Shown here: positions 1-64,000 of the stretch, piece after piece
How the letters are laid out: the number at the start of each line of letters is the position of its first letter
Position numbering within the stretch: position 1 is the first letter of the stretch
Assembly: GCF_965227715.1 (NCBI RefSeq)
Contig: NZ_OZ245771.1
Span: 1,246,347 to 1,310,346 of the forward strand
DNA: 64,000 nt
Direction: 5' to 3'
Origin: Aestuariivirga sp.
GTDB lineage: Bacteria > Pseudomonadota > Alphaproteobacteria > Rhizobiales > Aestuariivirgaceae
The notes under the pieces: model-generated
Told to the model about the DNA's origin: nothing
Databases searched by the model: none
What the model saw: the letters and a program-made list of their open reading frames with translations, nothing else
Program-made: the position numbers and the translations under genes

Positions 1-685
1 CGCCAACATGTCTCATGAGCTGCGCACGCCCCTCAACGCAATTATCGGTTTCTCTGAGGTGATGCTGGCCCAGATGTTCGGGCCGATGGGGTCCGAAAAA
101 TATGCTGAATATTCGCGCGATATTCACAGGAGCGGGCAATTCCTGCTCGACGTCATTAACGACATTCTGGACATGTCCAAGATCGAGGCCGGCCGCATGG
201 CGCTTGAATGCGAGACGTTGCCCGTCGATGCCGCGCTCGATGAGGTGATGCGCCTCATCACGCCACGTGCCTTTGAAGGCAAGGTGACGGTAGATCGCGA
301 GGTACCGCAGGGCTTCACCCTGTGGGCGGATCGCCGCGCCTTCAAGCAGGTGCTGATCAACCTGCTGTCCAATGCGGTGAAGTTCACGCCGGAAGGCGGC
401 CGGATCACCGTCGCGGCCTCCGCCGCCAATGGCTTCATGGTGATTGCGATCCGGGACACCGGCATCGGCATTCCGGCGCGGGACATCGAGAAGCTGGGGC
501 GGCCCTTTGAACAGGTGGAAAACCAGTTCACCAAGACCAGAGGTGGCTCTGGCCTGGGTCTCGCCATTTCGCGCTCCTTCGTGGAGCTGCATGGCGGCAC
601 GCTAACCATCCGCAGCACGGTCGGCCAGGGCACGGAAGTCACGGTGACCTTCCCGTTGCGCCAGCCGGCCGCCAAGGTCGCCTGA
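1..685 (+). CDS. Sensor histidine kinase, C-terminal HisKA + HATPase_c part (PleC/DivJ/PdhS-like); 5' end lies outside the window
   Basis: H-box ANMSHELRTPLNAIIGFSE, N-box NLLSNAVKFT, G1 DTGIGI, G2 GSGLGL; the frame is open to the window edge. Confidence 0.85.
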   Translation, partial: ANMSHELRTPLNAIIGFSEVMLAQMFGPMGSEKYAEYSRDIHRSGQFLLDVINDILDMSKIEAGRMALECETLPVDAALDEVMRLITPRAFEGKVTVDREVPQGFTLWADRRAFKQVLINLLSNAVKFTPEGGRITVAASAANGFMVIAIRDTGIGIPARDIEKLGRPFEQVENQFTKTRGGSGLGLAISRSFVELHGGTLTIRSTVGQGTEVTVTFPLRQPAAKVA

Positions 686-1231
686 TCAGGGGGGCGACGG
701 CTCCGGAGGAGGCGGCGGAGGTGGAGGCGGGCGATCCGGCGCACCACGCGTATTCTCATCGCGCCGGCGCAGCTCCAACGCCAGAAGCTTGCGCTCCTCC
801 GGCTTCAACTTCTCGATCAATGTCAGAGCGGCCTTGTTTCCAGTGCTGACGAGCACGTCGCTCTGTGAGGCGAAGCTTTCCACGGCCGCCCTCACTTTGA
901 CGGCGTCATAGGGTTCGGCCTCGAGCGCTGAGGCCAGTGCTGCGATCGCCTGCCGCGCGCTGCGGCGTCCATCGCGGAAATTCTTGTCAAACCCCCGGAA
1001 GACCCCCAGCAATTCGGTGCGCCGCGGCCGCTCCAGCTCCGCGAAGAAGCGGCGCGGGATCAGCTGCATTTGTGCGCTGCGCGAGACCCGTTCCGGCGGG
1101 CCTTCCACGTAGAAACGCGCCACGCCCGCGCCAACGAACAAAAGGTTGACGGCCAGCGAGGCGATGAGCGCCAGCTTCAGCCAGTTCGGGTGGCGCCGGG
1201 GCGCGGCGGGCGTCGTGGCGGTTTCGCTCAT
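686..1231 (-). CDS. Periplasmic heavy-metal-sensor / Spy-CpxP-like helical protein
   Basis: N-terminal TM WLKLALIASLAVNLLFVGAG typical of the family, helical body, KLKPEERK motif; 4-nt overlap with upstream gene. Confidence 0.7.
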   Translation of the reverse strand: MSETATTPAAPRRHPNWLKLALIASLAVNLLFVGAGVARFYVEGPPERVSRSAQMQLIPRRFFAELERPRRTELLGVFRGFDKNFRDGRRSARQAIAALASALEAEPYDAVKVRAAVESFASQSDVLVSTGNKAALTLIEKLKPEERKLLALELRRRDENTRGAPDRPPPPPPPPPEPSPP

Positions 1232-1695
1232 GTGGTGCTGTCCTGGGCATGCGCATAGGCATCGGCGTCGCCCACACCGCCAAGATCATCGATCTGGCCA
1301 TCGTCGTTCCAGGCAATCCCGCCGGTAATGGCGCTGGGCAACATGAAATCGAGCGTGCCCTGGGCCCCCAGATAGACGCCAAGGGCCAGCGAAGCGGCAA
1401 GCGGAAGCGCCGTGGCAAAGCGCCAGACGGGCGCCTTCGGGCGTGACCGGGGGGTGAAGGCGATGACCTCCGCGCCCTGCGGTTCTGCCTCGATCCGGGC
1501 CATCAGCCGCGCCGCGGCGCCGGCAGGAAGGGGTGGATCGGTTGCAAGCGCCAGCACCAGATCGATTTCGCGCGCCTCCACCACAAGGCTGGGAGAAGCA
1601 TCTTTCAGGGCGCGCTCCGCCTCAGGCCAGCGGCTCACATCCGCACCGTAAATCTCCATGAGCTGGTCAGGACGCTTGTCCTTGCCGTGTTCCAT
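1228..1695 (-). CDS. Putative membrane-anchored anti-sigma factor
   Basis: Directly downstream of the ECF sigma gene; N-terminal YGADVSRWP motif; single TM segment LPLAASLALGVYLG. Confidence 0.6.
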   Translation of the reverse strand: MEHGKDKRPDQLMEIYGADVSRWPEAERALKDASPSLVVEAREIDLVLALATDPPLPAGAAARLMARIEAEPQGAEVIAFTPRSRPKAPVWRFATALPLAASLALGVYLGAQGTLDFMLPSAITGGIAWNDDGQIDDLGGVGDADAYAHAQDSTT

Positions 1696-1704
1696 GTCAG
1701 GTCC

Positions 1705-2298
1705 TCAACGTCCTGTTTCCGCCAGCCCGCCGAGCAGCTCGCGCCACGCGGTGGACAGGCTTTCCTTCAAGCTCCGGCGGGCCCGCGACAGGAGCGATTC
1801 GAGCGCATCTACGCTCACCTCCATGGCCGCCGCCGCCTCGATATTGGTCAATCCCTCGAAATAGACAAGCGACAGCGCCTGCCGTTGCCGCTCCGGCAGC
1901 CCGGCGATGCGCCGGTCGACGAGGCTTGCTGCCTGGGCACGGTCCAGCGGCGCATCGGGCCTGGCCTGCGGATCCGCGATCTCGGGTGCATCCTCGAGGG
2001 TGCCGGACCGGGGCTTGCGGCTCCGGTCGATCACCCCGTTGGAGGCAACCCGCATCAGCCAGCCCTTGAGCGCGCCGGCCTCGCGAACCTGTGCCGGATT
2101 CTTCCACAGCTTGACGAAGGCCTCCTGGGCAATGTCTTCTGCATCCGCTGCCCCGCCCGTCATCCGCCACACAAGCCGGTAGACCGGCTGGAAATAGCGG
2201 CTGACAAGCTCGGAGAAGGCCGCGTGGCTGCCCCCGGCTGCGGCCTCCAGCAGGCCGGCATCCGTCATCTGCTGGAAGGCCGAGGCATCGCGCGTCAA
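1705..2298 (-). CDS. ECF RNA polymerase sigma factor
   Basis: Region 2 AEDIAQEAFVKLW / WLMRVASN; region 4 LPERQRQALSLVYFEGLTNIEAA...SLLSRARRSL; TTG start. Confidence 0.9.
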   Translation of the reverse strand: MTRDASAFQQMTDAGLLEAAAGGSHAAFSELVSRYFQPVYRLVWRMTGGAADAEDIAQEAFVKLWKNPAQVREAGALKGWLMRVASNGVIDRSRKPRSGTLEDAPEIADPQARPDAPLDRAQAASLVDRRIAGLPERQRQALSLVYFEGLTNIEAAAAMEVSVDALESLLSRARRSLKESLSTAWRELLGGLAETGR

Positions 2299-2319
2299 GT
2301 CTTCGTTCCAGGTGTCGCG

Positions 2320-2769
2320 TCAGTTGGATGTCTCTCCCGTAGCGGGTTTCACCGCTTTGGCAACCCGGTACTTACGCGCCTCCTGCAGGCTCACACCACC
2401 GTCATGGTCCGCGTCCGCTGCTGCAACCAGCCTATCCACCGAGGAGTCGAGCTCTGCCCGGGACACCTGACCATCCTTGTTACCGTCAAGCGCGGCGAGG
2501 ATCCTGTCGCGGCGAAGGGCCATTGCCTTCTGGAGTGCGGTATCAATTTCCGCTGCCGTCACCTGGCCGTTTCGGTCCGCATCAAGGCTTTCAAAGCGCT
2601 TTTCGGCTCTCGGCGCCAGTTCCGCGGTCGTGATCTTGCCATTGGCATCAGTGTCGGCCTTGGTGAAAGACTTGGCCGTCTTGGGCAGATAAGGCTCCAT
2701 GGCGAATGCCGTGGCGGGCACGACGGCCATGCTGCCAAAGATGGCGAGAGCGAGTGTCAGACGGTTCAT
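2320..2769 (-). CDS. Exported EF-hand domain protein
   Basis: Signal peptide ending AFA; four EF-hand-like loops DTDANGKIT, DADRNGQVT, DGNKDGQVS, DADHDGGVS; AGGAGG SD. Confidence 0.85.
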   Translation of the reverse strand: MNRLTLALAIFGSMAVVPATAFAMEPYLPKTAKSFTKADTDANGKITTAELAPRAEKRFESLDADRNGQVTAAEIDTALQKAMALRRDRILAALDGNKDGQVSRAELDSSVDRLVAAADADHDGGVSLQEARKYRVAKAVKPATGETSN

Positions 2770-2800
2770 GGACTGTTCCTCCTGTTGCTGTCCTGAAGGA

Positions 2801-2829
2801 AAGACGCAGGCGAAAGGTGTTTCCGTCGC
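2801..2829 (-). promoter_or_regulatory. Candidate ECF-type promoter for the EF-hand/sigma operon
   Basis: Minus strand GCGACG-N17-CGTCTT; CGTC is a typical ECF -10 core. Confidence 0.35.
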
Positions 2830-2837
2830 TCACATCG

Positions 2838-5717
2838 TCAAGAAATTGGTCCGATCAGACGGTCGAACAGATTGGCGACTTCAGCTTGCGTATCCGCCAG
2901 CAGCGCCTCCGCCGCTGAAATATCCGGCGCCACGGCCGTGTTGGCCACCAGCATGTTCAGCGCAGGAAGCGCCTTGGCCGGATCATAGGGCCCGTCCACG
3001 CAAAGCCGCAGCATCTGGGTAAGCCGATGATACAGGAGCCCGGCCCGCTGCAGCACGCTGTGCACCATGTCATCGATCAGGCCCGCACCATGCAACCGGC
3101 TGAGGGCGGCAAGTGTGTTGGTGTCGAGCACGTCCGGGTGGCGGGATGCGTGGATCAGCTGCAGCGTTTGTGCGATGAATTCAAGCTCCACCAGGCCGCC
3201 GCGCGCGCGCTTCACGTCCCACACACCGTCTGACCCCTGCTCCCGCAGCATAAGTTTCCGCATGTCGATCACATCCGCCTTCACCTTCCCAGCATCGCGC
3301 GCCTCCATCAACGCACCGCGAATATGGAGGTTCAGGTCATTCATCAGCCCAGGGTCGCCGCAAACGGGCCGTGCCCTGGTCAGTGCCAGCATCTCCCAGG
3401 TCCAGGCCGAAGTCCGGTGATAGCTCTCAAAGCTCGCGAGGCTCGCGGCCACCGGCCCCTTGCTGCCCGAAGGGCGTAACCGCATGTCGACTTCGTAGAG
3501 CACTCCTTCGGCAGTGGGAGCGGAAACCGCCGCGATCAGCCGCTGAGCGCTTCGCGCATAATATTGGCCGATGCTGAGGGGCCTTGGTCCGTCGCTCGTC
3601 TCCGCCCCCTCCCCGGCATCGTAAACAACGATGAGATCGAGGTCGGATCCCGCCGTCATCTCCCGGCCGCCGAGCTTTCCCATGGCAATTACCGCGCTGC
3701 GTCCACCGGGCACATGGCCGTGACGGCGTGCCAAATCTTCCGCCACCGCCGCGTCGAGCCGCGCGAGGAGGAGCTCGGCCAGATCAGAAAAGGCACGGCC
3801 CGTCTCCGCCGCTCCCGCCGTCTCGGACAGAACCCGCACGCCGATCCGAAACCCCTGCTCCTTGCCGATGATGCGCGCCCGGTCTGCCACATCGTCAAGG
3901 CTGAGACCCTCCGGCATCGCAGCAGCGATCAGACTGGCGATCTCCCCCTCCGTGGGGAGTGCTGAGAAGAAACCAGGGTCCAGCACGGCATCCAGCACCT
4001 TTGGCCTGCGGCTCAACTGTTCCGCCAGCCGCGGCGCGCTGCCGAGAATGGTGGCGAGCAGATCCAGAAGCCTCGGGTTCGCCTTGAGGAGCGAGAATAG
4101 CTGCACGCCTGCCGGAAGCTTGCTCAGGAAGCGGTCGAAGGCGAGGAACGCCAGGTCGGCATCGCCCATCGCGGCGAGGGCCGAAAGGAGCTTCGGCATT
4201 AGCTCCGTCAACAGCTCGCGGGATTTGGCGCTGCGGGTCGCGGCATAGCGCCCGAAATGCCAGCCGCGGATGGTGGCGGAGACTTCGCTGGGGCTGCGGT
4301 ATCCCATGCGCGTCAGGGTCTCGATCGTCTCCGGATCGTCCTCGCCTCCGGTGAAGACGAGGCTTCCCGTGTCGGTTCCAAGCTCGCCCGCGGATTCGAA
4401 CAGCCGGGCATAGTGGCCCTGAACGCATTCGAAGGTCCCGCGAAGCTCCGCATCGAAATCTTCTGCTTGCTCAAAGCCCGAGAAGCGCGCGAGGGCGGTA
4501 AAGGGGTCATCTTCCACGGGAAGGGAATGCGTCTGCTCATCATTCACCATCTGCACCCGGTGTTCGATCGTCCGCAGGAAGCGGTAGGCCGAGGTGAGTT
4601 CTGCCGCAGCCTCTTGGCTGATCCATTGTGCACCAGCCAGAGCCTCGAGCATCGCCACCGTGCTCCGCCCGCGGAGCTTCGGGTTACGCCCGCCGGCGAT
4701 CAGCTGCTGGGTCTGCACGAAAAATTCGATCTCGCGGATGCCGCCGCGGCCGAGTTTCAGATTATGGCCTCTGACCTTGATCTCGCCATGCCCCTTCACC
4801 GCATGGATCTGCCGCTTCATCGACTGGACGTCCGCAATTGCTGCAAAGTCCAGGTACTTGCGCCAGACATAGGGTTTGAGCCGGTCAAGGAATTCTTCGC
4901 CGAGGTCAATGTCTCCCGCCGCAGCGCGTGCCTTGATCATTGCGGCGCGCTCCCAGTTCTGGCCCTGGTTCTCATAATAGAGAGCCGCTGCCTCGATCGA
5001 AATCGCAACTTGCGTGGCGCGCGGATCAGGCCTCAGACGCAAATCGGTGCGGAAGACATAGCCATCCTCGGTCACGTCCTGCATAAGCTGCACAAGCCGC
5101 CGCGTGAGACGGACGAAGAAGGTCGAGGCATCCCCCGGATCTGAAAGAAGCGGGGTCAACGGATCATACAGAATGATCAGGTCGATATCACTCGAGTAAT
5201 TGAGCTCATGCGCCCCTTGCTTGCCCATGGCGAGCACCGCGTAGCCACATGCCTTAAGCGGTTGTGCAGGGTCGTCGAGTGTCACCTTTCCCAACCGTGC
5301 AAAATCGGAGAGCAGCCAGCTCAGCGCGGCCTGCAACGCACCATCGGCGAAGGTCGTTAGGGCGGCCGTCACCTCTTCCACATCCCAGCGCCGCCCGAGA
5401 TCGGCCACCGCCGTCAGCAACGCCACCCGCTTCTTCAATTGCCGCAGCCGGCACATGACCTGCGGCTGGGAAAGAGCAGGATCAATATCGCGAAGCCCGC
5501 CGAGCTGCAGGGCCAGCAATTCATCCGCATCCTCGCGGAACACCCGTCCCGCGAAAGCGGGATCACGCAGCATCAACTGCCGGAGAAACGGAGACCCACC
5601 GGCAATCGCCTCCGCCAGCGCTTGCTGCTCAGCCGGAATGACACCAGCGGGCATTCCTGCGCGGAAGAGCGAATTGGACTCGTCACTGCGTTGAGGTCGG
5701 GGGAGCAATGGCAACAT
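2838..5717 (-). CDS. glnE: Bifunctional glutamine synthetase adenylyltransferase/deadenylylase
   Basis: 959 aa with two NTase domains: MGKQGAHELNYSSDIDLI...DLRLRPDP and MGKLGGREMTAGSDLDLI...DMRLRPSG. Confidence 0.97.
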   Translation of the reverse strand: MLPLLPRPQRSDESNSLFRAGMPAGVIPAEQQALAEAIAGGSPFLRQLMLRDPAFAGRVFREDADELLALQLGGLRDIDPALSQPQVMCRLRQLKKRVALLTAVADLGRRWDVEEVTAALTTFADGALQAALSWLLSDFARLGKVTLDDPAQPLKACGYAVLAMGKQGAHELNYSSDIDLIILYDPLTPLLSDPGDASTFFVRLTRRLVQLMQDVTEDGYVFRTDLRLRPDPRATQVAISIEAAALYYENQGQNWERAAMIKARAAAGDIDLGEEFLDRLKPYVWRKYLDFAAIADVQSMKRQIHAVKGHGEIKVRGHNLKLGRGGIREIEFFVQTQQLIAGGRNPKLRGRSTVAMLEALAGAQWISQEAAAELTSAYRFLRTIEHRVQMVNDEQTHSLPVEDDPFTALARFSGFEQAEDFDAELRGTFECVQGHYARLFESAGELGTDTGSLVFTGGEDDPETIETLTRMGYRSPSEVSATIRGWHFGRYAATRSAKSRELLTELMPKLLSALAAMGDADLAFLAFDRFLSKLPAGVQLFSLLKANPRLLDLLATILGSAPRLAEQLSRRPKVLDAVLDPGFFSALPTEGEIASLIAAAMPEGLSLDDVADRARIIGKEQGFRIGVRVLSETAGAAETGRAFSDLAELLLARLDAAVAEDLARRHGHVPGGRSAVIAMGKLGGREMTAGSDLDLIVVYDAGEGAETSDGPRPLSIGQYYARSAQRLIAAVSAPTAEGVLYEVDMRLRPSGSKGPVAASLASFESYHRTSAWTWEMLALTRARPVCGDPGLMNDLNLHIRGALMEARDAGKVKADVIDMRKLMLREQGSDGVWDVKRARGGLVELEFIAQTLQLIHASRHPDVLDTNTLAALSRLHGAGLIDDMVHSVLQRAGLLYHRLTQMLRLCVDGPYDPAKALPALNMLVANTAVAPDISAAEALLADTQAEVANLFDRLIGPIS

Positions 5718-5795
5718 GGGGGCTATCTAACCCATGTCACGCGCGGGGGAAACAGCATGGAAAACACATGATGGCAAAGCCCCAACGCCCGGCAG

Positions 5796-7181
5796 CTAGT
5801 CCTCCCGCCAGACCGGCAGCACCAGGCTGGCCTTGAGCCCAGGTGCATTGTCTTCCAGCAGCAGCGTGCCCTTGTGGAGCTTCATGACGCCGGAGACGAG
5901 GCTTAGTCCCAGGCCGTTTCCCGGCTTCGTTCGGCTCGCATCAAGGCGCACGAAGCGCTCGGTGACGCGGCTGCGGTCTTCCTCCGGAATGCCCTGGCCG
6001 TGATCGGCAACGGTGATCACCACCTTGTCGCCGTCGATGGCGCCCGTGATGGTGATGTCGGGTTTCTCTCCTTCGGGGGCGCCATATTTGAGGGCGTTGT
6101 CCAGTAGATTCGTCATTGCCTGTGCGAGAAGCTGGCGGTCTCCGGTGACCATCAATCCCTCAGGGGCGGTGCAGGTCAGCGTGCCGCCCTCCTCCTCGGC
6201 CATCGGCTCGTAGAGCTCGACGACATCGGCAATGATCTGGCTGGCATCTATTGCCACAAGGCCACTGCGTGCTTGGCCTGCTTCGGCGCGGGCGATGGAG
6301 AGAAGCGCGTTGAAGGTATCGAGCAGACGGTCAGACTCATCCACCGTGTTTTCCAATGCAGAGCGGTAGTCCGCCTCTCCGCCGGAGCGGAGTGCGGCCT
6401 CCACCCTTGCCTTGATGCGGGTCAGAGGTGTTTTCAGATCATGTGCGACGTTGGAAGAGACTTCCTTCATCGCCGCCATCAGGCTTTCGATCTGGTCGAG
6501 CATTTCATTCAGCGCCAGGGCGAGGCGGTCAAGCTCATCGCCTGAGCCCTTGACGGGCATGCGCCCTGCCATGTTGCCGGCCATGATGGTGCGGCTCGCC
6601 TCAGTAATGGCATCGACGCGGCGGAGGAAGTTCCGGCTCATCAGCAAACCGCCGCCCAGGCCCAGCACCAGAGCAATGGCGAGTGCATAGAAAATCGTCT
6701 GGCGGATGATGTTGGCGAACTGGCGAAGTGCTTCCACATCGCGTCCGACAACAAGTTCAAATCCCCCGGCCAGAGTCGTATAGAAAGCGCGTGCGATGTG
6801 ATTTTCGCGCGCCGCGCCATTCTGCACATCGATGGGGAATTCGATCCAATTGGCCTCGCCCCGCGGAATGGCAGGCAAGTCCGTCATGTTGCCCGCAATG
6901 CGAAGCCCTGAGGGTGCGGCGAGGAGATAGACCGCTCCGCTGTCATCATCGCTGCGGCGGCGGATCGTATCGATGATGCCGTTCAGTCCGCGCTGGCTGT
7001 ATTGATCGGCCAGCGCCTGAACCTCGGCGCGAATCGTCTCGTCCGTCTGCCGCTCCAGCAGAACGGCGGTGTTCCAGTAGACATAGCCAAGCAGTGCCGA
7101 AACGGAGACGGCAAACAGGATGAGATACAGCGCCGCGAGGCGGAAGGTGGACGTGCGGAGAAGCTTTATGCGCCCCGTCAC
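5796..7181 (-). CDS. Membrane sensor histidine kinase (HAMP, HisKA, HATPase_c)
   Basis: Two TM segments, HAMP (DELDRLALALNEML), H-box VAHDLKTPL, NLLDNALKY, GNGLGL. Confidence 0.93.
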   Translation of the reverse strand: MTGRIKLLRTSTFRLAALYLILFAVSVSALLGYVYWNTAVLLERQTDETIRAEVQALADQYSQRGLNGIIDTIRRRSDDDSGAVYLLAAPSGLRIAGNMTDLPAIPRGEANWIEFPIDVQNGAARENHIARAFYTTLAGGFELVVGRDVEALRQFANIIRQTIFYALAIALVLGLGGGLLMSRNFLRRVDAITEASRTIMAGNMAGRMPVKGSGDELDRLALALNEMLDQIESLMAAMKEVSSNVAHDLKTPLTRIKARVEAALRSGGEADYRSALENTVDESDRLLDTFNALLSIARAEAGQARSGLVAIDASQIIADVVELYEPMAEEEGGTLTCTAPEGLMVTGDRQLLAQAMTNLLDNALKYGAPEGEKPDITITGAIDGDKVVITVADHGQGIPEEDRSRVTERFVRLDASRTKPGNGLGLSLVSGVMKLHKGTLLLEDNAPGLKASLVLPVWRED

Positions 7182-7852
7182 TTGTCGCGGATCATGTAGC
7201 CCGCACCGCGCACGGTCTGCAGGATGGGCTCTTCATGGCCCTTGTCGATCTTGCCGCGCAACCGCGAAATGTGCACGTCGATCACATTGGTTTGCGGGTC
7301 GAAGTGATAGTCCCAGACATTCTCGAGCAGCATGGTGCGGGTCACGATATGGCCAGCGTTGCGCACGAGATACTCGAGCAATTTGAACTCCCGCGGCTGC
7401 AGCAGAATGGGCTTGCCGGCGCGGGTCACGGTGCGGGTCAGAAGGTCAATCTCGAGGTCTGCGGCCTTCAGCCGGGTGGCGAGGGGCGCTTCCTTCGCAC
7501 GGTGGCCGAGGTTCTCGACGCGCGCGATCAGCTCCGCGAAGGCATAGGGCTTGCCGAGGTAATCGTCACCTCCGGCACGCAAGCCCTTCACCCGCTCATC
7601 GACGTCGCCCAGGGCGGAGAGGATCAGCACCGGCGTCTGGATATTGTGTTCGCGCAGCTTGCGGATGATGGTGAGGCCATCGATCTTCGGCAGCATGCGG
7701 TCGACGATCAGGACGTCATGCTTGGCTTCGAGTGCCAGCCCCAAGCCTTCTTCGCCATCGGCGGCATGGTCGGCCACGTGGCCAGCCTCGGCCAGGCCTT
7801 TCACAAGCCAGCTCGCCGCTTCTCGATCGTCTTCAATCACTAGGATGCGCAT
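7178..7852 (-). CDS. OmpR-family response regulator
   Basis: MRILVIEDD, phospho-acceptor IVDRMLP, GGDDYLGKP, winged helix NVIDVHISRLRGK...TVRGAGY; start trimmed to ATG 7852. Confidence 0.95.
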   Translation of the reverse strand: MRILVIEDDREAASWLVKGLAEAGHVADHAADGEEGLGLALEAKHDVLIVDRMLPKIDGLTIIRKLREHNIQTPVLILSALGDVDERVKGLRAGGDDYLGKPYAFAELIARVENLGHRAKEAPLATRLKAADLEIDLLTRTVTRAGKPILLQPREFKLLEYLVRNAGHIVTRTMLLENVWDYHFDPQTNVIDVHISRLRGKIDKGHEEPILQTVRGAGYMIRDK

Positions 7853-7924
7853 GGGATGGCGGGCGGGCGTGGCTGTCCAAACGTGGGAATCGTGCTCACT
7901 AACTTGCATGTTCCATCTCCAATG

Positions 7925-8030
7925 AAAAGGGGGGCGCGGAGGAGGCGGTCCGGGGGAGGACCTTGTCTCCTCCGCGCAAAGGCACGCGAGACGCGGAGCG
8001 GGGGGTGGGGGCTTTGTCCGCGTGCCCTTT
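7925..8030 (-). ncRNA. Candidate cuckoo-like structured RNA: two hairpins with C-rich loops
   Basis: Stems GGCACGCG/CGCGTGCC (loop CCCCACCCCCC) and GCGCGGAGGAG..GGTCC/GGACC..CTCCTCCGCGC (loop TCCCCC), followed by CCCCCTTTT. Confidence 0.5.
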
Positions 8031-8055
8031 TCTGTGTCAGCAGACCTTTCTAAGG

Positions 8056-9564
8056 TCAGCCCTTGGCGGTCGGCAGGGCAACAAAGCGCTGGCCGTCGTC
8101 GGTCTTGACCAGCAGCAGCACGCGCTTCTTGTCATTGCCCTTCAGCGCAGTGCGGACATCCGACGGCGTATGGACCTCGGTGCCAGCCACTTCGAGGATG
8201 GTGTCACCGGCCTTCAGCCCGCGCTCGGCGGCTGCACTGTCCGGGGCCACTTCGAGGACCGTCACGCCGGCGCCGTCCTGGGCGGGCGCAACCTTGAGGC
8301 CGAGAGCGGCAAGCGAAACGCTCTTCTCGCCGTCATCTTTGCCGGCATCACCGGAGGCCATCTTCGGGTCATCGGGCATGGTGCCGATCTTCACGTCGAG
8401 AACCACCGTCTTGCCATCGCGTACGACGCTCATGGGAACGGTATCGCCCGGCTTGATACCAGCCACCTTGCGCGACAGATCGCGCGAGTCGGAGATCTCC
8501 TTACCGTCCAGCTTCAGGATGGTGTCACCCTGCTTGATGCCGGCGGCGAGTGCAGGCGAGTCCTCGGTGACGTTGGCGACGATGGCGCCCTTGGCTTCCT
8601 TGAGGCCCAGGCTCTCGGCGATGTCCTCGGTCACCGGCTGGATCTGCACACCGAGCCAGCCGCGCGTCACCTTGCCGTTTTCCTTCAGGCTCTCGATCAC
8701 GTTTTCAGCGGTCGAGGCCGGAATGGCGAAGCCAATGCCGACGGAACCACCCGAGGGAGAGAAGATCGCGGTGTTGATGCCCACGACTTCGCCTTCGAGG
8801 TTGAAGGCGGGTCCGCCGGAGTTGCCACGGTTGATGGCGGCGTCGATCTGCATGAAGTTGTCATAGGGGCCGGAGCCGATGTCACGGCCAAGTGCCGAGA
8901 CGATGCCGGTCGTGACCGTGCCGCCGAGGCCGAAGGGGTTACCGACCGCCATCACCCAGTCACCGACGCGCGGCTCTTCCTTGGTGAAGGACACGTGATC
9001 GAACTTCTTGTCGTCAGCCTTGATCTTGATGAGGGCCAGATCGGTCTTGGGATCGGTGCCGATCACGGTTGCCTTGTATTCGGTGCCGTCCTTCATGGTG
9101 ACGGAGACTTCATCCGCATCCTTGACGACGTGGTTGTTGGTCACCGCATAGCCGTCGGCCGAGATGATGAAGCCAGAGCCCATCGCCATGCCGCCACGCG
9201 GATGCTGGTCTTCGTTGTTGTCACCCTGGCCCTGGCCATTCATGCCGGGCATGTTGCGGAACTGCGGGAACTGTTTGAAGAAATCTTCCATGCCATTGGG
9301 AAGCTGCTTCTGGCTGCCGCCCTGGTCATCGGCTTCGGCCGCGGCCACATTGGCATACTTCACCTGCACGCTGACGACGGCGGGCATCACCCGGTCGACG
9401 AGATCCGCGAAACCCTTGGACGGGTCGATGGCAGCGGCCTGCAGCTGGTTCTGCGCCGTGGCGGGGGTGGAGGGAAGAACCGACGCGGCGGTCACCATCG
9501 CAGTGGCGGCCATCAGGCCGGCGGCGAAAGCACCAAGCGTCTTGCGGTTCGTAGCTGAGGACAT
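8056..9564 (-). CDS. degP: Do/DegP (HtrA) periplasmic serine endoprotease with two PDZ domains
   Basis: Signal peptide; triad motifs TNNHVV, TDLALIK, GNSGGP; two PDZ repeats. Confidence 0.95.
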   Translation of the reverse strand: MSSATNRKTLGAFAAGLMAATAMVTAASVLPSTPATAQNQLQAAAIDPSKGFADLVDRVMPAVVSVQVKYANVAAAEADDQGGSQKQLPNGMEDFFKQFPQFRNMPGMNGQGQGDNNEDQHPRGGMAMGSGFIISADGYAVTNNHVVKDADEVSVTMKDGTEYKATVIGTDPKTDLALIKIKADDKKFDHVSFTKEEPRVGDWVMAVGNPFGLGGTVTTGIVSALGRDIGSGPYDNFMQIDAAINRGNSGGPAFNLEGEVVGINTAIFSPSGGSVGIGFAIPASTAENVIESLKENGKVTRGWLGVQIQPVTEDIAESLGLKEAKGAIVANVTEDSPALAAGIKQGDTILKLDGKEISDSRDLSRKVAGIKPGDTVPMSVVRDGKTVVLDVKIGTMPDDPKMASGDAGKDDGEKSVSLAALGLKVAPAQDGAGVTVLEVAPDSAAAERGLKAGDTILEVAGTEVHTPSDVRTALKGNDKKRVLLLVKTDDGQRFVALPTAKG

Positions 9565-9678
9565 TTGCTGGTCTCCATCGATTGTTATTGTTCTCGATGG
9601 TCACAAGCTAGGTTCCCGCGCCTTACGGATACCTGTCCGGCAGATGAAACTTCGGTAAGTCTTGCGGCAGACTGCGGG

Positions 9679-10125
9679 TTATTCCATGGCCTGTTGAAGA
9701 GCCCGCTTCTCAGCCTCCGTAAGTGGTGCTTCCGGCACCACTTCCGCCCGCCTGCGGCGGAGAATCAGCACAGCACCCGCAATCAGAAGGGCAGCGAAAG
9801 GCGTGCCCCAGAGCAGAATCGTCTCGGACGTGAATTGCGGCTTCAGCAGCACGAACTGGCCGTAGCGCTCGACGACATAGTCCATGATCTGGGCGTCACT
9901 TTGGCCCTTGCTCAATTGCTCCCGCACCAACGTGCGCAGATCCTTGGCCAGCGGCGCCTCCGAATCATCAATCGACTGGTTCTGACAGACGAGGCAGCGC
10001 AGCTGCGCGGAAATTGCGCGTGCCCGCTGTTCGAGTGCAGGGTCCTTCAGCTGCTCGTCCGGGGTCAGCGCCATGGCCGGTGAAAGCGCTGCGAGAAACA
10101 CCACTATGGCCAGGAGTTTCCTCAT
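9679..10125 (-). CDS. ccmH: Cytochrome c biogenesis protein CcmH (CycL)
   Basis: LRCLVCQNQSIDDS motif, VERYGQFVLLKP. Confidence 0.96.
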   Translation of the reverse strand: MRKLLAIVVFLAALSPAMALTPDEQLKDPALEQRARAISAQLRCLVCQNQSIDDSEAPLAKDLRTLVREQLSKGQSDAQIMDYVVERYGQFVLLKPQFTSETILLWGTPFAALLIAGAVLILRRRRAEVVPEAPLTEAEKRALQQAME

Positions 10126-12101
10126 TCAGCCGCCACCGTGCGGGGTTGAACCGCCCGCTTGGGCGCACCCACGCGGTAGCGCCGGTCGGAGATGGACAGG
10201 AAGCCGCCCAAGAACATGATCACCGCTCCTGCCCAGATGAAATTGACGAAAGGATTGTAATACATCCGCATGGCCCGCGCGCCGCCTGTCGTCTGGTCGC
10301 CCATTACCACGTAAACATCGCCCAGCACCGTCTGATAGAGGCCCACTTCCGTCGTGGGCATGCCGGACGGCTTGAAGTTGCGCTTCTCGGAACGAAGCGT
10401 GGTGATCTCACGCTCCCCCTCCATGACGCGGAAGGTGCCCACGCGGCCCGTGTAATTGGGGCCCGTCAGCGGCGCCTCGCCGAGGAAGGTTACGGTATAG
10501 GCGCCGACGGGCGTTGATTCACCCGGCTTCAGCGCCACGATCACCTCGATGCGCCAGAGCGAAATGGCGATAACGCCGGCCACCAGAATACCAAGGCCGC
10601 CATGGGCGACCGCGGTACCAATGGCAGAGCGCGGAAGGCCCGCAAGGCGGTGCCAGCTTGTCGCCAGTGGCACCTTGCCCAGCCCGACCTTGGCCGCCAC
10701 ATCGGTGATGGCGCCAAAGAACAGCCAGGCCGCCACCGCCATGCCCACGGGTGCAAGCCACGGCCCATGCAGCTTCAGCGCCAGCACGATGAGGCCCACG
10801 AGCACGGCCAGCGCCAGCGCGATCCACAGCCGCTTCAGCGCCAGCCCCACATCGCCCCGCTTCCACGCAAGGAAGGGGCCTACCGGAACGATCAGCAGCA
10901 AGGGCAGGATGATGGGCCCGAAGGTCAGGTCGAAATAGGGCGGGCCTACTGAAATCTTGTCGCCATTCCAGGTTTCGAGCGCCAGCGGATAGAGCGTGCC
11001 GACGAACACAGCGAGGCAGGCGACGCACAGCAGCAGATTGTTGAGAACGAGGCTTCCTTCGCGGCTCACAGGCGCAAAGAGGCCTCCCGCCTTCAGTGCA
11101 GGCGCGCGCCAGGCAAAGAGCGTGAGCGCACCGCCGATGAACACGCAGAGAATTCCCAGGATGAAGGAGCCGCGCGCGGGATCGACCGCGAAGGCATGAA
11201 CCGATGTGAGAACGCCCGAGCGCACCAGGAAGGTGCCCATCAGCGACAGCGAGAAGGCAAGGATCGAGAGCAGCACCGTCCAGATCTTCAGCGCATTGCG
11301 CTTCTCGACCACGATTGCCGAGTGGATGAGGGCCGTTGCCACCAGCCATGGCATCAGGCTGGCATTTTCGACGGGGTCCCAGAACCAGTAGCCGCCCCAG
11401 CCAAGCTCGTAATAGGACCACCAGGATCCCATGGCGATGCCTACGGTCAGGAACATCCACGCCACCAGCGTCCACGGCCTCACCCAGCGCGCCCAGGCGG
11501 CATCGACACGGCCTTCGATCAGGGCCGCCACGGCGAAGGCAAAGGCAATCGAAAGGCCCACATAGCCCGCGTAGAGGAAGGGCGGGTGGAAGGCCAAAGC
11601 CGGGTCCTGCAGGATGGGGTTCAGGCCGTTTCCTTCAACCGGCGGCGGAAACACGCGGGTGAAGGGATTGGACGTGAGCACGATGAACAGAAGGAAGGCC
11701 AGGCCCACGGAGCCCTGAATGGCCAACACGCGGGCGCGAAGCTCAAGCGGCAAGTTCTGGCCGAATACGGCGACAGCCGCGCCATAAAGCGCCAGGATCA
11801 GCACCCAGAGCAGCATGGAGCCTTCGTGGTTTCCCCATACGCCGCTGATCTTGTAGAGCATGGGTTTGGCCGAATGCGAATTCTCGATCACATTCTGAAC
11901 CGAGAAGTCGGAGACGACATAGGCGTGGGTCAGTGCTGCAAATGCAATGGCAATCAGGATGAGCTGCAGCACCGCTGCAGAAATTCCGGCGCGCATCGCC
12001 GCCACGTCGCCACGCTGTGCGCCCCACAGCGGCACCACAAATTGGTAAAGCGCCACGCCAAGCGCAAGGATCAGCGCGAAATGTCCGATTTCTGCTATCA
12101 T
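10122..12101 (-). CDS. ccmF: Heme lyase CcmF (CycK)
   Basis: WWD domain WSYYELGWGGYWFWDPVENASLMPW, HPPFLY, SVHAFA. Confidence 0.97.
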   Translation of the reverse strand: MIAEIGHFALILALGVALYQFVVPLWGAQRGDVAAMRAGISAAVLQLILIAIAFAALTHAYVVSDFSVQNVIENSHSAKPMLYKISGVWGNHEGSMLLWVLILALYGAAVAVFGQNLPLELRARVLAIQGSVGLAFLLFIVLTSNPFTRVFPPPVEGNGLNPILQDPALAFHPPFLYAGYVGLSIAFAFAVAALIEGRVDAAWARWVRPWTLVAWMFLTVGIAMGSWWSYYELGWGGYWFWDPVENASLMPWLVATALIHSAIVVEKRNALKIWTVLLSILAFSLSLMGTFLVRSGVLTSVHAFAVDPARGSFILGILCVFIGGALTLFAWRAPALKAGGLFAPVSREGSLVLNNLLLCVACLAVFVGTLYPLALETWNGDKISVGPPYFDLTFGPIILPLLLIVPVGPFLAWKRGDVGLALKRLWIALALAVLVGLIVLALKLHGPWLAPVGMAVAAWLFFGAITDVAAKVGLGKVPLATSWHRLAGLPRSAIGTAVAHGGLGILVAGVIAISLWRIEVIVALKPGESTPVGAYTVTFLGEAPLTGPNYTGRVGTFRVMEGEREITTLRSEKRNFKPSGMPTTEVGLYQTVLGDVYVVMGDQTTGGARAMRMYYNPFVNFIWAGAVIMFLGGFLSISDRRYRVGAPKRAVQPRTVAAE

Positions 12102-12544
12102 TGCCCTGCTCCCTTGCCAAGCTTCACGCCCTTTTCCTTCAGGCTGTTCGCCAATTCGCGCGGCATATAGTTCTCGTCATGCTTGGCGAGCACAGTGTCC
12201 GCCACGAAGCTGCCGTCCGGCTGCAGCTTGCCTTCCGTCACCACGCCCTGGCCCTCGCGGAACAGGTCCGGCAGAATGCCGTCATAAGTCACGGTCACGG
12301 CCTTGATTGTGTCGGTGACGCCAAAGCTGGTCACGGTGCCTGGGCCCTTCTTCACGCTTCCCTGCTCCACCATGCCGCCCAGCCGGATGCGCTGGCCGGG
12401 CTGCACATGGGTGTCGGCCAGATCGCTTGGCGTGTGGAAGAAAGTGATGGTGTCGGACAAGGCATAGAGCACCAGTCCGGCGGCAAGCCCCAGTACGGTG
12501 AGGCCGCCCAATATCAGGGAAAGGCGCTTCTGCTTCCGTGTCAT
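12098..12544 (-). CDS. ccmE: Heme chaperone CcmE (CycJ)
   Basis: LPDLFREGQGVV and VLAKHDENYMP motifs. Confidence 0.97.
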   Translation of the reverse strand: MTRKQKRLSLILGGLTVLGLAAGLVLYALSDTITFFHTPSDLADTHVQPGQRIRLGGMVEQGSVKKGPGTVTSFGVTDTIKAVTVTYDGILPDLFREGQGVVTEGKLQPDGSFVADTVLAKHDENYMPRELANSLKEKGVKLGKGAGQ

Positions 12545-13647
12545 TCGATCTTCATTTCCCTGGCGAGGCTGGCAATCTGGGCCAGCGCATCTTCATTGCC
12601 GCTATATTGCGCCAGCGCCTTGTCATACGCTGCCTTGGCCTGGCTGGTGTCCCCCAGCACGGCGCGCGCGCGGATCAGCCGCAGCCAGCCATCGAGATTG
12701 TCCGGGTTGGCTTTGAGCTTCTCCTCCAGCCCATCGACCATGGAGCGGATCATCGCCTGCTGGTCTCCGGCACTCATGCTGGCGGCGTCCTGAACCGTTT
12801 TTTGATCCAGTGCCGGGGGCTTCGCCGCCTGGTCCTGCATTTCCGCCAGAAGCATCTGCCGCCAGGGTGCGTCAGCTGGCGTGTCCTTAAGGAAGGCCTC
12901 AAAGGCAGCCTTCGCCTCCGCTAGCTTGCCCTCCTGCTTCAGGGCGAGTGCATCGTAAAACCGGGCTTTGGGCATTTTTGGGTCCAGAACGAGGGCCTGC
13001 TTGAACAGCGTGTGCGCCTCCGCCGGAACCATGCCCTGGCTCGCCATCACCAGCGCCTCCCCGTAGTCCGAGATGTTCTGAGCGGTAGGGGCAGATAGCC
13101 GCAGGATATTGCGGGAAGCTTCGGCCGCGTCATCCCAGCGCATGGCGCGGCGATAGGCCGGCGCCAGGATCTGCCAGCCCTGGAGATCGTCGGGCGTTTC
13201 GGCCAGGTGGCGTTCCACCTTGGCAATCAGCGCATCAAAATCATTGTTCTTCTCGGCATCCGCCATGCGCTCCGCCAGCGGCACGTCGGCGAGCATCGGG
13301 CTTCCGGCGTCAATGTAAAGCGGCAGCGCCACGGCGGGGATGATCAGCGCGCCCAGAATGGCAATCCACGGCAGTGCCTCAGTCCCCTTGCTGCGGGACG
13401 GGTTCTGCGATGCGGCGATCAGCCGCCGCGAAATCTCGTTCCGCGCCGCCTCTGCATCGGCCTGGCCAATCGTGCCGCGCTCCACGTCACGGTCCAGTTC
13501 GACCAGCTGGTCGCGGAACACAGCGCGGTCATAGGCATCGCGCTCGGCCTCGGTCGGGGCCCCCTTGCCGCGCACCACGGGCCACAGCAGTGCTGCGATC
13601 ACGGCCGCGGTCATTGCGGCAAAAACGATCCAAATCATGGTAGTCAT
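12541..13647 (-). CDS. ccmI: Cytochrome c biogenesis protein CcmI (CycH), TPR-containing
   Basis: N-terminal TM, VFRDQLVELDRD, TPR-like repeats; first gene of the ccmIEFH operon. Confidence 0.92.
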   Translation of the reverse strand: MTTMIWIVFAAMTAAVIAALLWPVVRGKGAPTEAERDAYDRAVFRDQLVELDRDVERGTIGQADAEAARNEISRRLIAASQNPSRSKGTEALPWIAILGALIIPAVALPLYIDAGSPMLADVPLAERMADAEKNNDFDALIAKVERHLAETPDDLQGWQILAPAYRRAMRWDDAAEASRNILRLSAPTAQNISDYGEALVMASQGMVPAEAHTLFKQALVLDPKMPKARFYDALALKQEGKLAEAKAAFEAFLKDTPADAPWRQMLLAEMQDQAAKPPALDQKTVQDAASMSAGDQQAMIRSMVDGLEEKLKANPDNLDGWLRLIRARAVLGDTSQAKAAYDKALAQYSGNEDALAQIASLAREMKIE

Positions 13648-13700
13648 GAGATATTCCCGTGAGGGGTATTAGTGCAATTCATCCTGCCCTGCCAATTCCC

Positions 13701-13740
13701 GGTCGCATTGTCGCATGGTGGCGCCGGGGTGTCGGAAAAT
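13701..13740 (+). promoter_or_regulatory. GTCGCA-type direct repeats upstream of soxB (candidate AraC/GlxA-family site)
   Basis: GGTCGCATT at 13701, GTCGCA at 13710, GTCGGA at 13731 (21-bp period); the same motif occurs upstream of metF. Confidence 0.4.
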
Positions 13741-13798
13741 CCTTGGTGGCCTGAGTGGCCATTTGTTAGATAGCCCCAGTTGCAAGGAATTCACCACC

Positions 13799-15052
13799 AT
13801 GAAGCCGCGCTATTCCATTTTTTCGCTCGCGCGAAACGCCATGAACTACCACAAGGATTGGGAACGCGCCTGGCGTTCTCCCAATCCGAAGCAGGAATAT
13901 GACGCAGTCATCGTCGGCGCGGGCGGTCATGGGCTGGCAACCGCCTATTACCTGGCCAAGAACCACAAGATGACCAATATCGCGGTTGTGGAAAAGGGCT
14001 GGCTCGGCGGCGGCAACACCGGGCGCAATACCACCATCATCCGTTCGAATTACCTCCAGGACCCGTCCATCGCCATTTATGAGCTTGCGCGCTCGCTCTA
14101 TGAGGACCTGGCGCAGGAGCTGAACTACAACGTCATGTTCAGCCCGCGCGGCGTCTTGATGCTGTGCCAGACGCAGCATGAGTTCCGCGCCTTCCAGCGT
14201 ACCGCGCACGCCAACCGCCTCGCAGGCCTCGATTGCCGCATGGTGACGCCGGCGGAAGTGAAGGAAATCGTCCCCATCATCAATGACGATCCGAACTGCC
14301 GCTACCCCATCCTCGGCGCCTATTACCAGCCGCGCGGCGGCACCGGCCGGCATGATGCGGTTGCCTGGGGTTATGCCCGTGGCGCCGACTCGCTTGGCGT
14401 TGACATCATCCAGAATTGCGAAGTGACCGGCATCCTGCGGGACGGCGGCAAGGTGACGGGCCTCGAGACGACGCGCGGCGTGATCCGTACCAAGAAGATC
14501 GGCGTCGTCACCGCGGGCCATGTCTCCACCATCATGGACATGGCGGGCGTAAGGATGCCGATCGAGAGCCAGTGCCTGCAGGCGCTGGTCTCTGAGCCGA
14601 TCAAGCCGGTGATCGACTGCGTGGTCATGGCCAACACGGTGCATGGCTACATGAGCCAGTCGGACAAGGGCGAGCTCGTCATCGGCGGCGGCACGGACCC
14701 TTACAATAATTACTCGCAGCGCGGCTCTTTCCCGGCGCTCGAACACACGGTCTCTGCGCTGGTCGAGACCTTCCCCATCATCTCCAGGCTCCGCATGCTC
14801 AGGCTGTGGGGCGGCATCGTGGACATGACGGGTGACCGCTCGCCGATCATTTCCAAGACGCCGGTTGACGGACTGTTCGTCAATTGCGGCTGGGGCACCG
14901 GCGGCTTCAAGGCCATTCCGGGATCGGGCTGGGTCTTTGCCGATACCATCGCCAATGACCGGCCGCACCCCATTGCCGAGCCCTTCGGTTTGAACCGCTT
15001 CCAGGAAGGCCGCCTGATCGACGAATCCGTCGCAGCCGCGGTCGCCCACTAG
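13799..15052 (+). CDS. soxB: Sarcosine oxidase subunit beta
   Basis: IVGAGGHGLA, GGGNTGRNTTIIRSNY, WGTGGFKAIPGSG; start MKPRYS at 13799. Confidence 0.96.
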   Translation: MKPRYSIFSLARNAMNYHKDWERAWRSPNPKQEYDAVIVGAGGHGLATAYYLAKNHKMTNIAVVEKGWLGGGNTGRNTTIIRSNYLQDPSIAIYELARSLYEDLAQELNYNVMFSPRGVLMLCQTQHEFRAFQRTAHANRLAGLDCRMVTPAEVKEIVPIINDDPNCRYPILGAYYQPRGGTGRHDAVAWGYARGADSLGVDIIQNCEVTGILRDGGKVTGLETTRGVIRTKKIGVVTAGHVSTIMDMAGVRMPIESQCLQALVSEPIKPVIDCVVMANTVHGYMSQSDKGELVIGGGTDPYNNYSQRGSFPALEHTVSALVETFPIISRLRMLRLWGGIVDMTGDRSPIISKTPVDGLFVNCGWGTGGFKAIPGSGWVFADTIANDRPHPIAEPFGLNRFQEGRLIDESVAAAVAH

Positions 15053-15062
15053 GAGAGAAACG

Positions 15063-15428
15063 ATGCTTGTCGTCAAATGTCCCGTCTGCGGTGCTGAAGG
15101 TGACGAAACGGATTTCCACGCTGCGGGCCAGGCCCATGTGCGCCGCCCGGCAACCTATGATCCGGCCCATGTGACGGATGCGGAACAGCGCGACTATCTG
15201 TTCATCCGCTATAATCCAAAGGGCCTCCATTTTGAGCGCTGGCGCTGTGACCGCGGCTGCGGCAAATGGTTCCACGCCGCGCGGGACACGGTGACGCTCG
15301 AATTCAAGGCCTTCTACGGCATCACCGAACTGCCGCCGGCTGACGTCATTGCCCAGGCAACCGGTCAGTGGGCTGATTATTTCGCCGAACGCCTGAAACG
15401 CCAGAACCCGGAAGGGACTGAGGCATGA
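15063..15428 (+). CDS. soxD: Sarcosine oxidase subunit delta
   Basis: CPVCG, HFERW..RGCGKWF, RDTVT motifs; operon position. Confidence 0.93.
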   Translation: MLVVKCPVCGAEGDETDFHAAGQAHVRRPATYDPAHVTDAEQRDYLFIRYNPKGLHFERWRCDRGCGKWFHAARDTVTLEFKAFYGITELPPADVIAQATGQWADYFAERLKRQNPEGTEA

Positions 15429-18400
15429 GCAAGCCATATCGTCTCAGCACCGGCGGCCACCTCGTGGACCGCACGAAGAAGGTCAGCTTTTCGTTTGACG
15501 GCAAGACGCTCAGCGGTTTCGCGGGCGACACCGTCGCCTCCGCCGTTCTGGCGTCCGGCCAGCGCGTCTTCGGGCGCAGCTTCAAATATCACCGGCCCCG
15601 CGGCGTGGTGGGCCTGGGCTCCGAGGAAATGAACGCGCTACTGGGTGTGGGCGAAGGGGCAAGGCATGAGCCGAACCTGAGGGCCACCCAGGTTGAGATC
15701 TTCAACGGCCTCTCTGCTGTCTCGCAAAACCGCTGGCCCTCGCTCAACTTCGATGTGGGCGCCATCAACAACACCTTCTCGCGCTTCATTCCGGGCGGCT
15801 TCTATTACAAGACGCTGATGTGGCCTGCCTCCTTCTGGAAGCATGTCTATGAGCCGTTCATCCGCCGTGCGGCAGGCCTCGGCAAGGCGCCAGAAGGCCG
15901 CGATCCCGACCGTTACGAGCAGATCCATGTCCATTGCGATGTACTGGTGATCGGTGGCGGTGTGGCAGGCCTCGCCGCGGCCGAAGCGGCTGCGGCCTCT
16001 GGCGCCAAGGTCATCCTCGCGGATGAGAACCCGCGCTTTGGCGGGCTCGCGGATATTTCGGGCGGCACCATTGATGGCCAGTCCCTCACAAAGTGGGCAG
16101 ACTCGAAGGCAGCTGCACTCGCTGCTGCCGGGAATGTGCATGTCCTCAACCGCACCACGGTCGTCGGCCACTGGCACCATAATTTCCTCATGCTGTTCGA
16201 GCGCGTGGCGGATCATGATCCGGCACTCCTCTCTCAAGGCGTTCCGCGCCACCGCCTGTGGAAGGTGCGGGCACATCAGGTGATCCTCGCCACGGGCGCG
16301 CTCGAGCGGCCGATCGCCTTCGCCAATAATGACCGCCCCGGCGTGATGCTCGCCTCCGCCGCGCGTGGCATGGTGGAGCGTTATGGCGTGGCGCCCGGTT
16401 CCTCGGGTGTCGTCTTCACCAACAATGACGATGCCTATCAGACCGCCATCGTGCTGAAGGATGCAGGTGTGGGCGTTCGCGTCGTGGACTCGCGCGCGCG
16501 GGCCGAAGGCGCACTTCCCAACAAGGCGCGTGAGATGGGCATTCCCGTCGATGCGGGCTCCGTCATCTCTGCAGTCAACACCAGCTGGGGCGGGCTTGGC
16601 ATCACGGATGTCAAAGTCGCGTCCTATCGCAAGGGTCAGGGCCGGGTCATCAAGGAAACCAAGGTCGCCTGCGATTTCGTCGCCATGTCCGGCGGCTGGA
16701 ATCCGGCGCTCCATCTCTGGTGCCACAATGGCGGCAAGATCCGCTTTGATGACACGCTGCAGTCTTTCCGCCCTGACCGCCATCATGACAAGATCACAGC
16801 CATCGGCGCCGCCAACGGCCACTTCGCGCTCCCGCAGATTCTCGAGGAGGCTTATGGCGCGGGCTCCCGCCTGTCAGGCCACGGCAATCTGCACCCCGTT
16901 CCAACGGCCGTGCAGGCGGAAGAGCGCGCGCTGGAGCCCATCTGGTTTGCGCCCGCAACGGGCAAATACAATGAAGGCAACAAGCACTTCATCGATTTCC
17001 AGAATGACGTGACGGCGGCCGATCTCGAACTCGCCCAGCGCGAAGGCTATGAGTCGGTCGAGCACACGAAGCGCTACACCACCTTCGGCATGGCAACCGA
17101 CCAGGGCAAGACCTCTAACCTCAATGGCCTCGGCATTCTGTCGGAAGCAACGGGCAAGTCGATCCCCGAGATCGGCATCACCACCTTCCGCCCGCCCTAT
17201 ACGCCTTTCTCCTTCGGCGCGATTGCGGGCAATCTCACCAAGGATCTGTTCCTGCCCATCCGCCGCACCGCCGTCTACCAGTGGCATCTGGACCATGGCG
17301 CCGTGTGGGAACCCGTGGGCCAATGGCGCCGCGCCTATACTTACCCCCGTGCTGGCGAAGACAAGCACGCGTCGATTGACCGGGAAATCCTCAGTGTGCG
17401 GAACAAGGTCGGCCTGCTCGATGCCTCGACGCTGGGCAAGATCGAGATCAAGGGGCCGGACGCGGCTGAATTCCTTGACCGCATGTACACCAACATGTTC
17501 TCGAGCCTGAAAGTGGGCAAGTGCCGCTACGGGCTGATGATGAATGAGTTGGGCTTCCTGTCGGATGACGGCGTCACGGTGCGCCTGGGCGAGGATCACT
17601 TCCTCATGCACACGACGTCCGGCGGCGCGGACCGCATCGCCGCCTGGCTGGAGGAATGGCTTCAGACGGAGTGGACGCATTACAAGGTCTTCGTCACACC
17701 CGTCACCGAGCAATGGTCGCAATTCGCCATTGCGGGTCCACGCGCGCGTGACGTGCTGCAGACGCTCGATCCCGATTTCGAGATCTCGCATGCAGCGTTG
17801 CCGCATATGTCCTTTGTCGAGGGCAAGCTTGGCCCTTACCCCGTGCGGCTGTTCCGCATCAGCTTCTCGGGCGAACTCTCCTACGAAATCGCAACGCCCG
17901 CCAATTACGGGCTCGGCCTGTGGAACGCCATCATCGCGGCCGGTGCGGAATTCGGCCTCGAGCCCTATGGCACCGAAGCGCTTCACGTGCTCCGCGCCGA
18001 GAAGGGCTATATCGTGGTGGGCGATGAAACCGACGGCACCACGACCCCCATCGATGTTGGCCTCGACGGGCTGGTCTCCAAGAAGAAGGCGGATTTCATC
18101 GGCAAGCGCTCGCTGGAACAGTCCTTCCTCAAGGGTCCGAACCGCAAGCAGCTCGTGGGCCTCCTCACCGAGGATCCAAATGACGTGCTGCCCGATGGGG
18201 CTTATGCGGTGGCCCAGGTGAAAGATAAGCCGCCGATGGAGATGATCGGCCAGGTCACCTCCTCCTATAAATCCCCAACGCTCGGCCGCTCCATCGCCAT
18301 GGCGCTGATCGAGAATGGCCGCGCGCGGATGGGCGATTCCATCTCCTTCCCGCTTCCCGGCGGCAAGGTCATCCGCGCCACGATCACCGATACGGTCTTC

Positions 18401-18433
18401 TATGACAAGGAAGGGGCCAAGCTGAATGTCTGA
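15425..18433 (+). CDS. soxA: Sarcosine oxidase subunit alpha
   Basis: RSFKYHRPRG, KRYTTFGMATDQGK, GcvT-like C-terminus (DASTLGKIEIKG). Confidence 0.97.
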   Translation: MSKPYRLSTGGHLVDRTKKVSFSFDGKTLSGFAGDTVASAVLASGQRVFGRSFKYHRPRGVVGLGSEEMNALLGVGEGARHEPNLRATQVEIFNGLSAVSQNRWPSLNFDVGAINNTFSRFIPGGFYYKTLMWPASFWKHVYEPFIRRAAGLGKAPEGRDPDRYEQIHVHCDVLVIGGGVAGLAAAEAAAASGAKVILADENPRFGGLADISGGTIDGQSLTKWADSKAAALAAAGNVHVLNRTTVVGHWHHNFLMLFERVADHDPALLSQGVPRHRLWKVRAHQVILATGALERPIAFANNDRPGVMLASAARGMVERYGVAPGSSGVVFTNNDDAYQTAIVLKDAGVGVRVVDSRARAEGALPNKAREMGIPVDAGSVISAVNTSWGGLGITDVKVASYRKGQGRVIKETKVACDFVAMSGGWNPALHLWCHNGGKIRFDDTLQSFRPDRHHDKITAIGAANGHFALPQILEEAYGAGSRLSGHGNLHPVPTAVQAEERALEPIWFAPATGKYNEGNKHFIDFQNDVTAADLELAQREGYESVEHTKRYTTFGMATDQGKTSNLNGLGILSEATGKSIPEIGITTFRPPYTPFSFGAIAGNLTKDLFLPIRRTAVYQWHLDHGAVWEPVGQWRRAYTYPRAGEDKHASIDREILSVRNKVGLLDASTLGKIEIKGPDAAEFLDRMYTNMFSSLKVGKCRYGLMMNELGFLSDDGVTVRLGEDHFLMHTTSGGADRIAAWLEEWLQTEWTHYKVFVTPVTEQWSQFAIAGPRARDVLQTLDPDFEISHAALPHMSFVEGKLGPYPVRLFRISFSGELSYEIATPANYGLGLWNAIIAAGAEFGLEPYGTEALHVLRAEKGYIVVGDETDGTTTPIDVGLDGLVSKKKADFIGKRSLEQSFLKGPNRKQLVGLLTEDPNDVLPDGAYAVAQVKDKPPMEMIGQVTSSYKSPTLGRSIAMALIENGRARMGDSISFPLPGGKVIRATITDTVFYDKEGAKLNV

Positions 18434-19028
18434 GCTCTCATACGCTTCGCCGCTGGCCGGGCTTGCACAGCCTCCGGACCTGGCGATTTCCATCCGCGAA
18501 ATCCCGGACCGCGGCATGATCGATCTCCGCGGCCTGGCCACGGATCCTGCCTTCATGTCCGCCGTGCAGGACGTGCTGGGCGTGGCCCTTCCCATCGCCC
18601 CCCGCACATCCGTCAGCTGGGGCGACATCAAGGTCCTCTGGCTCTCGATCGACCAGTGGCTGATCCTCAGCACACGGACGAAAGCGCATGAGCTGCTGGC
18701 CCATCTCAAGGCCGCGCTGGCCGGGATTCATTCCTTGGCCGTCGATGTCTCGGACATGCGCGCCGTGATCCGCCTTGAAGGAGACGGCATCCGCGAGATC
18801 CTGATGAAGGGCACCTCGCTGGACCTGCTCGCCCCCGAATATAAACCCGGCTGCTGCCGCCGGATGCGCTACGCGGAAATTGCCGCCCTGCTGCATGTCG
18901 TGGAGGATGAGGTGTTCGACATCTACGTCTTCCGCTCCTACGCCCACTACACCTGGAGCTTCCTCAGCGCCACGGCGCGGGAGAGCGCCAAGGTGAAGTT
19001 GTTCGGCGCGCAGGATTTGGGGGATTAG
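18426..19028 (+). CDS. soxG: Sarcosine oxidase subunit gamma
   Basis: LWLSIDQWLI, VDVSDMR, IYVFRSYA; last gene of the operon. Confidence 0.92.
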   Translation: MSELSYASPLAGLAQPPDLAISIREIPDRGMIDLRGLATDPAFMSAVQDVLGVALPIAPRTSVSWGDIKVLWLSIDQWLILSTRTKAHELLAHLKAALAGIHSLAVDVSDMRAVIRLEGDGIREILMKGTSLDLLAPEYKPGCCRRMRYAEIAALLHVVEDEVFDIYVFRSYAHYTWSFLSATARESAKVKLFGAQDLGD

Positions 19029-19047
19029 GGCATTCGCCCAACCAACA

Positions 19048-19077
19048 TTCACCTTGCCCGGGCTTGACCCGGGCATC
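19048..19077 (+). repeat. REP-type palindromic repeat, copy 1 (left inverted repeat of the GIY-YIG gene)
   Basis: TTCACCTTGCCCGGGCTTGACCCGGGCATC; hairpin TGCCCGGG-cttga-CCCGGGCA followed by CTTTTT, which could terminate sox transcription. Confidence 0.9.
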
Positions 19078-19089
19078 CTTTTTCTCACC

Positions 19090-19377
19090 TCACATCAGCT
19101 GGTCATAGAGATCGATCCACCCCGGATTGTTCTTCTCCACAAGTGGGATCTTCCAAGCACGTGACCAGTGCTTAACGGTCTTCTCGCGCTGCACAGCATC
19201 CATGAACATCGCATATTCCTCGCAGTGCACGCGCATCGTGAGGCCAAATCTGCTGGTGAAACCGTCAAGCAATCCCATACGGTGCTCATAGGCTCTGCGT
19301 GGCAAATCTGTCGTGGATCCGGCATACAGCACACCACGCGCACGGTTGGTCATGATGTAGAAAAAGCCGCTGGGCAT
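19090..19377 (-). CDS. Small stand-alone GIY-YIG nuclease family protein, possibly degenerating
   Basis: FFYIMTN..GVLYAGST..L.RRAYEH..G...FT..F..E....A.QREK..K.W.R.WK..L.EK.NP.W.DL pattern; start placed at ATG 19377 because the longer ORF begins inside the repeat. Confidence 0.85.
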   Translation of the reverse strand: MPSGFFYIMTNRARGVLYAGSTTDLPRRAYEHRMGLLDGFTSRFGLTMRVHCEEYAMFMDAVQREKTVKHWSRAWKIPLVEKNNPGWIDLYDQLM

Positions 19378-19398
19378 AGCGCATGAGGCAATAAAGAA

Positions 19399-19428
19399 GA
19401 TGCCCGGGTCAAGCCCGGGCAAGGTGAA
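19399..19428 (-). repeat. REP-type palindromic repeat, copy 2 (right inverted repeat)
   Basis: Exact reverse complement of 19048-19077 over 30 bp. Confidence 0.9.
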
Positions 19429-19456
19429 AGATAAGAATTATTAACTCTCTTTCCTC

Positions 19457-19490
19457 TCACCATGCCCGGGCTTGACCCGGGCATCCTTTT
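19457..19490 (+). repeat. REP-type palindromic repeat, copy 3
   Basis: TCACCATGCCCGGGCTTGACCCGGGCATCCTTTT, one mismatch in 34 bp versus 19049-19082. Confidence 0.9.
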
Positions 19491-19507
19491 CCGCGGCCGA
19501 GACCGTC

Positions 19508-20389
19508 CTACTTCACCGTCCCCAACCACCCGAACAGCTTGTCGAATCCCCCGAACGGATAGAGATGCGGGGCGGCAATGCCCAGTTCGGGGCGGGCGTA
19601 GTGGAGCTCTGCCAGCCCCGCCACGAAATCATCCGGCGTGTTGACGCTGAGCAGCTTGGTGATGTTCAGCGCCTGCTTGCGGATGAAGCGCGCGGAATTG
19701 CCCACGCCGCACATGGCTGCATATTTGACCAGCGTCTTGATGGTTGCGGGGCCGGGCACGCCCACATGGATCGGAAGGTCGATCCCTGCGGCGCGGAGCG
19801 TCTTCGCCCAGTCGGCAACCGGCTCCGCCTCGAACAGGAATTGCGTGGCGATAAAGCCCTGGAGGCCATTGGCCTTCAGGTAGGCCTGCTTTTCCTTCAA
19901 GGCATCGAGCAGCACCGCCTCACCCTTGGTCTTGGTGATGTCGGGGTTGCCCTCGGGGTGGCCGGCGATGCCGATCTTCGTCACGCCATTGGCCTGGAAC
20001 ACGCCCGTCTGGAGCAGCTGGATCGCGGCATCATAGGCGCCTATCGGCTCTGCGGCACCGCCGCCCAGCACCAGCATGGTGGTGGCCCCGGCCTCTGCCA
20101 GCGCCTTGATGCGGGCGCGAAGGTCTGCCTCGTCTCTGATGAAGCGGGCTGGCACATGCGGCACGGGATCGAAGCCCGCGGCCTTGAGCTGCCGCACAGC
20201 CTCGATCTGACCGGCAAGATCGGCCGCATCGATCAACGCCACGAAAACCTGGGTCCCGGGCTGAAGCTGTTCCTTGAGCACCGCCAGCTTTTCGATCTGC
20301 TTCGGGGTAATCTCGAGGGAGGCTGCCTTAAGGAAGGCGGCCGTGGCCTGCTTCGGGGTCAGGCTGGTGGGGCTGAGCGGGGCATTCAT
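19508..20389 (-). CDS. metF: Methylenetetrahydrofolate reductase family protein
   Basis: SLEITP, PVPHVPAR, IAGHPEGNP, IATQFLF, HVGVPGPA, HLYPFGG; start trimmed to MNAPLS at 20389. Confidence 0.85.
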   Translation of the reverse strand: MNAPLSPTSLTPKQATAAFLKAASLEITPKQIEKLAVLKEQLQPGTQVFVALIDAADLAGQIEAVRQLKAAGFDPVPHVPARFIRDEADLRARIKALAEAGATTMLVLGGGAAEPIGAYDAAIQLLQTGVFQANGVTKIGIAGHPEGNPDITKTKGEAVLLDALKEKQAYLKANGLQGFIATQFLFEAEPVADWAKTLRAAGIDLPIHVGVPGPATIKTLVKYAAMCGVGNSARFIRKQALNITKLLSVNTPDDFVAGLAELHYARPELGIAAPHLYPFGGFDKLFGWLGTVK

Positions 20390-20454
20390 GGGCAAGGGGC
20401 TCCGGTTTGGGTGGCCGGACATTGCGCCAGCATCTCCTGCCCCGCCCGGATGTT

Positions 20455-20481
20455 TGCGACCCCGCCATAACGAATGCGACC
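20455..20481 (-). promoter_or_regulatory. GGTCGCA direct repeat pair between metF and the GlxA-type regulator
   Basis: TGCGACC at 20455-20461 and 20475-20481 (20-bp period). Confidence 0.4.
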
Positions 20482-20579
20482 GCCGGAAAACGCTTGTGTC
20501 GTTTTCGTCCTGCGGCATGACGCTTCTAGACAAGGCCACAATCTTGCGCAAAAAGGCTTCAAACAGGAGTTCCCGCCCC

Positions 20580-21578
20580 ATGTTCGGCGACCCCCCAAAG
20601 CAGCTGCCGCAGCACCTCGCGGTGATCGTGGTGCCGGAGTTCACCATGATGCCGGTCACCTCGGCCATTGAACCCCTGCGCATCGCAAACCGCCTGTCCG
20701 AGAAGGCGCTTTATAAATGGACGATGCATTCGGTGGACGGCCAGCCGGTCGCGGCCTCGAACGGCATTCTGGCCATGGTCGACGGCGATCTCTCCTCAGT
20801 GCCAGAAAACGCCACGATCCTGATCTGTGCCGGCCTCAACGTGCAGCGCCATACGGACAAACGGCTCATCGCCTGGCTGCGCAAGGTGGCCCGCAAGGGG
20901 GTGAACATCGGTGCCGTCTGCACCGGCGCGCATATCTTGGCTGAAGCGGGGCTGCTGGATGGCTACCGCTGCACCATCCACTGGGAAAACCTCCCCGGCT
21001 TCACCGAGGCCTTTCCGGAAATCGATGCGACGGGCGGCCTCTTCGAGATCGACCGGGACCGTTTCACCAGTGCCGGCGGCACAACGGCGCTGGACATGAT
21101 GCTCACGCTGATCGCCAGCCAGCATGGGCCGGAGCTCGCGTCCGCTGCTGCCGAGGGCATTCTGCATTCGCCCATCCGGCACCACAGCGAACACCAGCGC
21201 ATGTCGCTTCCGGCGCGGATCGGCGCCCGCCACCCCAAGCTCGTCGGCATCATCGAGGAGATGGAGCAGAATCTGGAAGAACCCCTCTCGCCCTCGATCC
21301 TGGCGAAGCAGGCAGGCCTCTCCACACGGCAGCTGGAACGGCTGTTCCGCCGTTACCTGGACCGCAGCCCCAAGCGCTATTACCTGGAGCTTCGTCTCAA
21401 GAAGGCGCGGTCCCTGCTGCTGCAGACGGATATGTCCGTCATCAATGTGGCGCTGGCCTGCGGCTTCTCCTCGCCATCGCATTTCTCGAAGTGCTATCGT
21501 GCCTTTTATGGCCGCACTCCCTACCGCGAACGCGGCATTCCGGTCATTGAAGCTTCCGCCCACGCTGAAACAGTGTAA
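20580..21578 (+). CDS. GlxA/GbdR-family AraC transcriptional regulator (DJ-1-like N-domain)
   Basis: AIEPLRIANR, IGAVCTGAHILA, CTIHWEN, AraC HTH STRQLERLF...ACGFSSPSHFSKCYR; AGGAG SD before ATG 20580. Confidence 0.93.
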   Translation: MFGDPPKQLPQHLAVIVVPEFTMMPVTSAIEPLRIANRLSEKALYKWTMHSVDGQPVAASNGILAMVDGDLSSVPENATILICAGLNVQRHTDKRLIAWLRKVARKGVNIGAVCTGAHILAEAGLLDGYRCTIHWENLPGFTEAFPEIDATGGLFEIDRDRFTSAGGTTALDMMLTLIASQHGPELASAAAEGILHSPIRHHSEHQRMSLPARIGARHPKLVGIIEEMEQNLEEPLSPSILAKQAGLSTRQLERLFRRYLDRSPKRYYLELRLKKARSLLLQTDMSVINVALACGFSSPSHFSKCYRAFYGRTPYRERGIPVIEASAHAETV

Positions 21579-21610
21579 GAAAAGGGCGGGCCATTTCTGG
21601 TCCGCCCCTT
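21577..21610 (-). terminator. Intrinsic terminator hairpin with U-tract on the minus strand
   Basis: Minus strand AAGGGGCGGACCA-gaaa-TGGCCCGCCCTTTTCTT. Confidence 0.6.
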
Positions 21611-21789
21611 CTGACGAAGCGTTCGCGACCGGGGGGCGATAGGCAAACGCAACGTCTGTCGAACAGCAATCAAGGCATAAATCATCTCGTCTTAAAGTAG
21701 AAGAGAGAACGTTTTCATAGCCCTATGCGTGTAGCAAATGGCAGAAAATCGCAATAAATGCAATTATAGATTGAATTCGCCTGTGGATG

Positions 21790-23163
21790 TCAGGATGCGG
21801 ATGGGAGCAGCAATGCGGCCCGCAACCCGCCGAGGCCGGCGCTTTCCAGAGTGACGTTGCCACTGTACATCGCAGCCGTTTCCGCCACGATCGAGAGGCC
21901 AAGGCCGGAGCCTGGTTTCGTTTCATCCAGCCGGAGCCCGCGCTTCAAGGCATCGGCGCGCTGCTGCGGGGGAAGGCCGGGGCCATCATCATCCACCTCG
22001 ATCCGCAGGAAGCTGCGGCCCGCGGGTGCAGCACCTGTCTCGGGCCTCGCCGTCACCGTAACGCGGGCACCGGCCCATTTGCAGGCATTGTCCAGCAGGT
22101 TCCCCACCATCTCTTCGAGGTCCTGGCGTTCACCGCGAAATTTCAGGCTCTCAGGGCAGGAGACGGAGACGCTCACACCCTTTTCACGGTTGATCCGCTC
22201 CAGCGTCCGCGCCAGCGCATCCAGAACCGGCTTCACCTCCGTCACCGCGCCCAGGCCATGGGCACGTGCGGCGCGGCGCGCACGGTCCAGGTAAAGGCTC
22301 ACCTGGTCCCGCATGGTGCCGGTCTGTTCGCGCACCTTGGCCGCAAGCGGGGTGTCCTGGCCTGCCGCCTCATTGGTCAGAACGCTCAACGGCGTCTTCA
22401 GCGCATGCGCCAGGTTTCCCACCTGCGTTCGCGCCCGCTCCACGATTTCGGCATTGGACTGGATCAGCAGGTTCAGCTCTTCCGCCACCGGGCGGATCTC
22501 GGCCGGATAGTCCCCTTTGAGCTGCTCGGCATCGCCCTTGCGGATGGCGATGAGATTGCCCTCCAGCGCGCGCAAAGGCCTCAAGCCGAAGCGCACCTGA
22601 ACGAAGATCGCCAGCAGCAGGCCAATACCCAGCAGCATGAGGCTCGCCACCAGGGCGCGGTTGAAGGTCTTCACCTCACCGCTCAGCTCGTCATAGTTTC
22701 CGGCGACCAGCACGGAATATTCGCGGCGGCTCCCCGGCAGGCGGAACACCTGTTCGATCGCCCGCAGATTAACGCCCGTCACATCCTTCAAAAAGAACGC
22801 GGCCACGCCATCCGCCCCGCGCTGTGCCTGGGGAATGCTGAGGCGCTGTTCGAGGAGCGAGGCCGAAGCCAGATCGCGCGCGCCAGGGCCTTTCTCCACC
22901 GGCACCACCTGCCAATACCAGCCAGACAGCGGCAATCCGAAACGCGGGTCGGCCAAAGCATTGGAGAGATGCGGCGCACCTTCGGCGGAAACATCGAGAT
23001 TGGCCAGAAGCCCGTCCAGCACGGAGCGCAGGCGCTGATCGAAATTGCGTTCGAGTGCCGCGGTGAAGATGCTCGCCAGCAAAAAGCCCGCCGCCGCCAG
23101 CAGCACGATCGAGACCAGTGCCGAAGACAGGATCAGCCGGCTCGAAAGCGATCTAGGCCGCAT
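21790..23163 (-). CDS. Sensor histidine kinase, FeuQ/PhoQ-like
   Basis: Two TM segments, H-box GNLAHALKTPL, NLLDNACKW, DDDGPG, GSGLGL; start MRPRSL overlaps the regulator stop. Confidence 0.92.
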   Translation of the reverse strand: MRPRSLSSRLILSSALVSIVLLAAAGFLLASIFTAALERNFDQRLRSVLDGLLANLDVSAEGAPHLSNALADPRFGLPLSGWYWQVVPVEKGPGARDLASASLLEQRLSIPQAQRGADGVAAFFLKDVTGVNLRAIEQVFRLPGSRREYSVLVAGNYDELSGEVKTFNRALVASLMLLGIGLLLAIFVQVRFGLRPLRALEGNLIAIRKGDAEQLKGDYPAEIRPVAEELNLLIQSNAEIVERARTQVGNLAHALKTPLSVLTNEAAGQDTPLAAKVREQTGTMRDQVSLYLDRARRAARAHGLGAVTEVKPVLDALARTLERINREKGVSVSVSCPESLKFRGERQDLEEMVGNLLDNACKWAGARVTVTARPETGAAPAGRSFLRIEVDDDGPGLPPQQRADALKRGLRLDETKPGSGLGLSIVAETAAMYSGNVTLESAGLGGLRAALLLPSAS

Positions 23164-23824
23164 TGTCCGGCTCGGACACGCAATATCCCATGCCGCGGAT
23201 CGTGTGCAGCACGTCAACGCCCAGCTTCTTGCGCAGCCGCCCGACGAAGACTTCAACCGTGTTCGAGTCGCGGTCGAAGTCCTGGTCATAGAGATGTTCG
23301 ACCAGCTCGGTGCGCGAAACCACCTTGCCCTTGTGGTGCATCAGATAGGCCAGCAGCCGGAACTCGAGCGAGGTGAGCTTGACGCTGTTGCCGTTGACGC
23401 TCACACGCGCGCCCTTCGTATCGAGCATCACAGGCCCGCAAGTGATCTCGCTTGTCGCGTGGCCCGCACTCCGGCGCAGCAGCGCACGCAATCTTGCCAG
23501 CACCTCCTCCATATGGAAGGGCTTGGCCACATAATCATCGGCGCCGGCATCGAATCCCGCCACCTTGTCGCTCCACCGGTCACGCGCGGTCAGGATGAGA
23601 ACCGGCATCTTGCGCCCGGTGCGCCGCCATTTTTCGAGAACGCTCACGCCATCAAGAATGGGGAGCCCTAAGTCCAGCACGACGGCGTCATAGGGTTCGG
23701 TGTCGCCCAGGAAATGCCCCTGCTCGCCATCCTTCGCGGCATCGACCACATAGCCCGCGTCCTGCAGGGCAGACACGAGCTGGCGGTTGATGTCCGGGTC
23801 ATCCTCGACCACGAGCAGACGCAT
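23153..23824 (-). CDS. Response regulator, FeuP/PhoP-like
   Basis: MRLLVVEDD, VLDLGLP, LTARDRWSDKVAGFDAGADDYVAKPF, DRDSNTVEVFVGRLRKK. Confidence 0.95.
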   Translation of the reverse strand: MRLLVVEDDPDINRQLVSALQDAGYVVDAAKDGEQGHFLGDTEPYDAVVLDLGLPILDGVSVLEKWRRTGRKMPVLILTARDRWSDKVAGFDAGADDYVAKPFHMEEVLARLRALLRRSAGHATSEITCGPVMLDTKGARVSVNGNSVKLTSLEFRLLAYLMHHKGKVVSRTELVEHLYDQDFDRDSNTVEVFVGRLRKKLGVDVLHTIRGMGYCVSEPDNAA

Positions 23825-23848
23825 GAAACGTTCTCCCTTCCGGCAATC

Positions 23849-24097
23849 CTATTGGGCTGACACATCGCCCGTGGCAGCATCGACGATGACCTGCACCACG
23901 GCGCCATTCTGCTTCAGCCGCACCACATAGACTTGGCCCTTGCGCTTGACGCCCAATGGCTCCGAACCCGGCACCGCCGCAACCGCGCGGCGTACCGCTT
24001 CCGAAGGTTTCAGGCCGCCCGAATCCTGCGCGCCCGCCGGCATCGTCCACAGGGCGGCGGCGAGAATGGCTCCGGCCATTGTGAATGTCTTGCGCAT
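23849..24097 (-). CDS. Exported PepSY-domain protein (FeuN-like position)
   Basis: Signal peptide; Y.V.L..NG.V..V.VDAATG motif; first gene of the two-component operon. Confidence 0.8.
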   Translation of the reverse strand: MRKTFTMAGAILAAALWTMPAGAQDSGGLKPSEAVRRAVAAVPGSEPLGVKRKGQVYVVRLKQNGAVVQVIVDAATGDVSAQ

Positions 24098-24141
24098 GGT
24101 TCGCGTGCGGTCCTTTCGCGCCTGTCCTAACCCGTCCTAGC

Positions 24142-24156
24142 TGAACCCGGAATGAA
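24142..24156 (-). promoter_or_regulatory. TTCA-N7-TTCA direct repeat upstream of the PepSY gene (candidate OmpR-family site)
   Basis: Plus strand TGAA-CCCGGAA-TGAA, 11-bp period. Confidence 0.35.
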
Positions 24157-24175
24157 TGAAAATCAATGGCCCCGA

Positions 24176-24313
24176 TCAACGCCCCTTCAGCACCCGCGTG
24201 CGCGGCTTCGCAGGAGTTCCGGCAAGGGCTGCCACGGTGCCGGCCACCTTCTCCAGCGAGCGCCCGCCGATATAGCCACCCATGCCGACTGCAACCCTGA
24301 GGAGCGCGCGCTG
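24176..24313 (-). pseudogene. C-terminal fragment resembling a 3-TM holin
   Basis: Translates QRALLRVAVGMGGYIGGRSLEKVAG...; in-frame TGA immediately upstream; absent from the ORF track. Confidence 0.45.
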
Positions 24314-24384
24314 TCAAGGACTATTTTCCCTATACAGGAATTTCTAATTTGGCTTGCGGATGGAGCGGTGCCCGCTATTCCTCA

Positions 24385-25281
24385 ATGATGGACATCCGCC
24401 AGCTTCAATATCTCGCAGCGCTCGCGCGCGAGAAGCACTTCACCCGCGCCGCCCAGGCCTGCCATGTCACGCAGCCCACGCTGTCAGGGCGAATCCGCCA
24501 GCTGGAGCAGGAGCTGGGCGTTCCCATCGTGGAGCGCGGCCAGCGCTATATCGGCCTGACCCCTGAAGGCGAGCGCGTTCTCAAATGGGCGCATCTGATC
24601 CTGGACAACTGGCAATCCCTCCAGCAGGAGCTCGCCACCATCCGCTCCAAGAAGGGTGAGCTCGTCGGAAGGCTTGTGCTGGGCGTCATCCCCTCTGCCC
24701 TTCCCATGGTCTCCCTCCTCACCCGCGCCATGGAGCGGGAGCACCAGCGCGTCGAATTCACCGTGCTCTCGCAATCTTCGGAAGAAATCCTGCGCAACCT
24801 CCATGAGCACGTGATCGACGCCGGCATCACCTATTTGGACAATGAGCCGGTCGAAGGCCTCATGCAGCATGTGCTCTATGTGGAGCATTATTGCCTGTTC
24901 GTCTCCGAACATTCTCCGTATGCTGACAAACCCTCCGTCACCTGGACAGAGGCCGCCCAGGAGCCCCTGTGCCTCCTCACCCCCAACATGCAGAACCGCC
25001 GCATCATCGACCGTGCCTTCGCCGTGGCTAACGCCCACCCCTCGCCACGGCTCGAAACCAATTCGATCATGAATCTCCTGGCCTCGGTCAAATCCATGGG
25101 CCTCTCTTCCATCATGCCGGATTATTTCATCCACGTTCTGGGCCGCCTCGAAGGGGTGAAGGCAGTTCCCCTGGTCGAGCCGAAGGTTGAGCACAAGGTG
25201 GGCCTCGTGGGCCTCCCGCGTGAACCCCTCTCCCCCCTCGTCTCCGCGCTCTTCGCCGCCGCCCGCACGCTCAAGGGTTGA
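24385..25281 (+). CDS. LysR-family regulator upstream of the formate dehydrogenase operon
   Basis: IRQLQYLAAL..HFTRAAQACHVTQPTLSGRIRQLEQELG; substrate-binding domain follows. Confidence 0.93.
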   Translation: MMDIRQLQYLAALAREKHFTRAAQACHVTQPTLSGRIRQLEQELGVPIVERGQRYIGLTPEGERVLKWAHLILDNWQSLQQELATIRSKKGELVGRLVLGVIPSALPMVSLLTRAMEREHQRVEFTVLSQSSEEILRNLHEHVIDAGITYLDNEPVEGLMQHVLYVEHYCLFVSEHSPYADKPSVTWTEAAQEPLCLLTPNMQNRRIIDRAFAVANAHPSPRLETNSIMNLLASVKSMGLSSIMPDYFIHVLGRLEGVKAVPLVEPKVEHKVGLVGLPREPLSPLVSALFAAARTLKG

Positions 25282-25307
25282 GGCGCGGCGCCCACCCCTC
25301 CCCTGTG

Positions 25308-25324
25308 ATCAGCTTTGCCTATCG
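25308..25324 (+). promoter_or_regulatory. Imperfect palindrome upstream of fdsG (candidate LysR site)
   Basis: GATCAGCTTTGCCTATC, dyad resembling GATAG-N7-CTATC. Confidence 0.35.
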
Positions 25325-25378
25325 CCCCATAGGTGCGGTCAATTGGAAATTGTGCCCGGCATAGGCCATTAGACGGGC

Positions 25379-25870
25379 ATGTCTGGAAAACGCACTCTGC
25401 TCGATCTTTCTCCGCGCGAAGCGACGGCCGCGCGGGAGATTGCCCTCCGTTACGGCAACCGCGCGGATGCGCTGCTGGAAATCCTGCATGATCTGCAGGA
25501 AGATCTGGGCTTCGTTCCTGAGGCGGCGCTTCCTGCGCTGGCCAAGGCGCTGAACCTCTCGCGGGCGGAAGTCCACGGAGTTGTTAGCTTTTACCATGAT
25601 TTCCGGCGGGAGCCTGCGGGCCGCCATGTGATCAAGGTGTGCCAGGCAGAGGCCTGCCAATCGATGCGCGGAACTGAACTCAGCGCCATGATCGAGCGTT
25701 ACCTTCAGGTGAAACTGGGCCAGACCACCGCCGACGGCGCGATTACGGTTGAGGCTGTCTACTGCCTCGGCAACTGCGCGCTGGCCCCCGCCATCATGGT
25801 GGATGACAGGCTCGTGGGCCGGGTGGACCCGGCCAAATTCGAGAAGATCGTTGCGGAGTGCCGCTCATGA
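25379..25870 (+). CDS. fdsG: NAD-dependent formate dehydrogenase gamma subunit (NuoE-like)
   Basis: SRAEVHGVVSFYHDF, CQAEACQSM, VYCLGNCA [2Fe-2S] ligands. Confidence 0.94.
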   Translation: MSGKRTLLDLSPREATAAREIALRYGNRADALLEILHDLQEDLGFVPEAALPALAKALNLSRAEVHGVVSFYHDFRREPAGRHVIKVCQAEACQSMRGTELSAMIERYLQVKLGQTTADGAITVEAVYCLGNCALAPAIMVDDRLVGRVDPAKFEKIVAECRS

Positions 25871-27411
25871 TCAAGATTTATGTTCCGCGCGATTCCGCCG
25901 CCCGCTCGATGGGCGCCGATGAAGTCGCAGCCGGCCTCTGGTCCCACACGCAGGATCTGGGAATCGAGATCGTGCGCAACGGCTCGCGCGGTCTCCTCTT
26001 CCTTGAGCCGCTGGTGGAGGTCGAAACCCGGGAAGGCCGCATCGCCTATGGCCCGGTCTCGGCGGAGGACCTCCCTTCCCTCATCGCCGCGGGCTTCCAC
26101 AAGGGCGGTGCCCATCCCCTGCGCCTCGGCAATATCGAGGAGCACCCCTACCTCAAGAATCAAGAGCGCCTCACCTTCGCGCGCTGCGGCATCACCGATC
26201 CGGTCTCGGTTCAGGATTACGTGAGCCATGGCGGCTTCGACGGTTTGAAGAAAGCGCTGGGGCTTTCGGGCGCTGAGATCGTGAGCGAAGTCACCAGCTC
26301 TGGCCTTCGCGGCCGCGGCGGTGCGGGCTTTCCCACCGGCATCAAGTGGAAGACGGTGCATGATGCGGCGGCCGATCAGAAATATATCTGCTGCAATGCA
26401 GATGAAGGCGATTCAGGCACCTTCGCAGACCGGATGGTGATGGAGGGCGACCCCCTCATGCTCATCGAAGGCATGACGATTGCGGCCATCGCCACCGGGG
26501 CCACCAAGGGCTTTGTCTATATCCGCTCCGAATATCCCGATGCGATCGCCACCATGAAGGAGGCGATCTCGGCTGCCCTCTCGGCCCGCTGGCTGGGCGC
26601 TAATATTCAGGGTACGGATAAATCCTTCCACTTGGAAGTCCGCCGCGGGGCCGGCGCCTATATCTGCGGTGAAGAGACGGCAATGCTCGAATCGCTCGAA
26701 GGCCGCCGCGGCATGGTGCGCTTCAAGCCGCCCATTCCGGCACTTGAAGGCCTGTTCGGCAAGCCCACCGTCATCAACAATGTGCTGAGCTTTGCCGCCG
26801 TGCCCTTCATCCTCGCCAAGGGTGGCGCGGCCTACAAGAATTACGGCATGGGCCGTTCGCACGGCACGCTGCCCTTCCAGCTTGCCGGCAACATCCGCCA
26901 GGGTGGCCTGGTGGAGAAGGCCTTCGGCGTCACGCTCCGTGAACTCGTCGAAACTTTCGGCGGCGGCACCTATTCGGGAAAGCCCATCCGCGCCATTCAG
27001 GTGGGTGGCCCCTTGGGTGCCTATGTGCCAGCCTCCCAGCTGGACATGCCGATGGATTACGAAACCTTCGCCGCAGCCCAGGCCATGGTCGGCCATGGCG
27101 GCATCGTGGTGTTTGACGAGAGCGTGGACATGGCGGCGCAAGCCCGCTTCGCCATGGAATTCTGCGCCATTGAATCCTGCGGCAAGTGCACCCCCTGCCG
27201 CATCGGCTCCACCAGGGGCGTTGAAGTGATTGACAAGATCGTCGCCGGCATTGACCGGGACGCGAACCTCGATCTCTTGGGCGACCTCTGCCAGACCATG
27301 ACGGATGGTTCGCTTTGCGCCATGGGGGGCCTCACCCCCATGCCGGTGCTGAGCGCCATCAAGCATTTCCCCGAGGATTTTGACAAGCCCCAGCGGCTTG
27401 CAGCGGAATAG
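25867..27411 (+). CDS. fdsB: NAD-dependent formate dehydrogenase beta subunit (NuoF-like)
   Basis: GLRGRGGAGFPTG, CNADEGDSGTFADR, GAYICGEET, ESCGKCTPCRIG; ATGA overlap. Confidence 0.96.
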   Translation: MIKIYVPRDSAARSMGADEVAAGLWSHTQDLGIEIVRNGSRGLLFLEPLVEVETREGRIAYGPVSAEDLPSLIAAGFHKGGAHPLRLGNIEEHPYLKNQERLTFARCGITDPVSVQDYVSHGGFDGLKKALGLSGAEIVSEVTSSGLRGRGGAGFPTGIKWKTVHDAAADQKYICCNADEGDSGTFADRMVMEGDPLMLIEGMTIAAIATGATKGFVYIRSEYPDAIATMKEAISAALSARWLGANIQGTDKSFHLEVRRGAGAYICGEETAMLESLEGRRGMVRFKPPIPALEGLFGKPTVINNVLSFAAVPFILAKGGAAYKNYGMGRSHGTLPFQLAGNIRQGGLVEKAFGVTLRELVETFGGGTYSGKPIRAIQVGGPLGAYVPASQLDMPMDYETFAAAQAMVGHGGIVVFDESVDMAAQARFAMEFCAIESCGKCTPCRIGSTRGVEVIDKIVAGIDRDANLDLLGDLCQTMTDGSLCAMGGLTPMPVLSAIKHFPEDFDKPQRLAAE

Positions 27412-27426
27412 GAGCTTAAGCGCCCC

Positions 27427-30309
27427 ATGACCCTTATCAAGGAAACGGACTTCGGCACGCCCAAGGCCATCTCGGACAAGATGGTGACCCTGGAAATCGA
27501 CGGCCAGCAGATCACCGTGCCGGAAGGCACCTCCATCATGCGCGCTGCGATGGAGCTTGGCACCAAGATCCCCAAGCTTTGCGCGACTGACATGATGGAC
27601 GCTTTCGGCTCCTGCCGCCTCTGCCTCGTTGAAATCGAGGGCCGCAAGGGAACGCCTGCCTCCTGCACAACGCCCGTTGCCCCCGGCATAAAGGTCCGTA
27701 CACAGACGGATCGTCTGGCGCAGCTCCGCAAGGGCGTGATGGAGCTTTATATCTCGGACCACCCGCTCGATTGCCTCACCTGTGCGGCCAATGGCGATTG
27801 CGAATTGCAGGACATGGCGGGTGCCGTGGGCCTGCGCGAAGTGCGCTATGGCTATGAGGGCGACAATCACGTCTTCAAGAAGCGGGCTGATGGGTCTGAG
27901 AATATCCGCTACCAGCCCAAGGATCAGTCCAACCCCTATTTCACCTTCGATCCCGCCAAATGCATCGTCTGCTCGCGCTGCGTGCGCGCCTGCGAAGAGG
28001 TGCAAGGCACTTTCGCGCTGACGATCGATGGCCGCGGCTTTGACAGCCACGTCGCCGCCGGCATGGACGAAGCGTTCCTGGACTCCGAATGCGTCTCATG
28101 CGGCGCCTGCGTCCAGGCCTGCCCGACGGCGACGCTGACGGAAAAATCCGTGGTGGAGCTTGGCCAGCCGGAACATTCCGTCATCACCACCTGCGCCTAT
28201 TGCGGCGTGGGCTGTTCCTTCAAGGCGGAAATGAAGGGCGATGAAGTCGTCCGCATGGTGCCGTACAAGGATGGTGGCGCCAATGAGGGCCACTCCTGCG
28301 TCAAGGGCCGCTTCGCCTGGGGCTACGCCACCCACAAGGACCGCGTGACCACACCGATGATCCGTGAACGGATCACCGATCCGTGGCGCGAAGTCTCCTG
28401 GGACGAGGCGATCGGCTATGCCGCCTCGCGCTTCAAATCCATTCAGGAAAAATATGGCCGCACCTCGATTGGCGGCATCACCTCGTCGCGCTGCACCAAC
28501 GAAGAAGTCTTCGTGGTGCAAAAGATGATCCGTGCGGCTTTCAAGAACAACAACGTCGATACCTGCGCGCGCGTCTGCCATTCGCCCACGGGCTATGGCC
28601 TGTCCCGCACCTTCGGCACCTCGGCTGGCACGCAGGACTTCAAGTCGGTCGAGGCGTCCGACGTGATACTGCTGATCGGCGCCAACCCGACGGATGCCCA
28701 CCCCGTTTTCGGCTCGCGCATGAAGAAGCGCCTGCGCGACGGCGCCAAGCTCATCGTGGCGGACCCCCGCAAGATTGACCTCGTGGATTCGCCCCACATC
28801 AAGGCCGTCCACCATCTGCAGCTCCGCCCCGGCACCAATGTGGCCGTGGTCAACGCGCTCGCCCATGTGATCCTCACCGAGGGGCTGGAGAAGCGGGACT
28901 ACATCAGTGAACGTTGCGACCCGGTGGAATTTGCCCGCTGGGAAGCTTTCATCAGGGAAGACCGGAATTCGCCGGAAACCCTCGAACCCATCACCGGCGT
29001 TCCCGCTGCGGAGATCCGCGCTGCGGCCCGTCTCTTCGCAACCGGGGGCAACGGCGCCATCTATTATGGCCTCGGGGTCACCGAGCACAGCCAGGGCTCC
29101 ACCATGGTCATGGGCATGGCGAACCTCGCCATGGCCACGGGCAACGTCGGCCGCAATGGCGTGGGCGTCAATCCGCTCCGTGGGCAGAACAATGTGCAGG
29201 GCTCCTGTGACATGGGGTCCTTCCCCCATGAATTTTCGGGCTACCGCCATGTGGGCGATGACACGGTGCGCCAACTGTTCGAAACTGTGTGGAACACGCA
29301 TCTGGACAATGAGCCGGGCCTGCGCATTCCCAACATGTTCGATGCGGCGATTGAAGGCACCTATAAGGGCATCTTTGTGCAGGGTGAGGACATTGCCCAG
29401 TCGGACCCGAACCTGAACCATGTGACGCATGCACTGGAAGCCATGGACTGCGTGGTCGTGCAGGATCTGTTCCTGAACGAGACGGCCGCCTTCGCTCATG
29501 TGTTCCTGCCGGGCACATCCTTCCTCGAGAAGGACGGCACCTTCACCAATGCTGAGCGCCGCATCAACCGCGTGCGCATGGTGAAGGCTCCGATGCAGGG
29601 CAAGCAGGAATGGCAGGTGGTGGCAGAACTCGCCACCGCCATGGGCTATCCCATGCATTACAACAACGCCTCCGAGATCATGGATGAGATCGCGGCGGTC
29701 ACCCCCACCTTCGCCGGCGTCTCCTTCGCCAAGCTCGACACGCTGGGCTCCGTCCAGTGGCCGTGCAATGACAAGGCGCCGGAGGGAACGCCGCTCATGC
29801 ATGTGGGCGGCTTCGTGCGGGGCAAGGGCCGCTTCGTCGTCACCGAGTTCGTGCCGACGTCCGAGCGCACCAACCGCTCCTTCCCGCTCATCCTCACGAC
29901 GGGCCGCATCCTCTCGCAATATAATGTCGGCGCGCAGACCCGCCGCACGGAAAATGTGGCCTGGCATCACGAGGATGTTCTCGAAATCCACCCGCATGAT
30001 GCCGACGTCCGCGGCATCAAGGATGGCACCATGGTTTCGATCGCCAGCCGCGTGGGCGCCACGACGCTCCGTGCACGGATTTCCGAGCGCATGCCGCAGG
30101 GCGTGGTCTACACCACCTTCCACCACCCGGTGTCGGGCGCCAACGTCATCACCACCGAGAATTCGGACTGGGCTACCAACTGCCCCGAATACAAGGTGAC
30201 GGCCGTTCAGGTGAACCTCTCCAACCTGCCGTCAGACTGGCAGAAGGAATGGGAAGAGCGCGAGGAAGAGAACAAGCGCATCGGCGCCAAGATGGTCGCT
30301 GCCGAGTGA
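27427..30309 (+). CDS. fdsA: NAD-dependent formate dehydrogenase alpha subunit (Mo-bisPGD)
   Basis: Fe-S motifs CIVCSRCVRAC, CVSCGACVQAC, CAYCGVGC; active-site DTCARVCHSPT (Cys, not Sec); LRGQNNVQG. Confidence 0.97.
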   Translation: MTLIKETDFGTPKAISDKMVTLEIDGQQITVPEGTSIMRAAMELGTKIPKLCATDMMDAFGSCRLCLVEIEGRKGTPASCTTPVAPGIKVRTQTDRLAQLRKGVMELYISDHPLDCLTCAANGDCELQDMAGAVGLREVRYGYEGDNHVFKKRADGSENIRYQPKDQSNPYFTFDPAKCIVCSRCVRACEEVQGTFALTIDGRGFDSHVAAGMDEAFLDSECVSCGACVQACPTATLTEKSVVELGQPEHSVITTCAYCGVGCSFKAEMKGDEVVRMVPYKDGGANEGHSCVKGRFAWGYATHKDRVTTPMIRERITDPWREVSWDEAIGYAASRFKSIQEKYGRTSIGGITSSRCTNEEVFVVQKMIRAAFKNNNVDTCARVCHSPTGYGLSRTFGTSAGTQDFKSVEASDVILLIGANPTDAHPVFGSRMKKRLRDGAKLIVADPRKIDLVDSPHIKAVHHLQLRPGTNVAVVNALAHVILTEGLEKRDYISERCDPVEFARWEAFIREDRNSPETLEPITGVPAAEIRAAARLFATGGNGAIYYGLGVTEHSQGSTMVMGMANLAMATGNVGRNGVGVNPLRGQNNVQGSCDMGSFPHEFSGYRHVGDDTVRQLFETVWNTHLDNEPGLRIPNMFDAAIEGTYKGIFVQGEDIAQSDPNLNHVTHALEAMDCVVVQDLFLNETAAFAHVFLPGTSFLEKDGTFTNAERRINRVRMVKAPMQGKQEWQVVAELATAMGYPMHYNNASEIMDEIAAVTPTFAGVSFAKLDTLGSVQWPCNDKAPEGTPLMHVGGFVRGKGRFVVTEFVPTSERTNRSFPLILTTGRILSQYNVGAQTRRTENVAWHHEDVLEIHPHDADVRGIKDGTMVSIASRVGATTLRARISERMPQGVVYTTFHHPVSGANVITTENSDWATNCPEYKVTAVQVNLSNLPSDWQKEWEEREEENKRIGAKMVAAE

Positions 30310-30323
30310 GCACAAGGCGCGCC

Positions 30324-31145
30324 ATGAAGCCAAGGCTCGTGCCGGCCTCGCCCGGCGCGGGCGAGGCTCTGCGCAGCTCCGTTCCGGCGCATGGCATTCT
30401 TCACACGCTGGCAGGTGACGAGGAAACCATCTGGCAGGTGCCGGAGGAAGTTCCTTTAAGCCTGCAGTTCAACTCCCAGAACCATGCCGTGATGATGGGG
30501 ACGCCCGCCGACTTCGAAGACTTCGGCATCGGCTTTGCCCTGGCCGAAGGCATCATATCGCGAGCGCCGGATGTCTCAGGCGTGCTGGTGCTGCCCTCGG
30601 AACAGGGCTATGCGATTGACCTGTCCCTTCCCGAAGAGAAGATCAACCGGGAGCGCATGGCCAGGCGCAGCCTTGAGGGCCGCACAGGTTGCGGCCTTTG
30701 CGGCATCGAGGACATGAAGGACGCGATCCGCATGCCAGGCGGCACGCTGAAGCCCGTGACGTTGACCCCTCAGGCCGTGGCGCGCGCCTATGAGCAATTG
30801 CCGGATCACCAGCCGATGAGCCGGGTGAACCGCACGGTTCATGCGGCCGCCTGGTGCTCCGTGGACGGAGATATTCTCCTCTCGCGGGAGGATGTGGGCC
30901 GCCACAATGCGCTGGACAAGCTGATCGGCGCGCTCAGCCGTCAGCCCACGGATCTTTCCCAGGGCTTCGTGCTCATGTCCAGCCGCTGCAGCTTCGAACT
31001 CGTGCAGAAATGCGCCATCGCGGGAATCGGCGCGCTGGCCACTGTTTCCGCTCCCACCGCCCTTGCCTTGTCTCTCGCGCGGCAGGCGCATCTCAAGCTT
31101 GCCGCGCTCGCGAGCCGCGGCGTCATGATTTTCGACAGGGACTGA
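30324..31145 (+). CDS. fdhD: FDH sulfurtransferase FdhD/FdsC
   Basis: CGLCG, EDVGRHNALDKLIG, SSRCSFELVQK; an alternative GTG start at 30306 overlaps the fdsA stop. Confidence 0.93.
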   Translation: MKPRLVPASPGAGEALRSSVPAHGILHTLAGDEETIWQVPEEVPLSLQFNSQNHAVMMGTPADFEDFGIGFALAEGIISRAPDVSGVLVLPSEQGYAIDLSLPEEKINRERMARRSLEGRTGCGLCGIEDMKDAIRMPGGTLKPVTLTPQAVARAYEQLPDHQPMSRVNRTVHAAAWCSVDGDILLSREDVGRHNALDKLIGALSRQPTDLSQGFVLMSSRCSFELVQKCAIAGIGALATVSAPTALALSLARQAHLKLAALASRGVMIFDRD

Positions 31146-31147
31146 CC

Positions 31148-31375
31148 ATGCAACAACAGGACATGCTGCGGATGGCGAACCAGATCGCCTCCTTCTTCAA
31201 CGGCTCCGGCCCCGAGGCCGCGGTGAGGGATGCCGCCGACCACATCAACAAGTTCTGGGACCCCCGCATGCGCACCATGCTGATCGCGCATCTGGACAAG
31301 GGCGGCGAAGGCCTCGACGAAACCATCGTGAAGGCCGCAAGCCTGATCAAGAGGCCGAAGCCCGCGGACGCGTGA
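31148..31375 (+). CDS. fdsD: Formate dehydrogenase delta subunit
   Basis: MANQIASFF...ADHINKFWDPRMR motif; read manually inside the 30854..31375 frame. Confidence 0.92.
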   Translation: MQQQDMLRMANQIASFFNGSGPEAAVRDAADHINKFWDPRMRTMLIAHLDKGGEGLDETIVKAASLIKRPKPADA

Positions 31376-31451
31376 GGGTTCTGGATGATGTCGTTTCACT
31401 CCACCTCGCGCAGTCGAGTGAGATCATTGGCAGATTTACACGCTATCTGTT

Positions 31452-31538
31452 CCGTCACCCCAGCGCAGGCTGGGGTCCCGCTTTATGTCAGCATGTGCGG
31501 GACGCAAAGCGGGATGCCAGCCTTCGCTGGCATGACGG
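31452..31538. repeat. Inverted doublet of CGTC-tagged REP elements (REPIN-like)
   Basis: CCGTCACCCCAGCGCAGGCTGGGGTCCCGCTTT (31452-31484) and the reverse complement of CCGTCATGCCAGCGAAGGCTGGCATCCCGCTTT (31506-31538), between convergent genes. Confidence 0.85.
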
Positions 31539-31582
31539 TGCGAGCCTTAAGCTGCCGCTCCAGCACTTGAGGCCCCTGCCCC

Positions 31583-32044
31583 TCACCGCTTCCGCTTCGC
31601 TTTCGGCAGCTTCCACAAATGGTCGACCAGCTCCTCCACCGTGATGCCCTCTTCCGAATAGGCCTCGCCTGCAACCGCGATGCCGGCTTCCGTCACCGTC
31701 TCTGATGTGCCGGACACCAGCGGGTGCCACCAGGGGAGCTTCCGGCCTTCGTCCAGCAAGCGGTAGGCGCAGGTTTCGGGGAGCCAGCCGAGCGAGCCGA
31801 CATTTCCCGGCGTCAGCGCCACGCAATCCGGCACCTTGGCCTGGCGGTTCGGGTAATCCGTGCAGCGGCAGGTGCCGAGATCGAGAAGTTTGCACGCTGC
31901 GCGGGTATAGAGAAAGCGGCCCGTATCTTCATCCTCGAGTTTGTTGAGGCAGCAGCGGCCGCAGCCATCGCACAGGCTTTCCCACTCCTCGCGCGTCATT
32001 TCGGGCAAAGACTTGGTTTTCCAGAAGGGCAGCGTGTTGGACAT
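31583..32044 (-). CDS. YcgN/UPF0260 cysteine-cluster protein
   Basis: [43 protein letters not shown]. Confidence 0.9.
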
Positions 32045-32190
32045 CGTGGGCTTATGGCATGGATGACCGGCGGCAAGTCAACCTCGCTCTGGTGCTGAAG
32101 GCCCCTCCGCTGTAGCTTGGGGGCCGGCGGGGCGCGTTTTCGTCACAATCGCGCTCTAAGCGGCTCCCACTTCCGAGGTCTGACTGAAGC

Positions 32191-34539
32191 GTGCCAAAAC
32201 TCCCAAACCGTCAATCGCTCTCCGGTAAGCTGTGGCGGGCCGATGGCACCGTCAGCACGGCCGTGTTCGAGACATGGGATTTCCTCAAGCGCCGCCATTC
32301 CGCCTATGTGAGCTTTCTGGAGCGGTTCCGCATCCGGGGCGTCAAGCGGGTCTTCATCGATCTCCTGGATGATGGCGTCACCTTCGGGGTGATGCTGTGC
32401 TTCCTGCTGCTCGCCTATGCGCTCCCACCTTTTTCCGGCACGGGGGACGTGTGGAACCGCGGCCGCGAATATGCGGTGACCTTCACCGATGGTGATGGCG
32501 AGATCATCGGCCGCCGCGGCATCCGCCAGGATGATGCCATTCCGCTCTCCGATATTCCGCCGCACATGATCAAGGCGGTGCTCGCCACGGAAGATGCGCG
32601 CTTCTTCCAGCATTTCGGCGTGGACGTGATCGGCACGCTGCGCGCCATCATTCAGAATGCGCGCGCCAATGATGTGGTGCAGGGCGGATCCTCCCTCACC
32701 CAGCAGGTGGCAAAGAACCTGTTCCTCTCGCCCGAACGCACCATCCGCCGCAAGGTGCATGAGGCCTTCCTCTCGCTGTGGATCGAGGCGCGGCTGTCCA
32801 AACAGGAAATCCTCAAGCTCTATCTGGACCGCTCTTACTTAGGCGGCGGCGCCTATGGCATCGAGGCCGCCTCGCAATTCTACTTTGGTAAGTCCGTGCG
32901 GGACATCACGCTCCCCGAAGCGGCGATGCTGGCGGGGCTGTTCAAGGCCCCCACCAAATATGCGCCGCATCAGAATCTCGAGCTTGCCAGAGCCCGCGCC
33001 AACACAGTGCTTTACCGCATGCTGGATGCGGGCTTCATCACCCAGGGCGAATTGCTGCAGGCACGGCGCGAGCCCGCAACGCCCATCCACCAGAACATCG
33101 CGGACAGCCCCAACTGGTTCCTCGACCAGGCCTACCGGGACACCATGGCGCTCATCGACGAGAAGGGCCTCTCCGCGGATTATGTGCTCGAGGTGAAGAC
33201 GACGATCAACCTGCCGCTGCAAACGCAGGCCCAGGCCATCGTCAATGAGGATGTGGCAGCCAACCGCGAGCAATATCACGTCACGCAAGGTGCCGCCGTG
33301 GTGATGTCGCTTGATGGCGCGGTGCGGGCGATCGTGGGCGGCACGGATTATGAAACCAGCCAGTTCAACCGCGCCACCGATGCGCTCCGCCAGTCAGGCT
33401 CATCCTTCAAGCCCTTCGTTTACATGGCGGCGCTCCTCAAGGGCTATAAGCCTGATGACACGATCGTCGATGGGCCCGTCGCCGTGGGCAACTGGGCGCC
33501 GCGCAACTACACCGGCAAATATGCCGGGCGGACGACGCTGACCAACGCCATCGCGCATTCCTATAATTCCGTGCCGGTGAAGCTGATGATTGACATCGGC
33601 CGCACCGCCATCATCAACACGGCGCATCTGGCAGGCATCAAGGGGGAGCTTGAAACCTGGGCGCCGATGGTGCTGGGCACCAGTGCGCTGTCCTTGATCG
33701 ATCTCACCACGGGTTACATTGCCTTCGCCTCTGGCGGCTTTGCAACCAAGCCCTATACGGTTCTGGAAATCCGCCGGTCCAATGGCGATGTGCTCTATGC
33801 GCGCGAGCAGGACCCCTCCGTGGCGCCGAAGCGCGTCTTCCCGGAGGAGACCGTGGCGGAGCTCAACACCATGCTGAACGCGGTGATGCGCCAGGGCACC
33901 GGCAAGCGCGCTGACCTGGCCTTCGAGCCCACCGCCGGCAAGACCGGCACCAACCAGGGCTACCGCGATGCCTGGTTCATCGGCTTCACCGGCCACCACG
34001 TGGCGGGTGTCTGGCTCGGCAATGATGATTTCACGCCGATGAAGGAAGTGACGGGCGGCCTGCTGCCCGCCCCCATCTGGAAGCGCATCATGATGGAGGC
34101 CGAGCGTGGGCTGCAGCCCGTGGGCTTTGCCGGCGTGCCCTATGACGAGTCCTATGCACTGGCCGCCGCACAGGCGCCGGCAGCAACGGCCGCCCCCATC
34201 AGCGACGAAACCGACCAGGCCCAGGGCGCCGATACCGAACCGCAGCAGGCAGATGCCGGCACAGGCGATGTGAATGGCGTGCTGAACGGCATGTTCAACC
34301 TGTTCGAGGCAACGCCGCCCGCGCGGCCTGCCGCCGCCGCCGCCGCCAAGGCGCGCAGCACGGCAAAGCAGGAGGCGCTCGTGCTGCCCAAGGCCAATGT
34401 GGTGCAGCCAGACCAGCGCCCGCGGAAAAAGTCGCGTTTCCTGGACCAGCTCTTCGGCCAGCCCGCGGAGGACGAGCCGCCGCCCGAGGAGAAGCATAAG
34501 AAAAAGAAGAAAAAGACACTCTTCGACAGTATCTTCTGA
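32191..34539 (+). CDS. Class A penicillin-binding protein (PBP1A family)
   Basis: Transglycosylase motifs EDARF, GGSSLTQQVAKN, RKVHE; transpeptidase SSFK, SYN, KTG. Confidence 0.95.
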   Translation: MPKLPNRQSLSGKLWRADGTVSTAVFETWDFLKRRHSAYVSFLERFRIRGVKRVFIDLLDDGVTFGVMLCFLLLAYALPPFSGTGDVWNRGREYAVTFTDGDGEIIGRRGIRQDDAIPLSDIPPHMIKAVLATEDARFFQHFGVDVIGTLRAIIQNARANDVVQGGSSLTQQVAKNLFLSPERTIRRKVHEAFLSLWIEARLSKQEILKLYLDRSYLGGGAYGIEAASQFYFGKSVRDITLPEAAMLAGLFKAPTKYAPHQNLELARARANTVLYRMLDAGFITQGELLQARREPATPIHQNIADSPNWFLDQAYRDTMALIDEKGLSADYVLEVKTTINLPLQTQAQAIVNEDVAANREQYHVTQGAAVVMSLDGAVRAIVGGTDYETSQFNRATDALRQSGSSFKPFVYMAALLKGYKPDDTIVDGPVAVGNWAPRNYTGKYAGRTTLTNAIAHSYNSVPVKLMIDIGRTAIINTAHLAGIKGELETWAPMVLGTSALSLIDLTTGYIAFASGGFATKPYTVLEIRRSNGDVLYAREQDPSVAPKRVFPEETVAELNTMLNAVMRQGTGKRADLAFEPTAGKTGTNQGYRDAWFIGFTGHHVAGVWLGNDDFTPMKEVTGGLLPAPIWKRIMMEAERGLQPVGFAGVPYDESYALAAAQAPAATAAPISDETDQAQGADTEPQQADAGTGDVNGVLNGMFNLFEATPPARPAAAAAAKARSTAKQEALVLPKANVVQPDQRPRKKSRFLDQLFGQPAEDEPPPEEKHKKKKKKTLFDSIF

Positions 34540-34542
34540 ACC

Positions 34543-35094
34543 ATGCGGCGATTCATCTGGGCTACATCCTATATCGCAGGCGGAATTGCCGCAGGCTGCT
34601 TCAGCGCTTTCGTGATGATTCAGCAGGCGGGTGTCAAACCCGTGGCCGCGGGAACGCCGTGGCTCAGCCGCGCGGCCGCGATGGCGGAGTCGAACGCCTA
34701 TTACGTGCGCTCGCATTATCTGCTCGAGGGCCGCCTGCCCCCCGCGCCCGGCCAGCTTTCGGAGGCGACGGCGGACACGGACAGCGAGGGCCACCCCCTG
34801 ACCGGCAACTGCAGCTACAAGATCACCTCCACCGCTCCGCTGCCACGCTGGTGGAGCATTGCCATCATCGCGGGCTCGTCAGCCAATGCGGAGCTCCAGG
34901 CCACGGCGGACAGTGACACGATCGTGCGCGATGCCGATGGCGTGGTGCGGATCACCGCGGCGCAGGACCCGGCACCCGGAAACTGGCTGAAGACGCCGGA
35001 CCGCCGGAGTTTCACCATGCTTTATTCCTCACTGGCATCGGGCCCCAAGCCCGGGCTTCCGCCCTTCACCATCACCCAAGCGGGGTGCCTGTGA
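34543..35094 (+). CDS. DUF1214-like membrane-anchored protein
   Basis: N-terminal TM; D.EG.PL.GNC.Y, P.RWWS, PGNWL motifs. Confidence 0.7.
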   Translation: MRRFIWATSYIAGGIAAGCFSAFVMIQQAGVKPVAAGTPWLSRAAAMAESNAYYVRSHYLLEGRLPPAPGQLSEATADTDSEGHPLTGNCSYKITSTAPLPRWWSIAIIAGSSANAELQATADSDTIVRDADGVVRITAAQDPAPGNWLKTPDRRSFTMLYSSLASGPKPGLPPFTITQAGCL

Positions 35095-35660
35095 AACAGC
35101 ATCTGTTCTGGGCCGCGGTGGCGCTGGCGGCGGCGGTTGCAGCCCATGCGGCCTTTGCGCTGTTCGTGCCGGGCTGGTGGTTCTCGCGGGAGGTCTCCAG
35201 GCTTTCCCACGCGCATGGCAAGAACAGCTTCTTCATTCTGACGCCTGAAGAACAGGCGCAGCTCTTTCCCGGCCTGCCGCGCTTTGGCGTCACCGGCGTC
35301 TGCGTTTTCGATGTGGCCAAGGGGGACGTCACCTTCGCGGCGGACCTGCCGGATGGCTTCTGGGTCACCACGATTTATACCGACAAGGCGGAGGCGATCT
35401 ATTCGGTGAACAACCGGCAGTCGGGCGCCAACAGCTTCACCGTCAGCCTGTCCCGAGCGCCGGGTCTGATCGAGCAACTGCTGAAGGCCACCGACAAGGA
35501 AGCCGCCGATGAGATCGACTCAGGCTGGACCGTCACCTCGCCCGAGCCCAAAGGGCTGGCCGTGGTCTGGTATCCGACGCCCGAAACCGGCCTCCGCGCC
35601 ATCGCAGCAGAAGCCGTCTCCCGCTCCCGCTGCACGGCAGGCCCCGCGGGTGAGAGCTGA
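35091..35660 (+). CDS. DUF1254-like membrane-anchored protein
   Basis: N-terminal TM; GVCVFDV..G, GFWVTTIY..YSVN; GTGA overlap with the previous gene. Confidence 0.65.
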   Translation: MKQHLFWAAVALAAAVAAHAAFALFVPGWWFSREVSRLSHAHGKNSFFILTPEEQAQLFPGLPRFGVTGVCVFDVAKGDVTFAADLPDGFWVTTIYTDKAEAIYSVNNRQSGANSFTVSLSRAPGLIEQLLKATDKEAADEIDSGWTVTSPEPKGLAVVWYPTPETGLRAIAAEAVSRSRCTAGPAGES

Positions 35661-35683
35661 GAGTTGTTGCGTAGAAGGTTGAC

Positions 35684-35881
35684 TCAATAAAAGTCCACGT
35701 CGCCGCCGCGTGAGGTGGAGCCGGTGCGGGTGGCGGGAAGGCGTTCGCTCAAGTCATACATGCGCTCGATGCGGACACCGGTGAACATCACCACCTGCGC
35801 CGGACCTGCGGAAACAGCAGCGTCTTTCCGCACCCGCTCTTGCGGGAAGGCGATGATGGCGCATGTGGTCTGGGCTCGCAT
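35684..35881 (-). CDS. Small conserved-type hypothetical protein (65 aa)
   Basis: IIAFP...VVMFTGVRIER pattern seen in small rhizobial proteins; CtrA-like box upstream. Confidence 0.5.
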   Translation of the reverse strand: MRAQTTCAIIAFPQERVRKDAAVSAGPAQVVMFTGVRIERMYDLSERLPATRTGSTSRGGDVDFY

Positions 35882-35930
35882 CACACTGGCTTTCCGGGTT
35901 CTGATCCGTTTTCCCGACAGTGTTACAGCT

Positions 35931-35949
35931 ATGGTTAACAAGATGTTAA
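35931..35949 (-). promoter_or_regulatory. CtrA-type box
   Basis: Minus strand TTAA-CATCTTG-TTAACCAT, an exact TTAA-N7-TTAAC match. Confidence 0.7.
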
Positions 35950-36281
35950 GGAGCTTGCGCCAGGCCTGCGGTGCCGTGGCGGTCTTCCACTTCGACAATC
36001 CAGATATCGGGGTCGAAGCGGATTCGCCGCTCAATCAGGGCCGTGGCATCAACCGGAGACTGGGGCGGGCTCGCTTCGATGATCCAGCGCCGCTCGCCCT
36101 GCTCGTCATGGGAGGCGCCGGGGGAGGGCCCAAAGAGATGGCAGGTGCCATCGAGGTGATTGACGAGGATGTAAACCGCGCCCGCCTCTTCCGCACCCTT
36201 GCGCAGCACGGCGCCGAACATGCCATCGACCATGCAGCGCCTGAGAAAGGCGCTGACCCAGAAACCGGATTTGAGGCGCAC
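35946..36281 (-). CDS. DUF1491 family protein
   Basis: MRLKSGFWVSAFLRR, VLRKGAEEAGAV, RFDPDIWIVEVEDR. Confidence 0.88.
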   Translation of the reverse strand: MRLKSGFWVSAFLRRCMVDGMFGAVLRKGAEEAGAVYILVNHLDGTCHLFGPSPGASHDEQGERRWIIEASPPQSPVDATALIERRIRFDPDIWIVEVEDRHGTAGLAQAP

Positions 36282-36285
36282 GGGC

Positions 36286-36957
36286 TTACTGCGTGGCCAG
36301 GTCTGACTGGCCGCTCATCTTGGACAGTTCGGCCAGGAGCTGGTCGCTCACCTCGCCCGTCTGGGCCAGGTTGCGGTCACGCTGGAAGGAGATGATGGCG
36401 GCGCGCGTCTGCGCGGTGAGTTCGCCGTTGATCTCGCCCGGATTATAGGCGAGCTCGGCCAACCCCGTCTGCACGCGGCGGATTGCGGCACGGGTTTCGG
36501 CATCGGGTGCAGCCTGGATCGTGCCGGTGAACAGCGAGGCTTCGGAGACTTCGCGGGTGAAGCGGATGTGCTCGGCCAGGGCGGAACTGGGCTTGCCATC
36601 GGCCTCGAGGCCCACGGCCTGCTGGTAAGCGGCAATGGCCTGGCGGGTCTTGCGGCCGTTCACGCCGTCCACCGGGCCCTTGTAATAGCCGGCCGAGAGC
36701 AGTTCGCGCTGCACGGATTCGACCAGCGGATCAAATTTGAGCTGAATGGTGCGCGCGCCGGATTGCAGCACGTCGTCATCGATGACGGTGCCGCCATCGT
36801 TTGAAGCCAGCGCACCGGGAAGCGACGCGCGCCCGCGCGCCGGCTGGCCGAACAGCGCATTCCCCGCGATTGCGGCACACATGATGGCCGCGAGGCTCCA
36901 TGCGGCGAGGGGCACGATCCTGCCCTTTGGGCCGTCCTTCACAACCTTCTCACGCAT
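36286..36957 (-). CDS. Peptidoglycan-binding domain protein (two PG_binding_1 repeats)
   Basis: VQRELLSAGYYKGPVDGVNGRKTRQAIAAYQ and VQTGLAELAYNPGEINGELTAQTRAAIISFQ; TM segment; start uncertain. Confidence 0.85.
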   Translation of the reverse strand: MREKVVKDGPKGRIVPLAAWSLAAIMCAAIAGNALFGQPARGRASLPGALASNDGGTVIDDDVLQSGARTIQLKFDPLVESVQRELLSAGYYKGPVDGVNGRKTRQAIAAYQQAVGLEADGKPSSALAEHIRFTREVSEASLFTGTIQAAPDAETRAAIRRVQTGLAELAYNPGEINGELTAQTRAAIISFQRDRNLAQTGEVSDQLLAELSKMSGQSDLATQ

Positions 36958-37183
36958 CCGCCGACCCGAATTCACTTTCTTTCCGGGACTCACCACGAGA
37001 TGTTCCCCGCCCTTGCCAAACTTGCACCCATTGCGGTTAACGCAGCCTTTCCAGCCTGACCCGAAACCCGAAGGCTTCCCCATGTGGCGGCGGTCTTAAC
37101 ACAAAATAATCCTAAGCTCTTCAAAGCCAGTCAACGCTCTGCTGCTAATTCACTGGTGACGTTGGGGAATTGAATTCAAGGGT

Positions 37184-37603
37184 ATGCGTCTTTTCCGGAC
37201 ATTGATTGTGCTTGGGGCGGCGGGCCTGTTCCTGCCCTCCCCGCCGGAGGATCCTTCGGCCACGGGGGAAGACACTGCAGGTCCCTCCACCTTCGAAGTG
37301 ATCTCGTCTGCAGGATCTGCGGCGTCCGATGCCTGGTCCTTCTGCAGCCGCCAGCCGGAGGTGTGCGGCGTTGCGGCCTATTTGGGCGGCAAGCTCGAGG
37401 CCAAGGCGCTCTATTCCGCAAGCCTTCTGTGGGGTTGGACGTTTGAAGACACGCCAGAACCGCCTGCTGCTCACGTGCAAGGGCCTTTTGCCGCCCTCAC
37501 CGTTTCGGGCCCGGTGCCGGATCCGCCTGGGGGTCCGCCCCAGGGCCAGTCCACATTGCAACTCGATGACCTCATCGCGCCATGGCGGCGGCCCCTCGAG
37601 TGA
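37184..37603 (+). CDS. DUF5330-like protein
   Basis: N-terminal TM LFLPSP, FCSRQPEVC, QSTLQLDDLIAPWR. Confidence 0.75.
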   Translation: MRLFRTLIVLGAAGLFLPSPPEDPSATGEDTAGPSTFEVISSAGSAASDAWSFCSRQPEVCGVAAYLGGKLEAKALYSASLLWGWTFEDTPEPPAAHVQGPFAALTVSGPVPDPPGGPPQGQSTLQLDDLIAPWRRPLE

Positions 37604-37675
37604 CAAGATGGTTGAGATTGGGGCTTTCGGGGCCTATCTCACACGCGGCGCCAGGCCAAACATGAAAGCTCCAAC

Positions 37676-38122
37676 GTGACAGCCATCGACGATCTCCTCG
37701 CCGACTTCGAAATCCTCGACGACTGGGAGGATCGCTACCGCCATGTGATCGAACTCGGCCGTGACCTGCCCGCATTGCCGGACACAGACCATGCGCCAGG
37801 GAACAAGGTGAAAGGCTGCGCCAGCCAGGTGTGGATCACCTCTGCGGTTGATGACGCGTCCGGAGAGCCGGTGCTGACCTTTCAGGGGGACAGTGACGCC
37901 CTGATCGTCAAGGGCCTGATCGCCATCGCCTTCATGATCTATTCGGGCAAGACCGCACAGCAGATCCTGAGCACCGACGCAGGTGAGGTTCTGGGCAGGC
38001 TCGGCTTGTCCGGCCATCTCACCCAGCAGCGGTCCAACGGCTTCGCCTCGATGATCCAGCGCATCAAGTCCGATGCGCAGACGGCGCTTCACGCTGAGCC
38101 CCCGCGGTTTGAAAGCCCATAG
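37676..38122 (+). CDS. sufE: SufE-family Fe-S cluster assembly protein
   Basis: DDWEDRYRHVIELG, VKGCASQVW, GDSDALIVKGL, LTQQRSNG. Confidence 0.92.
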   Translation: MTAIDDLLADFEILDDWEDRYRHVIELGRDLPALPDTDHAPGNKVKGCASQVWITSAVDDASGEPVLTFQGDSDALIVKGLIAIAFMIYSGKTAQQILSTDAGEVLGRLGLSGHLTQQRSNGFASMIQRIKSDAQTALHAEPPRFESP

Positions 38123-38589
38123 TGCCGGGCGAGCGCCGTGAGCGCCAGGCCAAGCACGGCGCGGCCGCTGCGCTGCGGCAGGTTGAGCAGGCGCTCCGCC
38201 TGTTCCATTCCGGCGGAGAGGCAGCATACCTGGGTGAGGATGGAGCCCAGTTCGGGCCCGACTGCTTCCAGCGCCTTCATGTAGCGTTCCCGCGCCGCCA
38301 GTGCGGCGTCACTCATCTCGGCTGCGGTGTTGCCGCCGGCGGTGGCCATGCCCCAATTGGTGGTGATGCGCCGTTGCAGCATGGAGCGTTCGAAATCGTT
38401 GCGCAGCCGCTCGCCCGCGAGGAACTGCACCTCGCTGATCATCGCTGCGCCGTCTTTTCCACGCCTGGCGCGCAGCCAGGCGAGCGGGCTTTCGCCCTCA
38501 TTGATGGTAAGTTTCGCCTGCGGCCCTGCATCGGGCCTGGGCGGGCGATGTTCTGACAGGGAGGCGAACTTCCCGGGTATGTCACGCAT
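38089..38589 (-). CDS. DUF6456-like protein
   Basis: INEGESPLAWL, AGERLRNDF, ERLLNLPQRSGRAVLGLALTALARHYG. Confidence 0.8.
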   Translation of the reverse strand: MRDIPGKFASLSEHRPPRPDAGPQAKLTINEGESPLAWLRARRGKDGAAMISEVQFLAGERLRNDFERSMLQRRITTNWGMATAGGNTAAEMSDAALAARERYMKALEAVGPELGSILTQVCCLSAGMEQAERLLNLPQRSGRAVLGLALTALARHYGLSNRGGSA

Positions 38590-38623
38590 GAATACTCTCC
38601 TAACCGCCCCTGAAGCTAGGTGA

Positions 38624-38638
38624 GAACAAAACAGGAAT
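38624..38638 (-). promoter_or_regulatory. Candidate alphaproteobacterial LexA (SOS) box upstream of the DUF6456 gene
   Basis: GAAC-AAAACAG-GAAT, one mismatch to GAAC-N7-GAAC; about 35 bp upstream of the start. Confidence 0.5.
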
Positions 38639-38752
38639 CAATACCTGAATATGGTTAACAGACTTAAGAGCAGTTGCAGAAGATTGCAGTGCGCGATTGG
38701 CAGTCGGCTGCCTGGAGCCTCGCGCTTTCAAACGCATCCATGCTGCGGTCCA

Positions 38753-38772
38753 CTCCCCACAAGGTGAGGGAA
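38753..38772 (-). repeat. Degenerate REP-like element (CCCTCCCCCTTGTGGGGAG type)
   Basis: Minus strand TTCCCTCACCTTGTGGGGAG, similar to 58362-58388. Confidence 0.4.
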
Positions 38773-38805
38773 ACGAAATCCGATTCCAAATGCCCCCCCG
38801 ATGCT

Positions 38806-39306
38806 CTAACCCGCGCTCGCCTGGCGCTGTTCGTCCTCAAGGCCCGAGAGGAAATAGTCGAGGCCGAGGATCATGCAGACGGAACCTTCGGGGCCAGCCA
38901 GGGGCAGGCGCATCCAGTACTGTACGAGATGTTCCTTGTTCACCCGGGGGCCACGCACGATGCCCTGGGTGGGCTTTCCATCCGCCGCCGTGTGGCGGTA
39001 GGCCGTCATCCAGTATTCGCGCTTGGGGCCCAAGTCGAGATCCTCGATCTTGAGGCCGGTGATTTCCCGGTCGAAGACGTCACGCAGGCGGGTTCCCGCC
39101 AGGCGCACCTTGGAGTGTTCCAGCTGGCCGCCCACGTCGATCAGGCTCACGAAGGGCAGGAGGCGCGGGATGTCTGCGGGGTTGATGTCGGCGCGTGTCG
39201 GCATCACCCTGCCCTCGCCGCGCGCGAGCCAGTAATCATATAGCTGACGTTGCTCCGGCACCACGAGCTGTGCCCTGAACGCTATGTTGACGGACCCCAT
39301 AGCCAA
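38806..39306 (-). CDS. Stand-alone PAS-domain protein (PAS_5-like)
   Basis: LYDYW......MP.RADINPADIPRLLPFVSLIDV...RLAGTRL, RLPL motifs. Confidence 0.82.
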   Translation of the reverse strand: MAMGSVNIAFRAQLVVPEQRQLYDYWLARGEGRVMPTRADINPADIPRLLPFVSLIDVGGQLEHSKVRLAGTRLRDVFDREITGLKIEDLDLGPKREYWMTAYRHTAADGKPTQGIVRGPRVNKEHLVQYWMRLPLAGPEGSVCMILGLDYFLSGLEDEQRQASAG

Positions 39307-39408
39307 CGCCGCCCTTTTCCCGAATCAATGCCCCAACCGATGAGTTGTTTATGAATCCTGAACGGCTGATCCGCAAGAGTCAGCACTGTCAAAAATTATT
39401 TGTTCGAC

Positions 39409-39810
39409 TTAGCGGCTGCGCTTCTGGCCAAGCCCCATGTTCTTGGCGAGCTTGGAACGCGAGTTGGCATAGTTTGGCGCAACCATGGGATAATCCGGGG
39501 GAAGGCCCCATTTCTCACGGTATTGATCGGGCGTCAGGCTGAAATGCGTGCGCAGATGGCGCTTCAGGGACTTGAACTTCTTTCCGTCCTCGAGGCAGAT
39601 CAAATAGTCCGGCGTTATCGATTTCTTGATAGAGACGGCGGGCTTGGGCTCAGGAGGATCGCTGGGGACGGCCGGTGTGGCCGCCTGCTCAAGCGCGCGG
39701 TGCACTTCCTTGATAAGCTTCGGCAGTTCGGCCTGCTCCACGGTGTTGCGGCCGACGTAGGCTGCCACGATCTGGCTTGCCAGTTCGATCAGCGGTGTTT
39801 TCATGTCCAT
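39409..39810 (-). CDS. mucR: MucR/Ros zinc-finger transcriptional regulator
   Basis: LASQIVAAYV, PAVSIKKSITPDYLICLEDGKKFKSLKRHL, YREKWGLP.DYPMVAPNY. Confidence 0.95.
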   Translation of the reverse strand: MDMKTPLIELASQIVAAYVGRNTVEQAELPKLIKEVHRALEQAATPAVPSDPPEPKPAVSIKKSITPDYLICLEDGKKFKSLKRHLRTHFSLTPDQYREKWGLPPDYPMVAPNYANSRSKLAKNMGLGQKRSR

Positions 39811-39881
39811 GGGTGCGGGGGCCTTCCTCAACGCAACTGCGGCCCATTGTTTAAGGGAGAGCACCTGCTTCAACAAGCGAT

Positions 39882-41639
39882 TCAGGCAGGCGGCGCGTAA
39901 GGACCTTCCTTGCGCGTGGACCAGTTCCAATAAATCAGCAGCACACGGGCCTTGTTGTAGGAGAGCGCGTCGAACACCGCCTTCAACTCACTGCCAGCAC
40001 GCGTTGGGTTCACCAGGCCGGTTGAAGCGCGGACCATGTCCAGAACGCTTTCGAAGCGGCGGCGGCTGAGGCCCAGCGCCTTGAACAGGGCCACGATCGC
40101 TTCCCCCTCCTCATCTGCCAGGATGCGGCGCACGGTGCTTTCAGAAATTCCGGCGAGCCGGGCCAGGGCCGGTGCCGCAAGATCGAGCCTGCCCTTGAAC
40201 AGCGGGTCGAGCGCCTCATCGATCTCTTCCGTTGACGGCATGCTGTCTTCGGCCTCAGGCGCGGGGTTTGCCCCCACGGTGGCGGACGTTGCGATGGTCA
40301 GGATGCGATTGAGCGAGCTTGAATCGGACATGGAGCGGGTGAGGATGACGCGGCGGAGTTCGGGCGGCAGGCACCAGAACAGATCAAGCCCCACCGCAAG
40401 CGGAAGGTCTGCCCGGGTTGCGAGCGGTGGCTGCAGGGAGGTGTGATGAACCGCGAGGGTGGCAAGCCTTCGAAAAGCGTCGAAGGAAATCTGTGCCTCA
40501 TTGTTCCGCAAGAGTGCAATCAGTGTCAGCAGTTCAGCCGAGGCCACCAGATGATCGGACACGGCAGAAGACACGCCGCGCCGGCGGGCCAGCAGGATGA
40601 GCCACTCAGGACCCGCAAGGGATGTTGCCGCGATCATGTCATCATCGCGCAGATTGGGGCAACGCTCGAGAATGACGCCGGCAATTTCTGGCCGGGCATC
40701 CTGAAGCAGGCGTGAGACCAGAAGTGCCGGGGGCTGCGCCATGCCGGACACCCGCTCTGCCAGGGTCGCAAGCTGCTTGTCCCGCAGATGAGGCAGAAGC
40801 AGCAGCAGCGTGTCTCCGGCAAGGGCCTTCTCGTTCAGCGGCAGGTCCACCGCGCCCCAAATGGTCTCGAGCAGAAGATTGGCAGCCTCTTCCTGCGGGG
40901 TGAGAACGGGCTGGCCCCGCTTTGTTGCAGCCTGTGGCGTCTCCGCAGGCTCCTTCGGCCGCTCAGCCTTCCGGAGCCTCACCGGCTCCCGGGGTTTTTC
41001 GCTCTCGCGCGAGGTTTCCAGCTTCCGGGCCGTCTCTCTCTCCTGGGCGATTTCCTGGTCCCGGGAGATCTCGAGTGCCCGGGCTCTCTCCCGCTCTTGG
41101 GCGATCTGCTGTTCGAGGGCCTTTTCCCGCTCACGCGCCCTTTCCAGCTCGCGGGATAGTTCCAGTTCGCGGGCCAGGTCCCGCTCACGGTCTCTTTCAC
41201 GCTCGCGCTCGCTCTCAATCTCTTGGGCGATTTCCGGTTCGCGGGAAATCTCGAGCTCACGGGATATTTCCAGCTCACGGGATACTTCCAGCTCACGGGA
41301 GATTTCCAGCGCTGCGCCGGAACTTGCGGAGTCTTCAATCGGGCTGAGTTCTGTGGCCTCGGCCACAACAGGGGGCTCTGCGGGTTGCGCCACCTCTGTA
41401 ATGTCTGGCAGTTCGATTACTAATTGGGGGGCTCGAATGTCCGCAAGCTGGGGCGGGGCCGGCGGGGGTGCCTCAGGCTCGGCCGGGGGCAGGCCCTTGA
41501 GGCGAAGGGCGAGCAGACGGAACGCATCCGCTGTGCCGCGGGCAGACGAGGGCGGGGGATTCTCGGGCGACAGCTTCCCTTCACCGGAACTCGTGGTACT
41601 GCCTAGGCACATGGCTGAACGGAATACATCCTGTTGCAA
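39882..41639 (-). CDS. DUF2336-domain protein with a long charged repeat N-terminal region
   Basis: C-terminal DUF2336-like region (EIAGVILERCPNL, LARRRGVS.AV, LLRNNEAQIS); start uncertain (TTG 41639 or ATG 41612). Confidence 0.8.
   Translation of the reverse strand: MQQDVFRSAMCLGSTTSSGEGKLSPENPPPSSARGTADAFRLLALRLKGLPPAEPEAPPPAPPQLADIRAPQLVIELPDITEVAQPAEPPVVAEATELSPIEDSASSGAALEISRELEVSRELEISRELEISREPEIAQEIESERERERDRERDLARELELSRELERAREREKALEQQIAQERERARALEISRDQEIAQERETARKLETSRESEKPREPVRLRKAERPKEPAETPQAATKRGQPVLTPQEEAANLLLETIWGAVDLPLNEKALAGDTLLLLLPHLRDKQLATLAERVSGMAQPPALLVSRLLQDARPEIAGVILERCPNLRDDDMIAATSLAGPEWLILLARRRGVSSAVSDHLVASAELLTLIALLRNNEAQISFDAFRRLATLAVHHTSLQPPLATRADLPLAVGLDLFWCLPPELRRVILTRSMSDSSSLNRILTIATSATVGANPAPEAEDSMPSTEEIDEALDPLFKGRLDLAAPALARLAGISESTVRRILADEEGEAIVALFKALGLSRRRFESVLDMVRASTGLVNPTRAGSELKAVFDALSYNKARVLLIYWNWSTRKEGPYAPPA
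41243..41310 (-). repeat. In-frame 18-bp tandem repeat (about 3.8 units) encoding (L)E(I/V)SRE
   Basis: gggaaatctcgagctcac / gggatatttccagctcac / gggatacttccagctcac / gggagatttccagc. Confidence 0.85.
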
Positions 41640-41821
41640 GTCATCCAGAGATCACGGAACTCTGACGTTTTGATTAAAACTTTAGGTTTCAGATTGAAAT
41701 TTCGAATGTAGCGCGCTGCTGATATTAATCAATCCCTTCACGTCCCCGTCAGCGGGGGCCGCCGCCGCTTCACTTTTGACGCCCGATGCCCCACATTATG
41801 GCGCAGAAAGAGAGTTCCACG

Positions 41822-42223
41822 ATGACCAAGATCGAGAAGTCCGACGCCGAATGGCGCCAAAGCCTGTCCCCCGAGGCCTACCGCGTGCTGCGCGAACACG
41901 GAACCGAGCGGGCCGGAACGAGCCCGCTGGACCGCGAAAAGCGCCAGGGCGTGTTCACCTGCGCGGGCTGCGGCAAGGAGCTGTTCGCATCCGATGCAAA
42001 ATTCGATTCCGGCACCGGCTGGCCCAGCTTCTTCACCCCCATCAGCGAAGATGCAGTGGGCACCACGGAAGACCGCTCCTGGTTCATGCGCCGCACGGAA
42101 GTCCACTGCGCAGACTGCAACGGCCATCTGGGCCATGTCTTCCCCGATGGGCCCAAACCCACGGGGCTGCGCTACTGCATGAACGGGGCCGCCATGGCCT
42201 TCAAGCCGGACGAAAAGGCCTAA
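41822..42223 (+). CDS. msrB: Peptide-methionine (R)-S-oxide reductase
   Basis: [47 protein letters not shown]. Confidence 0.97.
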
Positions 42224-42224
42224 C

Positions 42225-44324
42225 ATGACCGCATCATCAGTGAAGCCCCCGCGGGTGGAAAAGCGCCCGCGGGTCGAGACCTGGCATGGCCATGAGAAGC
42301 GCGACGACTATCATTGGCTGAAGGCTGCGAACTGGCAGGAGGTGATGCATGACCCTGCCCAGCTGCCGCAGGACATCCGCGCGGTGCTCGATGGCGAGAA
42401 CGCCTATTTCGAAGCGGTCATGGCCGATACCAAGGCCTTGCAGGAAAAGCTGTTCCTGGAGCTCAAGGGCCGCATCAAGGAGGATGACTCCTCCGTTCCC
42501 GCGCCGGACGGGCCTTACGACTATTATTCCTCCTATGTGAAGGGCGGCCAGCACCCGCGCTATTGCCGGAAACCCCGCGGGCTCGAAGGCCCCGAGCAGA
42601 TGCTGCTCGACGGCAATGCGCTGGCCAAGGACCGCGATTACTTCCAGTTCGGCGGCATCGACCTGACGCCGGACCAGCGCCTTCTCGCCTGGTCCTTCGA
42701 TGGCAATGGCTCCGAGTTCTATGAGCTTCGCGTGCGCGAAGCCGGAACGGAGAAGGACCTCGCCGACATTCTCGAGAACACCGCGGGCGAAGCCACATGG
42801 GCCGCTGACGGCAAGAGCTTCTTCTATACGCTCCAGGACGAGAACCACCGGCCGCTCAAGACCTATCACCACCGCCTCGGCACCGCACAGTCCGATGACC
42901 GGCTCGTCTATGAGGAAAAGGACACGGGCAAATTCACCGGCGTGGCCAAGACCAATTCTGAGAAGTGGATCGTGATCGACATTCACGATCACGACACGTC
43001 CGAACTCTGGCTCATCGATGCGGCAAAGCCTGACGAGGCGCCGCGCCTGGTGGCGGCGCGCGAGGCCGGCATCGAATATGACATCGAACACCGGGGAGAG
43101 CAGTTCTTTATCCGCACCAATGAAGGCGGTGCCGAGGACTACAAGCTCGTCACCGCCCCGGTGAACGATCCGCGCAAGGAGAACTGGATCGACCTCGTTC
43201 CGCACCGGCCCGGCATCTTCATCGTGTCATATATCGTGCTGCAGGACTGGCTCATCCGCATGGAGCGGGAGAATGCCCTGCCGCGCATTGTGGTGCGCAG
43301 CCTTCTCACGGGCGAAGAGCATGCGATTGCCTTTGACGAAGAGGCCTATTCGCTGGGCTTTGGCGAAATGCGCGAATTCGAGACGGATACGCTGCGCTTC
43401 ACCTATTCGTCGCCGACGACGCCGGCGCAGGTCTATGATTACGACATGCGGAGCCGCACCCGCATCCTGCGCAAGCAGCAGGAGGTGCCGAGCGGGCATC
43501 ACCCTTCGCATTACGTGACCAGGCGGCTGTTCGCGCCCGCGCATGATGGCGAGACGATCCCCATCACGCTGCTCTATGCGCGGGATGCCAAGCTCGATGG
43601 CTCGGAACCGCTCTGGCTTTATGGCTATGGCTCCTACGGCATTTCGATGCCCGCGGGGTTCAACACCAATATCCTGTCACTGGTGGACCGTGGATTCATC
43701 TATGCCATCGCGCATATTCGCGGCGGCCAGGAGAAGGGCCGGCGCTGGTACACACATGGCAAGATGGAGCACAAGCAGAACAGCTTCCGTGATTTCATGT
43801 CCTGCGCGGAATTCCTGGTCAGCGAAGCCTACACCACCAAGGGCAATATCGTGGCCCAGGGCGGCAGTGCGGGCGGCATGCTGATGGGGGCCATCGCCAA
43901 CATGGCGCCCGAACTGTTCCGCGGCGTTGTGGCGGAGGTGCCCTTCGTCGATGTTCTCTCCACCATGCTAGATGACACGCTGCCGCTGACGCCGCCCGAA
44001 TGGCCCGAATGGGGAAACCCCATCGAGAGCAAGCAGGCCTATGAAAACATCATGGCCTATTCGCCCTATGACCGGGTGGAGGCGAAGGCCTATCCGAACA
44101 TCCTGGCCGTAGCGGGCCTCACGGACCCACGCGTCACCTATTGGGAGCCAGCGAAATGGGTGGCAAAGCTCCGTGAACTGAAGACTGACGATAACCTCCT
44201 CCTGCTCAAGACCAATATGGGTGCGGGCCATGGCGGTGCCTCGGGCCGCTTCGACCGGCTGAAGGAAGTGGCCTTCGTCTATGCCTTCGGGCTGAAGGTG
44301 ACGGGGCGGGCCGATGCTGGTTGA
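42225..44324 (+). CDS. ptrB: S9 family peptidase, oligopeptidase B (protease II)
   Basis: DDYHWL, HIRGG.E.G, GGSAGG catalytic Ser, DPRVTYWEPAKW, GHGG. Confidence 0.93.
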   Translation: MTASSVKPPRVEKRPRVETWHGHEKRDDYHWLKAANWQEVMHDPAQLPQDIRAVLDGENAYFEAVMADTKALQEKLFLELKGRIKEDDSSVPAPDGPYDYYSSYVKGGQHPRYCRKPRGLEGPEQMLLDGNALAKDRDYFQFGGIDLTPDQRLLAWSFDGNGSEFYELRVREAGTEKDLADILENTAGEATWAADGKSFFYTLQDENHRPLKTYHHRLGTAQSDDRLVYEEKDTGKFTGVAKTNSEKWIVIDIHDHDTSELWLIDAAKPDEAPRLVAAREAGIEYDIEHRGEQFFIRTNEGGAEDYKLVTAPVNDPRKENWIDLVPHRPGIFIVSYIVLQDWLIRMERENALPRIVVRSLLTGEEHAIAFDEEAYSLGFGEMREFETDTLRFTYSSPTTPAQVYDYDMRSRTRILRKQQEVPSGHHPSHYVTRRLFAPAHDGETIPITLLYARDAKLDGSEPLWLYGYGSYGISMPAGFNTNILSLVDRGFIYAIAHIRGGQEKGRRWYTHGKMEHKQNSFRDFMSCAEFLVSEAYTTKGNIVAQGGSAGGMLMGAIANMAPELFRGVVAEVPFVDVLSTMLDDTLPLTPPEWPEWGNPIESKQAYENIMAYSPYDRVEAKAYPNILAVAGLTDPRVTYWEPAKWVAKLRELKTDDNLLLLKTNMGAGHGGASGRFDRLKEVAFVYAFGLKVTGRADAG

Positions 44325-44865
44325 GGCGGCGAAGTCCACTCTCCTCCTCGTCGACATGCAGGAGCGGCTGCTGCCTGCGATGACAGGTGGCGCCGAGGTG
44401 GCAGAGCGCTGCGCCCTTCTCCTGAAGGCGGCACAGGCGCTGGATCTGCCCGTCACAGTCTCCGAGCAATATCCCAAGGGGCTGGGCCACAGCATTGCGG
44501 CCCTCAAGGACGAGTTCGGCGCTGCCCCGGTGTTCGAGAAGCTCGCCTTTTCCTGCTGGCGGGACAAGGCGATCAAGGACCATCTGATCGCCCATCACGA
44601 GGGTGGCCGGCCCCTGGTGATCCTGGCCGGCATCGAATCGCATGTTTGCGTGCTGCAGACGGCAGTGGACCTCGCCGCTGCCGGATTTGGCGTCTTCGCG
44701 GTGGCAGATGCCATGGCATCGCGCGCGCCGTCTTCCCACGCCCTGGCGCTGGACCGGATGCGGCAGAACGGCGTGGCAGTCGTCAACACAGAGATGGTGG
44801 TGTTCGAGCTTCTGGGGAAGGCCGGCACTTCGGCGTTCAAGTCCCTCTCGGCGCTTGTGCGGTGA
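44314..44865 (+). CDS. Isochorismatase-family hydrolase
   Basis: LLVDMQERL, SEQYPKGLG, EKLAFSC, GIESHVCVLQT. Confidence 0.9.
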   Translation: MLVEAAKSTLLLVDMQERLLPAMTGGAEVAERCALLLKAAQALDLPVTVSEQYPKGLGHSIAALKDEFGAAPVFEKLAFSCWRDKAIKDHLIAHHEGGRPLVILAGIESHVCVLQTAVDLAAAGFGVFAVADAMASRAPSSHALALDRMRQNGVAVVNTEMVVFELLGKAGTSAFKSLSALVR

Positions 44866-44945
44866 GCGCAGGGAACCCTGTCATTTCGCCGAATTGACAA
44901 TTGCGCCGGGCGTTGCTCTCTAGGCTCAAATCCAAGGAGTGTTTC

Positions 44946-46124
44946 ATGGCCGCTGCCGAATTCAACTGGGAAGACCCGCTGGACCTCGAATCCCAGCTCA
45001 CCGAAGAAGAGCGGATGATCCGCGATGCCGCGCGCGCCTTCGCCCAGGACAAGCTGCAGCCGCGGGTGAAATCCGCCTTCCGCGAGGAACGCTTCGACCG
45101 CGAGATCATGAATGAAATGGGGGAAATGGGTTTCCTCGGCGTCATGACCTCGGCCGACTATGGCGGCTCCGGCCTCGGCTACGTGGCTTATGGCCTGGTG
45201 GCGCGCGAGGTGGAGCGGGTCGATTCCGGCTACCGCTCCGCCATGAGCGTTCAGAACTCACTGGTGATGCATCCGATCGAGGCCTATGGCTCGGAAGAGC
45301 AGAAGAAGAAATATCTGCCCAAGCTCGCCACCGGCGAATGGGTGGGCTGCTTCGGCCTGACGGAGCCTGACGCGGGCTCGGACCCTGGCGGCATGAAGAC
45401 CCGCGCCAGGAAGGTTGACGGCGGCTATGTGCTGAACGGCGCCAAGATGTGGATTTCGAATTCCCCCATTGCCGATGTGGCAGTGGTCTGGGGTAAGACC
45501 GAGGATGGCGTGATCCGCGGATTCATCGTCGAGCGCGGCATGAAGGGATTCTCGACCCCCGTGATCGAGGGCAAGATTTCGCTGCGCGCGTCAATCACCG
45601 GCGAGATCGTTCTTGAGAATGTGGAGGTGCCCGACAGCGCCTTGCTGCCCAATGCCAAGGGCCTGGGCGGCCCCTTCGGCTGCCTCAACAAGGCGCGCTA
45701 TGGCATTGCCTGGGGTGTGATGGGTGCGGCGGAAGATTGCTGGCACCGCGCCCGGCAATACACGCTGGACCGCAAGCAGTTCGGCAAGCCGCTGGCCGCC
45801 AACCAGCTGGTGCAGAAGAAGCTTGCGGACATGCAGACGGAAATCGCACTGGGCCTTCAGGGCTGCCTGGCCTTGGGCCGCGGGCTGGAGCGCGGTACCA
45901 TTGCGCCCCCTGCCATTTCGCTGATGAAGCGCAACAATTGCGGCAAGGCGCTGGATATCGCCCGCATGGCGCGGGACATGCACGGCGGCAACGGCATCTC
46001 GGAAGAATATCACGTGATCCGCCACATGGTGAACCTCGAGACGGTGAACACCTATGAAGGCACGCATGACGTTCATGCGCTGATTTTGGGCCGCGCCCAG
46101 ACCGGCCTTCAGGCCTTCCAGTGA
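44946..46124 (+). CDS. gcdH: Glutaryl-CoA dehydrogenase (acyl-CoA dehydrogenase family)
   Basis: [51 protein letters not shown]. Confidence 0.92.
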
Positions 46125-46585
46125 GCACCATCCTCATCACCATCGCCGATCCTGCCCATCAGCCGGTGAAGGCGATGGTGGAGGAACTCGACCAGTATCT
46201 GCTGCCGCTCTACCCCGCGGAGAGCAATCACCTGCTCGACATCGAAACGCTGCGCCAGCCAGAGATGCGGTTTTTCGCGGCGTTCCGCGGCGAGGACGTG
46301 ATCGCAATCGGCGGCTGCTGGCTGCATGACGGCTATGCAGAGGTGAAGCGCATCTATGTCACACCCGCGGCACGCGGCCTGGGCCTTGCCAAGCAGATCA
46401 TGCAGCGGATCGAGGAGGAGGCGATCATCAGTGGGCGGATGATCGCGCGGCTGGAGACCGGCATTCACCAGCCGGAGTCGCTGGGGCTTTACCGGCGGCT
46501 CGGCTTTGTGGAGTGCGGCGCCTTCGGAGATTATCCGGCGGATGACCCCAACAGCGTGTTCATGGAGAAGCGGCTGGGGCCTTAG
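46121..46585 (+). CDS. GNAT-family N-acetyltransferase
   Basis: [41 protein letters not shown]. Confidence 0.9.
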
Positions 46586-46594
46586 CCTCCGTCA

Positions 46595-47332
46595 TTATGC
46601 CTTGGGCTGGAAGATCACATAGATCTTGCGCAAATAGCCTTCGGACTTCCAGCTGTTGGGCGTGCCCAGCGGCACAAAGAAGGTGTCGCCGGCCTTGAAG
46701 TGCTGGGCGTTGCCCTGATCGTCTTTGAAGCTGACGGCGCCTTCCAGCAGATGCATCAGCTCATGGCGGGGGAAGTCGATCAGCTTGCGGTGATAGCCCG
46801 TCGTGTCCCACACGCCGATGTTCAGCTGGCCGGTCGCATCCGCGAAATACTGATGCGTGTGCTGCGTGGGCACCTCCGACAGGAGCATGTCTCGCGCCGG
46901 TGGCGTTGAGGGTGCGAGTGCCACGGCAGGATCGATCTTGATCGTGTGCAGCGGGCCTTCATTGGCGAGGCCTGAGGCATCCTCGAAGATCACGAAGAAT
47001 TTCCGCACATGGCCGGGTTGCGTCCAGCGGCAATGCAGGCCCTTGGGGATGATGAAGCTTTCGCCCGCCTTGATGGAAGTGCTGCGGTCCTTCTCCACAA
47101 TCACCACTTCGCCTTCGAGAACGGTCATGAATTCATTGACCGGATAGTCGATCCAGCGGCTTTCGTTCGCGCCCTGTTCCCAAACACCTGCGGTGAGGCC
47201 CTTTTCCTTGTCCTCGAACAGGGTCAGGCCATTGTGCTTCGATGTGCCCGAAATGATCTCGCCTTCCGGGAAATCCTCCCATGGTGCAAGCGTTGCGTGC
47301 GCGTCGAATGTGATGATGTGTGGTTTTGGCAT
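46595..47332 (-). CDS. Tandem cupin (Cupin_3/EutQ-like) protein
   Basis: Two repeats: GVW..YPVNEFMTVLEGEV and GVW..FPRHELMHLLEGAV. Confidence 0.85.
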   Translation of the reverse strand: MPKPHIITFDAHATLAPWEDFPEGEIISGTSKHNGLTLFEDKEKGLTAGVWEQGANESRWIDYPVNEFMTVLEGEVVIVEKDRSTSIKAGESFIIPKGLHCRWTQPGHVRKFFVIFEDASGLANEGPLHTIKIDPAVALAPSTPPARDMLLSEVPTQHTHQYFADATGQLNIGVWDTTGYHRKLIDFPRHELMHLLEGAVSFKDDQGNAQHFKAGDTFFVPLGTPNSWKSEGYLRKIYVIFQPKA

Positions 47333-47366
47333 GTCGTTCCTCCGGTGGCGATCCTAGCGGGGTTCC

Positions 47367-47395
47367 TTGCACGTTCAAGCGGCACGGACTAGATA
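47367..47395 (+). promoter_or_regulatory. Sigma70-like promoter of sodB
   Basis: TTGCAC-N17-TAGATA; GGAGG SD downstream. Confidence 0.5.
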
Positions 47396-47421
47396 AGGCC
47401 CTCAACACGGAGGAACGAACG

Positions 47422-48021
47422 ATGGCCCTTGAACTGCCGCCCCTGCCCTACGCCTATGATGCGCTTGGCCCCTATATGTCCAAGGAGACGCTGGAGTACC
47501 ATCACGACAAGCACCACCAGGCTTACGTGACCAATGGCAACGCCGCGCTGAAGGACAGCCCGCTCGCGGACAAGTCCATCGAAGAAATCTGCAAGGTTGC
47601 TTTTGCTGAGAAGATCGCTCCCCTGGTCAACAATGTGGGGCAGCACTACAACCACCTGCATTTCTGGAACTGGATGAAGCCCAATGGCGGCGGCAAGAAG
47701 ATTCCCGCCCGTCTGCAGGCCGCGATCGACTCCGATCTCGGCGGCTATGACAAGATGCGCACCGACTTCGTGCAGGCGGGTGTCACCCAGTTCGGCTCCG
47801 GCTGGGCCTGGATCGCCAAGAAGGACGGGAAGCTCGTCATCACCAAGACGCCCAATGGCGAGAACCCGCTGATGCATGGCGCCTCGCCCATCCTCGGCTG
47901 CGACGTGTGGGAGCACAGCTATTACATCGACTATCGCAACCTGCGCCCGAAATACCTCGAAGCCTTCGTCGACAATCTCATCAACTGGGATTACGTCGAC
48001 GAGATGTTCTCCAAGGCCTGA
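47422..48021 (+). CDS. sodB: Fe/Mn superoxide dismutase
   Basis: ETLEYHHDKHHQAYV, QHYNHLHFW, FGSGWAW, DVWEHSYY. Confidence 0.96.
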   Translation: MALELPPLPYAYDALGPYMSKETLEYHHDKHHQAYVTNGNAALKDSPLADKSIEEICKVAFAEKIAPLVNNVGQHYNHLHFWNWMKPNGGGKKIPARLQAAIDSDLGGYDKMRTDFVQAGVTQFGSGWAWIAKKDGKLVITKTPNGENPLMHGASPILGCDVWEHSYYIDYRNLRPKYLEAFVDNLINWDYVDEMFSKA

Positions 48022-48093
48022 TGGCCTGCTAGACTGAACGCATTGTGCGGCCGGGCCTCGCCCGGCCGTTTTCGATTGGAAAGGGCCTCAATC

Positions 48094-49137
48094 TTGCTTC
48101 CTGTTTTCGATGGTCACAATGACGTGCTGCTCCGGCTGTGGAGCAAGAAGGCGGGAGATCCCGTTTCCGATTTCATCAATGGCGATGGGCAGGGGCACCT
48201 CGATCTGCCGCGCATGATCAAGGGCGGCTTTGCCGGAGGCTTCTTCGCCATTTTCGCGCCGAGCCCGCAGGATGAGGAATTCAACGACGACGAGGAGATG
48301 AACCCGCCGCCGGCAAACCAGGTGGGGCAGATTGCGGCACTTTCCGCCACAGTTGGCATGGCGTCCCTCCTGTTCCGCATCGAGGAACACTCCGAAGGCC
48401 GCTTCAAGGTGTGCCGGAACGCGGGCGAAATCCGCGCGGCCACGGCCGCCGGCAAGGTGGCCGCGATCTTCCACATCGAAGGTGCAGAGGCAATCGACAA
48501 GGATCTGAAGTCCCTCGATGTGCTGCACAAGGCGGGGCTGCGCTCGATCGGGCTCGTGTGGAGCCGGGACAATGCGTTCGGCTCCGGCGTGCCGTTCCGC
48601 TTTCCGGGCTCCCCCGATACTGGCGCTGGCCTCACCGAGGCCGGAAAGGCACTCGTGCGGCGCTGCAATGAGCTGAAGATCATGCTCGACGTCTCGCACC
48701 TCAATGAGAAGGGCTTCTGGGACGTGGCGCGGCACTCGACCGCGCCCATCGTCGCCACCCATTCCAACGCCCATGCGCTGTGCGCCTCCACCCGCAATCT
48801 GACGGATGACCAGATCCGCATCATCGGGCACAGCAAGGGCATGATCGGCCTCAATTTCGCGAATGGCTTTCTGCGGGCGGATGGCCGCTGGGGCAGCGAA
48901 AGCGGGCTCGACACCATGCTCCGCCACCTCGACCATCTGATGAAGATCGCAGGTGAAGACCATGTGGGGTTGGGCTCGGACTTCGACGGCGCACGAATCC
49001 CCGCGCAGATCGGCGATGTGACGGGGCTGCCCCGGCTGGTCGAAGCCATGAGCGCCCATGGCTATGGCGAGGCGCTGGCCAAGAAGCTGTGCTCGGACAA
49101 CTGGATGCGAGTCCTGGAAGAAACCTGGGGCGAATAG
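48094..49137 (+). CDS. Membrane dipeptidase family (peptidase M19)
   Basis: FDGHND, HIEGAE, DVSHLNE, THSNA, GLGSDFDG; TTG start inferred. Confidence 0.9.
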   Translation: MLPVFDGHNDVLLRLWSKKAGDPVSDFINGDGQGHLDLPRMIKGGFAGGFFAIFAPSPQDEEFNDDEEMNPPPANQVGQIAALSATVGMASLLFRIEEHSEGRFKVCRNAGEIRAATAAGKVAAIFHIEGAEAIDKDLKSLDVLHKAGLRSIGLVWSRDNAFGSGVPFRFPGSPDTGAGLTEAGKALVRRCNELKIMLDVSHLNEKGFWDVARHSTAPIVATHSNAHALCASTRNLTDDQIRIIGHSKGMIGLNFANGFLRADGRWGSESGLDTMLRHLDHLMKIAGEDHVGLGSDFDGARIPAQIGDVTGLPRLVEAMSAHGYGEALAKKLCSDNWMRVLEETWGE

Positions 49138-49139
49138 GA

Positions 49140-49168
49140 TTGCAGAGAGTTATTAGCAGTGCTAATAA
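49140..49168 (+). promoter_or_regulatory. Sigma70-like promoter overlapped by a perfect palindromic operator
   Basis: TTGCAG(49140)-N17-TAATAA(49163); palindrome TTATTAGCA-G-TGCTAATAA at 49150-49168. Confidence 0.7.
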
Positions 49169-49174
49169 TTTTTC

Positions 49175-50452
49175 ATGAAGCTTTCCGAGTGGCTCGTTAA
49201 TAGCGGCACATCGCAATCCGAACTGGCCCGGCAGCTGGGGATCACCCAGGGCCGGGTCTCGCAGCTTGCCGCCGGCGCCCAGCCGTCGCTGGAGCTGGCG
49301 AACAAGATCGCGGCCGCCACGGGCAACAAGGTGCGGCCTGCCGATTTTGGAGATCCCCCGATGAAAGAACACACGCTCGACACCGTTGAAGAGGCCATCA
49401 AGGCGATTGCCGAAGGTCAGATGGTTGTGGTGGTCGATGACGACGACCGTGAGAACGAAGGCGACCTGATCGGCGCTGCCGCCAAGATCACGCCCGAGCA
49501 GATGGCCTTCATGGTGCGCCACACCTCCGGCATCGTGTGCACGCCGATCACCGCGGAAGAGGCCAAGCGCCTGAAGCTTGACCCCATGGTGGCGCTGAAC
49601 GATGCGCCGATGGGCACGGCCTTCACCGTGACGATCGACTACAAGGAAGGCCTCACCACCGGCATTTCGGCCAAGGAGCGCGCGGCCACCTGCCATGCGC
49701 TCGCCAACCGCAATGTGGTGGCAGATGATTTCGTGCGCCCTGGCCACATCTTTCCGCTGGTCGCCAAGTCCGGCGGCGTGCTGATGCGCTCTGGCCACAC
49801 GGAAGCGGCGGTCGATCTCGTGAAGCTCGCGGGGCTCCACCCGGCCGGTGTCATCTGCGAGCTCGTCAATGACGATGGCTCGGTGAAGCGCGGGCCGCAG
49901 GTTCTCGCCTTCGCGCGCGAGCACGGCTTCAAGATCATTTCCGTGGCGGATCTCATCGCCTATCGCCAGCGCCGCGAGCGGCTGGTGGAACAGACCGCGC
50001 AGTTCGATGTGGAAACGGCCATCGGCAAGGCGCGGGGCTTCTCCTTCGTCACCCCCTTCGACCAGGTGGAGCAGCTGGCTCTCGTATTCGGCGATGTGAG
50101 CTCGGGCAAGGCCGTGCCGGTGCGCCTCCACCGCGAGAATGTGCTGGAGGACGTGTTCGGCACGCGGCCCACCCTCACCAAGGTGTTCGATGTGTTCAAG
50201 CGCGAGGGCTCCGGCATTCTCGTCTATCTGCAGGAAGGTGCGGCGGGCGTTCCCGCGGGCCAGCTTGCAGGTGCGGAGAAGACCGGCAGCGCCGCCCAGC
50301 GCCAGCAGAGCTGGCGGGACGTGGGGCTGGGCGCGCAGATCCTACGGGACCTCAATGTGAGTTCGATCCGGCTGATCTCGTCCTCGAACCGGCACTACGT
50401 CGGCCTCTCCGGCTTCGGGATCGAGATTGCGGAGACGATCAAGCTCGATTGA
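49175..50452 (+). CDS. ribB: Cro/XRE-HTH fused to DHBP synthase (RibB) with a degenerate GTP cyclohydrolase II-like C-terminus
   Basis: aa 1-58 HTH (SQSELARQLGITQGRVSQL..PS..LA.KI..AT..V.P.DF); DHBPS motifs VDDDDRENEGDL, FTVTID, TTGISA, RPGHIFPL, RSGHTEA; C-domain has no Cys. Confidence 0.92.
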   Translation: MKLSEWLVNSGTSQSELARQLGITQGRVSQLAAGAQPSLELANKIAAATGNKVRPADFGDPPMKEHTLDTVEEAIKAIAEGQMVVVVDDDDRENEGDLIGAAAKITPEQMAFMVRHTSGIVCTPITAEEAKRLKLDPMVALNDAPMGTAFTVTIDYKEGLTTGISAKERAATCHALANRNVVADDFVRPGHIFPLVAKSGGVLMRSGHTEAAVDLVKLAGLHPAGVICELVNDDGSVKRGPQVLAFAREHGFKIISVADLIAYRQRRERLVEQTAQFDVETAIGKARGFSFVTPFDQVEQLALVFGDVSSGKAVPVRLHRENVLEDVFGTRPTLTKVFDVFKREGSGILVYLQEGAAGVPAGQLAGAEKTGSAAQRQQSWRDVGLGAQILRDLNVSSIRLISSSNRHYVGLSGFGIEIAETIKLD

Positions 50453-50504
50453 GGCCCCGAGGATTGCATTGTGGGCGCTTCGCGGGTTGTTCTAAGCTCC
50501 CCAC

Positions 50505-50957
50505 ATGAGCACCGCGCGGCCAAAGCAGGCGAAGGACGGGGAGCCCACCATCATCGGCTGGCGGGAGAAGGTGAGCTTGCCGCGTCTGGGAGTTGGCACC
50601 TTCTCCGCCAAGATCGACACAGGCGCGCGCTCCGCTGCCCTTCACGCCACCCAGATCGAGCGCGATGAATTTCACGTGACCTTCGTGCTGCCGCTCAGCC
50701 GGCGCAACCACCATTGCCGGCTGCCGCTCAAGGGCATGCGCCGGGTGAAAAGTTCCAACGGCCAGATCGAAACCCGCGCTGTCGTGGAAACAGATGTGCG
50801 CATCGGCAAGATCACGCTGCGCATGGACGTGACGCTCACGGACCGGACCGACATGGGCGTTGCCATGCTGCTGGGCCGCAACAGCATCGGCCATGCCTTT
50901 CTGGTTCACCCCACGAAGACGAACCTCATCTCCGCCCGGAAACGCAAGACACCATGA
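50505..50957 (+). CDS. RimK-associated retropepsin-like ('ATP-dependent zinc protease' family) protein
   Basis: [32 protein letters not shown]...MLLGR. Confidence 0.88.
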
Positions 50958-51859
50958 AGATCGCGCTGCTGACGAGAAACCAGAAGCTCTATTCCCACCA
51001 GCGCCTGATGGAAACGGCAGCAAGCCGCGGACATGAGATGGTGCCGATCGACTATCTCAAGTGCTACATGAACATCACGTCGAAGAATCCCGAGCTGCGC
51101 TACTTAGGCCAGACGCTCGATGGCTTCGACGCCGTGATCCCGCGCATCGGCGCCTCTCATACATTCTACGGCATGGCGGTGCTGCGCCAGTTCGAGATGA
51201 TGGGGGTCTACCCCGTGAATGAATCGGTTGCCATCGGCCGCTCGCGCGACAAGCTGCGCTCATTGCAACTGCTGGCGCGCGACGGGGTTGGACTTCCCGT
51301 CACCGCCTTTGCGCATGATTCGAAGCGCACGGACGACCTACTCGATATCGTGGGGGGAGCGCCCGTCGTCATCAAGCTGCTCGAAGGCACGCAAGGGATC
51401 GGCGTTGTGTTGAGCGAAACGCATAAATCCGCAAAGTCCGTGGTTGAAGCCTTTCACGGCGCCAATGTTGCGATTCTGGTGCAGGAGTTCATCAAGGAAG
51501 CGGAGGGGCGCGACATCCGCGCCTTCATCGTGGGCCGCACGCTGGTGGCCGCGATGGAGCGGAAAGGTGCCAAGGATGACTTCCGCTCGAACCTGCATCG
51601 CGGCGGCTCCGCCAACATGATCGAGCTGACGCCACTCGAGAAGTCGACGGCGCTTAAGGCCGCGCGGTCCATGGGTCTGAACGTTGCCGGCGTGGACCTG
51701 CTGCGCTCCGCCCATGGCCCGGTGGTGATCGAGGTCAATTCCTCGCCCGGCCTCGAAGGAATCGAGAAGGCAACGGGCATTGATGTGGCCGGCGCCATCA
51801 TCCGTTTTGTGGAGCGCCACGCCAAGCCCGGCCGCACCAAGACGAAGGGCAAGGGATGA
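50954..51859 (+). CDS. rimK: RimK-family ATP-grasp glutamate ligase
   Basis: [53 protein letters not shown]. Confidence 0.94.
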
Positions 51860-52869
51860 GACACTTCACGCTCGGCGATGCGCGCGTGCAGCCCGGGCGC
51901 CGCGCCACCGTGGACTTGCCCGTCAGCACGCTCTCCAACCACGCCCATGTGACGCTGCCTGTGCATGTGGTGCATGGAGAGGCACCGGGGCCCGTCCTGT
52001 TTCTCTCCGGCGCCATCCATGGCGATGAGATCCAGGGTGTGGAAATCATCCGCCGCATCCTCACCCATCCGGCGTTGGACGGCTTAAGGGGCACGCTGCT
52101 CGCCGTACCCATCGTCAACAGCTTCGGCTTTCTCAATCACACGCGCTACATGCCGGACCGGCGGGACCTGAACCGCTGCTTTCCCGGCTCTGACCGTGGC
52201 TCTCTCGCGAGTCTCGTTGCGGACATCTTCTTCCGCGAGGTGGTGCTCAAGAGCAATTTTGGCATCGACTTCCACACGGCGGCGCTCCACCGCACCAATC
52301 TGCCGCAGGTGCGCCTGGCGCCGGAAGAGCCGGAGCTTCTGAAACTGGCGCAGGCCTTTGCGCCGCCCGTGATCCTGATTTCCAAGCTGCGCGAACGATC
52401 GTTGCGGCTCACCGCAGGTGAAGCCGGGGTGAAGGTGCTGCTCTATGAAGGCGGTGAAGCGTTGCGCTTCGATGAACACGCCATCGATGCCGCGGTGAAA
52501 GGAACGCTGCGCGTGATGGCTTACCTCGGCATGACGGAACCGCAGCCACGGAAGGCGGGAAGCGGCACGGTGTTCTCGGATGCCAGCGCCTGGGTGCGCT
52601 CACCCGAAAGCGGCATTCTCCACACCACAAGGCGGAGCGGGGACCGGGTGGGCAAGGGCGAAATTGTGGGTGTTGTGGCAGACCCGCTGGGCCAGGCATC
52701 GCTGCCGCTGTTTGCGGAGTTCGACGGCATCATCGTTGGCAGCACCAACCTTCCGCTGGTCAACCGGGGCGATGCCGTGTTCCACATCGCCCGCGCCATG
52801 CCGCTCGCCAGCATTCGTCAGCACCCGGAGGAAGCTGCTTCGCTTGCCGATGAGGACGAGATTATCTGA
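51856..52869 (+). CDS. Succinylglutamate desuccinylase/aspartoacylase (M14-like) family protein
   Basis: [31 protein letters not shown]. Confidence 0.9.
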
Positions 52870-52891
52870 CGCCGGAGGAGATGGAGAGAAG

Positions 52892-52942
52892 CCCACATCC
52901 GCCCTTCGGGCACCTTCTCCCATCCTGCGGACGGGAGAAGGG
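52892..52942 (+). repeat. REP/RIME-like two-hairpin element between convergent genes
   Basis: CCCACATCC-GCCC-ttcg-GGC-A-CCTTCTCCC-atcctgcggac-GGGAGAAGG-G, a repeat architecture I recall from rhizobial intergenic regions. Confidence 0.65.
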
Positions 52943-52956
52943 AAGGATGAGGGCTC

Positions 52957-54426
52957 TTACTTCCACTTCAGCCCGCCCAGAATGCCGCGGATCAGCATGT
53001 TGCCGATCTGGCGGCCTGCGGTGCTGGCCATGTTCTTGACGAAGCGGTCGGTTGCGGTTTCCCGCGTGGAGGTGGTGCGGGCTTCGGTCCTCGCCTGTTT
53101 TTCCGCCACCTTGTCCGCCTTCTCCTGCTCGCTCGCCGCGCTGCGCTGTTCGGCGCGCTTGGTCAGGATTTCATAAGCGGATTCGCGGTCTTCAGATTCT
53201 TCATAGACGCCATAGACGGGCGAGTTCTTGATGAGCTTCTGGCGCTCTTCCGGGGTGATGGGGCCCATGCGGCTGGAGGGCGGGCGGACGGTCGTGCGCT
53301 CCACCATGGTGGGCACACCTTTGAGATCGAGCACGGAGACCAGCGCTTCACCCTTGCCGAGCTGCGTGATGGCCTCTTCCGTTTTGAAGGCGGGGTTGGG
53401 GCGAAAGGTGGAGGCGGCGGTGGCAACTGCCTTCTGTTCGCGCGGCGTATAGGCGCGGAGCGCATGCTGCACGCGGTTGCTCATTTGCGCCAGCACGCCT
53501 TCCGGCACATCGAGCGGGTTCTGGGTGACGAAATAAATGCCGATGCCCTTGGAGCGGATCAGCTTCACCGTCTGCTCGATTTTCTGGACCAAGCCGGGGG
53601 GCGCTTCGGAGAAGAGCAGATGCGCCTCATCAAAGAAGAACACGAGCTTGGGCTTTTCAGGATCCCCCAGCTCCGGCATGCGCTCGAAGAGTTCGGACAT
53701 CAGCCACAGAAGAAAGGTGGCATAGAGCTGGGGCGAGTTGATGAGCCTGTCGGCCACCAGCACATTCATGTAGCCCTTGCCGTTGGGCGTTGTGCGCATC
53801 AGATCCTTGATGTCGAGCGCGGGCTCGCCGAAGAACTTGTTGCCGCCCTGCTCTTCCAGCACCACCAGGCGGCGCTGAATGGCGCCGATGGTGGGGGCGG
53901 AGAGATTGCCATATTCGGTTGTCAACTCCTTGCCGCGATCGCCCAAGTCCTTCAGCAGCGCCCGCAGATCCTTGAGGTCCAGAAGGGCCAGGCCTTCCTT
54001 GTCCGCCAGCTTGAAGGCGATGTTGAGCGCACCTTCCTGCGCATCCGACAGGCCCATGAGGCGGGAAAGCATCAAGGGGCCCATGTCGGTGATGGTGGTG
54101 CGAATCGGGTGGCCCTGCTCGCCGAAGAGATCCCAGAAGATGGTGGGCGTTGCCTCGAAGCCATAATCATCGAAACCCATTTTCGTGGCGCGCTCGATCA
54201 ACGCGTCCTTGGGCTCTCCGGCCATGGCGATGCCGGAGAGATCGCCCTTTACATCGGCGGCGAAGACGGGAACCCCCGCATTGGTGAAGCCTTCCGCCAT
54301 GATTTGCAGTGTCACCGTCTTGCCGGTGCCGGTGGCGCCGGTGACGAGGCCATGGCGGTTGGCCATAGCGAGGAACAATTCTTCGCGCTTTTCGCTTTGG
54401 CCTAGGAAAATAGCTGTCTCGGACAT
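52957..54426 (-). CDS. HerA-like ATPase (DUF853/YjgR family)
   Basis: NRHGLVTGATGTGKT, ADVKGDLSG, FFFDEAHLLF, LIRSKGIGIYFVTQNP, NRVQHALRA. Confidence 0.92.
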   Translation of the reverse strand: MSETAIFLGQSEKREELFLAMANRHGLVTGATGTGKTVTLQIMAEGFTNAGVPVFAADVKGDLSGIAMAGEPKDALIERATKMGFDDYGFEATPTIFWDLFGEQGHPIRTTITDMGPLMLSRLMGLSDAQEGALNIAFKLADKEGLALLDLKDLRALLKDLGDRGKELTTEYGNLSAPTIGAIQRRLVVLEEQGGNKFFGEPALDIKDLMRTTPNGKGYMNVLVADRLINSPQLYATFLLWLMSELFERMPELGDPEKPKLVFFFDEAHLLFSEAPPGLVQKIEQTVKLIRSKGIGIYFVTQNPLDVPEGVLAQMSNRVQHALRAYTPREQKAVATAASTFRPNPAFKTEEAITQLGKGEALVSVLDLKGVPTMVERTTVRPPSSRMGPITPEERQKLIKNSPVYGVYEESEDRESAYEILTKRAEQRSAASEQEKADKVAEKQARTEARTTSTRETATDRFVKNMASTAGRQIGNMLIRGILGGLKWK

Positions 54427-54513
54427 GGCGCGGCAGTTCCCCGATAAATCGCTGTCGATGCCCCTTTCTTGCTATAAGGCAGCGATGAGCGCAACGGTTG
54501 AACGGATGAGGAT

Positions 54514-54912
54514 ATGATGCAGGAGCTGATCGGCCGGATCGTAACAACGGCGGGGCTGCCGCCCGACAAGGCGGAAAAGGCCTTAGGCATCGTCCTCACG
54601 CTGATCCAGACGCAAGGAAACCAGAACAAGGTTCAGGAGCTGTTCGACAAGCTGCCGGGAGCGGCGGAACTTGCACGCAAGCAGGGTGGCGATGGCGCGG
54701 GCCGTGGCGGTGGCGGGCTCCTCGGCATGATGGCGGGTGGCATGATGGGAGGGCCGCTGGCGGCCGTCTCCAAACTCACCGCCGCAGGCTTGTCCATGGA
54801 CCAGATCAAGGCGCTGGGAACCACGACGCTCGATTATGCCAAGGAGAACGCAGGTGCGCAGCTGGTGAAAGAGGTGGCGGGCTCCATTCCCGGTCTTTCG
54901 GGCTATGTCTGA
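54514..54912 (+). CDS. Small Gly-rich hypothetical protein (DUF2267/DUF2780-like)
   Basis: ELIGRI..AGL..KAEKALG, IPGL terminus; GAGGA SD. Confidence 0.65.
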   Translation: MMQELIGRIVTTAGLPPDKAEKALGIVLTLIQTQGNQNKVQELFDKLPGAAELARKQGGDGAGRGGGGLLGMMAGGMMGGPLAAVSKLTAAGLSMDQIKALGTTTLDYAKENAGAQLVKEVAGSIPGLSGYV

Positions 54913-54991
54913 GGGGGATTAGACAAAGGGCGGTTTGCAGCGGCACCTGGTCTTCGCTAGAGATTTCGCAGGTGCAACATGTTGGATCGCC

Positions 54992-56188
54992 ATGACTGAT
55001 CTGAAGCTCGCCGCTGAATTTGCCGATGCCACCCGGGCCCAATGGATGAAGCGCGTGGAGGCGGTGCTGAAAGGCGCCTCCTTCGAAGAGAAGCTGGTGC
55101 GCCACACGGCGGACGGCATCAGGCTGGAGCCGATCTACGGCCAGCAGGACGGGCCCCGCGCCGCACGGGCCGCACAAGCGCCCTGGACACTCTATCAGCG
55201 TGTCGACCATCCCGATCCGGCGCGCGCCAATGCGCAGGCGCTGGACGATCTTGCCAATGGGGCCACGGGGCTGGTTCTGGTGACGGCGGATGCAGCCTCA
55301 GCGCTGGGTTTCGGACTGGCGCCCGCACGGCTCGCCCGCGTGCTGCAGGATGTTCATCTCCACGCCGTGGCCCTCAAGGTAGAAGGCAGCGCATCCATGG
55401 CGCTGGCTGATCTGATTGCCGGGCAGCCCATTGCGCCCGAGCTTCTCAACATTTCCTTCGCGCTCACCTCTGCCGCCGATGCCGCGGAGCTGGCGCGGCG
55501 CGGGTATGCCGGGCCTTACATGGATGCTGATGGCCGCCCCTGGCACGAGCAGGGTGCGACGGAGGCGCAGGAACTGGGCGCCACACTCGCCAAGGCCGTC
55601 TCGGCCATGCGTGTGCTGGAGACGCTCAATGATGTCCATCTGGTGCGGGCGGTCTCGATCACGCTCAGCGCCACGCAGGACATGTTTGCGACCATGGCCA
55701 AGTTCCGGGCGATCCGGCTTCTGTGGCGGCGGGTGCTGGACGCCGCAGGGCTCCCCGATTATCCGCTGAAGCTTCATGCCGAAACCTCCTGGCGGATGAT
55801 GGCGGTGAAGGACCCGCACACCAACATTCTGCGCGCGACTGCGGCCGTGTTCGGCGCGGGTCTGGGGGGAGCCGATTCGATCACCGTGCTGCCCTTCTCG
55901 CTGGCGCAGGGCCTGCCCAATCCATTCGCCCGCCGTGTGGCGCGGAATGTGCAGAGCGTGCTGCTGGATGAAGCAAACCTCTGGCGCGTGGGAGACCCCG
56001 CACTTGGTGCGGGCTATATCGAGACCTATGCCCAAGGGCTTTGCGAAAAGGCATGGGCCGTGTTCCAGCAGGCGGAGGAAGGCCGGTGGCCGGTGCCTGA
56101 CCCCTCCTCCACTGCCAATCTGCCGGTGATCGGCACCAGCGCCTATCCATTGGCCCAGGAATTCCCGCCCGAAACGGAGGCCCTGTGA
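54992..56188 (+). CDS. Methylmalonyl-CoA mutase small (beta) subunit-like protein, short form
   Basis: [44 protein letters not shown]; 398 aa. Confidence 0.85.
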
Positions 56189-58338
56189 TGAGCCGCATTC
56201 CGAATTTTGCCAGGATCGCGCTGAGCACATCCTCCGTGGACGGATGTTCGACCGGGGACTGGGAGACGCCTGAAGGCTTGCATGTGAAGTGCAGCTATGG
56301 GCCGGAGGACATGCGGGGCATCGACTTCCTGCACACCTGGCCCGGCATTGCGCCCTTCCTGCGCGGCCCCTACCCCACCATGTATACCACCCAGCCCTGG
56401 ACCATCCGGCAATATGCGGGCTTCTCCACGGCGGAGGATTCCAACGCCTTCTACCGCCGCAACCTTGCAGCGGGGCAAATGGGACTCTCCATCGCCTTCG
56501 ATCTCGCCACACACCGCGGCTATGATTCTGACCATCCGCGCGTTGCGGGCGATGTGGGGATGGCAGGTGTGGCCATTGATTCCATCTATGACATGCGGAC
56601 CTTGTTCGACGGCATTCCGCTGGACAAGATGTCGGTGTCGATGACAATGAACGGTGCCGTGCTGCCGGTGATGGCGCTCTATATCGTGGCGGGTGAGGAA
56701 CAGGGAGTGCCGCCTGAAAAGCTGCAAGGCACCATCCAGAACGACATCCTCAAGGAATTCATGGTTCGCAATACGTTCATCTATCCGCCCGCGGCGTCGA
56801 TGAAGATCGTATCCGATATTTTCCGCTATACCTCGGAGCGGATGCCGAAGTTCAACTCGATTTCGATTTCCGGCTATCACATGCAGGAAGCAGGGGCCAC
56901 GGCGGACCTCGAACTCGCCTATACGCTGGCGGATGGGCTGGACTATGCCAAGGCCGGCGTTGCGGCGGGCCTCACCATTGATCAATTCGCACCGCGGCTG
57001 TCATTCTTCTGGGCCGTCGGCATGAACTTCTTCATGGAAGTGGCGAAGATGCGCGCCGCGCGCATGATCTGGGCCAAGCTCATCAAGCGGTTTGACCCCA
57101 AGGACGAACGCTCCCTATCGCTTCGCACCCATTGCCAGACGAGCGGCTGGAGCCTTGCCGCGCAGGACGTGTTCAACAATGTGACGCGCACCTGTATCGA
57201 GGCGATGGCTGCAACGCAGGGCGGCACGCAATCGCTCCATACGAATTCGCTGGATGAAGCGCTGGCACTGCCCACCGATTTCTCCGCCCGCATCGCCCGC
57301 AACACGCAATTGTTCCTGCAGCAGGAAGCAGGCACCTGCAAAGTGATCGACCCATGGGGCGGCAGCTATTTTGTCGAGCGGCTCACCGCCGATCTCGCGG
57401 CGAAGGCGTGGGCGCATATCGAAGAGATCGAGGCGATGGGCGGGATGGCCAAGGCCATTGAGGCAGGGATTCCCAAGGCCCGCATCGAGGAGGCCGCAGC
57501 CCGCACCCAGGCGCGCATCGACACGGGCGAGCAGGCGGTGATCGGCGTCAACACCCATCAATCGGCGGATGATGCGGTGATCGACATTCTGAAGGTCGAT
57601 AATTCCGCCGTGCGGACGCGCCAGATCGAAAAGCTCGCGCGGCTTCGGGCGGAGCGGAATGAGGCTGAGACCCGGGCCATGCTGGCCAAGCTCTCAGCCG
57701 TCGCGCGCACCGGCCAGGGAAATTTGCTTGAGGCGGCGGTTGATGCCGCACGGGCCAAGGCTACCGTGGGTGAAATCTCACTCGCCCTGGAAGAGGTGTT
57801 CAACCGCCACACGCCGGTGATCCGCGCCGCCAAGGGCGTTTACGCCGCAACGCCTAAGGACAAGCACAAGATCGAGCGCGTGCGCCATGCCGTTGCTGCC
57901 TTCCGAGAGGCTGACGGGCGGGCGCCCCGGATCCTCGTCGCCAAGGTGGGCCAGGACGGGCATGACCGCGGCCAGAAGGTGATTGCCTCCGCCTTCACCG
58001 ACATGGGCTTCGATGTGGTGATCGGGCCGCTGTTCGCCACACCTGAAGAGGTGGCGAAGCAGGCAGTGGCGGAGAAGGCCCATGCCGTGGGCGTCTCCAC
58101 CCTCACCGCCGGGCATCTGACCCTGGTGCCCTTGCTGAAAGCCGCACTCGACAAGGCCGGCCGCTCAGACATCATGATCGTGGTGGGCGGCGTCATCCCG
58201 CCCGAGGATGTGCAGACGCTGCTCAACATGGGTGCTGCCGCCGTGTTCCCGCCGGGAACCGTGATCCCCGACGCGGCACTCGCCCTGCTGGAACAGCTGA
58301 ACCAGAAGCTCGGCTATGCGCAACGGGCCGCAGAATAG
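56185..58338 (+). CDS. scpA: Methylmalonyl-CoA mutase, B12-binding large subunit
   Basis: [43 protein letters not shown]12 motif GQDGHDRG. Confidence 0.96.
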
Positions 58339-58361
58339 AGTCCTGAGAAGCGGAATTGCCT

Positions 58362-58388
58362 TTCCCTCCCCCTTGTGGGTAGGGGGAA
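58362..58388 (+). repeat. Degenerate REP-like hairpin between convergent genes
   Basis: TTCCCTCCCCCTTGTGGGTAGGGGGAA. Confidence 0.45.
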
Positions 58389-58403
58389 TAGTGGCCTCGA
58401 CCT

Positions 58404-59366
58404 TTAGAACCTCACCTTCGCCATGGTGGCGCGGTGGTCGCTGGGCCAGGGGGTGACGACGATGTCAGCCTCCGGAGCCTTCTCCCCCACGATCCCTGCG
58501 GACAGCACGTCGAGCTTGGGCGCGCGTGCGAGGGCGAAGTCGATGCGGTCGTGGTGGTCGTCCTTGGCGGTGGGCTCAGACGTGGGCGTCCAGGTGAAGC
58601 CGGGCTTCGTGGCGGGATCGGGGTAGATGGCGCGGAAGGTATCAACGAAGCCCTTCTCCTCAATCGCCATGACCGTGGGATAGGGCACGGCGAGCGGCTG
58701 CAGCCCGGCCTTTACGGCGCTGTCCGTCCAGTCCCTGTGGGACGGCTCATTGAAATCGCCGAAGACGAAGGCGGCATCGTCAGGGCCCGCGGCATCCATA
58801 TCCGCGAACAGCAGCTTCAGCGCGGGGCCGCGCGTGTCCGCAGCGGCCTTGACTGCCTCTTCCGGTGTCTTGAGATAGGGATAGGGTCCATATTCAATGC
58901 CGAGAAGCTGGTAGGGCTGATAGGGCGAGTCATCCAGGTGGATGTTGAACACGTGTACCTTGCGGCCGTTCACGTCGATTGAGACGCCCAGATCGTTGGG
59001 GGTTGCCGGGCCAATCGGATAGCGGCTCAGGATGGCATTGGCCCAGAGCGCATCATTGACCTTGGTCTGATCGTAATAGTGATAGCCCAGGGCTGCGGCG
59101 AGCTTTGCGGCAACGCTCTCGCCCTTGGGCGGGCAGATTTCCGCCGTGCACGGATCACCCTCAAGCCGCGTTTCCTGTACGCCGATGATGTCCGCGCCCA
59201 CAGCCTTGATGGCGGCGGCGGTCTCATCCACAGGCTTACTGTCATTGGCACCGCCGCCATAGATGTTGAAGCTCATGATGGTGAGCTCCGTCTGCTGCGC
59301 TTGTGCAGCTGCGGCCCATGGCAGGGCTGCGGTGAGAATCGCTGTGAGCAGCAGACGTCGTTTCAT
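58404..59366 (-). CDS. Exported endonuclease/exonuclease/phosphatase (EEP) family protein
   Basis: Signal peptide ending AQA; MSFNI, GVQE, HLD, GDFNE, RIDF, SDH motifs. Confidence 0.9.
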   Translation of the reverse strand: MKRRLLLTAILTAALPWAAAAQAQQTELTIMSFNIYGGGANDSKPVDETAAAIKAVGADIIGVQETRLEGDPCTAEICPPKGESVAAKLAAALGYHYYDQTKVNDALWANAILSRYPIGPATPNDLGVSIDVNGRKVHVFNIHLDDSPYQPYQLLGIEYGPYPYLKTPEEAVKAAADTRGPALKLLFADMDAAGPDDAAFVFGDFNEPSHRDWTDSAVKAGLQPLAVPYPTVMAIEEKGFVDTFRAIYPDPATKPGFTWTPTSEPTAKDDHHDRIDFALARAPKLDVLSAGIVGEKAPEADIVVTPWPSDHRATMAKVRF

Positions 59367-59416
59367 GGTGAGCTCCCGTGATGCCGGCAGAATGGCCACA
59401 GAATGTGACGCTTGGC

Positions 59417-60394
59417 TTACAGCTGCAAGCCCCTCACCTCGCCCACCTCCAACTTTCGCCAATTGGAAAGTTCATGGTGGCGGAAGGAGTGGAGTGTGGC
59501 TCGCTCCTCCGGCGTCCAGCAATCGAGCCCGGAGAGAACGGAAGCGATTGCCACCTCTGATGCGCGCGATGCGCCATCATCGATTTTAAGGGCGACGCCC
59601 AAGCCTGCATGCGGAATGCAGGCGCAATAGACGCCTTCCGCCCCGGTCTTGATGAAGAGGCGGGGAATGGCCTCCATGATGCGCGTATCGAAATCACCCG
59701 TGCCCGCCACCATGAAGGGATGCGCCCTGACCGCTTCGATGATGCGGCGGCCCGCGGCAAATTCCGGGTTGGAGAAGCGCGCAAAACCAAGCGCCATGTT
59801 CTTCAGCGGAATGGCCCAGGTGGGCACCGAGCAGCCGTCAATGCCAACAGGCTGCTGGCTCAAATCAACGTCACAGATGCGGCCCATGGTCTCGGCGATC
59901 AGGCGCTGGACCGGATGGTCTGGTGCCGTGTAGCCATGGGGATCAGCCCCCAAGTGCCGGGCCAGCGCAAGCATGCCAGCATGCTTTCCGGAACAATTGT
60001 TGTGAACGGCAGCGCAGCTCTCGCCATGGCGGAGGAGCGCGAAGCGGGCTGTTTCATCCCCCGGCCAATGGGCGCCGCATTCATAAAGGCTCTCCACATT
60101 TCCGGCCTTGGCGAGGATCGCGCGCGCCACGCGCACATGCTCAGGCTCGCCATTGTGGGAGGCACAGCACAGCGCAATTTCTTCGGGCGTGAGGCCAAAT
60201 TGATCTGCAGCACCACTCTCGATCAGGGCCAGGCACTGGAAGGCTTTGACGGCGGAGCGCGGAAAGACAGCGGCGGCAATGCCGCCTTCGGCTGCCGTCA
60301 CGTGGCCAGATACATCCACCACCGCATAGGCGCCGCGGTGGCGGCTTTCGACCATGCCGCCGCGGGTGACTTCCGCAATCACGGGATTGATCAT
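59417..60394 (-). CDS. L-asparaginase, Rhizobium-type (class 3)
   Basis: ESRHRG, RSAVKAFQ, CCASHNGE..H, NNCSGKH, DGCSVP, KTGAEGV; start MINPV. Confidence 0.88.
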   Translation of the reverse strand: MINPVIAEVTRGGMVESRHRGAYAVVDVSGHVTAAEGGIAAAVFPRSAVKAFQCLALIESGAADQFGLTPEEIALCCASHNGEPEHVRVARAILAKAGNVESLYECGAHWPGDETARFALLRHGESCAAVHNNCSGKHAGMLALARHLGADPHGYTAPDHPVQRLIAETMGRICDVDLSQQPVGIDGCSVPTWAIPLKNMALGFARFSNPEFAAGRRIIEAVRAHPFMVAGTGDFDTRIMEAIPRLFIKTGAEGVYCACIPHAGLGVALKIDDGASRASEVAIASVLSGLDCWTPEERATLHSFRHHELSNWRKLEVGEVRGLQL

Positions 60395-61626
60395 CGGTTC
60401 TTCTCCAAGCTTGCTGCCCGCTCCGGCGCGGCCGCGAAATACCATCCATAGGCCACGAACTGCGCCACCAGAAAGATGCCGATCGCCCAGCTATAGCCTT
60501 GCGGGCTGTAGCCCGTGCTGCTCCCCGGGAACAGCCCGATGATGAGGCCCACGAGATATTGCGAACCGAAGGCGCAGATGAAGAGAGTGAAGTTGATGGC
60601 GGCATTGGCGCGTCCCGCCACTTCCCGCCCGAGATGGGATTCAAACCATGGATAGGCCAGCACAGCCACTTGCCCGAAGGCCGCCACGACCAGCCACGCA
60701 GGAAGGGCGAGAGACGTGATGCGAAAGACGATGATCACCTGCGCGAGAAAGTAGAAAATGTTGAAGCCGAGCATCACCTGCACGGGTGAAATGCCGCGCC
60801 GGCCCAGCCTGTCCGCGATCACCCCCACAGACAGGATGCCGACCATGAAGGCGATGGCCAGATAGAGGAGATGGCGCGCCACCTCCTCGCGCGAGAGGCC
60901 CATCACATCGCGGAACCAGGGGCCGGTCCACAGAGTCTGAATGCCGATCTGGACGCCGGAGGTGAGGCCAAGCAGCGGTGCGATGCGCCAGAAGGTGGAT
61001 GATTTGAGGATGGCCAGCATCTGGCCGAACTGGGTCTTGAGAGGTGTGGCTTCCCTGATCGTATCGGCCCGCGGGGCGGCGGCGAAGACGAGGATTGCCG
61101 ACAAAAGGATGACGGCAGCAAACACCGCAAAGCTGCCGCGCCAGCCTATCAGCCCCACGAGAAATTCCGTGGGCTCGCTTGCCACCACCATGCCGAGGGC
61201 ACCAACGGACATCACCGCCGTGTTGGCCAGCGAGCGGCGCTCGGAGGGAACCCAGGTGGCGGTCGATTTGTAGCTCGCCATGAGGCCGGCCGAGAAGCCC
61301 AGGCCCACCACGGCGCGGGCGATGAAGAGCACCAGGAAATTGGGAGCAAGGGCAAATCCCACACAACCAAGCGCGGCGACGATGAGCAGCGCCGACTGCA
61401 CCTTGCGCGGCCCATAACGGTCCAGCAGCACGCCCAGCGGCAGTTGAAACAGCGCGAAGGCACCGAGATAGGCTGCCGTCAGCAGGCCCAGCTCGGCAGG
61501 TGTGAGGGAGAGATCGGCCACCAGATCCGGCGCCACGACGGCATTCACCGCGCGGAGCAGGTAGGACATGAAGTAGCCGATGGCAAAAGGCAGCAGTGCG
61601 GACAGCACGAGGCGGAGGCGTGTCAT
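60391..61626 (-). CDS. MFS transporter
   Basis: About 12 hydrophobic segments; GVLLDRYGPR and ADRLGRR motifs. Confidence 0.92.
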   Translation of the reverse strand: MTRLRLVLSALLPFAIGYFMSYLLRAVNAVVAPDLVADLSLTPAELGLLTAAYLGAFALFQLPLGVLLDRYGPRKVQSALLIVAALGCVGFALAPNFLVLFIARAVVGLGFSAGLMASYKSTATWVPSERRSLANTAVMSVGALGMVVASEPTEFLVGLIGWRGSFAVFAAVILLSAILVFAAAPRADTIREATPLKTQFGQMLAILKSSTFWRIAPLLGLTSGVQIGIQTLWTGPWFRDVMGLSREEVARHLLYLAIAFMVGILSVGVIADRLGRRGISPVQVMLGFNIFYFLAQVIIVFRITSLALPAWLVVAAFGQVAVLAYPWFESHLGREVAGRANAAINFTLFICAFGSQYLVGLIIGLFPGSSTGYSPQGYSWAIGIFLVAQFVAYGWYFAAAPERAASLEKNR

Positions 61627-61742
61627 GGTTGCAACACTCTCTTCGCAATTCCCCGCTAAAGCAACGCTGCGAAAAATTCACTTGTGAATCGCGCGGAACG
61701 CCTTATGTGCGCGCCTTCACTCTTGCCTTGGGGAACACGACC

Positions 61743-62480
61743 GTGATCCGACGCGCCCTTGCCTTTCAGCACATGGATGACGAACCGCCCGGCCTGTTCG
61801 GCCGCTTTCTGGCGGAACAGGGCGCAGAGCTTGATGTGGTGATGCTGCACAAGGGCGAGGCCATTCCCTCGCTCGCACCCTATGATTTCCTGCTGGTGAT
61901 GGGCGGGGCGATGGATGTGTGGGAGACGGGCTCCCACCCCTGGCTCGTTGATGAAGTGGCGGCGATCCGGGAGTGGACCTTCAACCGCAACCGCCCGTTC
62001 ATGGGCGTGTGCCTCGGCCTTCAGCTTCTGGCGCAGGCGCTGGGCGGGGAAGTGGGCCTGGCATCGGCGGCAGAAGTTGGTTTCGGAAAGGTCGAGCTCA
62101 ATGCGCTGGGCCTGGCCCACCCGCTGACGCAAGGGGTGCCCTCGTCAATCAAGGTGATGCAGTGGCACCATGCGGAAGTCACCCGTGTGCCGGAAGGAGC
62201 CGAGGTGCTCGCCTCTTCCGCGGTGAGCCCGGTGCAGGTGATGTCCGTCGGCAAGGACATTCTCGCCACGCAGTTTCATGGCGAGCTTACCCCTGCGCTG
62301 ATCGACCGCTGGGCGCATATTCCGCAATATCTTTCCTGGCTGGACCAGGCGATGGGGCCTGGCGCCTATCAGCGCGTCAAGGCGCAGTCCCGGCTGCAGC
62401 TGACGCGGACGGAACGGATCAGCCGTGCCATGTTCGAGAACCTGGCGGTGAACCGGCGCAGCTTCCGCGCTGCAGCGTGA
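61743..62480 (+). CDS. Class I glutamine amidotransferase-like protein
   Basis: EPPG, MGGAM, GVCLGLQL nucleophile elbow, QFHGE; GTG start inferred. Confidence 0.88.
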   Translation: MIRRALAFQHMDDEPPGLFGRFLAEQGAELDVVMLHKGEAIPSLAPYDFLLVMGGAMDVWETGSHPWLVDEVAAIREWTFNRNRPFMGVCLGLQLLAQALGGEVGLASAAEVGFGKVELNALGLAHPLTQGVPSSIKVMQWHHAEVTRVPEGAEVLASSAVSPVQVMSVGKDILATQFHGELTPALIDRWAHIPQYLSWLDQAMGPGAYQRVKAQSRLQLTRTERISRAMFENLAVNRRSFRAAA

Positions 62481-62668
62481 GCTTAGATCACCACTGGTGA
62501 GTAGTTCTGCGCTTCGCTTTTATGCGAAGGGTAAAACATCTTTTCCCTTCGCGAAGTTGAGAAATTTACACATCTCAATATGTCCGCCATTCTCCGCTCC
62601 GGCTGGCAGAGTGCGTGCCTGAAAGGCGTGACATCTGACAACTGCGTAACAGTTGCCAGGAGGGCAAA

Positions 62669-62974
62669 GTGATTGAACTGAAATCGAAATCCAAGACGGA
62701 GAAGAAGGCTCTCGACGCGGGATCCACGCGCGCGAGGCTTGATGCGCTGCTGAACAAGGCCTTTGATCCCGAGGTGATCGGCGAGCACCGGCTGCACCCG
62801 GTGGAAACGGCCCGCTTCATTGCAGACCAGGCCCGCAAGCTCCGGCTGGCGGCGATGCGCTCAGGCCACACCGGCCTCGTGTGGATGATCGAGAGCGTCT
62901 ATTACGAAGCCTATACCATGGGCTGTGCGCGCCAGGGCCTCGAGGTCGAACCGGCCGGGACCAAGCGAAACTAG
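62669..62974 (+). CDS. Hypothetical protein (101 aa)
   Basis: Strong AGGAGG SD before GTG; helical FIADQARKLRLAA..G...L.WMIE...EA segment. Confidence 0.6.
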   Translation: MIELKSKSKTEKKALDAGSTRARLDALLNKAFDPEVIGEHRLHPVETARFIADQARKLRLAAMRSGHTGLVWMIESVYYEAYTMGCARQGLEVEPAGTKRN

Positions 62975-63906
62975 CCGACGAGGCGGTGGCCGGCCTTTGA
63001 CTGCGCCAGATTTGAGCCTCCTGCCAGGGACCCTGTCAGGAGGCTCCTTGTATCAAGCCACTGAATGTGGCTCTGCCCGGCTTCCGCCTGCGCCTGCGTC
63101 AGCCGCGCCACGATCGGATCCAGCGAGGGATCGGAGCGGCTGACCGTTCCAAGGTTCGCAAGTGTATTGCGCGCAAACTTCTCAGTGCCCAGATAGTGAA
63201 GAATAACCGTCGTGGCCATCTGGCTTTCGGGCCCTCGCGTGAGGGCAAGGCCGGTGTAGTAAACGCGCCCGGCAACGGGTTCCGTCTGGAAGGAAAGGAT
63301 GCTTGGCTGGTGAGGCGGCAAGGTGTTGCTGCCGATCAGGAAGGTTTCCCGGGATGCGGATACCACGATCCCCTGATGCTTGGCACGCGAGGCAAAACGG
63401 TCTCCACCATCGCAGATGTTGAAATGCGTGCGGCGGACGAATGTCATCCGCCCGGCCTGCATCTTCAGTGTAATCAAAGAGCGCAGCAGCAGGTCCGATG
63501 ACGGGTGGAGCGGAAAATAGCACTCGAAATGGCCCGACGGCAGTGGCGCTGGCCGGGCAGGACGGGGTCCGCGGCACAGCCATTCGCCCGCGTCTTCCAC
63601 ATCCGGAAGATCCTGACTCTCCAGATCGATTGCAGCCAAGGTATTGTAAAAGCCGTATCCTGCCTGAGGGCGCGCCTCTACGGGCTGATTCCCATGAACA
63701 TTCGCATTCCCTGAGAGCATTTGCTCTTCACTGACAGCGAGATAGTGGCAGATTTTTCGCATGTTGCGGGCGCTGGGGTAGGCCTGCCCCGCCAAATATT
63801 TGTTGAACTGCTGCCGGTTGATCCCGGTGCCTTCGCAGACTTTTGAAATTGACGGAAACTTGGCACATTGCCTGCGCAGTTCGGCCGAAAAAGCACTTAC
63901 GATCAT
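62971..63906 (-). CDS. XRE-family HTH regulator with an uncharacterised C-terminal domain
   Basis: SISKVCEGTGINRQQFNKYLAGQAYPS.RNMRKIC. Confidence 0.82.
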   Translation of the reverse strand: MIVSAFSAELRRQCAKFPSISKVCEGTGINRQQFNKYLAGQAYPSARNMRKICHYLAVSEEQMLSGNANVHGNQPVEARPQAGYGFYNTLAAIDLESQDLPDVEDAGEWLCRGPRPARPAPLPSGHFECYFPLHPSSDLLLRSLITLKMQAGRMTFVRRTHFNICDGGDRFASRAKHQGIVVSASRETFLIGSNTLPPHQPSILSFQTEPVAGRVYYTGLALTRGPESQMATTVILHYLGTEKFARNTLANLGTVSRSDPSLDPIVARLTQAQAEAGQSHIQWLDTRSLLTGSLAGGSNLAQSKAGHRLVG

Positions 63907-63971
63907 CGTCTGCTATCCGCTGCTGAATACGTATTCAGCGAAAAACCTAGACGATTCCCGGAGAGGTTGCC

Positions 63972-64000
63972 ATGAGGAAATTACCTATCTCAATAGTCGT
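63972..64000 (+). CDS. 5' end of a gene truncated by the window edge
   Basis: GAGAGG SD then ATG (MRKLPISIV...), divergent from the XRE gene. Confidence 0.4.

Follow-up and report, generated by a model that had tools for sequence, protein, structure and literature searches.

Single-domain GIY-YIG nucleases of about 94 residues, known as Ssn (CDD cd10448), have been tied to the NTS/SRM repeats by Chenal et al. (2025, Nat Commun 16:2388; PMC11893778), and they form the closest described system to the one considered here. In that work a repeat was found near 71% of Ssn homologues, and 42% were flanked on both sides. Four enzymes, N. meningitidis SsnA and three homologues including one from Wolbachia, bind the hairpin solely as ssDNA and cleave the bound strand upstream of the tag, and the tested members leave dsDNA uncut (PMC11893778). 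In N. meningitidis SsnA reduces transformation by DNA flanked with NTS, and the authors described an IS-like NTS-ssnA-NTS layout and suggested domestication; mobility was not demonstrated there (PMC11893778). In an earlier study of CGTC-type REPs (Di Nocera, De Gregorio & Rocco 2013; PMC3733652) no enzyme gene was linked to the repeats, and ORFs of <120 aa were left out of the intragenic analysis.

We analysed a 64,000-nt stretch of DNA from Aestuariivirga sp., referred to as the window. Positions 19048-19490 are best read as an Ssn-type cassette, in which a single-domain GIY-YIG gene lies between inverted copies of what would be its own cognate hairpin repeat; we put the probability of this reading at about 0.8. 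The flanking repeat would be an Ssn-related motif in the terms of Chenal et al. and a CGTC-superfamily REP in older usage. A preliminary description of the locus had implied that the pairing of a GIY-YIG gene with CGTC-type repeats was new. This is outdated: Chenal et al. had already linked the Ssn family (cd10448) to CGTC-tagged hairpins, as nucleases specific for sites in ssDNA and with no mobilising role demonstrated, and we class the locus as a further Ssn/SRM example of a published pairing. Within the literature collection searched, no paper other than that one links GIY-YIG with REP, REPIN or 'repetitive extragenic palindromic'. The broader suggestion of a REPtron-like unit, with a GIY-YIG enzyme in the RAYT role that may nick the repeats or travel with them, has fared better, and draws support from flank enrichment, clustering on the protein tree, co-occurrence, insertion polymorphism and published biochemistry (PMC11893778).

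The nuclease gene and its flanking repeats

Repeat comparison, together with an ORF and Pfam scan, bears out the initial report of exact inverted 30-bp arms around a lone 95-aa GIY-YIG ORF, accompanied by a third near-identical copy. Each of the arms, 19048-19077 (TTCACCTTGCCCGGGCTTGACCCGGGCATC) and 19399-19428, is the perfect reverse complement of the other along all 30 bp, and at 89% identity their inverted repeat reaches 45 nt; between the third copy (19457-19490) and the first, identity is 97% across 34 nt. A search between the arms for a RAYT or other transposase found none, and the only conserved ORF there is the GIY-YIG gene. The features, in window coordinates, are these:

18426-19028, plus strand: soxG (sarcosine oxidase gamma subunit), the left flank and last gene of the sox cluster; Pfam PF04268, E 3e-20
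19048-19083, plus strand: REP family-A copy 1; R1 covariance model 60 bits, rank 2 of ~46 genome-wide; tag TTCACCT 19048-19054, stem 19055-19062, loop CTTGA 19063-19067, stem 19068-19075, tail TCCTTTTT 19076-19083
19090-19377, minus strand: ssn-like GIY-YIG nuclease gene; PF01541, E 1e-10
19391-19428, minus strand: REP family-A copy 2, exact inverted partner of copy 1; R1 57 bits, rank 4; on the minus strand, tag TTCACCT 19428-19422, stem-loop-stem 19421-19401, tail TCTTCTTTAT
19457-19490, plus strand: REP family-A copy 3; R1 62.5 bits, rank 1 in the genome; tag TCACCA 19457-19462, stem-loop-stem 19463-19483, tail TCCTTTT
19508-20683, minus strand: MTHFR-like gene, the right flank, convergent with soxG; Pfam PF02219, E 3e-7

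As first described, each of the three copies is a hairpin with an unpaired TCACC tag: an 8-bp stem (TGCCCGGG/CCCGGGCA) encloses a CTTGA loop, the 5′ tag reads TCACCT or TCACCA, and a T-rich tail follows on the 3′ side. Copy 1 begins 20 bp past the soxG stop codon and ends 6 bp from that of the nuclease gene, and copy 2 ends 23 bp upstream of the nuclease ATG. Copies 2 and 3 face each other tag to tag, with 28 bp between them, and the MTHFR-like stop codon is 17 bp from copy 3. The cassette ends show no target duplication, again in agreement with the first reading; the outer flanks run ...ccaaccaaca on the left and agataagaat... on the right.

Read from tag to tail, family-A copies conform to the intrinsic-terminator consensus and sit at gene ends; copy 1 is terminator-like on the plus strand and copy 2 on the minus strand. 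On its own strand the nuclease gene follows the MTHFR-like gene. Homologues share its start codon, the ATG at 19377, and neither a Shine-Dalgarno motif, whose absence had been remarked on before, nor a promoter-like site is visible ahead of it (19375-19400) or ahead of the homologue in the congeneric genome G002. With the ATG 23 bp behind a terminator-like repeat and no promoter-like site before it, expression is probably low and probably relies on read-through from the MTHFR-like gene.

The protein (95 aa, MPSGFFYIMTN...DLYDQLM) matches PF01541 over residues 4-76 (E 1e-10), and Pfam finds no second domain. It is the product of the only Ssn-type gene in the genome, where UvrC alone gives another GIY-YIG match by Pfam, tblastn and profile searches. 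Its AF2 model is one compact GIY-YIG domain (pLDDT 93), for which the best structural matches are UPF0213 (1ZG2, 1YWL), Slx1 and the UvrC N-domain, with no nearer solved structure. In sequence the similarity to the UPF0213 structures is weak (E 0.01 to both 1ZG2 and 1YWL), and membership of that family was rejected. The protein matches individual homologues at E 1e-16 to 1e-28, and over its full length it matches, at E 4e-32, a profile of 19 homologues that are flanked by canonical NTS-like repeats with CGTCA tags and GAAG loops; it is also placed in a single tree together with these homologues. A peptide that it carries, LYAGSTTD, is typical of UPF0213-like stand-alone GIY-YIG proteins from distant phyla (CPR, Acidobacteriota, Firmicutes); inverted repeats were sought beside the UPF0213-like loci L091 and L093-L102 and none was found (scores 7-10).

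Deviations in the protein had been taken as a possible sign of decay, a suspicion that the comparison dispels. Six catalytic residues, Y7, Y18, R28, H32, E65 and N84, are kept, in columns 96-100% conserved among 54 homologues; the HCEE stretch recurs in the closest homologue, a G002 protein with 76-77% identity; dN/dS against that homologue is 0.14, at a dS near saturation; and the predicted GIY-YIG fold is confident. We therefore rejected a decaying pseudogene and judge from these comparisons that the gene is intact and under purifying selection. Decay with retention of the repeats does occur in other lineages, since some homologues in alphaproteobacterial MAGs (L080, L086 and L092) are pseudogenes, showing in-frame stops at codon 5 and at PRR*K and a frameshift, that still adjoin their hairpin repeats.

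Two repeat families and their distribution in relatives

The genome of the window (G000) is complete, with 4.40 Mb and 61.7% GC. The genome-wide repeat count proposed in the preliminary description was obtained with R1, a covariance model built from 31 copies, and gave ~44-46 copies of the repeat, which we call family A. The three gene-adjacent copies rank 1, 2 and 4 and, measured over 35 nt against a consensus drawn from 37 other copies, show the fewest mismatches of all (1, 1 and 3); it is copies 1 and 3 that carry a single mismatch each to this independent consensus. Stems vary by compensatory change (98% of cells paired, double changes in 8/8 pairs), a count that is partly circular and not fully independent because some seed copies were collected by a hairpin criterion. 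Tags divide into GTCA (13), TCAC (22) and other (11) among 46 copies. Twelve pairs form inverted doublets with tags outward, 42-47 bp apart and oriented like the cassette arms, and the two arms carry the same tag type in 8/8 scorable pairs. A perfectly palindromic doublet is present at C1:4389648-4389734, with identical arms and a spacer of 9 nt plus the tails; such a structure could stem from fold-back synthesis or from loss of the inside of a cassette. The gene-adjacent copies do not match the literal SRM pattern HGTCWYN(0-2)YYVSBRH..., because their tag is TCACC and the pattern requires HGTCWY; a CGTCA-tagged family-A copy at C1:582322 does match it.

A second, larger family, B, consists of canonical NTS-like repeats. 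In G000 the SRM pattern has 222 matches, where Markov-1 simulations give 28-59, and nearly all the real-looking matches belong to this NTS-like family (CGTCA[TC].CC.GCGAAGGC.GG..TCCCGCTTTG). A family-specific pattern recovers ~262 copies, 112 of them in tags-outward pairs with a modal spacing of 84 bp, and a second model finds at least 150, the scoring cap. Some family-B doublets form BIME-like tandem arrays with periods of ~142-167 bp (C1:264954-265698, 379047-379760, 627437-628340, 762175-762777 and 3980865-3981385). The gene-less doublet at ~31452-31538, to which the orientation of the cassette had originally been likened, is indeed arranged with tags outward; the implied identity of repeat family does not hold, since the segment covering it (31447-31543; G000 C1:1277793-1277889) is family B, with a CGTCA tag and a GAAG-type loop.

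The B-rich congeners G001, G002, G004 and G011 carry B-clade Ssn genes. In G000 neither a B-clade gene nor a pseudogene was found by a genome Pfam scan, by tblastn with 54 homologues or by the family profile run on six-frame ORFs, and a hidden second Ssn gene serving family B was rejected on these grounds. With ~260 family-B repeats present and no B-clade gene, it follows that a repeat family can persist without a cognate nuclease.

Homologues of the window protein occur, often in several copies, in 30 of 41 related genomes; many of these are fragmented assemblies with contigs broken in repeat clusters. Inverted hairpin repeats flank 33 of the 54 homologous loci (score >=20), and among 400 random segments of 290 bp from the window's genome a single one is so flanked (Fisher p 1e-34), so that the enrichment anticipated in the preliminary description is plain. 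Gene ends for this scoring were projected from alignments; ORFs delimited by called codons run into the repeats and yield false negatives. The flanks are tagged hairpins whose sequence is specific to the lineage. Type A has CTTGA- or CTTGT-type loops, and type B has CGTCA(T/C) tags and GAAG-type loops and is nearly identical to the Neisseria NTS. When repeat type is mapped onto the protein tree, 17 changes suffice, compared with a mean of 26.4 after shuffling, and none of 200 shuffles was as low; in this check of co-phylogeny, repeat type tracks the lineage of the protein. Sister to the window protein, with 100/99 support, is the 76-77% identical G002 protein, whose gene is flanked by hairpins with the same TCACCT tag and CTTGA loop and with compensatory changes in the stem (TGCCCCGG/CCGGGGCA). 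Alphaproteobacterial homologues that are further removed (54-60% identity) have CGTCAT-tagged hairpins of the same type, and a CGTCAT tag also marks the sister-lineage cassettes L003, L050 and L080-L082.

Family-A copy number likewise follows the presence of an A-clade gene, as far as model searches indicate. Six genomes with such a gene have 17-145 copies, and 19 genomes without one have 0-16 (exact Mann-Whitney p 5.6e-6, or 2.4e-5 when G000, the genome that trained the family-A model, is left out); the best 150 candidates per genome were scored, and the high counts are lower bounds.

Insertion polymorphism and the role of the nuclease

The soxG/MTHFR-like synteny is conserved across the genus, and the cassette is an indel that stands at different places in congeneric genomes. 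Empty sites, which the preliminary description proposed to look for between soxG and the MTHFR-like gene (there called metF), are present in G006 and G027, where the two stop codons are 11 and 22 bp apart. In G002 the slot (L032, C10) holds a GIY-YIG paralogue of 44% identity flanked by canonical CGTCATCCCGGCGAAGGCCGGGATCCAGC repeats, in a nested arrangement of two family-A-like hairpins around a full family-B cassette (B doublet, paralogue, B doublet); the 76-77% homologue of that genome lies at another locus, where G000 has no insert. In G003 a 62% homologue lies downstream of a gene whose G000 orthologue precedes the gene-less doublet C1:4389648-4389734, and the right flank is not colinear. 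Because the cassette occupies non-orthologous loci in G000, G002 and G003 and the slot is empty elsewhere, it is or was mobile as a unit. Exact junctions or a target duplication were not recoverable from filled and empty sites, which are too diverged, and the G002 contig ends in a repeat cluster.

In other congeners the slot contains unrelated small genes, and it is a hotspot (L039, L043, L045, L049; L034, L036, L038, L040, L042, L044). Some occupants consist of two small minus-strand ORFs, which at a guess are a toxin-antitoxin pair; others comprise one to three small genes whose products start with MKKFAISL..ALAA, a stretch resembling a signal peptide.

Judged by its homology to the four Ssn enzymes studied biochemically, the 95-aa protein most likely leaves dsDNA and RNA alone, and the family-A repeat would most likely be bound solely when single-stranded and folded, with its 5′ tag, 8-bp GC stem and CTTGA loop displayed. 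The cut would most likely be made in that strand, a few nucleotides to the 5′ side of its tag. As the tags point outward, the predicted cuts would lie just beyond each end of the cassette and on opposite strands. Specificity for the repeat is extrapolated here, because these copies differ in the tag, a part reported as critical to binding by Ssn.

It is possible, though we consider it unlikely, that the cassette is an autonomous mobile element in which REP-gene-REP is the master copy and the nuclease drives the spread of family-A repeats and their 42-47-bp doublets in a RAYT/REPIN-like manner, which would extend the preferred reading from binding and cutting to propagation. The shared layout of cassette and doublets (tags outward, tails inward), the consensus-like character of the flanking copies, the matching tags of doublet arms, the agreement of copy number with presence of the A-clade gene and the non-orthologous loci with their empty sites are all in keeping with such an element, as is the G000 doublet that follows the left-flank gene where G003 has the nuclease gene. 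However, GIY-YIG enzymes are hydrolytic, form no covalent intermediate and have no known strand-transfer activity; the predicted cuts on opposite strands are unlike those of IS200/IS605, and there are no target duplications. The ~45 copies, many of them diverged by compensatory changes, give few signs of recent bursts, and family B is six times commoner with no cognate gene. Co-occurrence, moreover, could just as well result if the repeats are substrate marks of the enzyme, or if gene and repeats are passed on jointly. The comparative data show a cassette that moves; with a nuclease that propagates its repeats they are compatible, and they do not amount to proof of it.

It is also possible, though in our view just as unlikely, that the nuclease is a domesticated host function that polices repeat-bearing ssDNA, whether transforming, conjugative, GTA-borne or arising in replication and repair, as proposed for Neisseria SsnA, while the adjacent repeats act mainly in transcriptional control or as terminators. 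The effect of SsnA on transformation by NTS-flanked DNA (PMC11893778) speaks for such a role, as do the single-copy gene under purifying selection, the terminator-like repeats at gene ends and the position of the gene behind two hairpins with no promoter-like site of its own. A mobile cassette is nevertheless the better fit to a slot that is empty or filled with other cargo in most congeners, with the closest homologues elsewhere, and in 11 of the 41 relatives no homologue is present.

Free-standing homing endonucleases of the GIY-YIG type are a familiar class, and a selfish gene of this kind might land in the spacers of pre-existing doublets that are not its own product. The G002 slot, where a family-A pair encloses a complete family-B cassette with its 44% identical paralogue, and the G000 gene-less doublet behind the same left-flank gene that precedes the nuclease gene in G003, could both be explained in this way. 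We regard homing as improbable, however: the agreement of repeat type with protein lineage is unexpected if genes land in any doublet, the window protein is without the DNA-binding domain of homing GIY-YIG enzymes, and the tested family members do not cut dsDNA (PMC11893778). Finally, it is highly improbable that the hairpins simply serve the convergent neighbours as ordinary intrinsic terminators, with a small ORF merely between them, for while the copies do satisfy the terminator consensus and the slot does separate convergent genes, the 30-bp exact identity includes the unpaired tags, the ~45 dispersed copies have a common tag and tail, the flanks in relatives are lineage-specific, and chance is excluded because just 1 of the 400 control segments had a flanking inverted repeat scoring 17 or more.

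Taking the Ssn-type cassette as the preferred reading, we speculate, with considerable doubt, that Ssn nucleases are the propagating enzymes of CGTC-superfamily REPs and that REP-ssn-REP is the minimal autonomous element. Cuts in one strand, 5′ of the tag, would start off the copying of repeats and inverted doublets, for example through repair by fold-back or template switching; enzyme and tag would evolve together, with the shift from CGTCA to TCACC in the G000/G002 lineage as an instance; and family B would be a fossil left after loss of its nuclease. If this were true, what mobilises CGTC REPs, a question dating from 2013, would have its answer in a non-transposase chemistry. The window locus offers a clean natural test case for the question raised by the 2025 paper, whether Ssn nucleases spread repeats: the genome is complete and holds one Ssn gene, one small matching family (~45 copies) and one large canonical family (~260) without a gene, and among congeners the same cassette stands at other loci and a different cassette at the window's locus. 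The changed tag of the gene-adjacent copies would also allow co-evolution of enzyme and repeat, and programmable ssDNA specificity, to be tested directly.

Comparison with known systems

The likeness to the Ssn/NTS system is close. In both, a single-domain GIY-YIG protein of 94-95 aa is encoded between inverted, dispersed hairpins of 20-50 nt with an oriented, unpaired 5′ tag, and protein and repeat co-vary. Set beside the Ssn definition (~94 aa, 150 aa or less, single domain), the window protein has 95 aa, and it retains the two Tyr, Arg, His, Glu and Asn of the catalytic set. The definition also asks for SRM hairpins within 500 bp on both sides of the gene; here tagged hairpins are found on both sides, arranged as in the published cases, with TCACC copies that fall outside the literal SRM pattern. 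The window copies differ from the NTS (CGTCAT...GAAG...ATCYRG) in their TCACC tag, CTTGA loop and T-rich, terminator-like tail. The low copy number of family A (~45), and its coexistence with ~260 canonical NTS-like repeats that have no cognate gene, are further points of difference.

Compared with REPtrons and their RAYTs (Nunvar 2010; Bertels & Rainey 2011, PMC3337134; Ton-Hoang 2012), the locus likewise has a single-copy gene between inverted REPs that are oriented like the gene-less doublets, flanking copies that are consensus-like and match a dispersed family, and a gene/repeat pairing particular to each genome. The enzymes are unlike: the one in the window is a hydrolytic GIY-YIG nuclease, and RAYTs are HUH/Y1 tyrosine transposases related to those of IS200/IS605. 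The tags are CGTC or TCAC here rather than GTAG, and no transposition chemistry is known.

With the CGTC-tagged REP superfamily (PMC3733652) the repeats share their form, being alphaproteobacterial palindromes with an unpaired tag at one end, often arranged as inverted dimers between convergent genes, and the CGTCA tag itself is found on family B and on 13/46 family-A copies. Here, unlike there, an associated gene is evident, and the gene-adjacent copies carry a TCACC variant of the tag. The UPF0213/YhbQ-type and Slx1 proteins (1ZG2, 1YWL, 6SEH) resemble the window protein in fold and size, provide its best structural matches and have an LYAGSTTD-like motif. They differ in their weak sequence similarity (E 0.01) and are not reported with flanking repeats, and the window protein has an Ssn-type C-terminal half (REKTVKHW.RAWK..L.E..NP.W.DLY).
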